From positions 1 through 47,832 of IMG/VR virus record IMGVR_UViG_3300044558_000057: a DNA stretch of 47,832 bases, one strand, 5' to 3'. Both the position numbers and the translations under genes were made by a program. Positions 1 to 47,832 of the stretch are shown here, piece after piece. The notes under the pieces were generated by a model, which had not been told where the DNA came from, searched no databases, and saw only the letters and a program-made list of their open reading frames with translations. Positions within the stretch are counted from its first letter, which is position 1; each line of letters starts with the position of its first letter. The DNA comes from a virus (taxonomy: Duplodnaviria; Caudoviricetes).

Positions 1-345
1 GGTATCCCCATTCAATACCCGTGGAATCTCTAACGCCATTTCCTGAGAGACAGTAAACTCAAGAGGATAGCATTCCGGATAAAGATTATTCTTATATATG
101 GTTACTTGAAGCTCGTCTTCTTTTATGGCATCTTCTACACGGTTTCTTATAAGGGAGTACTCTTCATAAGTAATCCAGACTTCTGATGCTGGCTCCATTA
201 ACAACCCCATCTCAAGTTTTTTCCGTGTCTGTTTATCAAATTTGAGTACGTCTTTTTTATCATCAATAGAAGTGTTAACTAAAGGTGTAGCTTCAAGCTG
301 ACTTAAGAAATTCTTATCAAAGCCTTTATAAATAACCAGTTTCAT
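1..345 (-). CDS. Hypothetical protein, N-terminal part (runs off the window edge); AT-rich flanking gene
   Basis: ATG at 345 with GGAGAAGG upstream; open frame MKLVIYKGFDKNFLSQLEATP... to position 1; missing from the ORF track because no stop lies in the window. Confidence 0.75.
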   Translation of the reverse strand, partial: MKLVIYKGFDKNFLSQLEATPLVNTSIDDKKDVLKFDKQTRKKLEMGLLMEPASEVWITYEEYSLIRNRVEDAIKEDELQVTIYKNNLYPECYPLEFTVSQEMALEIPRVLNGDT

Positions 346-495
346 ATGCCTTCTCCATAAAGTCTCTTCAAAATAAAACGTGGCGCACAGAGCCTCAGCT
401 CCATACTCCACGCAAACGTGTGCTCGATATGAATGGAAGCCCCCGCCCATTACCTCTTCCTCCCCAATATAACAGATTTCTGTTATTCCCTCCAC

Positions 496-533
496 AAAAA
501 TAAAATAAGGGCCTCCGCACCAGCAGAAACCCT
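496..533 (-). terminator. Intrinsic terminator after recombinase operon
   Basis: Minus strand AGGGTTTCTGC-TGGT-GCGGAGGCCCT stem (G-U pairs) followed by TATTTTATTTTT. Confidence 0.6.
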
Positions 534-549
534 TTCTCCTTCTTTACAG

Positions 550-2118
550 CTAAACCCTGATCTCCGTCCCATCCTTCATGGTCACCCGTATGTCTGTCTT
601 CGTGAACACCGTCATGTGGTCTACGAATTCCCCCCACTGGCGTTCCGAAAACTCCTGCACCGGGCCGGTTGCTTTCTCCAGCAAACTGATCACCCGGCCC
701 AATTCATCCCGACGTCGCTTCTTTGTTTCAATCTCTCCGGTGACCTTTGCCATCTGCTCCTCTGCTTTCCGATACCGGGTTTCGAGGTCGCCGTATTCCT
801 GTTGGAATTCGTTCTGGTCCATCGTCACCCGGGCGTTCTTCTCCACCAGTTTTTTTGCGGCCTCGTTCACGATTTCCATCTCGTTCTCTAATGAGGTTTT
901 CTGCTTCTCCAGTTCAGTGGTATCACAGAGCAGCTGCTGAGCCATCTTTGCATCTGCAATCTCATTGTCCTTCCCGGCGATGAACTTGTTCAGGGCTTTC
1001 ACAAACGCTTCCATTATTTCATCTTCCATAAGGTGTGGGGTTTCGCACCGATGGTCCTTGTCCCTGAATTTCTGGTTGCACTGCCAGATGACCCGACGGT
1101 ACTTGTCATTCGAATGCCAGACTTTTGAACCGAATGGGTGGCCGCATTCCCCACAGATGATTTTGGAGGAGAAGATGCTCACCCCGCTGTAATGGTGGGT
1201 CCGCTGGTTCCTCCTCGCACGTTCATCCTGCGCTTTCTGGAAAATATCCGGGTCAATGATCGCCTCGTGGCTTTTCTCGATGTAGTACTGCGGAAGTTCC
1301 CCGTTATTCTTCTTGTGCTTCTTCGTCAGAAAATCTTCGGTGAATGTCTTCTGCAGGAGGGCCGAGCCTTTGTATTTCTCATTCGTGAGGATGCTTTTAA
1401 TCAGTGACCGGTGCCATGTTGTTTTCCCGCCCGGGGAAAGAATGCCCTTCTCCATGAGCCTGTTGCAGATAGCCTGCTCTGACAATCCTTCAAGGTAAAG
1501 CCGGTAGATGCTCTTTACAATTTTCGCTTCTTCCGGGATCATCTGCATTCCTTTTCCATAGCCAAGGAACCGCTTGTAATTGACGCTTACCTTCCCGTCT
1601 CGCATGCCTTTCCTTTTGCCCCATGCGACGTTCTCAGAAATGCTCCGGGATTCCTCCTGCGCCAGTGAGCTCATGATGGTGATCAGGACCTCGCCCTTGG
1701 AATCCATTGTCCAGATGTTCTCTTTCTCGAAATAAATCTCAACCCCGCATTCCTTCAGTTCCCGGATAGTTGTCAGGGAATCGACCGTGTTCCGTGCGAA
1801 GCGGCTGACCGACTTTGTGAGGATCAGGTCAACCTTCCCGGCTTTCGCATCCCGGACCATGGAATTGAACCCGGCACGATGCTTGGTGTTTGTACCGCTG
1901 ATTCCTTCATCGGAATACATCCCGGCAAATTCCCAGTCATCATGGGCTTTGATGTAACTTGTGTAGTAATCCAGCTGCGCCTCGTAGGAAGTTAGCTGTT
2001 CGTCATGATCGGTGGAAACCCTTGCGTACCCACAGACTCTTCGCTTTGTTTTCCTGCTGAGGGGCTGGGCCGTAAACCGGTCAACTTTCGCCGGGATTAC
2101 CGTAACTCTCTTAGTCAT
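550..2118 (-). CDS. Large serine recombinase (resolvase + recombinase + zinc-ribbon/coiled coil)
   Basis: YARVST catalytic motif, KSVSRFARN, LTNEKYKG, ICGECG zinc ribbon. Confidence 0.95.
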   Translation of the reverse strand: MTKRVTVIPAKVDRFTAQPLSRKTKRRVCGYARVSTDHDEQLTSYEAQLDYYTSYIKAHDDWEFAGMYSDEGISGTNTKHRAGFNSMVRDAKAGKVDLILTKSVSRFARNTVDSLTTIRELKECGVEIYFEKENIWTMDSKGEVLITIMSSLAQEESRSISENVAWGKRKGMRDGKVSVNYKRFLGYGKGMQMIPEEAKIVKSIYRLYLEGLSEQAICNRLMEKGILSPGGKTTWHRSLIKSILTNEKYKGSALLQKTFTEDFLTKKHKKNNGELPQYYIEKSHEAIIDPDIFQKAQDERARRNQRTHHYSGVSIFSSKIICGECGHPFGSKVWHSNDKYRRVIWQCNQKFRDKDHRCETPHLMEDEIMEAFVKALNKFIAGKDNEIADAKMAQQLLCDTTELEKQKTSLENEMEIVNEAAKKLVEKNARVTMDQNEFQQEYGDLETRYRKAEEQMAKVTGEIETKKRRRDELGRVISLLEKATGPVQEFSERQWGEFVDHMTVFTKTDIRVTMKDGTEIRV

Positions 2119-3388
2119 AGCTTCCCTCCTTCTTCGGACGCCCGGTGTGCTGTCTCCTTCGATGAAGCTGGTAGGTTCTCTCTTCTCCGTCTTTCAGGAA
2201 GATGTGTAAAATATCATCTGACCCAACTTCCATGTGGTCGACTGCAGCTTTGTACTTTTCTTCTGAGAATTCCGGGATCCCGATGGCCTCGGCGGCATGG
2301 GCCTCCAGTTCTGATTCCAGCGGTGCCGCCACGTCACACTTCCCGCCATTTCTTTTGCAGGTCCACACCGGCGCCTTTGTTCCTCTACTCCGTTTAATCA
2401 TCTCCCGGTGCATGTACCTGCCGCATCCCAGACAGATTATGTTTTCACTGAAGCAATTTTTTGTCACTCGCCTATTCACGTATCGCCCAAGCTCAGCATT
2501 CTCTTCGCATTTCTTCTTGGTCTTCTCAAAGAGTTCTCGGTCAATAATGGCTTCATGGGCATCCTCGCAATAGTACATGGTCCGCTCTCCCTTGTTCTTC
2601 TTTCTCTCATGTTTCAGGGGATCCGTGCAGTAATATTTCCCGAGGAGCAGGTCCCCGGCGTAGAACTCGTTGTGCAGCATCCGGTAGATTGTCGTCGATG
2701 TCCATTTCCCGCCGCGTTGGCCCGGGATCGCAAGGCCGTTCAGCTTATCCCTGATCTGGTAGGTGGTAAGTCCATTCTCCGCAAAGTCCCGGAATATCAT
2801 CTCCACCACTTTCGCCTGCTCAGGGGCAATGCTTACGATGCCCTTTTTGTATTTATACCCGTAAGGGACGCTCCCGCAGGTCATCTCACCTTTTTCCTGT
2901 GTTTTCCTCTTCGACCACTGTATGCTTTCCGACATTCCCCGGCTCTCTTCCTGAGCAAATGACGCGTAAATCGTGAGCATCAGTTCCCCGTCGCCACTCA
3001 GGGTGTTGATATGTTGCTCTTCAAATCGGACTTCAATTCCAAGCTCCCTCAGGTGCCTGACCGTGTTCAGCATGTCCAAGGTATTCCGGGCAAACCTGCT
3101 GATGGATTTTGTAAGGATGATGTCAATCTTCCCGGCATCGCAGTCGGCAATCATCCGCTGGAACTCGGGGCGCCTCGTGGCGTCGGTTCCGGTAATGCCT
3201 TCATCCGCATACACACCGGCGTAATCCCACTCCGGGTTCTTCTGGATAAGGCTGCTGTAATAGCTGATCTGGTTTGCAACGGAATGCATTAGCCGCTCAG
3301 AATCCTTTGAAACACGGCAATAGGCAGCCACACGTTTCTTCCTTCCGAAGCCCTGCTTTCTGGCTTCGATTTTTACTACTTCTGGCAT
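2111..3388 (-). CDS. Large serine recombinase
   Basis: YCRVSK, KSISRFARN, LHNEFYAG, CLGCG; start MPEVVK at 3388 has an AAGGAGG RBS. Confidence 0.93.
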   Translation of the reverse strand: MPEVVKIEARKQGFGRKKRVAAYCRVSKDSERLMHSVANQISYYSSLIQKNPEWDYAGVYADEGITGTDATRRPEFQRMIADCDAGKIDIILTKSISRFARNTLDMLNTVRHLRELGIEVRFEEQHINTLSGDGELMLTIYASFAQEESRGMSESIQWSKRKTQEKGEMTCGSVPYGYKYKKGIVSIAPEQAKVVEMIFRDFAENGLTTYQIRDKLNGLAIPGQRGGKWTSTTIYRMLHNEFYAGDLLLGKYYCTDPLKHERKKNKGERTMYYCEDAHEAIIDRELFEKTKKKCEENAELGRYVNRRVTKNCFSENIICLGCGRYMHREMIKRSRGTKAPVWTCKRNGGKCDVAAPLESELEAHAAEAIGIPEFSEEKYKAAVDHMEVGSDDILHIFLKDGEERTYQLHRRRQHTGRPKKEGSYD

Positions 3389-3431
3389 TTTCTGCCTCCT
3401 TTCCATGTTTCATATTTGCTCTGTGCTTTGC

Positions 3432-3608
3432 TTATAGCAACGATGGATCGGAGAATAAACTGCCGAATCTTGGCCGGTACTTAGCCTGCATCTTTGTATC
3501 AATTATGGCGTACTCATCCTCCGTAATAAGGCCGGTTTCCAGCCATTTCCGGAACATGTTCATTGAGGATTCATATTGGGCGGTACGTTTCATTTCATCA
3601 TGTTTCAT
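3432..3608 (-). CDS. Small SHOCT-like protein upstream of recombinases (possible recombination accessory factor)
   Basis: LETGLITEDEY motif; position directly before tandem serine recombinases; GGGGGCGG upstream of ATG 3608. Confidence 0.7.
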   Translation of the reverse strand: MKHDEMKRTAQYESSMNMFRKWLETGLITEDEYAIIDTKMQAKYRPRFGSLFSDPSLL

Positions 3609-3999
3609 CAGCACCGCCCCCGAAACGATCCAGTACATAGCAATTGTGGCAGCAATATTTCCGTTTCCTGTTTCCATATACTTCGAATGTCTTTCCGCAG
3701 TATTTGCACTGGTATGTATGAAATGATTTTCGATGCACTTCATTAAGGTGCGTGTTCCACCAATGCCACCGGCATTTATCAGAGCAGAATTTGATCTTCC
3801 TGACTCCCGGCTTCTGCACGATCTGCTTCCCGCAGTTCAGGCATCGTGTTCCGTCTCCTGAACCTGACCCGTTCAAATTGTTCCGCTTGCAGAATGATTG
3901 CACTGTGCTGACAGGGATCCCCAGTTCTGCCGAGATTGCCTTGTATCCTTTCCCTTTGATCCTAAGTTCCCGAATGATTCGCTTTTCGTAGTCGGTCAT
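3598..3999 (-). CDS. HTH plus Cys-rich zinc-binding DNA-binding protein
   Basis: GYKAISAELGIPVSTVQSFC HTH; CLNC...FCSDKC, CKYC...YCCHNC; AGGAGG RBS. Confidence 0.8.
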   Translation of the reverse strand: MTDYEKRIIRELRIKGKGYKAISAELGIPVSTVQSFCKRNNLNGSGSGDGTRCLNCGKQIVQKPGVRKIKFCSDKCRWHWWNTHLNEVHRKSFHTYQCKYCGKTFEVYGNRKRKYCCHNCYVLDRFGGGADET

Positions 4000-4012
4000 C
4001 TCAACCACCTCC

Positions 4013-4036
4013 TACTACAAGCCCGATTTAACAACC
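4013..4036 (-). promoter_or_regulatory. 24-bp phage motif, copy 1 of 7
   Basis: Plus strand TACTACAAGCCCGATTTAACAACC, abutting the RBS of 3598-3999. Confidence 0.75.
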
Positions 4037-4054
4037 ACACGAACCGGAGGCATA

Positions 4055-4097
4055 AAAATAAGGCCCGCAGGCAACTTGTTAAAATCGCCTGTGGGCC
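4055..4097 (-). terminator. Intrinsic terminator after endolysin
   Basis: GGCCCACAGGC...GCCTGCGGGCC stem then TTATTTT on minus strand. Confidence 0.65.
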
Positions 4098-4103
4098 GGT
4101 TTG

Positions 4104-5072
4104 TTATTTCACCCTGATCTTCCATCCCGCCTGAATCCGGTTCACGTTCCGGATTAGTGAAGAGTTGAGCTTCTGAATCGCTGTCACAGTCGTTCCGTAC
4201 TTTCTGGCGATTGCTGAGAGCGTATCACCTCTCTGCACCGTATAGTAAACAGCCTGCGGTCTGCTCTGTGCGTGGAGCAGCGCATTCACCTTTGCCTGAA
4301 CAGCAGCATAGTCATACCCGGCAGTTGTGATATGGTTCTTACGATCCTCACCATTACCCCATTTCCCTGCAAGAACCTCGTGGGCAAGTTCATCCACTGT
4401 CTTTTTGGGATGGACCGGAGTGACCGGCTGGGTTGCAGCTACCCGCTTTGCGTATCCGTTGAATCCACCCGCTTTGATAATGGAGGGATAATCCTGATAG
4501 GAAATATCCATGTCCACGTTGCCGTTGATGCCGCTCACCCGTTCGGATGACGAATACTGCCATAAGCCGTAAGCCCCACCATATTCGCATTTCGTAGCAT
4601 ACTGTGCTACCCAGTGAGTAAATGGCGTGAGTTTGGAATCTTCCAGCCGGTCCCGGAACCCTGAATAAGTGGAACTGTAGATTCCTGCATAATAACCTGC
4701 CGTCTCCAGCTCTCTGCAGAAAGCAATCGCTGCTTCCGTAGCGCCGGCCTTCTCATTTGCCGTTGTCGCTTCAACATCCATGAACACCGGATATTCGAGC
4801 TGCTTTCCCGTTAGCTGCGCGAGAAAACGCCCCGCATCGGCGCGACCCGCTTCTGCTGAAGTGCAGGCAGGACCAACGAAATAGTACGCGCCGACAGCGA
4901 TGCCGTTTTCCTTGGCACCGCGATAGTTCTCTTCCCATCTGGGATCGGTATAGAGCCCGTCATCCGACCCACCGGCCTTGATGATGGCAAACTGAACACC
5001 AGCAGCCTTCACCTTCGCCCAATCGATATGTCCCTGCCAGTGGCTGACATCGATACCTTTGAACTCACTCAT
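4104..5072 (-). CDS. Endolysin: GH25 muramidase + CW_7-like repeat + LysM
   Basis: GIDVSHWQG, DVE, WQYSS, NVDMD; EVLAGKWGNGEDRK; YTVQRGDTLSAIARKY. Confidence 0.95.
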   Translation of the reverse strand: MSEFKGIDVSHWQGHIDWAKVKAAGVQFAIIKAGGSDDGLYTDPRWEENYRGAKENGIAVGAYYFVGPACTSAEAGRADAGRFLAQLTGKQLEYPVFMDVEATTANEKAGATEAAIAFCRELETAGYYAGIYSSTYSGFRDRLEDSKLTPFTHWVAQYATKCEYGGAYGLWQYSSSERVSGINGNVDMDISYQDYPSIIKAGGFNGYAKRVAATQPVTPVHPKKTVDELAHEVLAGKWGNGEDRKNHITTAGYDYAAVQAKVNALLHAQSRPQAVYYTVQRGDTLSAIARKYGTTVTAIQKLNSSLIRNVNRIQAGWKIRVK

Positions 5073-5181
5073 AATCTTCTCCTCTTTCTCAAAAAGAAAA
5101 GCCCTTCGGGTTGTGATGCCCAGAGAGCCAGATGCGCTCCATTGACGGAAGGAGCAGCCGGGATATGAGGATCACCTCCTC

Positions 5182-5451
5182 TCACTGATTCGCATTAATC
5201 AGCTGCTTGTAGATCTGGTTGACGCCAGTCGCGGCAAGACCGGATACGATACCAACGGCCAGTGCGTTGATCACATCCTTTGCTGGGAAGTCAGGCATCA
5301 GATACAGTCCTGCAATGCCAAGCACGGCGCCGACACAACCGCAGATCACCGGTATAAGTTCATCCTTTACGGAGCCTGCTGCCTTGCAGCCAATGCCGAC
5401 CAGATAGGCAATCACGGTAATTGCCGCAACACTTGCAATTCCAAAATCCAT
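5182..5451 (-). CDS. Holin
   Basis: 89 aa with three hydrophobic segments, GIVSGLAATGVNQIYKQ, upstream of endolysin. Confidence 0.88.
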   Translation of the reverse strand: MDFGIASVAAITVIAYLVGIGCKAAGSVKDELIPVICGCVGAVLGIAGLYLMPDFPAKDVINALAVGIVSGLAATGVNQIYKQLINANQ

Positions 5452-5453
5452 AG

Positions 5454-5780
5454 CTACTTCACCTCCTTCTTTTTGTCTGCCGTAAGCGGCAGTTCCAGAC
5501 ACTTCTTATACAGGGACTCACCAGTGCCATTACCGCCGAGTGCCTTGTACGGCTTGTACAGGTACTCGAGGTTGCTCCGGTCATCCGGAGAGCACCATCC
5601 CCGGGCAATAAAAAAGCTGCAGGCCTGAAAGATCCGGTCATGCAGCAGTGCCATCATTCCTTCTTTGATTTCGTCATTCTCCTGTTTCCTTCGAAGCAGC
5701 ACCCGCCACAGCCATGTGATGACGGCGATGATCAGGGCGAAGAGCTCCTGAATCCAGTATTTAAAGATAAAATCAACCAA
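5454..5780 (-). CDS. Holin-associated single-TM protein
   Basis: N-terminal TM, ALLHDRI...YKPYKALGGNG motif typical of lysis cassettes; TTG start inferred from GGAGGT spacing. Confidence 0.75.
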   Translation of the reverse strand: MVDFIFKYWIQELFALIIAVITWLWRVLLRRKQENDEIKEGMMALLHDRIFQACSFFIARGWCSPDDRSNLEYLYKPYKALGGNGTGESLYKKCLELPLTADKKKEVK

Positions 5781-5794
5781 TGGAATCACCTCCC

Positions 5795-6634
5795 TTAATC
5801 TTCTACATACACCATGAGATATTTGTACTTGAGCGTTGCCTGATTGTATGCCATCAGGGTTGTCTCATCATTGGCAACACCATCGGCAAATTTGAAATGC
5901 CCGATCTGGTCTGCATCCGGATAGCTCGTCGTACCATTGTCTCCGTTATCCACGATGCATTTTCCCGTCGTCGCATAGAACCGGAAACCATTGTAGGTAT
6001 CCATATCGATCGACAGGGTTCCATCCGAAAGCTGCACCTCGACAACTTTCAGACGGATATCCGGATCACTCTTGCCAATGGAGGCCTTGCTTATATGAAC
6101 CGCGCTGTTTGCCCTGTAGGTAACAAATCCATTTCCATCATCGATATCCAGCGCAAGTTTCGTCACTGCAGCGACATTCTTGATATGATCGAAGGAAGGT
6201 TTTGTGACTTCCGTGACATCTCCGCTGGATCCTCCTGAGCCAGAGGTCGGCAGAGTCAGGACCTGCTTGGTACCCGCTGAGGACCGGATCGTAAGCTGTC
6301 CATCGCTCAACTCAAATGTGTAAGTGGTATCCGTAAAGACTGCTCCTTCCGGTACATCCGTTTTCACGGAATGTCCTCCGAGAGCGTCCGTGTTTGCCTT
6401 CACCGCAGCTTTGACTTCAGAGTCGTCATAGGCAGAATCCGTAAAAACCGCATTCTCCGGAACATCACAGGATACGGTATGGCCATTCACCTTGGCGGCA
6501 TTGTCAACAATTCCATCGCCATCCGCATCAAACTTTGAGAATGTTTCTTCCGCTGTGATCAACTGGTTTACTGCTTCGCAGAGCCGCTGGATCACCTTGT
6601 GTACTCCACCGTACTGGATTTTCTTAATCGACAT
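5795..6634 (-). CDS. Putative tail fibre/tail-tip protein with internal repeat
   Basis: Last gene of tail module; DADGDG motif; two GHxVxxDVPExAVFTD repeats; GSGGSSG linker. Confidence 0.6.
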   Translation of the reverse strand: MSIKKIQYGGVHKVIQRLCEAVNQLITAEETFSKFDADGDGIVDNAAKVNGHTVSCDVPENAVFTDSAYDDSEVKAAVKANTDALGGHSVKTDVPEGAVFTDTTYTFELSDGQLTIRSSAGTKQVLTLPTSGSGGSSGDVTEVTKPSFDHIKNVAAVTKLALDIDDGNGFVTYRANSAVHISKASIGKSDPDIRLKVVEVQLSDGTLSIDMDTYNGFRFYATTGKCIVDNGDNGTTSYPDADQIGHFKFADGVANDETTLMAYNQATLKYKYLMVYVED

Positions 6635-7415
6635 TGAAGTATGCCTCCTCCCGCTTCTGTGCACCGGCGTTTCGGGAGGTGTACCGTTCGAGATCAGTGA
6701 GAATCTGGTCAGTCGTATTCAGACGATCCACCAGCTTGTAACTGTCAATATACGGGTCAAAGTACGAAAGATTTTCAGGTTCAATGTACGAGGTGTCCCG
6801 CATATCACGAATGCTTTTTCTGCACTGACTCGTGGCAGCCATCTCCGCTTCCCGGCTTGTGGCAAACCAATGTGCATCGTGCCATTTGCAGTTCCAGTAG
6901 CAATCCGTGTTCGGTATCAGGATGTAGTTGTACTTTTTAGGCAGAGACTTCACCGCATCAAGGTGACGGGAAAACCAGTAGAACAGAACGATATGGTCGT
7001 ACATGGAGAGGTCCCGGCTCTTGATATCCGTCTCCGTCAGAGCACTGGTAATGGATAGAGTGATTGAAATGTCCGGATGCCTGCTCTTTGCCGCTATCGC
7101 AAGTGCATGGTCACTGATCGTGAAGATCCGGATACCAAGGTCGTAATACTTCTCCAACACATCCAGTGTCGCATTTCTCTGCATCAGAACACAGAGCGGA
7201 AGCCCGAGCTGCTGCAGGCATTTCAGGCGCAGGACGTATTCGTCATAGGATTTCGGGTACTCCTCCCTTGTCTCGATGTCCTGCCGCGTACTGGTGGCAT
7301 CCTCCTTCCATGCCGGTAGATAGATACAGCGGATATATGAAAAAAGCTCTCGTCTGCGGGAGAGCTTCGGGATAAAGTCATAGGAAAAGTTGTATGGTAC
7401 TTCGTACTGCTTCAT
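6624..7415 (-). CDS. Peptidase U32-like (putative Fe-S/TIM-barrel) protein
   Basis: ITLSIT, LIPNTDCYWNC..H, YIEPENLSYF, YKLVDR resemble U32-family motifs; TGATG overlap with upstream tail gene. Confidence 0.6.
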   Translation of the reverse strand: MKQYEVPYNFSYDFIPKLSRRRELFSYIRCIYLPAWKEDATSTRQDIETREEYPKSYDEYVLRLKCLQQLGLPLCVLMQRNATLDVLEKYYDLGIRIFTISDHALAIAAKSRHPDISITLSITSALTETDIKSRDLSMYDHIVLFYWFSRHLDAVKSLPKKYNYILIPNTDCYWNCKWHDAHWFATSREAEMAATSQCRKSIRDMRDTSYIEPENLSYFDPYIDSYKLVDRLNTTDQILTDLERYTSRNAGAQKREEAYFNVD

Positions 7416-8803
7416 CAGGCGTCCTCCTTGTCCGTCAGTGTGTAGGTGATCTTCATGGTCTGCGAGGCATTCTTTGTTACCGGGGACGACAGGTTGTTGA
7501 TCGTGCCAAGGTAGGCACATCGGAGCGCCGTCCGGATCCGGTCATTGTCGTAATAGCCGTCGTAATGATAGGTTGCGAGGATCTTCCCATCTGAGTTGAG
7601 AATACACGGCATCGCAACAGCCGCTCCGTTCACAGCCTCTTCTGAGTGCGTACCATCCGGATATAAAAATCCGGTCTTGTAATAGGTACTCCCATCTTTC
7701 TGGTATCCGTACTGATACTGAATGCCACCGTTATAGAGCATCGGAGACATGCAATCAAAGGAGCCGCCGTTATCGAAGGTAAAGACTTTGATATCCACCG
7801 TATTCGTCAGGTTTACGATGTAGATGCTGTGGCTGTCATAAGATCTGGCATAGAGGTATCCCCTGTTGATAACGATTGAATACTCATTCCGCGAAGCCAG
7901 ATGCACACCAGCGAGAGTGATCACTTCCTCCTGCTGCTTCTCAAAAGAAAGATCAGATATCTTGTACTTCGTGTTGTAGAGCTTTGCGTCATCCTTCTCA
8001 TTTCCCTCATCGTAATAATAGTTGTAGTAGGTGTTGCCGTAAGAGGTATAGCTACTAACCCGGTTGTTTTGCGTGATGAGATAGAGGTAGCCATCAGTAC
8101 CGGGCATCCAGTATTTTGCAGGCCCGATATTACTAAAATTCTTATAGTCAGGAAGGGCCAGTGTCGTTACGGTCTCATACGGAAGGGTAAAAGAGCCATA
8201 GGTCAGGTCAGCCACCTTCACCGCATAGGGATCAAACCTTCCGCGCTGGACTGTGACACCATCCGCATTCAGCCAGTAGACAAACTCATCCTTAACGAAG
8301 AACGGTCTCCCGTTATGCTCCTTGCTTTCGATGGTATCCATGTCACAGAAAAAGTCGCCGCAGACCTGTCTCTGGAAGGGATTCACACCGGCATAGGCGC
8401 TTGTCAGGGCAACCGACTGGATGGTTCCGTTTGCCTGTGCGGTACCAAAGTCCCATACGGAAACATAGCCTGTATCGGTCTTGTGTGTTTCGATGGCATT
8501 TAAGGAACCACGCATTGCATCATCGGTATTGGTATCCCGGGAAGCATAGCCGACCAGCTTAGCCTCCGTCGGGAAGTTCGTATTGTTCACATCCTCGGTA
8601 AGCTTTCCATCAAAAAGCATGATGCCGCCAAGAGCATTCTTTGCAATAGGAAAGACATTGCTGTTCATCGATCTTCCGATCATCGTCTGGAAAGCGATCA
8701 GTTCCTGCACCGCATTGGTGACAAGATTATCCTTCTCATATTTGAGTTCGCACTCTCCTGTCTTCGCGTTAAAGAGCTCAATTTTTGTATGTCCCTTGAT
8801 CAT
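7415..8803 (-). CDS. Tail-tip/receptor-binding protein
   Basis: KDNLVTN N-terminus, WDFGTAQANGTIQSVALT, C-terminal TINNLSSPVTKNASQTMKITYTL; Tyr/Asn-rich insert. Confidence 0.7.
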   Translation of the reverse strand: MIKGHTKIELFNAKTGECELKYEKDNLVTNAVQELIAFQTMIGRSMNSNVFPIAKNALGGIMLFDGKLTEDVNNTNFPTEAKLVGYASRDTNTDDAMRGSLNAIETHKTDTGYVSVWDFGTAQANGTIQSVALTSAYAGVNPFQRQVCGDFFCDMDTIESKEHNGRPFFVKDEFVYWLNADGVTVQRGRFDPYAVKVADLTYGSFTLPYETVTTLALPDYKNFSNIGPAKYWMPGTDGYLYLITQNNRVSSYTSYGNTYYNYYYDEGNEKDDAKLYNTKYKISDLSFEKQQEEVITLAGVHLASRNEYSIVINRGYLYARSYDSHSIYIVNLTNTVDIKVFTFDNGGSFDCMSPMLYNGGIQYQYGYQKDGSTYYKTGFLYPDGTHSEEAVNGAAVAMPCILNSDGKILATYHYDGYYDNDRIRTALRCAYLGTINNLSSPVTKNASQTMKITYTLTDKEDA

Positions 8804-10929
8804 TCCTCCACCTCTTTCGTAAAGATCTGGATATCCGTAAGCGTTCCTTTCTCATGGATGATCGCCTTCAGCTGGATGGAGCCTGCCAGCTTCTTGGCCC
8901 ACTGTTCCTTTGTGATCTCCTTCATTGCCGGTGCGAACATCCCATAGGACTCCTTCGTGGTATCCGGTATGATCCAGCCATTGGCGTATTCCCACCATGT
9001 GCCGCCATGATCGAAGGAGGCAAGAAAGTTCACGTTATTGCTGTCACAGTTTGACGTGGTGCTGAGAACCTGTTCTACTTCACAATCCTTTGTCACAAGT
9101 TCCGCGATCGTCACCCCATCTTTCAGCTTCCATACGCCATCCTTCACTTCAATCTCATCCGAGTTGTAGGTGACTACGTCAAGGTGCTCTGTATCAAACC
9201 GGTGCAGGAACTTCACCGCACCAATGGTGCCGGCGATCGGCTGAAGCACGCTCACAAGAGACATCGACGGAACGATGTCGGAATAGCCTGCAGTCTCTGG
9301 CGAAAGCAGGCTGAACACTACAGAGGTATCAAAGTCCCGATACACCGGAAACAGGTTCATTCCCGGAACTGTATCATAAACAGTGATCGTTCCATCCCAT
9401 GCACCGCTTCCTGCCAGCCCCTGTCCCGCCATGTAAGCTCTGGCATCTCCGCGTGAGATATGGCAGTTGCCACCGGCCATCGAGAGCCAAACTGCAAAGT
9501 TCCCGGTAAGATTTGCCGTACTGTTCCATGTAAAAAGAAGATGCAGGAGGTGTGTCCCATCCGGGAGGGTTTCCACCGGGACGTAATCTTTGATCTCCTC
9601 CCCGTTCAGGTAGTAGGTGACGGTCACCACTGTATCGGTATCCGACAGGAAATCCTCGGCTTCCGTTTCTGTCGTATCGAGCGTCAGCATGATCTCCGCA
9701 TGAAAGTCGATGTGGGTATCCTTTACCGTAACATAGCGAATGTCGATGATCTTGGCTTTCGTCATATCCGCTATGTCATAGTCTGTTGCGTTCAGATAAT
9801 CGTAGTAGCGGATGTATTCCTGATTTTCATTTGAGGAGAGGATACCCTGCAGGTTTTTGTCCGTCTTGGATTTTGCCGATGCCAGAGCCGGGTCCTGTCC
9901 TACCCCCTGCATCGTAAACGACTGGTTATAATTGAACGTGAACTTCGTCATGCAGAAGAGCTTGTCCTTATCGGCAAGCCCATCGGTAAAGCGGAACACG
10001 TCCATGAGGTCGTAGGCAGGGTTTCCGATCAGTTCTGCCTTGAACGGCACATAGTCGATCTTCGAAAGTGCTGTTAGTATTGCCTTCCTCTGTGCATCCT
10101 TCTTCTCGTCCACGCCATACTGTAGGAAAGGATCCGAGCCGATGTTGTAGGTGAGGCCATCGTCCACATCAAGGGCAAAGTAGGACGTGGTCTTTGCATC
10201 GATATTCACGACGGAGAGGCCGGTGTATCTGGTTGAGAAATCCGAGAACTCACATCCGGTAAACCGGTGCTCTGTATCGATCTCGTCCACCACAGTCTGA
10301 TCGTAAGCCCGGACATAGATCTTCCCATCCCGACCTGCATATACATTTGCAGCTATCGTTGCAGCAACCCAAGAAACGAAATCCCGCCATGTCTCAATGT
10401 CCGTCTCACTGTAAAGGGAAAGTTCATCTGTTCCATTCGCCATTGCTGCGAACTCTTCGCTGGTGGTCCCAAGAGAAAGTCCGCAAGCGGTACAGGCCGT
10501 CAGCATCAGGTTGTAAGCAGTCCCATTGATGGATGTGACGGAGCAGTTCTTGTCCAGTTTTGCCATGTGATCGTAGGCCTTGATCACTACACCGGATGCC
10601 GTATGCTTCGCGGAGTCAATCGTAAATACGCCAAGTGGCACGTCCTCATAAGTTCCATCAGAAAGCCGCATTCCGAACACCGGCGAAATCTCCTGATCCT
10701 TCCAACTGTAGCGAGCAATATTCATGTTCATGAGCGTAACGTCCAGTTCCCCGATATAGACCTGCCCGATCTGGACGGAAGAGTCATCCGAGCACTGGTT
10801 TGTGATGGAAAAAGACCCCGAGAGAATGTTGTCATCCGTAAAGGTCACCCTCCCGACTTTTCCCGTCATGCGGAATCTCTGAACCGGCTGCTTCATGGCA
10901 GTCTTATATGCATCACTTACGGTGTACAT
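8800..10929 (-). CDS. Baseplate hub/Tal-like tail protein
   Basis: VPLGVFTID, IKAYDHMAKLD; second gene after tape measure. Confidence 0.7.
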   Translation of the reverse strand: MYTVSDAYKTAMKQPVQRFRMTGKVGRVTFTDDNILSGSFSITNQCSDDSSVQIGQVYIGELDVTLMNMNIARYSWKDQEISPVFGMRLSDGTYEDVPLGVFTIDSAKHTASGVVIKAYDHMAKLDKNCSVTSINGTAYNLMLTACTACGLSLGTTSEEFAAMANGTDELSLYSETDIETWRDFVSWVAATIAANVYAGRDGKIYVRAYDQTVVDEIDTEHRFTGCEFSDFSTRYTGLSVVNIDAKTTSYFALDVDDGLTYNIGSDPFLQYGVDEKKDAQRKAILTALSKIDYVPFKAELIGNPAYDLMDVFRFTDGLADKDKLFCMTKFTFNYNQSFTMQGVGQDPALASAKSKTDKNLQGILSSNENQEYIRYYDYLNATDYDIADMTKAKIIDIRYVTVKDTHIDFHAEIMLTLDTTETEAEDFLSDTDTVVTVTYYLNGEEIKDYVPVETLPDGTHLLHLLFTWNSTANLTGNFAVWLSMAGGNCHISRGDARAYMAGQGLAGSGAWDGTITVYDTVPGMNLFPVYRDFDTSVVFSLLSPETAGYSDIVPSMSLVSVLQPIAGTIGAVKFLHRFDTEHLDVVTYNSDEIEVKDGVWKLKDGVTIAELVTKDCEVEQVLSTTSNCDSNNVNFLASFDHGGTWWEYANGWIIPDTTKESYGMFAPAMKEITKEQWAKKLAGSIQLKAIIHEKGTLTDIQIFTKEVEE

Positions 10930-10944
10930 GAAGCGCCTCCTTTC

Positions 10945-11316
10945 TCAGAATTCCTGCAGGTCAAAGCTCACCGTATAGAGCCCATTCGTGCCCTTCGTCT
11001 TTTCCGAGTTCTTCTCCGGGGCAGTCTTGAAGTTCCGTATTCGCATCGTGCGTATCTTATAATCCTGTGTCTTCAGGTCATAGAGCTTCACCGCAATACT
11101 GTCCTTGTCCCGGAATGCAGCAAACGTCGCTGCCCAGTGGCTCGAACACTGAAAAGAAGCAGAAACGGATAGCTTGTCATACCTTGTGACAATGACCTGA
11201 TCCGTTCCTGCTTCCGTCTGGTTAGTACTCTCGACGACGGAATAACTCTCCTCCCAGCTTTCCGGTGTGAAGAGCTTTGTCTCATCAAAGTAGATTGGAT
11301 AATCGCTTAACATCAT
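10945..11316 (-). CDS. Distal tail (Dit-like) protein
   Basis: Directly after TMP, ends VSFDLQEF. Confidence 0.6.
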   Translation of the reverse strand: MMLSDYPIYFDETKLFTPESWEESYSVVESTNQTEAGTDQVIVTRYDKLSVSASFQCSSHWAATFAAFRDKDSIAVKLYDLKTQDYKIRTMRIRNFKTAPEKNSEKTKGTNGLYTVSFDLQEF

Positions 11317-13964
11317 CGCCCTCCTGACCGGTAATTGCTCCGCTGGGTAGCCCGGACGACGATCTCATCAATCCGCTCCTGTCCGATGTAGACCGGGATG
11401 ATAATATCGCCGCCAGATACACCAGCGAGCGCGCCCTGCACGATCTCTGCCAGCTTGTCCGTGCCGACGACAGCTTCCTGACCAGCTTCCCCGCCGCCAA
11501 GAAGTCTGCCTCCCGCAGCACCGAAAATCGTCGGGCTGTTCAGGATATAGGCATCATCCATGGCCCTCTTGTACCAGTCTACAGACAGGTGAGGAACCGA
11601 AGGTGGATCCACAGAGAGCTTTCCGCTGATGGAGAAATGCGGGAGTTTGATCTTCGGAAGCTCCAGATGGCATCCGGAGAAGAAAGAGGAAATCTTGTCG
11701 AGGCCTCCGCTCACGATGCTCTTGGCGTTATCGATCATCGAGGAGAACGCTCCCTTGATTTCACCGAGTTTTCCCTGCGCTGCAGACAGTGCATCGCCGA
11801 GCTTGCCACCTGTAAGATCATTGATCGCAGAGAACCCGGTCTCCCAGATCGATTTGTAGGCATCGACCGCCGTTCCGATCACGCCCTTGATGCCGCCGCC
11901 GTGCTCGTCCACCGATGCCTGAATGGCATCCCACGTGGTGCCGGTGTTTGTTTTTACGGTGTCCCATGCAGTACTGATGGTGGCCTTTACGGCATCAAAA
12001 GCAGTACCGGCTGTTGTCTTGATGCCATCCCATGCACCGGAGAGTGTCGTGGTGATCCCGCTCCATGCTGTCGATGCAGCAGAGCTGATGGTCGACCACG
12101 TATTGCCAAGAAAATCGGAGATTCCGGTAAAGACCGTCGTTGCCATAGTACTGATTCCACTCCACAGCCCGGTGAAAAATCCGCTGATGCCGTTCCAGAC
12201 AGTCTCCGTGGTAGACTGGATACCGTCCCAGAGCCCGGAGAAGAAACTACCGAGCCCTTCACCGATGGACTGTACTCCGGAACACACGGTTTCCCAGACG
12301 CCGCCGAACCACTCAGAGATTTCTCCCCAATGCTTCACGATCTCTATGACAGCGACCACTGCTGCTATGACAGCTGCAATGATCCCGATGATCGGAAGGA
12401 TCGGAACAGAGACTGCTGCGATTGCGGGTCCTACCGTTCCGGAAAGGAACCCGACAAACGTGCCGAGCGTCGAGGTAATCCCGCCGACGGCTGTGACGAC
12501 CTTGCCGACACCGACCACGACAGGCCCGACAGCCGCAGCAATCAGCGCTGCCTTGACGACTGCTTCCTGCATGCCCGGGGAAAGGCCATCCCACGCATCC
12601 TTCAGGGACGTCACCACATCCTTGATCTGGGTCATGGCTTCCGTGATCATCGGAGCCGCAGCATCCACGATTTCTGCACCGAGGTCTTTCAGATTGTTCA
12701 TGACAATCGTCATCTGGTCGAGAGGATCCAGCGTCTCGTTAAAGGTGCTCTCTACGGAACCTGCATAATCCCCGAGCGTGGTAGAGAGGTCGCTAAGCGA
12801 AAGCTTCCCGCTCTGCACCGCGTTGTAGATAGCACCACCGGCGCGGGAGCCGAACAGGTCATAGGCTGCCTGCAGCTTCTCCGTATCCGAGGCATTGCTG
12901 CCCATCGTCTTCGAGAATTCCTTCAAAGCATCACTGAGGGACTGGCCGTTCTTTGTAGCCACCTTCTGCGCCTTGGTAAGACCAGTGAGCATGGTCGAGG
13001 TATCCAAACCGGACATCTCAACTGCTCCCATAAAGCCAGCCGCCTGCTCAGCGGTAAACCCCATCGACTGGAACTGGCTGGCATTCTTAGCTAGGTCCTG
13101 CGACAGGGTATCCATCGACACACCGGTTGCCTGCCCGACTTGGTTCAAGGCATCGAGGAGGTTCCCAGCATCGTCAGACGACTGCCCAAAGGCATTGAGG
13201 ACAGAAGATACGTTATCGACAGAAGTAGATACATCGGTGCTATTGAGCGTTGCAAACTCCACAAACTTCGTGGAGAGATCCTCCAGTGCGTCCCCAGTCA
13301 GTCCGAATCTTGTGTTCACCTCGCCGATTGCATCACCCGCTGTCTGGAAGTCCGTCGGGATGGTCTCCGCGATGGACTTGGCACGTTTCTGCATGTCCTC
13401 AAGCGCCGCACCACTTGCACCAGTCTTCTGGGTCACTGTATCGAGGGCTTCATCGACTTCCTTCCAAGCCGCAACCGAAGCTCCTGCAGCGGCAGCGACA
13501 GGAACCGTGATGCCCTTGGTGAGTCCTTCTCCGACGTTACTGATCTTGCCGCCGACCTCTTTCATCTTGTCGCCGGCGACCTGAAGTTGCTGGTCGGCAA
13601 CGGAGCCGAACTTCTTGTACTCGTCCTCGAGTCCTTCCAGCGACTGCTTGGTAGCTTCGATCTCCCGGGTCAGTGCTTCCTGCTGCTTCTGCGTCTCCTC
13701 CGTTTGAGGCCCCGCCTTCAGCTGTGCGAGGGCTTCCTTCTCCTCGGCGAGTTTCTTTTTGGTAGCATCGATTGCGTCAGTGAGGTATTTCTGCTTCTGT
13801 GCCAGAAGATCCGCATTGCCCGGATCCATCTTCAGGAGCTTATTGACGTCCTTGAGATTCGACTGAGTATCCCGGATCTCCTTGTTCACGCCCTTCAGGG
13901 CATTGGAGAGCTTGGTAGTATCGCCATCCAGCTCAATGGTTATGCCTTTAATACGATCTGCCAT
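11313..13964 (-). CDS. Tail tape measure protein
   Basis: RIKGITIELDGDTT start, Ala/Gly-rich, 11-residue W/F periodic repeats, VDWY...GGEAGQEAVV C-terminus. Confidence 0.95.
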   Translation of the reverse strand: MADRIKGITIELDGDTTKLSNALKGVNKEIRDTQSNLKDVNKLLKMDPGNADLLAQKQKYLTDAIDATKKKLAEEKEALAQLKAGPQTEETQKQQEALTREIEATKQSLEGLEDEYKKFGSVADQQLQVAGDKMKEVGGKISNVGEGLTKGITVPVAAAAGASVAAWKEVDEALDTVTQKTGASGAALEDMQKRAKSIAETIPTDFQTAGDAIGEVNTRFGLTGDALEDLSTKFVEFATLNSTDVSTSVDNVSSVLNAFGQSSDDAGNLLDALNQVGQATGVSMDTLSQDLAKNASQFQSMGFTAEQAAGFMGAVEMSGLDTSTMLTGLTKAQKVATKNGQSLSDALKEFSKTMGSNASDTEKLQAAYDLFGSRAGGAIYNAVQSGKLSLSDLSTTLGDYAGSVESTFNETLDPLDQMTIVMNNLKDLGAEIVDAAAPMITEAMTQIKDVVTSLKDAWDGLSPGMQEAVVKAALIAAAVGPVVVGVGKVVTAVGGITSTLGTFVGFLSGTVGPAIAAVSVPILPIIGIIAAVIAAVVAVIEIVKHWGEISEWFGGVWETVCSGVQSIGEGLGSFFSGLWDGIQSTTETVWNGISGFFTGLWSGISTMATTVFTGISDFLGNTWSTISSAASTAWSGITTTLSGAWDGIKTTAGTAFDAVKATISTAWDTVKTNTGTTWDAIQASVDEHGGGIKGVIGTAVDAYKSIWETGFSAINDLTGGKLGDALSAAQGKLGEIKGAFSSMIDNAKSIVSGGLDKISSFFSGCHLELPKIKLPHFSISGKLSVDPPSVPHLSVDWYKRAMDDAYILNSPTIFGAAGGRLLGGGEAGQEAVVGTDKLAEIVQGALAGVSGGDIIIPVYIGQERIDEIVVRATQRSNYRSGGR

Positions 13965-13988
13965 AGACTACCCTCCCTTCATGACATG

Positions 13989-14016
13989 AAAAAAGCACCG
14001 GCCATTCACCGATGCT
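13989..14016 (-). terminator. Possible intrinsic terminator between tail chaperones and TMP
   Basis: AGCATCGG...CCGGTGCT stem followed by T tract on minus strand. Confidence 0.45.
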
Positions 14017-14019
14017 CAA

Positions 14020-14220
14020 TCAAAATGAATCAAAATCCTGCTGCGTTGCTACCTGTCTGTACTCGTCATCACAGAGGTCATTTCCGGATTCAATGATCAT
14101 ATCCATCACGAGGCCTTCCTCCACGCTGTCGAGTTCTTCAAGAGAAAAACCCAGCTGCTTGGCCCGCAGCATAAATACGGCTGTGTTTACTTCCCGTTCA
14201 GTTGGGCGACTCCTTTTTTT
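14020..14220 (-). CDS. Tail assembly chaperone, -1 frameshift extension (GT-like)
   Basis: -1 frame entered at A AAA AAA 14214-14220 reads KKRSRPTEREVNTAVFMLRAKQLG...ATQQDFDSF. Confidence 0.75.
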   Translation of the reverse strand, partial: KKRSRPTEREVNTAVFMLRAKQLGFSLEELDSVEEGLVMDMIIESGNDLCDDEYRQVATQQDFDSF

Positions 14221-14561
14221 GGCTTCGACGTTGTCCTCCGCGACCCAAGGTAGAGCGTAACGAACTCCTGCATGTGCAGGAAGAGCTCTGCCCCATCGAA
14301 CTGGTCTGCCCATTCAAGAAAGGCATCCACGTTCAGGGTATTCATGTCCCGCTTCTCTGCCTGTGCATTCATGATGAAGGCCAGCTTGTCACCGACCATC
14401 ATGTCGGTCTGGTCGTCCTCGCTGTTCTCCATTTTATTTAAGAGGATCATCAGGTCCTGATGGAACACCTGCTTATAACGATATGCTGTGGTTCCCGTTG
14501 CGAGGAACGGGAAGCTCTTCTCCCCCTCCCCACAGGTTTTAAGAGTAATCTCCTGATACAT
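14187..14561 (-). CDS. Tail assembly chaperone (G-like)
   Basis: Between major tail and TMP; slippery sequence near 3' end. Confidence 0.8.
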   Translation of the reverse strand: MYQEITLKTCGEGEKSFPFLATGTTAYRYKQVFHQDLMILLNKMENSEDDQTDMMVGDKLAFIMNAQAEKRDMNTLNVDAFLEWADQFDGAELFLHMQEFVTLYLGSRRTTSKPKKGVAQLNGK

Positions 14562-14576
14562 TAGCCTGCCTCCTTA

Positions 14577-15543
<967 letters not shown>

Positions 15544-15558
15544 CGCTTCCTCCCGGCA

Positions 15559-15930
15559 TCAGCCCTTCAGTTCCTTCTCAATCTCGTCACTCAGCTTCCC
15601 GGTAATTTCTTCCTCAACCGGGGCGATATGGGGAATTCCCTCGACTCTCCCACCGCCGCGCTTGGCATGGCCTTTCTCGAGAAGATGCGTCAGCCCATAA
15701 ATCTTGTTATGGACAATCACCTCCGCACCGACCGCCGTCTCTTTCTGCACTGTGGATCTCCATCCCTTGGCATACTTGCCGGTGCGCTTTGGCGATTTCT
15801 CCTTCAGCTCTTTCACCGCTTCCTTAGCGGAATCTTTGATCTCCTGCTTCACAATGTCGTTCACATCATCTGCATAATCGGAGAGAGTCTTTTCAACTAT
15901 GGCCGCAAGGTCATCTGCCTTCACCTTCAT
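15559..15930 (-). CDS. HK97 gp10-like tail completion protein
   Basis: SPKRTGKYAKGW, LTHLLEKGH. Confidence 0.88.
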   Translation of the reverse strand: MKVKADDLAAIVEKTLSDYADDVNDIVKQEIKDSAKEAVKELKEKSPKRTGKYAKGWRSTVQKETAVGAEVIVHNKIYGLTHLLEKGHAKRGGGRVEGIPHIAPVEEEITGKLSDEIEKELKG

Positions 15931-16259
15931 CGCTTCACCTTCTCGCACTTGAATTTCAGACTATTGCGTTTGAATCCCATCGGATCAATGGTGGTGACAT
16001 TGTAAATTGCATCCCCCAGACGAATCCGGATCTTTGTGGAGTCGAGTCCTTCGAGGCACTTCGCGTACCGGACAGTAAAGTCGATCGCATCGGTGCTGTT
16101 GGTGGTCCCGGCTTCTTGGCTTTCCGAACCTCCGCTTTGTACCGGCGTCGCCCAGCAGGTGTAGAAGTCAACCCACGTATTGGTGTGGTTGCCGTACTTA
16201 TCCTTCACGACCTCGTTCTTTTGAATTGTGAGCCGAACATTCATCGCTGCGATATCCAT
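15927..16259 (-). CDS. Head closure/head-tail adaptor (SPP1 gp16-like)
   Basis: DKYGN...WVDFYTCWA, FTVRY; synteny. Confidence 0.85.
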   Translation of the reverse strand: MDIAAMNVRLTIQKNEVVKDKYGNHTNTWVDFYTCWATPVQSGGSESQEAGTTNSTDAIDFTVRYAKCLEGLDSTKIRIRLGDAIYNVTTIDPMGFKRNSLKFKCEKVKR

Positions 16260-16271
16260 CCTGTGCCTCCG

Positions 16272-16541
16272 TCAAAACTTCGAATCCCGCTCTCCGAAGA
16301 GCAGGTTTCGAAGAGTAATAGTGAGTGCATGATGATCCGCTTCCTCACGATGCTCATTGAGGTAGGCTAACGCATACAGGACCGCCACCACGACAACCGG
16401 GCTGTTTGAATCCTCAAGGCTGTCCCTCCGGAGCACGGATGACACAAGGCTCTCAGCTGCATCCAACTCCTGCTGGATAATGTCGTCCTCATCATCTGCG
16501 TCGACGCGCAGGTATTTCTTGGCTTCTTCCAGTGTGATCAT
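16272..16541 (-). CDS. Head-tail connector (gp6-like)
   Basis: ITLEEAKKYLRVD, YLNEHRE. Confidence 0.88.
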   Translation of the reverse strand: MITLEEAKKYLRVDADDEDDIIQQELDAAESLVSSVLRRDSLEDSNSPVVVVAVLYALAYLNEHREEADHHALTITLRNLLFGERDSKF

Positions 16542-16610
16542 CATGCCTCCCATAGAAAGAGAGCCCAGAGCTTTGACACCCCGAGCCCCGGAAAATCAAA
16601 TTGCTACCGA

Positions 16611-17804
16611 TCAGGCAGATGCTCCAGCCTTCAGGATCTGCACAGCCTCCGGGAGTACCAGAAGGCCGTCCACACGCTCCTTCGCCACATAGCCGATCAT
16701 GCCGTTGCCGGCAAAGAGCTCACGAAGCTCCTGCATGGAACGCGTGCCGCGATCGCCGATGTTGTAGTAGCTGTAGTCACCGAACGCCATCACAGGCTTT
16801 CCTGCTGCCAGCTCCGGTGCAAAGGCACTGGTGTAAACTGCATAGCCAAGAAGGCGGTCCGGTTCCCCTGCCTGATAGGACGGCTGCCAGATGTAGGCTC
16901 CGTTGTTGTCCTTCAGCTTCCGGAGTGTCGCAAGAGTCTGGTCGTTCATGATGAACGATGCCTTCTTACGATAGGGGCGCTTCAGGGCATACACGAGATC
17001 CAGTACATCGTCGGTGCCAAGCTTGGTGCCGGTGAGTGTCTTTGCCACGGTGCCGCCGTTCGTCTCATCAAAGATGCCGGTCGGCTTCCCCTTGCCATCG
17101 CCGTTCAGGAAAGCATCCTCCTCGGCATTGGCGATCGCAATGCCGAACTGGTTCGTGATGTAGCCGGCAAGATCAAACATGGAGTCGTAGAGAAGCTCCT
17201 CGGTTACCTTTACTGCCACATGGAGCTTATGCGCATCGAGGATCTTCTGGCCGAATTTCGCGTCCGTGAACTGGAGAGCCCCGCCCTCCTCGATCCATGC
17301 AGCCGTCGGCTTTGCGCCGGCGATATTGATCTTGTGCTCACCGGAAGTTGTGATCTGGGTCGCAAGGCCCCTCATGATGTTCTCCTCATTAAGGACATCA
17401 ATGAGTCTCGAATCCCACTCCTCCGGAACAAGATATCCTCCGTCAGCGTCAACGCCTTCCTGCAGGATGTCCGATACCTGATGGAAGTTCGTGCGCATGG
17501 CGGTCAGCATGTCCTTGGCATACTGGTCAGAAGCACGGCCCTGCTTCTTCGGCTTCTCCCCGCCGGCAGAAGGCATGCTAGAAAGCGGAGAAGAGGTCGG
17601 CTGGTTCAGCTGCGCCTCGATCGCTGCCTGACGGTTCAGGCGGTCGATCTCCTTGGTAAGATCCGTGATCTCCTTCTCCATCCGGTCATAGGTTTCCCCG
17701 TCTGCGGCAGAGAGAACACCATTCTCTCCCCTGTGAGCTTCAAGGAAGGACTTTGCCGCCTCCCATGCCTTGGCTCTCTTTGCAATCAAATCCTGTACGT
17801 TCAT
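16611..17804 (-). CDS. Major capsid protein, HK97 fold
   Basis: Coiled-coil delta domain, DGGYLVPEE, AFLNGDGKGKPTGI, FGDYSYY. Confidence 0.95.
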   Translation of the reverse strand: MNVQDLIAKRAKAWEAAKSFLEAHRGENGVLSAADGETYDRMEKEITDLTKEIDRLNRQAAIEAQLNQPTSSPLSSMPSAGGEKPKKQGRASDQYAKDMLTAMRTNFHQVSDILQEGVDADGGYLVPEEWDSRLIDVLNEENIMRGLATQITTSGEHKINIAGAKPTAAWIEEGGALQFTDAKFGQKILDAHKLHVAVKVTEELLYDSMFDLAGYITNQFGIAIANAEEDAFLNGDGKGKPTGIFDETNGGTVAKTLTGTKLGTDDVLDLVYALKRPYRKKASFIMNDQTLATLRKLKDNNGAYIWQPSYQAGEPDRLLGYAVYTSAFAPELAAGKPVMAFGDYSYYNIGDRGTRSMQELRELFAGNGMIGYVAKERVDGLLVLPEAVQILKAGASA

Positions 17805-17818
17805 ATGTGATTTCCTCC

Positions 17819-18712
17819 TCACATTATTGTGTGCAGCAGATTCAGGCGATCCATGAGAGCATCCACGCTCCGACCGCCTTCTGCATTGTCCCCGGCAACA
17901 GGACCATCCTGTGCCTTGTCTCTTACTTCGTAGTGTCTTCTCACCTTGCTGGTGAAAGCAGCCTCCATCTGACGACCGGAATACAAAAAGCCCGTTCCAA
18001 TTTTGTCATGGCCCTCATCCATTCCATTTTTGTCAGGGCTCTCTCCGGAAGTGTCCTCCTTGGAACGATCCTCTTCCGGATCAGTACCATCCTCCTGCTC
18101 AGGCTCTTCCGGGATCTTCTTATCCTGCCCATCCTCGTGGTAGAGATCCGGACGCTCCATCACACGGTCAGCAAAACCAAGCTCCACCGCCTTGTTCGCA
18201 TCCATCCATGTTTCATCATCCATGAGCTTCGAGAGCTTATTCTTAGAAAGGCCAGTCTTCTTCACATAGGCATTCAGGATAGAATCCTTCACAGAATCCA
18301 GCATTGAGATTGCCTGTGCGAGATCATCCTTATCGCCCATCGCCATTGTGGATGGGTTATGGATCATGAGCATCGACACCGGGCTTACCAGCACCTCATC
18401 TCCCGCCATCGCAATGACTGATGCTGCCGATGCGGCGAGGCCATCGATCTTCACTGTGACCTTTCCACCGTAAGACAGGAGCATGTTGTAGATCTGCGCT
18501 GCCGCCCAGACGTCTCCTCCCGGAGAATTGATCCAGACCGTGATCGGACCTTTCCCGGAATCAAGATCGGACTTAAAAAGAGCCGGTGTGACGTCATCGT
18601 CAAACCAGCTCTCCGAAGCGATCGTTCCATTCAAAAACAGGGTCCGTTCTGCAAGGTCCGGATCACTCCCATCCGGTGCCTTGTTCCGCACCCACCTCCA
18701 AAACTCGTTCAT
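17819..18712 (-). CDS. ClpP-like prohead protease
   Basis: INSPGGDV, DGLAASAASVIAMAG, MIHNP, ETWM...GFAD. Confidence 0.93.
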   Translation of the reverse strand: MNEFWRWVRNKAPDGSDPDLAERTLFLNGTIASESWFDDDVTPALFKSDLDSGKGPITVWINSPGGDVWAAAQIYNMLLSYGGKVTVKIDGLAASAASVIAMAGDEVLVSPVSMLMIHNPSTMAMGDKDDLAQAISMLDSVKDSILNAYVKKTGLSKNKLSKLMDDETWMDANKAVELGFADRVMERPDLYHEDGQDKKIPEEPEQEDGTDPEEDRSKEDTSGESPDKNGMDEGHDKIGTGFLYSGRQMEAAFTSKVRRHYEVRDKAQDGPVAGDNAEGGRSVDALMDRLNLLHTIM

Positions 18713-20052
18713 CTCATCCTCCTCCCCCATTTCTGGGGTTTTGCTGTATCTTCTTCCTGCTCATTCTGCTCTGACTCCTGCCCGGGATCTTTCTGCTCAT
18801 GCAGATCACTTCCTCCACCGGAACTCTGGTAGGCCGCGCCAGCATTCTTTAATGGCGTCATGCTGCCATTCACCAAGAACAGGTTCCCACCTTCATCATC
18901 CGGTACAAGATCCATGTTCTCAAGCCTGCGCACATCGTTCACGCAAAGGAATCCGTTACTGATTCCGGTTGCATAGCCCTGCATCCGGGAGGCGTAGTTG
19001 CCGCGAAGAAGACCGTCGACATTGAACCTCGCGTAGTATATCTTCTTCTCCTCCGGGGTGAGGAGTGACCGTGAAATTGCCGACTCGATCCTTGTGAGCC
19101 ACGGCTGCAGGCTGTAGGTCACGAATTCGAGCGACTGCTCCTCGATATTGCTGAAGGTTGCATGCTCGAGATCTCCAATCATATGCGGAGGTATTCTGAA
19201 TATTCGCGCAATTTCGTCAACTTGAAATTTGCGAACGTCTAAGAACTGAGCCTCCTGCGGATTGATCGAGATCGGTGAATACTTCATTCCCTCTTCAAGG
19301 ACTGCCACCTTGCCCGCATTCTGGCTGCCGCCAAATGCCGCCTGCCAGCTGTCCCTCACCTTCTCCGGTTCCTTCAGGATGCCCGGATGCTCAAGTACTC
19401 CGGAAGGAGTGGCTCCATTCTCAAAGAACTTACTGCCGTATTCCTCACAGGCCATCGAAAGTCCGATCGAGTTCTTTGCCATCGCGATCGGGCTGTATCC
19501 CACAAGGCCGTCAAAACCAAGTCCCGGGATCTGCATCACCTCATGGGGAGAGAGTTTCACAATCGTCTCCTTCATGGTCGGCGCATCGGACCCCTTGGAC
19601 CAGAGGTACTGGTAGTAGATGTGTCCGTTCTCATCCCGATCCACGGTCATGCGGTTGGGCATCAGAGGATACAGCGCTGTGATCTCACCCTTGCCATTCC
19701 GGATGATTTGGACAAATCCGTTACCCCACAGGAGAATGTGCGTCATGAGTGTCTCCCAGAAGGAGTAAGCAGTCATCTCCTCGTTCGGTTCACTGTGGAG
19801 CAGGAAGTACAGAGGATGGTCGGTTGCCTTCACCTTGCTTCCATCCTCCTCTTTGTAGAGGTGAAGCGGAAGGCTTGCCACAGCCTCCGCAAGTACCCGG
19901 ACGCAGGCATACACAGCAGTGACCTGCATCGAGCTTCGCTCCGTTACCGTCTTACCGGAGGAGGTGTGCCCGTAATATGCCCGGTACACACTACCGGACG
20001 TCATATCCTGCGGATCAGCCCTTGATTTGAATAGCTTTGAAAATATGCTCAC
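18709..20052 (-). CDS. Portal protein (HK97 family)
   Basis: AVYACVRVLAEAVASLPL, GYSPI, IARIFRIPPHMIG. Confidence 0.95.
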   Translation of the reverse strand: MSIFSKLFKSRADPQDMTSGSVYRAYYGHTSSGKTVTERSSMQVTAVYACVRVLAEAVASLPLHLYKEEDGSKVKATDHPLYFLLHSEPNEEMTAYSFWETLMTHILLWGNGFVQIIRNGKGEITALYPLMPNRMTVDRDENGHIYYQYLWSKGSDAPTMKETIVKLSPHEVMQIPGLGFDGLVGYSPIAMAKNSIGLSMACEEYGSKFFENGATPSGVLEHPGILKEPEKVRDSWQAAFGGSQNAGKVAVLEEGMKYSPISINPQEAQFLDVRKFQVDEIARIFRIPPHMIGDLEHATFSNIEEQSLEFVTYSLQPWLTRIESAISRSLLTPEEKKIYYARFNVDGLLRGNYASRMQGYATGISNGFLCVNDVRRLENMDLVPDDEGGNLFLVNGSMTPLKNAGAAYQSSGGGSDLHEQKDPGQESEQNEQEEDTAKPQKWGRRMR

Positions 20053-20071
20053 TCTTTGCCTCCTCGTTTCG

Positions 20072-21673
20072 TCAGATAAAAATTATTCCCCGGTTGTCGT
20101 AGACACTGTCCCCTTCGTTATTTCCGTTTCGTATCGCTCTATCCAGCCCCATTATCATTGCAATGGCACCGTCTATTTTCTCCGTGGATTTCTGCTTATC
20201 AGCTTTTATGTTGCCCGCCGGGTCCGTCCTGATATAGATGTTGTCAACCATCCATGACAGGACAGGGTTCCCGCCATGCGCGATTTTCTTTTCCATGGCA
20301 AGCCGCATCAGCTCCTTCGTCGGAGGGGACATATCCTTAAACCCCTGTCCGAAAGGCACGACCGTAAAGCCGTCATCTTCCAAGTCCTGCACCATCTGGG
20401 TGGCGCCCCACCGGTCAAATGCGATCTCCCGGATGTTGTACTGTTTGCCCAGCTCCACGATATATTTCTCTATAAACCCGTAATGGAGGACATTCCCTTC
20501 CGTCGTCTGCAGGTAGCCCTGCTTCTTCCATTTTTCATACGGGACGTGGTCACGTCGTACACGGAGGGCCAAGTTATCTTCCGGGATCCAGAAAAAAGGC
20601 AGGACCATGTATTTTTCCGTCTCATCCCTCGGCGGGAATACCAGCACAAATGCCGTGATATCCGTTGTGGATGACAGGTCCAGCCCTCCGTAACAGGCGC
20701 GGCCTTTCAGGTATTCCGGTTCCACCGGGAATGAACATGCCTTCCATGTTTCGGATGGCATCCACCGTACGGAACTTGATACCCACTGGTCCAGCCGCAG
20801 CTGCCTGAATGCATTCTCTTCGCTTGGATTCTGTTTTGCCGATTCGCATGCTGCTTTCACCTTGTCAATCCCAATCGTTACACCGAGGCTCGGGTTTGCT
20901 TTTTTCCACACTTCCGGGTCAGTCCAGTCATCCGTTGGTTCTGCCCCGTATATCACAGGGTAGAACGTCGGGTCGATCTTGCGGCCCTCAAGGATATCCT
21001 TCGCCTTCTGGTGCATCTCATAACAAATGCTGTTCCTGTCGTTCCCGGCAGTCGTAATGATGAAATGGAGCGGATTCCGACGGGCATCTGACGTTCCCCT
21101 TACCATCATGTCGAAGAACTTTCGGTCCTTCTGGACCCACAATTCATCGAAGACCAGCCCGGATACATTGACGCCCGACTTCCCGGCGACATCAGCGGAC
21201 ACCGCTTTGTACACACTGTTCGTAGGCCGATAATGGATGGTCTTCCTGCTTGGCCGAATGTCGCAGTATTTCCGCAGTGTCCTGTGGAGCCTCACCATGT
21301 CGCAGGCTACATCGAATACCAGCGACGCTTGGTCCCGGTCCGCTGCGCAACCGTAAACTTCGGCTCGTTGCTCGCCATCCGCGCACAATAGATAAAGGGC
21401 AATCGCTGCCGCCAGCTCGCTTTTCCCGCACTTTTTCGGGATCTCTATATAAGCTGTCGTAAACTGACGAGTCCCATCAGGTTTCAGGACACCGAAAATG
21501 TTCCGGATGATCTCCTCCTGCCAAGGCATCAGTTTGAACGGCTGGTTATAGAATTCTCCTTTGGTATGTTTCAGCTGTTCGATAAAGGCAACAACAAGGT
21601 CAGCGTCCTCCTTGCTGTATCGGGAGTTCGCCGCCATGAATTTTGTGGGCGTGAATTTTCCTTCCCGTTGCAA
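20072..21673 (-). CDS. terL: Terminase large subunit
   Basis: IPKKCGKSE Walker A, VFDE Walker B, ITTAG, GGLDLSSTTD, KIDG. Confidence 0.95.
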   Translation of the reverse strand: MQREGKFTPTKFMAANSRYSKEDADLVVAFIEQLKHTKGEFYNQPFKLMPWQEEIIRNIFGVLKPDGTRQFTTAYIEIPKKCGKSELAAAIALYLLCADGEQRAEVYGCAADRDQASLVFDVACDMVRLHRTLRKYCDIRPSRKTIHYRPTNSVYKAVSADVAGKSGVNVSGLVFDELWVQKDRKFFDMMVRGTSDARRNPLHFIITTAGNDRNSICYEMHQKAKDILEGRKIDPTFYPVIYGAEPTDDWTDPEVWKKANPSLGVTIGIDKVKAACESAKQNPSEENAFRQLRLDQWVSSSVRWMPSETWKACSFPVEPEYLKGRACYGGLDLSSTTDITAFVLVFPPRDETEKYMVLPFFWIPEDNLALRVRRDHVPYEKWKKQGYLQTTEGNVLHYGFIEKYIVELGKQYNIREIAFDRWGATQMVQDLEDDGFTVVPFGQGFKDMSPPTKELMRLAMEKKIAHGGNPVLSWMVDNIYIRTDPAGNIKADKQKSTEKIDGAIAMIMGLDRAIRNGNNEGDSVYDNRGIIFI

Positions 21674-21773
21674 GCGTCTCCCTCCTTCCCACGAAAAAAG
21701 GAGCCCCGTCGGCTCCTTGTGTTTTCCATATATGTTAACGAGAGAAAGGCCGGCACCCGGCTTCTCTCGAACT

Positions 21774-21828
21774 TTTCACAATATCAGTGTACATGAAAGT
21801 CCATGTTCATGTGTCCGCGAAATTACTC
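21774..21828 (-). promoter_or_regulatory. Putative late promoter element, copy A (before terL)
   Basis: TTTCACAATAT...ATGTGTCCGCGAAATTACTC; matches 27578-27632 with identical spacing. Confidence 0.65.
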
Positions 21829-21830
21829 TT

Positions 21831-22058
21831 TCAGTTGTACTCCTTTAAGAGGAGTGCGTAGGCGATTTGCGCCTGCTCTGTTTCGGGCTCAATGTCCCAG
21901 CCCCTGTCATATCTTGCAACCGGCATGTCACCTAAGCGGATCTCGAGCTTGCTGATCCTGCCGCCCTCCATTCCGTAATCCTCACTTGGCTCTCCGTATA
22001 CCTTTGCGCAGTAGGTAAAAATCTGGTCGTTAATCTTCAGGCTTCCTTTTTTCCACAT
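21831..22058 (-). CDS. Small hypothetical phage protein
   Basis: MWKKGSL...GRISKLEI...RYDRGWDIEP; GGAGG RBS. Confidence 0.8.
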   Translation of the reverse strand: MWKKGSLKINDQIFTYCAKVYGEPSEDYGMEGGRISKLEIRLGDMPVARYDRGWDIEPETEQAQIAYALLLKEYN

Positions 22059-22093
22059 GGTCTTTATCCTCCGTTTTCTTCGTGCGCCCTTTT

Positions 22094-22171
22094 CCTTTGG
22101 CATGTACATATATCACTCCGCGCCGTGACTATAGCAAGGAAAACCGACGAATATATGTCACAAAGATCCGG
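22094..22171 (-). repeat. Repeated promoter cassette, copy 1 of 3
   Basis: CCTTTGGCATGTACATATATCACTC-N40-CACAAAGAT. Confidence 0.7.
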
Positions 22172-22234
22172 GGATACCGTTGTGTATTTCTACGAGAAAG
22201 AGAGCCCATGGCAGGCTCCCTTCCCCGGCTGTTC

Positions 22235-22669
22235 TCAGTTCAGGCTTACCAGAAAGGCGTGGCCCTTTTCGTAGCCCTTGCCGAAGAAGTCCTTCCGGAG
22301 GTTGACCTCGACCATCTCGCCGATCGTGCAGCCCGCCTCTTTGAAAAGCCAAAGCGTCTCGACCGCGTCGGTTGCCCGGCAGGAGTAGGTGAAGGCCTTG
22401 ATGCCATTCTCCTTCATGCAGGCGGTGAGGGCTTCCACATCCCGGTCCCAGATGATGTCGTCGAAGTTTAAGATCTCGTTCTCATTGTCTCTTGATTTCT
22501 CGTAAGCCCGGTAGATTGTGTGGGCAATGTCGCCCATCTCGTCGATCCTGTCCTCGGCGGCCTTTACCGTATCCCTTGCGGCATCCCTCTCCTCTGCGGT
22601 GGTAGCTTCCTTGTAGGCTTTTCTTGCTTCCTGAATGCGGTTGTAGGTTTCTTCAAAAATGTTCGTCAT
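22235..22669 (-). CDS. Hypothetical phage protein
   Basis: 144 aa ORF with GGAGG RBS, downstream hairpin 22199-22221. Confidence 0.8.
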   Translation of the reverse strand: MTNIFEETYNRIQEARKAYKEATTAEERDAARDTVKAAEDRIDEMGDIAHTIYRAYEKSRDNENEILNFDDIIWDRDVEALTACMKENGIKAFTYSCRATDAVETLWLFKEAGCTIGEMVEVNLRKDFFGKGYEKGHAFLVSLN

Positions 22670-22711
22670 GGCTTTGTCCTCCTTGCTTTGTGCTTGTCTT
22701 GTCTGCCTTTC

Positions 22712-22786
22712 CCTTTGGCATGTACATATATCCCTCTGAAGGGCATGTATATCCAGTCATTTCTGGAGTGCATTTCTCACAAAGAT
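22712..22786 (-). repeat. Repeated promoter cassette, copy 2 of 3
   Basis: CCTTTGGCATGTACATATATCCCTC-N41-CACAAAGAT. Confidence 0.7.
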
Positions 22787-22807
22787 ACCCGGATGGAATT
22801 GTGATGT

Positions 22808-23071
22808 TTACAAGATGATCCGATGCATGACTATCGGAGCGTCTTCACCGAAATAGGGCAGGGCGCGGAGCGTGTTATACTCGATCCATTCCTCAGCATC
22901 CTCTTCGGTCATGCCTTCGGTTCTCACAAGCCAGTCAACCATCTTGCCGTAATCGTAAATCGCCCGGTTGTCATCACTGACGCCAATTAGGGCGTCATCA
23001 TAGGAGAAATCCTCCAACAGCTTTACATTCTCATATCCGTTATCCAGTAAAATATCCTCGGCCTTCATCAT
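22808..23071 (-). CDS. Small acidic hypothetical protein
   Basis: YDDALIG...YDYGKM...AEEWIEYNT; AAAGGA RBS. Confidence 0.8.
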   Translation of the reverse strand: MMKAEDILLDNGYENVKLLEDFSYDDALIGVSDDNRAIYDYGKMVDWLVRTEGMTEEDAEEWIEYNTLRALPYFGEDAPIVMHRIIL

Positions 23072-23105
23072 TGTCCTTTCCTATGGAGGCCGGGGATCCT
23101 GATTC

Positions 23106-23522
23106 CTATCGGAACATGTACCCCGTATCGTCATCGATCCAGAGGTGCATCCCATCAGCTTCCATGATTGCGTGGTTGGCAGCCGTTTCTGTTATGACAC
23201 CTTTCAGCACCCCATACCCGTCAAAATCATGGTATTCATATACAGTCTGCCTGCCCGGTTTCCAGTTGCGCCAGTCCTTCCGTGTCAGGCGCCCGTCCGG
23301 GCCCTTTTCCACGAAAGTTATCTGGAAGAGGAGCTTTTCCGTTTTTAATCGGAAATTGTAGCTGGCCAGCGTGATGGTCTTGTACATCTCCTCACTACAA
23401 GGCGAAAAGAACAACCGGAAAACCTCCAACGCAGTGTCCATCTCCGTATATTGCTGCACCTCATCCGGTCGCCCGTCCTGCCGGGAGAAGCGGAGTTCAT
23501 AAACGGTTTCAGGTAAACTCAT
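23106..23522 (-). CDS. Hypothetical protein
   Basis: ATGA overlap with upstream gene, GGGAGG RBS. Confidence 0.7.
   Translation of the reverse strand: MSLPETVYELRFSRQDGRPDEVQQYTEMDTALEVFRLFFSPCSEEMYKTITLASYNFRLKTEKLLFQITFVEKGPDGRLTRKDWRNWKPGRQTVYEYHDFDGYGVLKGVITETAANHAIMEADGMHLWIDDDTGYMFR
23393..23416 (-). promoter_or_regulatory. 24-bp phage motif, copy 2 of 7 (intragenic)
   Basis: CACTACAAGGCGAAAAGAACAACC. Confidence 0.55.
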
Positions 23523-23755
23523 GCCTTCCTCCCTTCGTCAATCCTCCTGCAGGAATCCTCGCCGAATACAACGTTCAGTGAGCTTCCGTTATCCCAGCGG
23601 ACAAGGATGCTGCCTGTATCATCCACCCCGTACACGGTTCCTTGGGTCCTGATCGGCGGGGCCTGTACGTCATCCATCCGGGTAAGCTCCACCCGGCATC
23701 CCACCGGGTAGGCTTTCCTGATCCTTTCGACCGTTTCTCTTGAAGGAAACATCAT
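23519..23755 (-). CDS. DUF4314-like protein
   Basis: YPVGCRVEL..MDDVQAPP..T.GTV..VDDTGSILVRWDNGSSL. Confidence 0.85.
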   Translation of the reverse strand: MMFPSRETVERIRKAYPVGCRVELTRMDDVQAPPIRTQGTVYGVDDTGSILVRWDNGSSLNVVFGEDSCRRIDEGRKA

Positions 23756-24504
23756 GCCTCGGCCTCCTTCCTCTTCCCGTCGCGGAAAGCGGATGAGCCG
23801 GTCAGGTTCTCCAGAAGGATCCTGCGGGACTTCTTGTAATCAGGACCGATCATCCCGATCCGAAGCAGGAAGCAACGGAATGCGTATTTCCGGTTTTCCG
23901 TATCGTGGTCCCGGGCCGTTACCCGCTTTGCCGTCCTTGCCATTCTCGCCAACAGCGTGATGAATTGCATGTAGGCGGCTGTGTGGTCCCCGTCCGATGC
24001 GGTGAACCCGGAGAATGTCACCTTCCCTTCTTCCCGCGAAATTCCGATCCCGTCCGACCCGAATGCCGCTTTCATCAGGGTTTGCTTGGAAGCCGCTAGC
24101 CGCTGCAGGTTCTCGAATTCTGCGTCCGAGAAGTCGTCTGGGATGCTGATCGAAAGGCCTGTGCCGTCTTCCTGCTCCCCTGTGGCCGCTTCATCGGCCT
24201 CGTCCGCAGCTCCTGACTCCTCGTCCGGGGCGTCCGCTGTCCCTTCGTCCTGCTCGGTCTCTCCGGTCGTTTCCTGTGTTTCTGGCTTGTAGCCCTGCTC
24301 CTGCAGCCTGTCGATCAGGTTGCGGGCTGCATCGTATGCGCTGTCTTCAAAGGAGAGTGCCCCTTCCTTGCTGACCGTGAATGCCCCGATCTCGTATGCG
24401 CAGGTCGGCATGCGCTTGTACACCGCCTTCTCGCCCGTGATCCCGCTGATGGCCTTTACCAGTGCCTTCCTCTCGTCTCCGGTTACGTTGTAATTGAGTT
24501 CCAT
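23752..24504 (-). CDS. Conserved phage protein (often labelled virulence-related protein)
   Basis: YNVTGDERKALV...MPTCAYEIG; ENRKYAFRCFLLRIG...LLENLTGSSAFR; GGAGGT RBS. Confidence 0.8.
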   Translation of the reverse strand: MELNYNVTGDERKALVKAISGITGEKAVYKRMPTCAYEIGAFTVSKEGALSFEDSAYDAARNLIDRLQEQGYKPETQETTGETEQDEGTADAPDEESGAADEADEAATGEQEDGTGLSISIPDDFSDAEFENLQRLAASKQTLMKAAFGSDGIGISREEGKVTFSGFTASDGDHTAAYMQFITLLARMARTAKRVTARDHDTENRKYAFRCFLLRIGMIGPDYKKSRRILLENLTGSSAFRDGKRKEAEA

Positions 24505-24528
24505 CTCGTACCTCCTTTGGTGCTGTTG

Positions 24529-24603
24529 CCTTTCGGTACTGTATAGATCACTCTGTGCGGCAAATTTATCAACGATTACCGGAGGCATAAATGTCACAAA
24601 GAT
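24529..24603 (-). repeat. Repeated promoter cassette, copy 3 of 3
   Basis: CCTTTCGGTACTGTATAGATCACTC-N41-CACAAAGAT. Confidence 0.6.
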
Positions 24604-24618
24604 TCCGGACCGGAACCG

Positions 24619-25887
24619 TCAGGTATTAGACACAACCGGTTCCTCTGGAATTTCTGCCAGCGCATCGTCCAGTGTCATTTTCTTCCCGTCCCGGAGCAGG
24701 TATATCTCCCCGGTCGGGGCTGTAGCTTGGTACCTGCGCACTGCCACATCCACGAACTTCGGTTCCAGCTCGATGCCGTAACAGATACGGCCCAGCTGTT
24801 CACACGCGATCAGGGTTGTCGCGGATCCCAAAAAAGAATCCAGCACGACGCCATTGGCGCTGCTGGACTGTGACAATAAATATGCGATTAACGGGACCGG
24901 CTTGGAGCTCGGGTGCCCGAACCCGTCCTTCTTGGAATTCGTGATCCCGTCAAAGTCGAATACGGCTTTCTGCTTCTGGTCTCCATACCATTTGTGTTTT
25001 CCGTCCTTCCTCCATCCGAAGATGATCGGCTCCATGTTGAACTTCCAGTCGGTCCGCATGAGCGGCGCCCGGGGCTTTCTCCAGATCAGGCCCGCACCCA
25101 CCTTGAAACCGGCGTCCTCGAAGGCGTCATAGAAGATCCGGGCCTTCATGGTTGCGTAGAAACAATATATCGATGCATCCGCTGCCATACACCCATGCGT
25201 GGCCGTGAACGCCTTCATCAGGAAATCATATGCGTCTTTGTCATTCAGGTCGTCGTTCTTTATCTTTCCTGATGCACTGTCCAGCGAGACCATGTACGGC
25301 GGGTCCGTACAGACAAGGTTCACTTTCACATCCCCGAGAAGTGTGTTGTACACTTCCGGGTCCGTGCTGTCGCCGCAGATCACGGTGTGTTTCCCGAGAT
25401 GCCAAATATCACCTTCCTTGGAAAAACACGGCTTTTCGAGTTCCTCATCTACATCGAAATCATCCTGCTGTCCCTCTTCTCCAGCATTCAGGTACTTTCC
25501 GAGGTCTTCCGCGTCAAAGCCCAGCAGGTCAAGGTCAAAGGCCTGCCCCTGAAGGTCTGATAATTCGACGGACAGCATATCCGCATCCCAACCGGCATTC
25601 AGGGCCAGCTGGTTATCCGCGATGATGTATGCCTTCTTCTGTGCATCCGTCAGGTTCTCGGCGAAAACGCATGGCACTGTTTTGTATCCTTCCTCCCGCG
25701 CCGCCTGCACCCTGCCATGCCCTACGAGGATGTTATAGTCAGAATCGATCACGGCGGGAGAGACAAAACCGAACTCCCTGAGCGATGCACGCAGCTGGGC
25801 GATCTGTTCTTTGGAATGCGTCCGTGCATTCCTTGCATAAGGTACCAGTTTGTCGATCGGTACCTGTTGGAATTTCGTTGTGTCCAT
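24619..25887 (-). CDS. ParB-N domain fused to N6-adenine/N4-cytosine DNA methyltransferase
   Basis: PYARNARTH...GHGR ParB domain; TDPPY motif IV, HPSSKP, DSFLGSATT motif I. Confidence 0.92.
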   Translation of the reverse strand: MDTTKFQQVPIDKLVPYARNARTHSKEQIAQLRASLREFGFVSPAVIDSDYNILVGHGRVQAAREEGYKTVPCVFAENLTDAQKKAYIIADNQLALNAGWDADMLSVELSDLQGQAFDLDLLGFDAEDLGKYLNAGEEGQQDDFDVDEELEKPCFSKEGDIWHLGKHTVICGDSTDPEVYNTLLGDVKVNLVCTDPPYMVSLDSASGKIKNDDLNDKDAYDFLMKAFTATHGCMAADASIYCFYATMKARIFYDAFEDAGFKVGAGLIWRKPRAPLMRTDWKFNMEPIIFGWRKDGKHKWYGDQKQKAVFDFDGITNSKKDGFGHPSSKPVPLIAYLLSQSSSANGVVLDSFLGSATTLIACEQLGRICYGIELEPKFVDVAVRRYQATAPTGEIYLLRDGKKMTLDDALAEIPEEPVVSNT

Positions 25888-26466
25888 TTACATTCCTTTC
25901 CGGGCCCTCAGGAGGAGCTCCATAGTGTCATTCGGGTCCCCTTCGAACTCCTCCGTGCAGTTCTCCTTCACCACGTCATAAATCTCATACCAGAGCAGAT
26001 TCGCGGTCTTCTGGAACTGCTGGCTCATCTGTACAAACGGCGATGTGACAACACCGCCTGTAGTCGGGTGCTTTCCAAGGAGGCCATAAGTGCTGATCGC
26101 CTCCTCGCACTGGATATACCGGGCAAATGCCTGTGAATAGGATTCGATCAGGCGCGGGTTCACCAGATTCTCACAGTGGCGCTCTTTCAGCCACAGCCAT
26201 GTCTCCTTATAGATCAGATCTGCCCCGAGGGGTTTCCCGTCCTTCTGTCGGGCAGACAGGTAATCTCCCGGTTTCGGCATATCGACTCCCTCAAGCACTG
26301 CGCCCTCCGGAAGGTCAACGGCCTCCAATTCTTCGCACTTCAGGTCCGGGATATCATTCTGCATGATCCGGACCCTGCCTTCTTTTGATAATTTTTCTGC
26401 GGCGGGCGTGGGCTTGTCACCGGCCCGGATGCGCCTGCCGCCTCTGTATGTTCCGTCTTTAGCCAA
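25888..26466 (-). CDS. terS: Terminase small subunit (P27 family-like)
   Basis: AKDGTYRGG.R..AG, RYIQCEE, KHPTTG...SPFV; TTG start chosen from GGAGGT spacing. Confidence 0.8.
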   Translation of the reverse strand: MAKDGTYRGGRRIRAGDKPTPAAEKLSKEGRVRIMQNDIPDLKCEELEAVDLPEGAVLEGVDMPKPGDYLSARQKDGKPLGADLIYKETWLWLKERHCENLVNPRLIESYSQAFARYIQCEEAISTYGLLGKHPTTGGVVTSPFVQMSQQFQKTANLLWYEIYDVVKENCTEEFEGDPNDTMELLLRARKGM

Positions 26467-26501
26467 TTTCATACCTCCAAAATTTCGGCCCCGCATACCC
26501 C

Positions 26502-27107
26502 TCATGGGTTTATCCCCCGTTTGAACCGGGATATTTGAACACGAAGGGGGGCGGCGGTCTCCGGGGCATCAGGCCACAGGGATCGTGGCGGCCCCACCCC
26601 ACCCGGGAATCCATCAAAACGCCTCGTTTTATATCTCACGATATCGCTGACATGCCTCTGAGATATAGAAAAAGCACTCGCAATTTCTCTTTGTGAGTGC
26701 CCTTCCGTATACAGCTCTCTTATCTTTCTTACATCCTCAGAGCTTAGCTTTGAAGCGGCAGCCTCTTCTCCGTGTCTGAGGCAAACAGCCGTTCCATGTC
26801 TTATTTCATCCTGCATGTTTTCACTTTGAGTCCCCCAACAAAGATTCTCGAGTCGATTGTCCAGAGAGTTTCCATTCAGATGGCGGCAAACATAATCCTT
26901 TGGCCTTTCGCCAACATAAGCGTTAAGTATCAATGTATGAACGTACTTCGAATCTCTTCGTGCTGGGTGCCCGCCAGTTACTACGTGCACTCTGTAGTAC
27001 CCATCATGAAATCGTTTTGAAAGCCTATGCAACTTACCGGTCCGCATTGAATATATTTCACCGGAGGGATCAGCAAAGTATCCCGGGTAGTTCGGTATTG
27101 GCTTCAT
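26502..27107 (-). CDS. HNH homing endonuclease with C-terminal HTH
   Basis: IPNYPGY...GEIYS, YVHTLI, CRHLNGNSLDNRLENLCWGTQSEN, SQREIASAFSISQ. Confidence 0.88.
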   Translation of the reverse strand: MKPIPNYPGYFADPSGEIYSMRTGKLHRLSKRFHDGYYRVHVVTGGHPARRDSKYVHTLILNAYVGERPKDYVCRHLNGNSLDNRLENLCWGTQSENMQDEIRHGTAVCLRHGEEAAASKLSSEDVRKIRELYTEGHSQREIASAFSISQRHVSDIVRYKTRRFDGFPGGVGPPRSLWPDAPETAAPLRVQISRFKRGINP

Positions 27108-27125
27108 AGACATTCCTCCCAATCA

Positions 27126-27148
27126 AAAAGGACAGCCGAAGCTGTCCT
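27126..27148 (-). terminator. Terminator-like hairpin after packaging HNH gene
   Basis: GGACAGC-TTCG-GCTGTCC followed by TTTTT on minus strand. Confidence 0.65.
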
Positions 27149-27507
27149 CAGTAGTGATATGTCGGATTGTTATCTTCTCTCCGCGTCTTCTGATCGTGAC
27201 ATCTCTTGCAGAGCGCCTGCCAGTTGCTCCGGTCCCAGAAGAGCTTCGGGTCGCCACGGTGCGGAATGATGTGGTCAACGACCGTTGCCGGTGTTGCTTT
27301 CCCTTCCTTCAGGCACTCCTCGCAGAGAGGATGAAGTTCCAAGAACTTCTTGCTCTCTCTTCTCCACCTTGCGTTGTAGCCTCTGGCAGCTGCCGACCGG
27401 ACTTCCTCCGGGTGCAAGGCCTTATGCTTCTCGCAGTACTTCTGCCCTGCCGGCACGAGGTTCGGACAACCGGGATGCCTGCAGGGAACCATTGGTTTGT
27501 ATGGCAT
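27148..27507 (-). CDS. Packaging-associated HNH endonuclease (HK97 gp74-like)
   Basis: CRHPGC, HPLCEEC, VDHIIPHRGD...NWQALCKRCHDQKT. Confidence 0.92.
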   Translation of the reverse strand: MPYKPMVPCRHPGCPNLVPAGQKYCEKHKALHPEEVRSAAARGYNARWRRESKKFLELHPLCEECLKEGKATPATVVDHIIPHRGDPKLFWDRSNWQALCKRCHDQKTRREDNNPTYHY

Positions 27508-27577
27508 GTCCATCGCCTCCGTCATAAAATCCGGACATAAGAAAACCCCGGAAGTTTCCCTCCGAGGTTTTCCTATC

Positions 27578-27632
27578 TTTCACAATATAAGCATAGCAGG
27601 TTCCCGCACTTTATGTGTCCATGAAATTACTC
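27578..27632 (-). promoter_or_regulatory. Putative late promoter element, copy B (after activator gene)
   Basis: TTTCACAATAT...ATGTGTCCATGAAATTACTC. Confidence 0.65.
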
Positions 27633-27636
27633 TCCT

Positions 27637-28089
27637 TCATTCCTTCCCGAACAGCAGCACCGTCAAATGGCTGAGGGCCTTGTTCTTCTTGTTGTATGCG
27701 CTGGACCTCTCGATGTTGAAATGGTCACAGATCTCATAAACGGCACCCTCTGCATTCTCGTCATAAAAGGTTTCAAGGATGTACCTCTCATCCTCCGACA
27801 GCTGCTTCCAAGCCGGGACGAACCAGCTCATGTATTCCACGGCTTGGCGGTAGCGCTCCTTCAGGATATCAATCTCCTCTATGCCGTTCAGGATCCGGTC
27901 CTCACAGGCCTGCGGGTTATGGGTATGCGGCATGCCGTCCATGTTTGGTGAAGCCAGTCCCGTCATCCGGGAATGCTCCTGCCTGATTCGGGAATCCGTA
28001 TTCTCAATAATGAATTGCATGCTGCTGTAATCCTCAAGCGCCCGTATTGTTGCGTTTTTCTTATCAAGGTACTTCCACATGATACTCAT
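27637..28089 (-). CDS. ArpU/RinA-like late transcriptional activator
   Basis: LSEDERYILETFY...ICDHFNIERSSAYNKKNKAL region-4-type HTH; position at early/late junction. Confidence 0.75.
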   Translation of the reverse strand: MSIMWKYLDKKNATIRALEDYSSMQFIIENTDSRIRQEHSRMTGLASPNMDGMPHTHNPQACEDRILNGIEEIDILKERYRQAVEYMSWFVPAWKQLSEDERYILETFYDENAEGAVYEICDHFNIERSSAYNKKNKALSHLTVLLFGKE

Positions 28090-28331
28090 ATGCCTGCCTC
28101 CTCCCTGATTTTCCTGATCAGGTATTTGCCATCCACTTCCGTGAGGCAGCCGAACCACTGGGACCGGAAGAACTTCTCGCAATCCTCCAGTTCCCTGTCA
28201 GGCCTGCCGTGGCGCCGGTACCTGCGCAGGGCGGCACGATAATCCGAAACCGCCTGCAAAATGATGGCGTTTGCCAAATTCTCAAAAGGGTCACCCTTGA
28301 CCGCCTTGCTCCTGTTTGCATGTCCAGTCAT
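28086..28331 (-). CDS. Hypothetical phage protein
   Basis: ENLANAIILQAVSDYR...FFRSQWF; ATGA-coupled on both sides. Confidence 0.8.
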   Translation of the reverse strand: MTGHANRSKAVKGDPFENLANAIILQAVSDYRAALRRYRRHGRPDRELEDCEKFFRSQWFGCLTEVDGKYLIRKIREEAGI

Positions 28332-28609
28332 TCCGCTTCCTCCAATACACGCCTTACTTCCTCTACGGACCGCACAACAGCAGCCGTACCGCCAGCCGCG
28401 TTGATCTTGCGGATCGTCGCCTCCTGCAGCTTTGTCGGTTTGCCGATTTCGTTTTTGACTTCAAAACCGTAAAAACGACCATGGAAGCAACAGATGATAT
28501 CCGGTATGCCGGCGGTCCCGTACATGCCTCCGTGTTCCTTCCAGAAGAAGCACCCGGGGACGCCCTTCAGGTAGGTGCGGATCTCGTTCACGATTTCTGA
28601 TTCCTTCAT
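28328..28609 (-). CDS. VRR-NUC domain nuclease
   Basis: GIPDII...FEVK...PTKLQ; true start MKESEI at 28609 with AGGAGG. Confidence 0.9.
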   Translation of the reverse strand: MKESEIVNEIRTYLKGVPGCFFWKEHGGMYGTAGIPDIICCFHGRFYGFEVKNEIGKPTKLQEATIRKINAAGGTAAVVRSVEEVRRVLEEAE

Positions 28610-28623
28610 GGTTTTCCACCTCC

Positions 28624-28647
28624 TACTACAAGGCGAAATTAACAACC
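28624..28647 (-). promoter_or_regulatory. 24-bp phage motif, copy 3 of 7
   Basis: TACTACAAGGCGAAATTAACAACC. Confidence 0.75.
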
Positions 28648-28653
28648 ACGGCT

Positions 28654-28984
28654 TGTCGGACACACCGTTTCGTCCGGACACCACCTGTCCGAAAATACCC
28701 CTTTCCGGACACCAAGCCTGTCCGAAAACGCCGTTCCGGTGTCCGAAAACCGAGCGGAATCCTCCACGGGCAGGTCCGACGAGCCACTCCGGACAGGCCC
28801 GGACAGGTGAAAACGGAAAAGCCTGTCCGAAAACGGACACCAAAAACCCAGTAAAATCAAGGCTTCGGACAGGCTGGACACCAAAAAATGCATTATGACG
28901 TAAATCTCCGAGAAAAATGAATAAAACAACAATTTTTTTACAGATATAGAAAGAAATAGGGTTTTTGGTGTCCGGTCTGTCCGA
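28654..28984. repeat. Iteron array flanking AT-rich tract; putative replication origin
   Basis: About 15 CGGACA/TGTCCG-type copies in both orientations around AT-rich 28883-28966, downstream of primase-helicase. Confidence 0.75.
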
Positions 28985-29058
28985 TGGCTGGAAAACACTG
29001 CCCGACTACAAAGAAAACCCGGGCATTCCTGCCCGGATTCCTTGCATGTGGCGATCTC

Positions 29059-31566
29059 TTATAACAGTTCATCCGTAATGATGATGTTTTTTATTACCCT
29101 CCTGTTACCGAGGCTGTCCTTGCCTCTTTCCGCTGAGGGAATCGCTTCCAGCAGTTGCTTGGTGAAGTTATTCTGCGCATATGCCTTCATACCGGCATCT
29201 TCACAGTATTTCTTGTACTTGTTGAACAGTTCCGTTGACGGCACCACGCTTCCGCTCTTTTCTTCCACGCAATCTGCGATAAACGAGAGCACTGAATCGC
29301 TGTCTTCCTTGTATCGTTGTAATTCCGCTTTGTTTTTCTCTGTTTCATCGAAATGGTATCCGTTGTCCATAAGGGCTCGGAGTCCCTCCAGCGCGAAACG
29401 GAATATCCCGTCCGCTTCGCCCCGAAACTTGTCCAGTAGATCCGGGTCCCTGTCCTTCTCGGGTACGGTATGGTTGAACCGGATGATAATGAGCCTCCGG
29501 TAGAAGCCCTCGGACTTGTCACCGTAATTCCTCGGTATGTTGTTGCACGAAAACAAGAGCCTTGCCGTGCACTGAAAAGAGAACGGGTCCTTGTTCTTCT
29601 TCTCCACGGTCAGGTAGTCCTCGCCGACCAGTGCCTTAAAAATGCCGTTGTCATCTATGTTCTTCGTCGGCAGGTCGGCAAAGATGTTTGCGAGCTTCCC
29701 GAAGAGCTCCGCAGGTTTAAACCTCTCATTCAGGGCCTGCCACGACACGTTGCTGACATTGGTCCCGCCAAGCAGGATCTCATTCAATACGTTCAGGAGG
29801 ACGGATTTCCCGGCGCCTGCTGCCCCTACGATGACAAAGCACTTCTGTGCCTTTGTAATCGGCACAAGGAAATACCCGAGCATCTCCTGCAGGAGCCTTA
29901 CTTGGGCCTCATCGCCCTCCATAGAGTCATACAGGAACTTCTTGAACAACGGACAGTCTGCTTCCGGGGCATACCGGACGTTCAGCTGGATCGTCGACAA
30001 AAGGTCAGGGGAATGGTCGTACAGTTTCCCCTCGAGCACGTTGTATACTCCGTTCTTAACGTTGATCATGAACGGGTTGGAATTGAGCTCCCTTATCTCC
30101 TTGCAAACCTGAAGACGCCACTGCTTCTCTGCATCCGTGATCTGTGAAAATCGGCACTCCTGAGCCAGCATCTTTTCCTGCACCATGCGTTGTGCTGTCA
30201 TCTCCGGGATCGGGACGTAGACGCCTTCTTCATAAAGGTAGTGCTGCTCAGCTGCATAGATCACCTTCTCATTTTTCGTCATGTCATCGGCCAGCACCTT
30301 CGGCATGAATTTAAGCCCTCGTTCCGTCGGCAGGTACCAAAGAGGCAGCTCGTCTGAAACCTTGTGCTGCCTGCTCTTCAGCCCGGAACGGTACTCCCTG
30401 TTTTTCATCTTGTAGGATGACAAGAGTGCCCGTACGTCTGTTGCGCTGAACTTGAAATGTTTCTTCAGGGTATCGTTGATCACTGCAGATGCTATTGTCA
30501 CATCTTGGTTATAGAGATACTCCTCAACGTATTTAGACGCTGTCTCCATATCCGCCAGAGGCATATTCGTGATAGGTAGCTCGGCAACCAAGGCTTCCAG
30601 TCCTTCAATACTGACTGGAAGGTAGCAGAGTGCCGCCGGGGCCTTGCACTTACACTCCCCGTTTTCCAGCCTCGGGCACTTGAATCCCTTCTCCGCGATA
30701 GTCTTGCAGGTAATCGGACGTGTCCCAGATTTCAGGAAATGATTGATCTTCTCAGTGGTCTCCGCTTCCGAATATTTTGGGTAATCATGGCTGAGGGCAT
30801 GGATCATATCAACGCCACCTTCAAAGCCGGCAAGGTTTGTGATCATGGCATACCAGTCATGCTCGGAAAGGGTCTTCGCATCAGACTTGCAGTGCTTCAG
30901 GAAATCACACTCATGCATGACAATGGACAGGCCCTTCTCTGAGCCTGTCATTTTCTCCGTCGGCTTGTCCTCCTCGATTTTCGGGAGAACAGCTGCAAGC
31001 TCATCTTGCGTGTACTTACGCTCCGGATGGAAAAGCACACAGGACACCATGACCGGATTCTGCTTGCAATGGTAAAACCCCGGCAGCCTCATAACTCTGG
31101 ATTCGTTCTGGCATTTGATGTCGCCGTCAAACTGCTTCACCAGTTGCTTCTGAATCGTCCGGAAACGGCTGACCTCGGGTTTGCCTTTCATGAACCAGTA
31201 TGTATGCAGGGACTTTGAAGTCTTTATGACCATTGATGGTGGTAAGGGAAATGCATCGATGCACTTTCCCATCTCCTCAAAGCTCAGCTCATCCGATTCC
31301 ACGAACTGGGCATTGATCCGGGTAATGTCCTCATCCTTCTGGCCGCCGTAGTTCACGACGAAAAAAATACCCCGATCCATCTTGTTGTGGTCGTGCAGGG
31401 CCTTCTCCATGGTCGTCGTGTATCTGGAGCAGGCGCACTCAAGTGAGAGGCCCTTAAACATCCCGCGCTTCTTGTCGTCGAAGATCCGGAAACATACGGT
31501 CTCATCCGCATTGAACAGTGCGTTCAGGACATCCTGAGCGGAAATATTAAGAGGAACCATTTCCAT
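29059..31566 (-). CDS. Primase-helicase (RepB-type primase + P4/D5-family SF3 helicase)
   Basis: FVESD, SLHTYW, RVMRLPGFYH; GAAGAGKS Walker A; FYRRLIIIRF. Confidence 0.93.
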   Translation of the reverse strand: MEMVPLNISAQDVLNALFNADETVCFRIFDDKKRGMFKGLSLECACSRYTTTMEKALHDHNKMDRGIFFVVNYGGQKDEDITRINAQFVESDELSFEEMGKCIDAFPLPPSMVIKTSKSLHTYWFMKGKPEVSRFRTIQKQLVKQFDGDIKCQNESRVMRLPGFYHCKQNPVMVSCVLFHPERKYTQDELAAVLPKIEEDKPTEKMTGSEKGLSIVMHECDFLKHCKSDAKTLSEHDWYAMITNLAGFEGGVDMIHALSHDYPKYSEAETTEKINHFLKSGTRPITCKTIAEKGFKCPRLENGECKCKAPAALCYLPVSIEGLEALVAELPITNMPLADMETASKYVEEYLYNQDVTIASAVINDTLKKHFKFSATDVRALLSSYKMKNREYRSGLKSRQHKVSDELPLWYLPTERGLKFMPKVLADDMTKNEKVIYAAEQHYLYEEGVYVPIPEMTAQRMVQEKMLAQECRFSQITDAEKQWRLQVCKEIRELNSNPFMINVKNGVYNVLEGKLYDHSPDLLSTIQLNVRYAPEADCPLFKKFLYDSMEGDEAQVRLLQEMLGYFLVPITKAQKCFVIVGAAGAGKSVLLNVLNEILLGGTNVSNVSWQALNERFKPAELFGKLANIFADLPTKNIDDNGIFKALVGEDYLTVEKKNKDPFSFQCTARLLFSCNNIPRNYGDKSEGFYRRLIIIRFNHTVPEKDRDPDLLDKFRGEADGIFRFALEGLRALMDNGYHFDETEKNKAELQRYKEDSDSVLSFIADCVEEKSGSVVPSTELFNKYKKYCEDAGMKAYAQNNFTKQLLEAIPSAERGKDSLGNRRVIKNIIITDELL

Positions 31567-31567
31567 T

Positions 31568-31999
31568 TCACTTCACCTCCCCGAATGTGCGCACGGTCTT
31601 TTTCAGGCGCTTTGCTTCATGGATTTCCTGCTTCATCCCGTCCGATACACCATTGGCCGTAAAAACCCAGACCTCGTCTGACAAGGCCAGCAGGGACAAT
31701 CCGAACATGAGCCCAAGTTCACGCTCCGCCGGGTCGGCGTCCTTGAGGATCCTCGGGTAAAGCAGGTGACTTGCAATCGGCATATATCCTTTTCCGATGA
31801 CAAAGCGGCAGTAACGTTTCGCGGATTCAATGTTGGCATCTACGTCTCCTGCGTAGGGCGAAACGACGTAGACCTTCTTCCTGTGCGTCATCTCATATTT
31901 CTTCCTGAATTTTGCTTTCTGCTTTTCCTTGTATTCCCTCATCACATTGTTCATTGCTGCTGTGGCGGTCGGGTCCATATAACCCTCGGAATTTCTCAT
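31568..31999 (-). CDS. DUF4406-like (nucleoside deoxyribosyltransferase-like fold) protein
   Basis: VYVVSPYAGD, PIASHLLYP, SDEVWVF...SDGMKQEI. Confidence 0.75.
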   Translation of the reverse strand: MRNSEGYMDPTATAAMNNVMREYKEKQKAKFRKKYEMTHRKKVYVVSPYAGDVDANIESAKRYCRFVIGKGYMPIASHLLYPRILKDADPAERELGLMFGLSLLALSDEVWVFTANGVSDGMKQEIHEAKRLKKTVRTFGEVK

Positions 32000-32046
32000 A
32001 GCGGGTTCCTCCCTTACGATTTTTTCAGGTGATCATCATGTCCACC

Positions 32047-32070
32047 TACTACAAGCCCGAAACAACAACC
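32047..32070 (-). promoter_or_regulatory. 24-bp phage motif, copy 4 of 7
   Basis: TACTACAAGCCCGAAACAACAACC. Confidence 0.75.
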
Positions 32071-32137
32071 GAATAATAGGTGAGCTAACAGGCCCGGTTT
32101 TCTGCTATATTGGATGGGGAGGAGGTGAACCGGAAGA

Positions 32138-34492
32138 ATGCCGAAAATTACTGTAATAAAAGGAATAAATGACTTGGCAAGCCAGTATCCGCTTGTCGCG
32201 GCAGAGTGGGACTATGAGAAAAACGGCGATATCCTCCCGTCAGACATACCGGCGCATACGAATAAGAAATATTGGTGGAAATGCAGTGTATGCGGGCATG
32301 AGTGGGAAACCAGCCCGAACAGCCGAAACAGGTCAAATTCCGGTATCCTGACCGGATGCCCGGTATGCGGAAGGAAGCGCACTGCTGCCGCGCAGCGCAA
32401 GAAAGCTCTGGCAGACAACCTGCTCAAGGCATATCCCGACATTGCAAAAGAATGGGACTATAAAAAGAATCAGAAAAGCCCGGATGAAGTTACCTCGCAC
32501 AGCGGAGATTACGCATGGTGGATCTGCCCGAAAGGTCACTCATACCATGCAAGGATCTCAAACCGCACTTCCCTGAATCGCGGTTGCCCATATTGCGCCG
32601 GGAAGAAAGTACTTCCCGGATTCAATGACCTGAAAAGCCAAAACCCGGATCTCGCGGCAGAGTGGGATTATGATCGAAACGGTGAATTGACGCCTGAGAA
32701 AGTCACTGCTGGCAGCCAGAAAATAGTCTGGTGGAAATGCTCCAAAGGCCATGAGTGGCAATCGAATGTTGCAAACCGCGCTGAAAGGGGCTGCCCGTAC
32801 TGTGCAAATAGAAAAGTCCTGAAGGGATTCAACGACATGCAGACTCTGCGTCCCGATATTGCCATTGACTGGGACTACGAAAAAAACGGCGATATCACCC
32901 CGTCCGATGTAATCCCCGGGAGCAATAAACAGTTCTGGTGGAAGTGCCATGTCTGCGGATACGAATGGAGGGCATCAGGTAACAATCGTACCAGTGGCCA
33001 TGGCTGTCCAAAATGCGGCGCGAAATCTGCCGCCTTGTCTAATAGGAAACGGAATCTAATCGCCGGGAAGACAGATTTAAGAACGGTCGCACCCGAACTA
33101 ATTGATGAATGGGATTATGAAAAAAACGGTGACTTAAAGCCTGAAGATTTCACTGCTGGAAGCAGGATAAAAATCTGGTGGAAATGCAAAAAATATGGAC
33201 ACAGCTGGCAGGCGCCGATTTATACAAGGGCCAAAGGAAGTGGCTGTCCATATTGTCATTCCCACACATCATACCCTGAGCAGGCAATTTACTACTATCT
33301 TTCACAAACATATCCGGATGCCGTCAATACAGATACCCATCTCGGCTTTGAGTTGGACATCTATGTCCCGAGCATTAAGGTTGCAGTCGAATATGACGGT
33401 GTCGCTTATCACGGCCACCGGGTGCAAAAAGAAATCCAAAAAAACTCATCATGCCGGGAAGCAGGAATCAGGTTGATTCGCGTTCGTGAAAACGGGCTGC
33501 CATCATTTGAAGACTGCGGCATTATATGGGTTAAGCCAACCCCTTCTGACAACGAACTGAATGCTGCTATCACATCCTTATTTGCACACATCGGTGGTAC
33601 AGCAAATATCGATGTTGCACGGGACCAGTTGGCTATCTTGGACACTTACCATCAATATGAAGTTAACCACTCGCTCAGCACCAAGTTCCCCGACATTGCT
33701 GATGAGTGGGACTACGAGAAAAACGGAACCCTCGCTCCTGAAATGTTCTCTTATGGGAGCATGCGCAAAGTTTGGTGGAAATGCTCCAAAGGCCACGAAT
33801 GGTATGATTCTATAAACAATCGCACAAGTGAACACACTCTTTGTCCTTACTGTTCCGGAAAACGTGCCATCCCCGGCGAGACGGATTTCGCTACGCTGTA
33901 CCCTGACCTGATGAAGGAATGGGATTTTGGGAAAAACGGTAAAGTCGACCCGCACAAAATCCTGCCGAAAATAAACAGGAAAGTCTGGTGGCGATGCTCC
34001 AAAGGCCATGAATGGCAGGCGTCGATCAACAGCAGGACCAACAGGGAATCGGGATGCCCCTATTGCTATGGCAGGTTCGCCATTCCCGGGGAGAACGACC
34101 TCGCGACGACAAACCCGGAGATCCTGAAGGAGTGGTCCCACAAAAACACGGACATCGAGCCGACGGAAATAAAAGCTGGCAGCGAGCGCAAAGTGTGGTG
34201 GCACTGCGCAAAGTGCGGCCACGATTACAAAGCGGCTCCGTATAACAGGATATACGGTCACACGGGGTGCCCGTATTGTGCGAACCAAGTACCTGAGTTC
34301 ACGAGGAAACAGCGTGAAGGGCAAGAGGTCACGTCAAAGTCCGGGCAGAAAATGAAAGTCCTGCGCTACCGGAAAGCCATAGATATCGACGTAGAGTTTG
34401 AGGATGGCACCATAGTCGAACATCGTAATTATTTCAATTTCCTGAAGGGCGCGATAAAGAACCCGAATTATCCCCCGAAGATAAAACAGTAA
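32138..34492 (+). CDS. Zinc-ribbon repeat protein (8 DUF4379-like repeats) with central PD-(D/E)XK-like nuclease domain
   Basis: Eight EWDxxKN...WWxC..GHxW...CPxC units; ELDIYVPSIKVAVEYDGVAYH; GGAGGAGG RBS; TGCTATATT extended -10 at 32103-32111. Confidence 0.88.
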   Translation: MPKITVIKGINDLASQYPLVAAEWDYEKNGDILPSDIPAHTNKKYWWKCSVCGHEWETSPNSRNRSNSGILTGCPVCGRKRTAAAQRKKALADNLLKAYPDIAKEWDYKKNQKSPDEVTSHSGDYAWWICPKGHSYHARISNRTSLNRGCPYCAGKKVLPGFNDLKSQNPDLAAEWDYDRNGELTPEKVTAGSQKIVWWKCSKGHEWQSNVANRAERGCPYCANRKVLKGFNDMQTLRPDIAIDWDYEKNGDITPSDVIPGSNKQFWWKCHVCGYEWRASGNNRTSGHGCPKCGAKSAALSNRKRNLIAGKTDLRTVAPELIDEWDYEKNGDLKPEDFTAGSRIKIWWKCKKYGHSWQAPIYTRAKGSGCPYCHSHTSYPEQAIYYYLSQTYPDAVNTDTHLGFELDIYVPSIKVAVEYDGVAYHGHRVQKEIQKNSSCREAGIRLIRVRENGLPSFEDCGIIWVKPTPSDNELNAAITSLFAHIGGTANIDVARDQLAILDTYHQYEVNHSLSTKFPDIADEWDYEKNGTLAPEMFSYGSMRKVWWKCSKGHEWYDSINNRTSEHTLCPYCSGKRAIPGETDFATLYPDLMKEWDFGKNGKVDPHKILPKINRKVWWRCSKGHEWQASINSRTNRESGCPYCYGRFAIPGENDLATTNPEILKEWSHKNTDIEPTEIKAGSERKVWWHCAKCGHDYKAAPYNRIYGHTGCPYCANQVPEFTRKQREGQEVTSKSGQKMKVLRYRKAIDIDVEFEDGTIVEHRNYFNFLKGAIKNPNYPPKIKQ

Positions 34493-34497
34493 AGATC

Positions 34498-34532
34498 AAG
34501 GGCCCTGCCGTTATGGCGAGACCCTTCTCTTT
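34498..34532. terminator. Hairpin between convergent cargo genes
   Basis: AAGGG..GCC-GTTAT-GGC..CCCTT then CTCTTT. Confidence 0.5.
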
Positions 34533-34551
34533 GTTTCCGATATTCAGTTTT

Positions 34552-34857
34552 TCATGCGACCTGAAGCGTCGTCAGGCCTTGGTTTGCGTCATCTGGCTGC
34601 ACGGCGTATACATGGATGTTGCAGAAGTTCGTCCGCACCATGTCCCGGAGTGCCGTACCATGGTGGTACCCATGAATGACCTTGATGCTTGCGGGCCCGC
34701 GCAGCAGGTTGATGACGTTTCCCAAAAGCCGCCTTGCCTCCCGGCAGGACAACCCATGGAGGTCAATGTAGACCGGGCCGCCCTGCACTCCCCAAATCCT
34801 GCGAAGCTCCGTATCCGTGAGGACCATCTCCAGACGCTCCTCTGCTGCCGGTGTCAT
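34552..34857 (-). CDS. Stand-alone Smr (small MutS-related) domain nuclease
   Basis: IDLHGL...A, VIHGYHHGTALR, NQGLT: diagnostic Smr motifs. Confidence 0.85.
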   Translation of the reverse strand: MTPAAEERLEMVLTDTELRRIWGVQGGPVYIDLHGLSCREARRLLGNVINLLRGPASIKVIHGYHHGTALRDMVRTNFCNIHVYAVQPDDANQGLTTLQVA

Positions 34858-35114
34858 ACAGGCTCCCCTGCCACTGCCGGGTCCGGATCCGGATCACCGC
34901 CGTCTTCTTCCTCTTCAGGGGCTTCATCCTCACTGCTGCGATGCGGCTTCATCTTGAACCTGCCGCCTTTTGCTGTGCGTGCATCCATTTCATAATCGTT
35001 GTCGGTAACCACGCTGGCAAGTCCAAGGGCCGCAATACAAACTATTGCCAGCTTGAGCCCGCCGCCTTTACCTGAAAAGATTCCTGCAAGTGCTGTAAAA
35101 ATACTTTCGTTCAT
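34854..35114 (-). CDS. Small protein with hydrophobic segment and acidic tail
   Basis: LAIVCIAALGLASVV; GAGGAG RBS; ATGA overlap with Smr gene. Confidence 0.65.
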   Translation of the reverse strand: MNESIFTALAGIFSGKGGGLKLAIVCIAALGLASVVTDNDYEMDARTAKGGRFKMKPHRSSEDEAPEEEEDGGDPDPDPAVAGEPV

Positions 35115-35126
35115 TATATGTGCTCC

Positions 35127-36191
35127 TCATCTGAACTGGTCGAGCCAGTTCTTATACTCTTTCATTGACATTTCGCCGTTCTGAATTGCCTGTTCTTTTT
35201 CAAAACGGCCGGTTACAAGTTTTTGCTTTTTTTCTTCATAATAATCTTTGGATTCAGGATGTCGCTTCATATTCATAAGGAGGCGGGACTGCGCCTTCCT
35301 GAACATATCATTCAGCTGGTCCTTCTTCCTCTTCTGCTCGCTTTTGATCTGCGGATAAACCTCGTGGCATGTCCTCTGATAGTTTTGCGGGGAAGGATAA
35401 TTACAGTAGATCGCATTCTTCCTTCTCGCCACAAAATATTTTCCGCACTCCGGGTTCTGGCACTGCTTGATCATGGTGCCACAGTCCTGCATATGGACAA
35501 ATTCGAATGCCAACAGGGCCCGCATGCTCTGTATTTCATAGACTGTGGAAAACTTCTTACTATCCCGGTCATACTGAATCTTGACCTGCAGGCCATCAAT
35601 ATGGTCGGATGTCTCCAGTTCCGTCAGGACCCGCTCATACTGCTCATCCTGTCCTTCAACCATTTTGTTGGTTTCCTTGGCTGCCGCAGCATAGAAGAAC
35701 AGCGTCCCGTCAAGAACATCAGCAAGATAATTGAAATAGCAGGCTTTCAGGTAGCCGCCCATGTCATCAAAATGAATAGTCCCCGGAATGAAGATCTGCC
35801 GCACATCATTATCATAGAGTTCATTATTCATCTTGGCCTCAAGCGCATCCACCTCTTGTTCATTACGATCAATGACCGTCCTGAACCGGTCGATTTCCCT
35901 GCAGAAGATTGCCTTAAGCATACATACCGTAAGCGGCATATCTTCCTCTATACTGCTGATTTTGTGTTCGACATCCGAAATTGCGAGATCAATATTATAT
36001 GGATCAACATCGTCTGCTATGCGGTTGTAGTGCGTGATAAATAACCGGGGCCATGAGCGGAGGATTTCTTCGCTGTCTCCCTGCAGGAGTTCGCACAAAA
36101 GCTCCCCCGCTTTATATGTCCTGTTCACATTCAAGTCGACGATGGTGTTCGTCCCGTTTTCATACCGGATTGTCAGTCCTTTGTAACTCAT
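35127..36191 (-). CDS. DUF6076/CGNR-type zinc-finger protein
   Basis: IKQCQNPECGKYFVARRKNAIYC...TC near C-terminus; GGAAAGGA RBS. Confidence 0.7.
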   Translation of the reverse strand: MSYKGLTIRYENGTNTIVDLNVNRTYKAGELLCELLQGDSEEILRSWPRLFITHYNRIADDVDPYNIDLAISDVEHKISSIEEDMPLTVCMLKAIFCREIDRFRTVIDRNEQEVDALEAKMNNELYDNDVRQIFIPGTIHFDDMGGYLKACYFNYLADVLDGTLFFYAAAAKETNKMVEGQDEQYERVLTELETSDHIDGLQVKIQYDRDSKKFSTVYEIQSMRALLAFEFVHMQDCGTMIKQCQNPECGKYFVARRKNAIYCNYPSPQNYQRTCHEVYPQIKSEQKRKKDQLNDMFRKAQSRLLMNMKRHPESKDYYEEKKQKLVTGRFEKEQAIQNGEMSMKEYKNWLDQFR

Positions 36192-36266
36192 CTGTCTTCC
36201 TTTCCGCTGCGGGGAAGCGCTTGATCAGGTTGTCTCCACGCAGCTCTTCGCTAACGTTGTACGGAA

Positions 36267-36295
36267 AGTATAGCAGCAAAAGCATTGTATCACAA
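36267..36295 (-). promoter_or_regulatory. SigA-type promoter for cargo operon
   Basis: TTGTGA-17 bp-TATACT with TG extended -10. Confidence 0.6.
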
Positions 36296-36392
36296 TCGTT
36301 CTTGGCCGATTCTGATAGCCACATTATTATAATCGTTTATTGATAAATTCGATTGCTAACACATTGACACAGTTTGGTCAGGACCCGCATTC

Positions 36393-39242
36393 TCAATCAT
36401 CCAGTTCCTTCATCGTCCCGAATGTCCTGCCAGCCGATGCCTCTGCCACAAGCGGCAGGTCGAACTCGGGGAACGGCTTAGGCTCCATACAGCTCTTGAT
36501 ATAGTCCACCGCCTCCCGCAGCCTGTCCTCCGGGATTATAAAAGTCAGCTCATCATGGATCTGCAGGATCGGTTTGAGCCACGGCCTTTCCTGCAAACCG
36601 GCAAGGATTCTCGCACATCCCATCTTCAGAATATCCGCTGCGGTTCCCTGTATCGGGGTGTTCATGGCGCACCGCTCAGCAAATGACTTCTTGCCCCAGT
36701 CATCACTGTTAATATTCGGAAGGTACCTGCGCCGCCCAAGCCACGTCTCTGTATACAGTTTCCGCGATGCCAGCACTTTTACTTCATCCTGCCATACGGA
36801 CAGGCCCGGATATCCAGCCTTCAGATTTTCGATCATAGCGGCGCACTCCTCATAGGATTTCTCAACGCCTGCCTTAAATTTCAGTGTTCGCTGCAGCCCT
36901 CGCGGAAATAAGCCGTAGAACACACCGAAATTTACATTTTTTGCAATCGTCCGGTGTTCCTTGTAGTTAGGTGAATTCTTGTCATGCGCCTGCTCATACG
37001 GGACGCCGAACACGATGGATGTCGTCTTCGCATGCAGGTCCTGTCCTTCGAGGTAGACCTTCTTCATAGTATCGTCGCCGACCTGCCCAAGGTAAAAAGC
37101 GCCGACGCGAAGTTCAATCTGGCTGTAATCACAGCTGATAATCAGGCAGTGATCCGGAGCTTTGATGAAGTTCCGCACACCAATCGGGTCATTCGTTTTT
37201 CTCGGACAGTTGCCTGTGATGCATATCTGCCCGCCGCGTCTTACCATGATATAGCCGCTCGGAACGCTTACGCAGTAAACATTACCTCTGTACGGTTCAT
37301 GGGTTTTACTGACGTTTGTGGTTAAACTGTAATTCTTATCGATGACATCAAGCTGCCAGTTCAGTTTTGCATTGGGATTTCCATTATCGTAGCTTCTCAT
37401 ATGCGCCCTCATGCCGTTAAGTGCATAGAGGATCTGCATCCAGTCAGAATTTTCCCTGACGGAAGAACTGTAATTTTCACCTCGCGTGAAGCATCCATCC
37501 CAATGGGAAAGCTCATGCAGAATGTCCTGAACCGTTTCCTTATCAAAATCCATGACCCACGATCCCCACTTCTTCTCGTCCCCAAGGAGTGAGATGATTC
37601 TTCCTGTTATCTCTCCCTTGAAGATTCTTATATGAACTTCGCCGTTCTTCTTTTGCGTATCAGAATACCTGATATCATTTCTTTTCAGGACATCAATCAG
37701 CCTTCTGTACTTTCTCGCCTTCATGAAGCTGAATTCTATGCCGCCATCATGATAATATCCGTCGGCCTGTGTAGCTGTCAGAAGAACGACCTCGTCATGA
37801 CAGAGATGAATATTTCCGAATTCATATTCTCCCGCATGAATCTGCTTATGGTCTTCCGGGTATTCTTCCGCACTTACGACTTCAAATTTTCCTGTTCTCC
37901 TGTTCTGAATCAGGCATCTGTGGTCCTGAGTCATGCGTAGATCTATATGCTGATTTTTCAGGTGTACGAGTTCGCCATCATAGCTGTGGCATATACGATC
38001 AAGCGGTCTTACGAATGATATTTTTCCGTTCTCTTCCCATTGAGCTACAACATCGTCCTCCCGTAAATCTTTGAAAAGAATGAATCCGCGCTTTGTAAGG
38101 ATCTCGGTCTTATCATCGAAGCAGTTCTGCATGTTGGGCGCCTTGCAATTCATCCTTCCGGTCTCTGTCGACAGGGCGTAGAAACTCGGGTGGATCCTGC
38201 CGGTCGCAGGGTTAATGTGCTTCATGTAGCCGGTAATGTAAGTGCTCATGATCTTGCCCCATTTCCGGTACTGTTCCACCAGCGTGAAGAGCTCAGACAA
38301 CTCGGGCCTGTTCCGGTCGCACCACTCCCGCAGCATCTGCATCGACTGGTCATCCGCTGCCGCACGATCCGTGCCGGTAGTCTTCATGACCGGGAGCCCA
38401 AGGTCATGGTACAGGTAGTTCTTGAAAGCCATGGTGCTGCAGTTGCTGCCGATATTCACATCACCGATTATGAACGCTATTTTCTCGCGGAGCGAAGCCA
38501 TCTCCTTCTCCGCTTCCTCTTTCCGTTGCTCCATCAGTTCCCGGTCAATCGGCACACCGTTATATTTCATCAGTCCAAGGTACACCGCTGTCGGTGATTC
38601 AATATTCCTGACAATCCATTCATGCTTCGGCAGGTACTGCCTGAACCATTGATTAAAAAGATAATACAGCTGGATCGTGTAATCGGAATCAGCGCAGCTG
38701 TACTGCACCACCCTCGGATCCTGCGCATCCAGCTCATCAAACGGCCTGCCCCCGGACACTTCCTCGAAAGTATGGACGTCCTCATGCAGGAGATGCTGCG
38801 CCAGATTCTTAAGGCCCGAATCCTGCAGCTTCCTGAATTCAAAATTGCTCTTGAGCGTCATCTGGCTGGCGCAGATCGTGTCATATACCGGTGCCTGTAT
38901 CACGATTCCCTGAGCATATGTAAATGCTGACTCAAAAGCGAGGTTGTGGCAGACCTTCACCTTAGTCCGGTCCTGCGCAAATTCCTTATGAATTTTCCAG
39001 AAAGCATCCGGATCCATATTTCTTCCGGTTAAGTGGGCAATCGGAACAGAGATTCCTTCATGCGGCGCCCTGCTATAACTGCAATCGCTTACATGGGCCT
39101 TGTGCGGATCCAGCGCAGCTTTTGGATCATCGCGCCATTCGTGGTTTGCTGCAGTTTCATAATCCCATGCATAAGGTCCCGGTCCGGACAGGTAAGATGC
39201 CAGTTCTTCCGGGTCCGTCACGCTTTTATAATTCTTTTCCAT
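36393..39242 (-). CDS. polA: Family A DNA polymerase with 3'-5' exonuclease, interrupted by an intein
   Basis: WDYET, TETGRM, CDYSQIELRV (motif A), RTIAKNVNFGVFYG (B), QIHDEL (C). Confidence 0.95.
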   Translation of the reverse strand: MEKNYKSVTDPEELASYLSGPGPYAWDYETAANHEWRDDPKAALDPHKAHVSDCSYSRAPHEGISVPIAHLTGRNMDPDAFWKIHKEFAQDRTKVKVCHNLAFESAFTYAQGIVIQAPVYDTICASQMTLKSNFEFRKLQDSGLKNLAQHLLHEDVHTFEEVSGGRPFDELDAQDPRVVQYSCADSDYTIQLYYLFNQWFRQYLPKHEWIVRNIESPTAVYLGLMKYNGVPIDRELMEQRKEEAEKEMASLREKIAFIIGDVNIGSNCSTMAFKNYLYHDLGLPVMKTTGTDRAAADDQSMQMLREWCDRNRPELSELFTLVEQYRKWGKIMSTYITGYMKHINPATGRIHPSFYALSTETGRMNCKAPNMQNCFDDKTEILTKRGFILFKDLREDDVVAQWEENGKISFVRPLDRICHSYDGELVHLKNQHIDLRMTQDHRCLIQNRRTGKFEVVSAEEYPEDHKQIHAGEYEFGNIHLCHDEVVLLTATQADGYYHDGGIEFSFMKARKYRRLIDVLKRNDIRYSDTQKKNGEVHIRIFKGEITGRIISLLGDEKKWGSWVMDFDKETVQDILHELSHWDGCFTRGENYSSSVRENSDWMQILYALNGMRAHMRSYDNGNPNAKLNWQLDVIDKNYSLTTNVSKTHEPYRGNVYCVSVPSGYIMVRRGGQICITGNCPRKTNDPIGVRNFIKAPDHCLIISCDYSQIELRVGAFYLGQVGDDTMKKVYLEGQDLHAKTTSIVFGVPYEQAHDKNSPNYKEHRTIAKNVNFGVFYGLFPRGLQRTLKFKAGVEKSYEECAAMIENLKAGYPGLSVWQDEVKVLASRKLYTETWLGRRRYLPNINSDDWGKKSFAERCAMNTPIQGTAADILKMGCARILAGLQERPWLKPILQIHDELTFIIPEDRLREAVDYIKSCMEPKPFPEFDLPLVAEASAGRTFGTMKELDD
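37209..38123 (-). mobile_element. Intein (305 aa) with LAGLIDADG-type endonuclease region
   Basis: PNMQN|CFDDKTEILT...MTQDHR...TQADG...HWDG...VYCVSVPSG...ITGN|CPRK. Confidence 0.92.
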
Positions 39243-39262
39243 ATCTTTTCTCCTTGCAGAAA

Positions 39263-39293
39263 TGCCGGGAGAAAGCCTGCTGCCTTCTCCCGG
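39263..39293. terminator. Hairpin upstream of polymerase
   Basis: GCCGGGAGAA...TTCTCCCGGC. Confidence 0.4.
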
Positions 39294-39316
39294 CTCGATA
39301 ACCAGATCCCGACCAA

Positions 39317-40078
39317 TTATTTCAACGGCTGGATCTCTTCTCCAGTTTCCGGATCAATAAACGGAACATTGCTATCTGCAGGCGACACGACATCCGTTAG
39401 TGCATCCACGGTCAGCTGAGTACTGTACTCTTTTGCCTGCTGAACCAGAGGTGCCACGGCAGCCTGCTCTTCACTGGTCAGGGGCCGTACATATGTAAAT
39501 ACCGCCTGCGAGAATACAATCCCGGATGCACTGGTTGCCTTCTTCAGGGAGAGCTTTGTCACGATCTGCGAGAGCTTCCTTCCCTTGGTAAGCTGGCGCT
39601 TCACGTACTTCGTGAACTCCTTCAGGCTCCCGGTCGGAAGGGAAAGTACCATCGGGAACAGTTCGTTCTCCGGAAGGATGTAAATCTGGCGCCGGTTCTT
39701 GCAGAGCTTGCTCTGGCCCTCTCCGCTCCCGAACTGGTTATACGGGCAGGTAGCGCATGCACCTCCCGGGATACCCACGCCGGTGATCCCGTCAAAGCTG
39801 CCGCAGTCCGGAGGATTGGAGCCACCGGAGAATTTCTCCCTGTAGTATGCGTATGCGGGGTGGTGGAAAAGGATCACACCGGTGATCTCCTTAACCATTT
39901 CGGAATCATCCCCGTCTCCCGGGATCTCGAATGCCGTGGATCCCCCGGACGGAATTTTGATCCTGTCGGGTGTGATGGTGAGACCGTTCAGGTCCTCATC
40001 TATCAGACCTTCCATGTTCTGTGTGCTGAGCGCAGCGAACCCGCTCGTCTTCATAACTTCGTTCTTTTCTTCAGACAT
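39317..40078 (-). CDS. Replication-module protein, possible ssDNA-binding protein
   Basis: RIKIPSGG, PPDCGSFDG, CATCPYNQFGS, acidic tail DPETGEE; adjacent to polA. Confidence 0.65.
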   Translation of the reverse strand: MSEEKNEVMKTSGFAALSTQNMEGLIDEDLNGLTITPDRIKIPSGGSTAFEIPGDGDDSEMVKEITGVILFHHPAYAYYREKFSGGSNPPDCGSFDGITGVGIPGGACATCPYNQFGSGEGQSKLCKNRRQIYILPENELFPMVLSLPTGSLKEFTKYVKRQLTKGRKLSQIVTKLSLKKATSASGIVFSQAVFTYVRPLTSEEQAAVAPLVQQAKEYSTQLTVDALTDVVSPADSNVPFIDPETGEEIQPLK

Positions 40079-40126
40079 ATCCTGTCCTCCTGTAATAATG
40101 AAAGTAGTAGGAAGCACCATGCCTCC

Positions 40127-40150
40127 TACTACAAGCCCAAAAGAACAACC
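40127..40150 (-). promoter_or_regulatory. 24-bp phage motif, copy 5 of 7
   Basis: TACTACAAGCCCAAAAGAACAACC. Confidence 0.75.
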
Positions 40151-40157
40151 ACGCCGC

Positions 40158-40568
40158 TCAGCTCTTCCGGATGCCGACTGTAACCTTGTCAAAAGTGTTC
40201 ACGACATCCCTGAGCCAATCCGGGAGCTCGTCATTGTTTGCAGCCAGCTGCTCCTTGCAGAATGATGCCAGCGTATTGGCATTCACCGTCTCAACAACAA
40301 TGGACCCGTACCCGTTGTCCTTCAGCGCCTTCATTAGGGCATCCTTCCTGCCGGCCTGCGGGGAAGCAAACAACCGGCTGTTCAGGTAGAACGTGGATCC
40401 GTTTCGGGAAAACTTATCGACATCCGCGTCTGCCATTGCATCCGAGAGCGCCGTATCCAGAGAATCAATCTCCCCGTTCAGCTCTTTCACCTGCGCTTCG
40501 AGCTCCTTCTTGCGATCCTTTGCTGTCTTCAGTTTGTCTGCGAGTTCAAAAATCTGCTCCTGTTCCAT
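40158..40568 (-). CDS. Coiled-coil phage replication-module protein
   Basis: N-terminal coiled coil, ETVNANTLASF; AGGAGG RBS. Confidence 0.8.
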   Translation of the reverse strand: MEQEQIFELADKLKTAKDRKKELEAQVKELNGEIDSLDTALSDAMADADVDKFSRNGSTFYLNSRLFASPQAGRKDALMKALKDNGYGSIVVETVNANTLASFCKEQLAANNDELPDWLRDVVNTFDKVTVGIRKS

Positions 40569-40584
40569 AATAAAAATCCTCCTA

Positions 40585-40608
40585 TACTACAAGCCCAAAA
40601 GAACAACT
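40585..40608 (-). promoter_or_regulatory. 24-bp phage motif, copy 6 of 7
   Basis: TACTACAAGCCCAAAAGAACAACT. Confidence 0.75.
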
Positions 40609-40611
40609 ATA

Positions 40612-42063
40612 TCAGCGGAACGGGTTTGATCCCTTCCGGTAATCATCCACCAGCGTCTTGGCAAGGTTGACCTTGTCCCGGAGCGCCCGAAGGGCCTTCC
40701 TGTCAATGGTGTTCTTGCAGCAGAGGTAGACATAATGACAGTTCTCCGTCTGGGAGACGCGGTGGATCCGGGCCTTCGCCTGTTCGAAGTTAGCCATCGA
40801 ATAATCCATGGAGTAGAACACCATGACATGCGCCGCCGTGAGCGTGATACCAAGTCCTGCTGCCGCAATCTGGCCCACGAATACTTTGCAGCCGGGGTCC
40901 TTCTGGAAACGGTCGATCTGTTCCTGCCGGTCGTTCACGCCGCCCCTGATCAGGGAATACCGGATGCCTTTCTTTTGCAGCATTGCTTCAATGGCATCCA
41001 TCTCCGCGACGAAACGCACCATCACGACAACCTTGTTGTCGTCCTCCATTGCAGAATCAATGATGTCGGAGAGCGCATCCAGTTTCGCCGTCGACACCTG
41101 CATTACATTGCCATCGTCATCCGTGATGAACCCGCCGGTGAGCTGGGACAGCCGCAGGATTTTCGTGAGGATATTTACCGTCGTAACCTCCGAACCCTTC
41201 AGTGACGTGTAGCTCTCCATCTCGATTTCGTCATACAGTTTCCGGGCCTTCGGCTCCAGAGAAACCGTACGTACTTCTTCCGTGACAGCGGGCAGGTCAA
41301 GGCACTCCTTCTTAGTAATCCGGAACGCGATGCTGTGCAATCGGCGCAGAAAATCGTCCGTCATGCTCTCACGGAATGCCGGGGTATAACCGCCGTATCC
41401 GACCATGTCAAAGTACCTGTTCCGAAAGCTGTAAAAGCTGCTGCCGAATATCCTCGGGTCCAGCACCTTATAGGGGCTAAATACATCAATTTCCTTTCCG
41501 GTGATAATCGTGCCGGTAAGTACGAGCCGATAATCCGCATACTCGGAGATGCGCTGTATTCCTTTGCTCTGCCGGGAGTGCGGGTCCTTCAGCCGATGGG
41601 CCTCATCACAGCACAGGAGCTGCGGCGCAAATTCTGTCAGCTCCTTCTCCAGCCTCCATGCGCTCTCGTAATTCACGGCAAGGATCTCCAGATCATCAGC
41701 CGCCTTTGCCGCTTTTACCTGCTGCCTTTTTTTCTCCATCGTCCCCGACAATACGGTCATGTGGTACGGATATGCTGCAAAGCGCTCCAGCTCCGATTCC
41801 CATGTGCCAAGGACGGAAAGCGGCGCGACAATCAGCACCCTGTTCACTTTTCCGAACTGGTACAGTATCCCGGTGATCCCGATGGCTATGAAACTTTTCC
41901 CGCAGCCCATCTCCGCAAGGATGGCGCAGCCCGGGGATTTCCTCCGGTTATCCGTGAGGCCGAACAAATCGCAGGCAAAATCGAATGCGGCCTGCTGGTG
42001 TGCATACGGTCGTCCTTTGACCGGCATCGGCAGGTAATGATATGAAGGTGGCGTTTTTTCCAT
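40612..42063 (-). CDS. SNF2-family helicase
   Basis: EMGCGKS, DEAH, LTGT, GLGITLTAA, QAKARIHR. Confidence 0.92.
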   Translation of the reverse strand: MEKTPPSYHYLPMPVKGRPYAHQQAAFDFACDLFGLTDNRRKSPGCAILAEMGCGKSFIAIGITGILYQFGKVNRVLIVAPLSVLGTWESELERFAAYPYHMTVLSGTMEKKRQQVKAAKAADDLEILAVNYESAWRLEKELTEFAPQLLCCDEAHRLKDPHSRQSKGIQRISEYADYRLVLTGTIITGKEIDVFSPYKVLDPRIFGSSFYSFRNRYFDMVGYGGYTPAFRESMTDDFLRRLHSIAFRITKKECLDLPAVTEEVRTVSLEPKARKLYDEIEMESYTSLKGSEVTTVNILTKILRLSQLTGGFITDDDGNVMQVSTAKLDALSDIIDSAMEDDNKVVVMVRFVAEMDAIEAMLQKKGIRYSLIRGGVNDRQEQIDRFQKDPGCKVFVGQIAAAGLGITLTAAHVMVFYSMDYSMANFEQAKARIHRVSQTENCHYVYLCCKNTIDRKALRALRDKVNLAKTLVDDYRKGSNPFR

Positions 42064-42132
42064 ACTCTGCTCCTTTGAATCATTGATTCCCGCAGGCACT
42101 ATGCCAACAGGAAAGGAGGCTGTTGTCCTCCC

Positions 42133-42156
42133 TACTACAAGGCGAAAACAACAACC
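42133..42156 (-). promoter_or_regulatory. 24-bp phage motif, copy 7 of 7
   Basis: TACTACAAGGCGAAAACAACAACC, just downstream of the sigma-like gene. Confidence 0.75.
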
Positions 42157-42173
42157 TCCCCGGCGATTTCTGA

Positions 42174-42842
42174 TTAATCGTCCTTCTTCCTCTTTCCGCG
42201 AGTCTTCGGCATCTCCACCCCAAGGTCGTCACAGAAGATCTTCATAGTCTTCCTCCACTGCTTGGATACCGCCTGCTGCGTGATATTCTTCCCGGTCACG
42301 CTGATTTTCTCCTTCCGGATATCCTCGAGGTACATCTGCTGCCCGACATGGTCGTAGTAAAGGTTCCGCTGCTCCTCCGTAAGATGCGTCACCTTCGTCT
42401 GCTCAATCTGCTGGATACGGGGATCCTTCTTTTCGGGTTCTGTAAAAAGAATGGTCTCAGGCTCCGTATTCCTTTCCGGGATGTCTTCCATTGGATTCCC
42501 ACTCTGGCCATCGTCGGCAACGGAATCATCATCTTCCATTGCCTGATTGGCTTGTTTCTTGTTTTCCGTAGTGAGATCCCGATGTTCTGCTTCATACCGA
42601 TTCTGCAGGTCGACTGCTGCATCATCCTCATCGAGGAGCTTTACCCATTTGCCCATTTCAGCCGGGATACGGGCGACTTCACGGAGAGCCCATTTCGGGT
42701 ACTTGTCGGTCCCCAGATTTACCCATTCGTTAAAGACATAGTCCCCTGTTTTCGGGTCAACGAACGCTGTCCGGTTCTGGTCGAACTTGGACTTCTTCTC
42801 AATCCTGTCATCTGCAGCATTGCCGATATCATGCTTTGCCAT
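42174..42842 (-). CDS. Sigma-70 region-4-like DNA-binding regulator
   Basis: C-terminal LTEEQRNLY...LEDI...ITQQAVSKQWRK HTH; first gene of replication module. Confidence 0.6.
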   Translation of the reverse strand: MAKHDIGNAADDRIEKKSKFDQNRTAFVDPKTGDYVFNEWVNLGTDKYPKWALREVARIPAEMGKWVKLLDEDDAAVDLQNRYEAEHRDLTTENKKQANQAMEDDDSVADDGQSGNPMEDIPERNTEPETILFTEPEKKDPRIQQIEQTKVTHLTEEQRNLYYDHVGQQMYLEDIRKEKISVTGKNITQQAVSKQWRKTMKIFCDDLGVEMPKTRGKRKKDD

Positions 42843-43278
42843 TTTGTGTCCTTTCCGCTGGTGCAGGCGGCAGGACACATAAGGAACCGGCAGATCACTC
42901 CACCGGTTCCGCAGCAAAAAAGGGTGCGACGAACAGACGGTGGACACATCCGGAATTCACTACGGCCATCGCCGTAGTGAAAATTCCTTCTGTATCCCGC
43001 CGCCGTGTGTGCACCCATAGCTTTGAGATAATTTGTTTTTGAGTTACTACCTGTAGTTGTGCATATGTATCGTTTTTGGCGGTGAGCGCTCCATGCAAAC
43101 TCCTTTCCGTGCCATTGCGAGATTCTTTTCTGTAAATAAATATGTCAGAATTTATCCCTACACAGAAAAAGCCGGGATAAACCACAACCAGTGATCACAA
43201 ATGGATCACCTGTCATGGTTTACCCCGGCTCAGCGGTGGCTTACTTACGGCCCCTATGTCTCGGTGGTAATACCTTGA

Positions 43279-43485
43279 TTATTCTGTTGTCCTGAACCGC
43301 ATAGATAAGCCGCGCTTCGGCTTGCTTGGTATCGCAACCATCTGGTCATAATCGAACACCAAATATTTCTTGCACCTGCACTGTGTGCTTGCCCGTCCAT
43401 GTGCGCCAAATTCCACGAATGTTTTTGCACCACAGAACGGGCAAACGATAACGCCTTTGTAATTATCCGTTTCCTGATTTACCAT
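43279..43485 (-). CDS. Small Cys-rich zinc-ribbon protein
   Basis: CPFCG...QCRCKK; GGAGGT RBS. Confidence 0.7.
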   Translation of the reverse strand: MVNQETDNYKGVIVCPFCGAKTFVEFGAHGRASTQCRCKKYLVFDYDQMVAIPSKPKRGLSMRFRTTE

Positions 43486-43508
43486 ATAAACCTCCGGAAT
43501 CTAATGCT

Positions 43509-43528
43509 TGTTCGCTGTCATGCGAACT
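43509..43528. promoter_or_regulatory. Palindromic operator, copy 1 of 3
   Basis: TGTTCGC-TGTCAT-GCGAACT. Confidence 0.7.
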
Positions 43529-43573
43529 TAATGTCCAAAATGATGGGCCCGCCCGAAAGCGGACCCGGGGTTG

Positions 43574-44658
43574 CTATTGGAGATAATCCCATACTTCCAG
43601 CTGATGGGTATCCTTGCGCCATTTCCTGATATATTCATCCATTTTTTCTTTTGGAATCGTCTTTTTAGGTTTCTTTTTCCATTCCTCGTCCTCTTTCTTC
43701 ATCTGCTCCAAAAATGCTTTACGCTGCGCTATAGCCTGCTGCATTACGTTCTCAGGGCTTTCTTGAATCCTCGGGAAATCATCCGGAATCGTTTCCAGCG
43801 TTCTGCCAAACAGGGACTGTTCGGTCTCCGTTCGAATTTCTTTCATACGCTCCTCGATATGCTTTAATTCGGCATGCACTTTTTTACAAACCCCTTGGGA
43901 TCTTGTGACAGTTCTCGTTTGCGGTCCATTAATTTCACATACTCCGGATTCTTCCTGAGTTTGTCCTCAACCCTGTCCTCTTGGCTCCAGCGTAATTCTG
44001 TCGTGGTATCCTCCTCATACATTATTTCGTATTCCCGGTCATAGATGTCAAACCGGACATTATCATATTCACGCCAGACGCCATCAATATCAGAAGTACA
44101 CTCAAATATTTTACGTAGCGCATAGTTTCCCTTCTGGAAGGCATCCTCGTAATCAATATAATCGCGGAACCGTTTTTCTTTTACTATCTCACGAGAGAGT
44201 TCAGCGATTCTGTCCAGTGCTTCCTTCTTCTGCACCCTCAAGGAGTACTGCGTCACCATCTCCATAGACTCAATCTGGCTGACAAGCGTCTTCCGTTCAT
44301 GCCCTAGGTCAAAAAGCAGCTTTGTGAAGCGCTCAATCAGGTATTTGATCGTAGGAAGCGGGACATCCCTGAAGTCCCTCCTGCGGATATTTTGATAATC
44401 CGGGCTGCAATAATTCCGGACGACCTCCACAACAAAAGGGATGTCATCCTCCCCGACCACAAGGGGCGTCTGGTCCGTAATCCGGTCATAGTCCTTACAA
44501 ATGTCCACACCTGCGTGGTTGCGCAACAGCTTTGTGTCAACACCTAACGCTTCCGCGACCTCCGTGTACTTCGAACGTACGTCGCCTTCTTTGATCAGGT
44601 CAGTCCCCTCAGCCGCCTTGTAAGCCGTAATAACAGCATCAAAGTTTTTTATTTCCAT
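43574..44658 (-). CDS. Hypothetical protein split into two frames at A AAA AAG (43879-43885); programmed frameshift or pseudogene
   Basis: ORF 43864-44658 ends just after the slippery site; -1 frame continues VHAELKHIEERMK to 43574 without its own RBS. Confidence 0.6.
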
Positions 44659-44749
44659 TGACTTGCCCTCCACAATATCTTGATGTCAGCATAGTACCAT
44701 AGCATGTATTTAGTAGATACACCGATTCATACTGTGCCCTCTTGGGGTG

Positions 44750-44769
44750 TGTTCGCTATTTTGCGAACG
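44750..44769. promoter_or_regulatory. Palindromic operator, copy 2 of 3
   Basis: TGTTCGC-TATTTT-GCGAACG. Confidence 0.7.
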
Positions 44770-44812
44770 ACGAGTGTAAAAATATACGGACCCGTAATCG
44801 GGTCCGCTACGT

Positions 44813-45613
44813 TCAGATCAAACCCTGCTCCATGCCCCATTCAATTTGCGAATCAAGTGCCCTGTCCCCGACAAGACACCCCGCCTCTGTATAACCAAGG
44901 TCCTGAAGACGGTAAACCGATGACTCATGGGATACGTTAAAAACCTTTTCAATCTCGTCTGCCAATCGATGGATCATGCGGGGATCACGCCCGTACATCA
45001 TTCGCTCCTGACGGTAAAGTTCCGCTACCATTGAATGCGGCATCAAGATCGCCGCTGAAAAATAATTTGCCTGCCATTCCAGCGTATTACGGTCATCCCA
45101 GACTTTTGATTTTGCTCCCAGTTTGTACATATCCTCCCGACAAACAATAAAGGACGGCTTCTGGGGCCCCATATCCATGAACATATCCAAAGTCATCTGG
45201 TTCGGATCAATGGTGAAATACTGCGGATGAAGGTAAAGATGCCCGCACTCATGTCCCATAGTGAAACGGTAGCGGTGTTCCTGTCCTCTTTCCAATAGGC
45301 CCGTATCTATAATTATCGTACGGGCCTTCTCACTGACATAATCCGCTTGACCTTTTTCCGGATTAAAAACTACAACCCTGTCACTGTCATTGAATACAGT
45401 CATTCCCAGATAGATACCGTTGTGTGACAGGTATTGGAAATCTTGGTCCGCTTTCAGGTACTCTTGCGCAAACAGGTCAATATCAATCTCCTGCGGGTGT
45501 TTGATCCATTCGGGATTGTAATCAGCCAGCAAGTTCTCAGCAATATCGTCGATCTCATCTTTGCTGAGGACGGGTATCCCGGACTTCTTCCTGCGTATTT
45601 GCGGCTTGTACAT
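44813..45613 (-). CDS. ImmA/IrrE-family metallo-endopeptidase (anti-repressor)
   Basis: RYRFTMGHECGH (HExxH), EWQANYFSAAILMP. Confidence 0.92.
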   Translation of the reverse strand: MYKPQIRRKKSGIPVLSKDEIDDIAENLLADYNPEWIKHPQEIDIDLFAQEYLKADQDFQYLSHNGIYLGMTVFNDSDRVVVFNPEKGQADYVSEKARTIIIDTGLLERGQEHRYRFTMGHECGHLYLHPQYFTIDPNQMTLDMFMDMGPQKPSFIVCREDMYKLGAKSKVWDDRNTLEWQANYFSAAILMPHSMVAELYRQERMMYGRDPRMIHRLADEIEKVFNVSHESSVYRLQDLGYTEAGCLVGDRALDSQIEWGMEQGLI

Positions 45614-45623
45614 TGATGGTGCT

Positions 45624-45992
45624 TTACCCCTTTCGCCTTTTCAATTCATCTACAAATTTCTGCCAATCTTCCTCGCTGGCGTCGAGGTCCCGAGCAGTCC
45701 TCAGCGCTGCGCTGACATAAGCGCGGGGTTTAACATAACTCTGGACATCGGGAGGGACGGTATCCCTCTTTTCCCCGACAAGGTCCATCATCTGGGAACG
45801 CTCATCCTCGCTCAAATGGAAGATCTCTGATATTCTTTCCAGTTTGTCCTGATCAAAAGGATTTCTCCTGTCTTTCTCAACGTCTGTCAGGAAAGCAGCG
45901 GATATACCCAGTAGATCTGCCATTTTACGCAGGGTGAGATTGTGTTCTTTCCTCTTTGAACTTAAAAATTCTCCAAAGTTCTTATATTCCAT
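45624..45992 (-). CDS. XRE-family HTH repressor (ImmR-like)
   Basis: FGEFLSSKRKEHNLTLRKMADLLGISAAFLTDVEKDRRNP; upstream of ImmA-like gene. Confidence 0.92.
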   Translation of the reverse strand: MEYKNFGEFLSSKRKEHNLTLRKMADLLGISAAFLTDVEKDRRNPFDQDKLERISEIFHLSEDERSQMMDLVGEKRDTVPPDVQSYVKPRAYVSAALRTARDLDASEEDWQKFVDELKRRKG

Positions 45993-46043
45993 GATCTCAC
46001 CTTTTTCCCATTATTACATTTTTACATTTTTTACTTAGTTGCA

Positions 46044-46063
46044 TGTTCGCTGCCATGCGAACA
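46044..46063. promoter_or_regulatory. Palindromic operator, copy 3 of 3, over the repressor transcription start
   Basis: TGTTCGC-TGCCAT-GCGAACA. Confidence 0.75.
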
Positions 46064-46091
46064 ATATAGCAAAAATAAAAAGGCTTGTCAA
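46063..46091 (-). promoter_or_regulatory. SigA promoter of repressor operon
   Basis: TTGACA-17 bp-TATATT with TG extended -10. Confidence 0.8.
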
Positions 46092-46357
46092 CAAAAAAAC
46101 ATGCCCTCATCATTTTCCGTCAACTTAGCTTCAGCGTCTTAATCGAAGCTGCTTATCGTATCAAAATGTCTCCCTTACTGCCTGCAAATGTTTACCCTCT
46201 TGCCATGTGTGTTTCCGTTTATAACGATATGTACTCTCGAGAGGATGCGGCGAGAATCCGAACAAGAATCGTATATCTCCAGAGGATAGAATGTTGCATC
46301 TTCAGTAATGAGGATGCAACATACATCTGCAACATGGTTCTTTACTAACGCTTTCGC

Positions 46358-46816
46358 TTATTCCAATTTAGAATCCAACACGGCCTCCTCTATGGTCTGT
46401 ACACATCTTCCTGTATCACCCAATACATCCTTGCTCCAAAATCTCAGTACTTTCCAGCCTTTTCCCTTTAGTTCTGCATTCACCTTCAGGTCATGACTCA
46501 TATTGTTTTGAATTTTTTCAAGCCAAAACCCGGGATGATTGCTGTGTTCCAGCTGTTCTCTCAGACTGGTATATTTCCTGCTCTGGTACCCGTCGTTAAA
46601 TCCTTTTCCGTGAAAGAACTCACTGTCCACAAAAATACAGATCCTATACTTGGCAAGAACTATATCCGGTTTCCCGGGAAGTGAATTCACGTTTTTTCTG
46701 TATCGATATCCCTTATGCCACAGAGCTTTTCGGAGAACAATCTCTGCCTTGGTGTCCTTGCTGTGAATGGCCGCCATGTTTTTGCTTCGTGCCTTGGCAG
46801 ACTTAATATCTGCCAT
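46358..46816 (-). CDS. vsr: Very short patch repair endonuclease
   Basis: RSKNMAAIHSKDTKAE, LPGKPDIV, IFVDSEFFHG, GWKVLRFW. Confidence 0.93.
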   Translation of the reverse strand: MADIKSAKARSKNMAAIHSKDTKAEIVLRKALWHKGYRYRKNVNSLPGKPDIVLAKYRICIFVDSEFFHGKGFNDGYQSRKYTSLREQLEHSNHPGFWLEKIQNNMSHDLKVNAELKGKGWKVLRFWSKDVLGDTGRCVQTIEEAVLDSKLE

Positions 46817-46818
46817 CG

Positions 46819-47703
46819 TTAATTGCCCCAGTCATTATAAAAGTTCTGCCTGTCTTCAACCAAGTGTAGAAAATCTCGGACAGAGAACAGCCAGCTCTGC
46901 TGTTTCACAGTGAATGTGGATTGTATGGAGTGAGGTACAACCAGCTGAAGATTCCTGCTAATCATCTCATCGGTTTGGTATTCGCTGATCGCGGCTTCAA
47001 GTGTAATGAGATGCTTCTTTTCAATTCTGTCGGCTTCCTCGAGAACCTGCCTCCACCTGTCCTTTGCTGTTGTCTTGGCACCAAGCATTGTCAGCTTTTC
47101 AGCGGGGTAACTTTCATCCCTGTACATTTCAATACTTGGAAATATGAAATCGGGTTTGGACCTGTTCTCCGTCACTGGAGTATGCGAATATCGGATATTG
47201 TTTGCACGGAATATGGCTTCAAGATTATTCTCGAAGGATAAGCCTGCGCGGGATTTTCTCCTGTTATTGACCGACAGAGAAAAGGCTATAAACCCGTCAA
47301 CGTCAACATTCTCTCCATCCGTAAAGCCCTTCCGGAGGCGTTCCTGAATAATGATTTTCTCCATATTCATGAACAGGGTTTCTTCACGGTCATACCAGAG
47401 TACCAGTGTGCCGTCCGGATCTCCCACAGGATCAGCACCCGAAACCGTAGAACGTGAAAATTCAGAGAACTCCTTGGTAGTCGGAAATGAGTACCCGAAC
47501 CTGTCAATAAGAAGGCCTGTAAAGTCTTCTTCTGTTTGTGGGATCTCAACTCCGATTTTCTGGAGGATCATTCTGGCCGCAAAATCAACCTTTGCCGACG
47601 GAGGATTCGTCAGGTCTGTATTGGCAACAAAGCTGTTAGAATTTTCATCTGGCCTGATATTAAACAGCCAGAACAGCTGATTCTCGATGATGCTTTCTTT
47701 TTT
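46819..47703 (-). pseudogene. EcoRII-C-terminal-family type II restriction endonuclease, 5' part missing or interrupted
   Basis: NRRKSRAG.SFE, KPDFIFP, LGAKTTAKDRWRQV; frame stays open upstream of Met 47571 but hits TAA at 47713-47715 with no start codon. Confidence 0.7.
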
Positions 47704-47832
47704 GGTAAGGCGTTAGTAAGAAAACGGGTTGATAAGCTCCAAAGCATTTTAGCAGAAGTATAAAATATGCCGTTTTGTACATTCTGCTGTACAACGGCCT
47801 TCTCTAACTTGAACTACAATAGTCTTGCCAGG

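Follow-up and report, generated by a model that had tools for sequence, protein, structure and literature searches.

The window (47,832 nt of a Caudoviricetes genome, the whole stretch of DNA that was analysed) contains a four-gene insert between the polA and DUF7768 genes of a prophage (Table 1). One of these genes, P0001, lies on the plus strand and encodes an array of DUF4379 modules around a nuclease domain. An earlier note had named the left neighbour DUF4406 and placed the gene at a polA-DUF4406 junction; the neighbour belongs to DUF7768, and three further cargo genes separate P0001 from polA. The gene had also been described as the only one on the plus strand. The listed long plus-strand ORFs do overlap minus-strand genes, but small intergenic ones, such as that at 46085-46348, lie outside our domain scan, in which the other 39 ORFs were hand-chosen minus-strand ORFs.

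Table 1 Features of the insert, its flanks and the P0001 protein. Positions refer to the window.
Feature	Position	Strand	Remark
D5-type primase-helicase	29059-31566		next after DUF7768 gene
DUF7768 gene, left anchor	31568..31999	-	PF24963, E 1.5e-38
Insert at polA-DUF7768 junction	32000..36392	.	4,393 bp, four genes; a 2-nt gap in the empty alleles displayed
Extended -10 promoter-like motif (predicted)	32103..32111	+	no -35
Ribosome binding site AGGAGG	32120..32125	+	12 nt before ATG
P0001 gene, DUF4379-array Vsr/EDxHD-like nuclease	32138..34492	+	open ORF, 784 aa
DUF4379 module 1	32168..32380	+	aa 11-81
DUF4379 module 2	32417..32614	+	aa 94-159
DUF4379 module 3	32621..32821	+	aa 162-228; P0001/P0002 mosaic breakpoint at its end
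DUF4379 module 4	32828..33028	+	aa 231-297
DUF4379 module 5	33071..33265	+	aa 312-376; adjoins nuclease directly
Vsr/DUF559/EDxHD-like nuclease domain	33266..33598	+	aa about 377-487
DUF4379 module 6	33668..33868	+	aa 511-577
DUF4379 module 7	33881..34078	+	aa 582-647
DUF4379 module 8	34091..34288	+	aa 652-717
C-terminal module	34292..34483	+	cysteine-free (zinc-less), beta-sheet and short helix
Hairpin between convergent genes	34498..34526	.	strong on minus strand, weak on plus strand
Stand-alone Smr-domain protein (cargo)	34552..34857	-	101 aa; E 1.4e-5, just under Pfam cut-off
Orphan (cargo)	34854..35114	-	86 aa
DUF6076 protein (cargo)	35127..36191	-	354 aa; extended -10 motifs upstream at 36292, 36275
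Family A DNA polymerase (polA), right anchor	36393..39242	-	
Intein-like insert within polA	about 37212-38120		about 303 aa

The insert has a moron-like layout, with two units, each bearing extended -10 motifs, that converge on a single hairpin. The ribosome binding site attributed to P0001 is present. So is its extended -10 motif, for which the chance of occurrence in a 138-bp spacer is about 0.02, but it has no usable -35 and is absent from the sigma-70 scan list. The hairpin had previously been assigned to P0001 as its own terminator. Its folding is much stronger when read as the minus strand (z -4.2) than as the plus strand (z -0.9 and -1.7); it serves mostly to terminate the convergent cargo genes and is only a weak terminator for P0001.

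A Pfam search, which the earlier note had proposed, matches DUF4379 (PF14311) above the gathering score over eight stretches of P0001 (E 3.1e-162; 527 bits, cut-off 24.5). The claimed order of five repeats, nuclease, three repeats and C-terminal module is borne out, and the eight seven-residue segments quoted from the repeats are correct as written, although repeats 2, 4 and 8 depart from the literal GHxW motif. The repeat scaffold, said to be fixed, is not: 37 repeat columns fall below 50% cross-repeat identity. No paralog of P0001 was found in its own genome. The C-terminal module matches no Pfam or PHROG family; it is present in 6 of 234 family proteins, all from the P0001 subfamily, and recurs in unrelated ORFs.

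Structural comparison of the modules and the C-terminal domain covered Foldseek's top 1,000 chains. The model of module 4 matches mt-SAF33 (7PUA_Fd) with a Z of 11.5 and an rmsd of 1.2 over 71 residues. The trypanosome mitoribosome proteins mt-SAF33 and mS66 (PDB 7PUA, 6SGA, 6HIW) share the module fold with P0001, but lack a nuclease and reside in ribosomal RNA-protein particles. All solved DUF4379 domains belong to mitoribosome proteins or assembly factors and none is DNA-bound. This weighs against a nuclease aimed at phage DNA and raises the possibility that what the array reads is RNA, modified DNA or a structural feature instead of a long sequence, with the core acting as a sensor-activated, non-specific or abortive nuclease. 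The repeat number, which varies widely in the family (about 7 to 15 among the top matches), would fit such a function, as would a Vsr-like fold common to the modification-dependent and abortive nucleases PvuRts1I, AbaSI, McrC and Can2, all lower-listed structural matches.

The nuclease of P0001 retains E381, E405, D407, E418, D420, H425, E432 and K435, and all near-invariant positions of 108 family nuclease domains are kept. At position 432 these domains have Asp in 82 cases and Glu in 26, P0001 carrying the minor allele. A composite E-D-x-H-D motif is formed by E381, D407, E418, H425 and the acidic residue at 432; judged by order and fold, its residues probably correspond to those of I-Bth0305I. 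A fold search was needed because a sequence search of the domain against the PDB gave chance-level matches alone. Three matches are tied: I-Bth0305I (3R3P; Z 8.2, rmsd 3.1 over 94), Vsr (1CW0; Z 8.4) and 3HRL (Z 9.1). Pfam MTES_1575 and DUF559 match weakly, below cut-off. The core had been called PD-(D/E)XK-like. It is a predicted nuclease of homing-endonuclease type, and its fold is Vsr/DUF559/EDxHD-like, a more specific assignment than generic PD-(D/E)XK. A true Vsr mismatch-repair nuclease, for which a Pfam Vsr match and a C5 methylase next to it would be expected, was rejected, as P0001 has no Pfam match to Vsr (PF03852) and the genuine vsr is a separate gene (46358-46816).

The architecture of P0001 is not new (PMC10448857, PMC12350094, PMC5513546). 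Previous descriptions cast the family as putative homing endonucleases whose zinc modules have been shuffled (PMC10448857, PMC12350094). PMC12350094 presents putative HEGs of phage introns that join CapR/DUF4379/DUF723 modules to EDxHD/Vsr-like nucleases and have thousands of unannotated UniProt matches. Like P0001, these proteins combine tandem zinc modules of about 60-70 aa with a Vsr/EDxHD-like nuclease. They have 3-5 modules distantly related to DUF4379 and a C-terminal nuclease and are intron-borne, whereas P0001 has eight canonical DUF4379 modules flanking a central nuclease, an extra C-terminal module, and a free-standing gene, antisense in a four-gene insert; the activity of both is putative. 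The NUMOD/HTH N-terminal region of the I-Bth0305I type is absent from P0001, which has DUF4379 modules instead; among EDxHD/Vsr-like enzymes it therefore belongs at most to the outgroup of PMC12350094. I-Bth0305I itself (EDxHD family, 3R3P; PMC3239194) shares the nuclease fold and the E..D..E..H..D/E set, but has NUMOD/HTH motifs, is intron-encoded and is a proven cutter, while P0001 is a predicted one with its last Asp changed to Glu.

A second group of relatives (PMC10448857) comprises T5orf172 HEGs with CapR/DUF723/'DUF4397' bead-on-string zinc fingers, HEG islands and Odn; we take 'DUF4397' as a misprint of DUF4379. As in P0001, repeated zinc modules are predicted DNA readers encoded near replication genes, and repeat deletion, domain swapping by recombination and domestication for conflict are described. 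The nuclease family is a different one, however, the phages are lytic, and the cargo is essential rather than accessory. Putative Marseillevirus 'restriction endonucleases' likewise pair a DUF4379 array with a restriction-fold nuclease, but come from an amoebal giant virus and have four DUF4379 domains, fewer than P0001 (PMC5513546). The DUF4379-array nuclease family as a whole is large (7,942 of 7,999 candidates), with thousands of members in bacteria, archaea, phages and giant viruses. No biochemical test of any member was found in the literature searched.

C2H2 zinc-finger arrays and TALE repeats consist of tandem modules with few variable residues beside a conserved one. P0001 shares this arrangement, but its fold differs, and its modules, about 70 aa long and old (44-62% DNA identity), have two variable patches and no small residue alphabet. 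We searched for a repeat code as positions variable between modules yet kept between orthologs, ranking the quoted variable positions by retention. They rank 20, 6 and 7 of 37 across 24 ortholog groups, 36, 4 and 19 of 37 in the P0001 ortholog group, and, when looser pairs are binned by nuclease identity, 23, 25 and 17 of 28, which does not single them out; retention among orthologs is seen in one of three tests. The second patch behaves like the first, and two key positions show 169 different residue pairs across 1,133 repeats. The conservation tests are mixed, and the earlier proposal of repeat-coded, potentially reprogrammable DNA recognition stays a hypothesis.

It would be a bold reading, and one that we regard as unlikely, that DUF4379 arrays are natural modular DNA readers, each module reading a few bases through its two patches, which are retargeted by block swaps and form a widespread single-gene anti-phage weapon of prophages and tRNA islands. 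This weapon would be the long central-nuclease form, which, if the reading is true, would amount to a naturally occurring zinc-finger nuclease whose code is transferable. Transferable modules would make this a new protein scaffold with programmable DNA binding and a single-gene defence of a new class; otherwise, P0001 would be one more homing-type cargo gene. As for an array that reads structure or modification, ortholog retention of the two surface patches fits sequence readout better, and no common sensor or partner gene recurs among the 150 of 223 neighbours scanned. We consider such a structure- or modification-reading array quite improbable.

Six close homologs of P0001, 51-92% identical, are all open full-length ORFs with the catalytic set, and their intactness over this range implies sustained selection. 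P0001 and P0002 differ in modules 1-3 and are identical from module 4 onward; modules 1-2 are absent in homologs P0016 and P0025. These whole-block swaps and losses among close alleles are new here and support the suggestion that module blocks are naturally exchanged. With its defined empty junction, the locus provides a natural experiment. Judging by contig depth, the close alleles of P0001 appear to share one slot; a close ortholog locus was not found in viral, metagenome or genome scans. A nuclease query of 85 other genomes of the genus gave none either. That absence, and a few family loci that are split or lack the nuclease, would suit a passenger that is decaying or neutral and currently functionless, but the open frame, full catalytic set and intact homologs make this very unlikely.

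The cargo-free junction anticipated by the earlier note exists in relatives. It is empty in 8 of 8 and in 39 of 42 of them, at about 50-77% polA identity, and none is a near-identical empty allele. In the other 3 of the 42 loci the slot holds an orphan, an antirepressor or, in locus L267, a small HNH. Nine distant DUF7768 loci from a class search were uninformative, having short flanks and no close polA. In run X11, a joint from 31747 to 36509 does not match the empty junction that was expected and was excluded.

The prevalence of empty alleles and the HNH in the same slot are what a selfish free-standing homing endonuclease might leave behind. In related phages without the insert, such an enzyme would cut its cognate region, be it the 3' end of polA, the junction or DUF7768/primase. 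Break repair would then copy the insert in, the three other genes travelling along as passengers and the host gaining nothing. The position of P0001 in the replication module is consistent with this, as are the likewise polymorphic intein-like insert of polA and matches to phrog_559 and phrog_3339, phrog_559 proteins being found in group I introns. The domain set also agrees with the putative HEG outgroup and HEG DNA-binding arrays already published (PMC12350094, PMC10448857). Cargo pieces from runs X14 and X15 match the window at 99-100% identity and 5' polA pieces at about 88-90%, a pattern that recent spread would produce, but the contig pieces are not physically linked. The missing near-identical empty allele argues against homing, as does the central nuclease of P0001, which is C-terminal in the intron-borne proteins. 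In addition, no operator-like similarity links the promoter region to any of six candidate target regions (between 25 and 40 of 40 shuffles scored equally well). Homing remains a serious contender, though one we doubt, and the evidence slightly favours lysogen defence over it.

Our preferred reading, held tentatively, is that P0001 is a nuclease derived from homing endonucleases, which the lysogen probably produces and which is predicted to cut competitor phage DNA. Its modules would line up on DNA like beads on a string, flanking the cut on both sides; each likely contacts DNA via a short helix ending in an invariant Arg and the loop before the WWxC strand, and the whole array would sum to a long, rare target. 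The antisense gene may be expressed from its own extended -10 while phage genes are silent, and a cut in incoming DNA would block the competitor. If the target lay in the polA-DUF7768-primase region of a related phage, repair from the prophage could also spread the insert, and module-block swaps between alleles would change the target.

The intact catalytic residues of P0001 and its six homologs are consistent with this defence role, as are the Vsr-like fold matching 3R3P, 1CW0 and 3HRL, the moron-like layout, a slot that accepts other passengers, and the restriction and defence-like genes surrounding the prophage. Precedents are Odn (PMC10448857) and gp210 interference (PMC11620839). On the other hand, the close alleles seem confined to one slot, as those of a homing gene would be. 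The PADLOC matches of P0001 are marginal (best DruE3, E 3.7e-5, one module), with no full-length system match with partner genes for P0001 and no match at all for the three cargo proteins.

Further support for defence comes from a distant clade that is not site-bound, although its nuclease shares only 40-46% identity with that of P0001. Ten loci of this clade are positioned after 7 different RNA genes. The L138 and L139 proteins share 97.8% identity. L138 nonetheless follows tRNA-Leu(TAG) and L139 tRNA-Pro(TGG), and the DNA common to both loci begins at the tRNA end and extends no further than the stop codon. Near-identical proteins at different tRNA genes, often near defence-like genes, are new here and are a poor fit to a site-bound homing element. 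Of 59 loci, 10 have PADLOC matches among the first downstream genes, compared with 4 of 85 distal controls, an enrichment that is weak (p 0.02, or 0.07 with two kin pairs collapsed; neighbours partly hand-picked). The tRNA link is not seen in metagenome (1/29 vs 2/159) or viral loci (0/4). Among 21 tRNA-anchored loci, seven have an att-like 13-25-nt duplication of the tRNA end, which is therefore not general; four have a 10-nt one at chance level and ten have none.

The plus-strand nuclease gene singled out by the earlier note is an open frame encoding a 784-aa protein, P0001. Pfam matches DUF4379 (PF14311, 'probable treble clef zinc finger') in eight stretches (E 3.1e-162), and the middle domain is a Vsr/DUF559/EDxHD-like nuclease. 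The eight 7-residue segments quoted after GHxW occur exactly in P0001; the 'fixed scaffold' around them was overstated, as the repeats are just 44-62% identical as DNA, with 37 columns variable. A residue survey found the nuclease domain in 108 of the 121 top homologs. In these 108 domains S378, E381, E405, D407, E418, D420, G421, H425 and K435 vary little or not at all, and all are present in P0001, which has Glu at position 432 (Asp in 82 domains, Glu in 26). That a gene so preserved is a neutral passenger we regard as highly improbable.

P0001 is a real, well-formed member of an already described kind. Proteins with three to five CapR/DUF4379/DUF723-like domains and an EDxHD/Vsr-like nuclease have been described as a large unrecognised homing endonuclease outgroup (PMC12350094; EDxHD is defined in PMC3239194). 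Such zinc fingers have been called beads on a string, and the genes carrying them lose repeats, swap domains and have been domesticated as Odn (PMC10448857). Marseilleviruses combine four DUF4379 domains with a nuclease (PMC5513546), a lytic phage carries an opposite-strand Hef-like gene (PMC3296691), and phrog_559, which P0001 matches, is reported from group I introns with a VSR signature (PMC11878797). Two preprints touch on DUF4379 briefly. The literature consulted reports no assay of a DUF4379-array nuclease; supplements, for example of defence screens, may list members. At least 7,942 of 7,999 scored candidates pass an E-value of 0.001, and phage records gave 225 weak matches, many annotated as homing or Hef-like endonucleases. 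Among top homologs, arrays of varied length with the nuclease in the middle are the rule.

Our preferred reading, held tentatively, is that P0001 is a homing-endonuclease-derived, site-specific nuclease that the lysogen would likely make and that would cut the DNA of competitor phages; we infer its DNA binding, cutting, expression and target alike. Interference competition is one role that a homing endonuclease can play (PMC11620839). Pure selfish homing, a possibility we rate lower, follows closely, and free-standing endonucleases can cut hundreds to thousands of bases away from their own gene (PMC2988022). The two readings would merge if P0001 cuts the cognate region in related phages. A nuclease that senses structure or modification is less probable than either.

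The behaviour of one clade bears on the homing alternative. At 15 of 60 genome loci of the family, many of the 15 being kin, the 600 bp upstream contain the end of a tRNA or tmRNA, versus 24 of 580 other ORFs there; this holds for just 1 of 29 metagenome loci and none of 4 viral loci. Ten loci of a single clade (nuclease 66-100% identical) lie behind seven different RNA genes. Two members, at loci L138 and L139, are 97.8% identical and sit behind tRNA-Leu(TAG) and tRNA-Pro(TGG), and their common DNA is confined to the stretch between the tRNA end and the stop codon; pairs at least 70% identical mostly have no common flank. This is not what a homing element tied to one site would be expected to do, and near-identical members at different sites argue against site-bound homing for this clade. 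A conserved leader of ~350 bp, containing a terminator-like hairpin and a strong sigma-70-like promoter, starts at the CCA end of varied tRNA/tmRNA genes and leads into the DUF4379 nuclease gene; at L128 and L131 it is preceded by a duplicated tRNA 3' end. No integrase was seen beside the leader loci. The leader looks like the end of a mobile island or a cassette. The clade is 40-46% identical to P0001 in the nuclease, so that it informs the role of P0001 without deciding it. Pfam scans of 150 of 223 neighbours found no recurring partner gene. In a PADLOC scan of 80 of the 223, partly picked after the Pfam results, first downstream genes matched at 1e-8 in 10 of 59 loci versus 4 of 85 distal ORFs (p 0.02, or 0.07 after collapsing two kin pairs).

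An AlphaFold2 model of P0001 from a six-sequence alignment (mean pLDDT 80, pTM 0.38) predicts well-folded modules without a fixed overall shape. The modelled nuclease matches 3HRL (Z 9.1), Vsr 1CW0 (Z 8.4) and I-Bth0305I 3R3P (Z 8.2, rmsd 3.1 over 94), which are tied. Among 997 chains aligned, the sole matches to the modules were trypanosome mitoribosome DUF4379 proteins (7PUA_Fd, Z 11.5, rmsd 1.2 over 71). The model places the quoted segment at a beta-strand end and in a short helix closing on an Arg that is kept in 95% of 1,133 repeats. Neither Pfam nor PHROG has a family for the C-terminal module, which was seen in 6 of 234 family proteins and is similar to numerous unnamed Atlas clusters. 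One ORF, at locus L006, carries four tandem copies of this zinc-less module.

The window is a prophage (serine recombinases, GH25 lysin, tail, head, terminase, primase-helicase, polA, SNF2 helicase, repressor), and its gene content and Atlas taxa point to a Bacillota host. The cargo-free junction proposed earlier was found: polA and DUF7768 abut in all 8 viral contigs with polA (10 were found with DUF7768), which are close kin of one another, and 2 nt separate stop and start in the five junctions printed. Another 43 loci included 42 with both genes, whose aligned ends lie less than 100 bp apart in 39; the other three hold other inserts, and none of the 42 holds this nuclease gene. These relatives are just ~50-77% identical in polA, and no near-identical empty allele was seen among them. 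As the junction abuts in relatives, the 4,393 bp between these genes in the window are an insert of two convergent units, at a small hot spot. At L236 a transposase-like ORF of 442 aa (IS110-like by eye) interrupts the primase gene. Cargo genes recur just once among the family loci, as a Smr homolog (43%) at L116, two genes downstream of another DUF4379 nuclease.

Coordinates of features in the window and at related loci (L + number)
Feature	Location	Strand	Remark
Insert	32000-36392		two convergent units
Insert unit 1		-	DUF6076, 86-aa orphan, Smr protein
Insert unit 2	32138-34492	+	nuclease gene
DUF4379 modules 1-5	aa 11-81, 94-159, 162-228, 231-297, 312-376		family-built profile
DUF4379 modules 6-8	aa 511-577, 582-647, 652-717		family-built profile
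Extended -10	32103-32111		upstream of nuclease gene
Promoter-like site	34409-34437	-	within nuclease gene 3' end
Intein-like insert	37212-38120	-	in polA, ~303 aa
HNH_3 + HTH gene	26502-27122	-	free-standing
Prophage flanks	46358-47571; L275, L276	-	EcoRII-C, true vsr and other genes (see below)
Junction occupant	L235:8614-9851		orphan 105-aa gene
Junction occupant	L236:5867-6764		Bro-N/ANT antirepressor
Junction occupant	L267:6751-7161		136-aa HNH
Transposase-like ORF	L236:7644-8972		in primase gene
Smr homolog	L116:11901-12281		
Conserved leader loci	L138:7650-10108; L139:7659-10099; L128; L131		tRNA-linked clade
Tandem C-terminal modules	G020:C47:59455-60276 (L006)		four copies

The intein-like insert in polA has a Cys start and Asn-Cys end (weak Pfam intein match, E 0.15); it is absent from every relative judged (two loci were too short) and, among the matches listed, is skipped in near-identical alleles of sequencing runs X11 and X15. 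The HNH_3 gene, flanked by those for the packaging HNH and the terminase small subunit, is a second homing-endonuclease-like gene. One side of the prophage has EcoRII-C with a true vsr, a C5 methylase with IS elements after it, a PLD-ResIII helicase, an HNH and an AAA_21 pair; the other has a NERD-UvrD protein and a DEAD helicase of large size. The setting is defence-island-like.

Of the signals ascribed to the nuclease gene, the extended -10 is present but absent from the sigma-70 scan list, and by a chance estimate the motif occurs in ~2% of composition-matched 138-nt sequences; the same kind precedes the repressor and DUF6076 genes. A hairpin does lie 3' of the stop, but its strong fold is confined to the minus strand (z -4.2 versus -0.9 and -1.7), so that it mainly serves the convergent minus-strand genes and is only weakly the gene's own terminator. 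Just beyond it, the minus-strand promoter-like site, one of a chance-level number, could renew transcription toward DUF7768-primase and yield antisense RNA.

Close homologs P0002 and P0122 are 96-100% identical to P0001 from residue 219 onward, whereas their modules 1-3 (76, 58 and 72%) are nearer to P0003 (84, 80 and 98%); P0016 and P0025 are without modules 1-2. Alleles were surveyed among the matches listed in assembled contigs of 4 of the 23 runs listed, whose pieces are unlinked and whose assemblies are possibly chimeric. X11 holds three forms: one the same as the window up to 32862 and diverging beyond, one window-like over 32624-35009 and unlike thereafter, and one encoding P0016 peptides. 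A contig of equal depth to the third matches DUF7768 and the gene upstream of an ssb-like gene; the equal depth suggests a single contig, with P0016 in the same slot as P0001. In X15, five cargo pieces differ from the window by 0-2 bases versus 55 in 563 for a 5' polA piece; X14 is similar, and X18 is near-identical to the window almost throughout. These comparisons support exchange and loss of module blocks in nature well, and no more than suggest that the cassette has spread between backbones. The locus adds alleles in which modules have been swapped in nature, together with a defined empty junction, and these make the question of a repeat code directly testable.

A new defence class that uses a transferable code seems unlikely to us. 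Base-specifying positions should be kept between orthologous modules yet differ among modules. Segment positions 3, 5 and 6 are the variable ones (3.3, 3.5 and 2.9 bits) and favour S, N, T, A, H and D, with 169 residue pairs at positions 5-6 across 1,133 repeats. Across 105 ortholog-like pairs from 78 proteins in 24 groups (segment left out of the definition), their ranks among 37 variable columns are 20, 6 and 7, with a mean excess of 0.56 versus 0.47; a second patch, the loop that precedes the WWxC strand, has ranks 1, 3, 8 and 15. In the five-protein group of P0001 the three positions rank 36, 4 and 19 and have no excess on average (0.40 versus 0.41); in a looser set of 730 pairs, binned by identity of the nuclease, they rank 23, 25 and 17 of 28. 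These ranks fit two patches under position-specific constraint that is reset fast between subfamilies; they do not demonstrate a code, and inter-module packing could also produce them.
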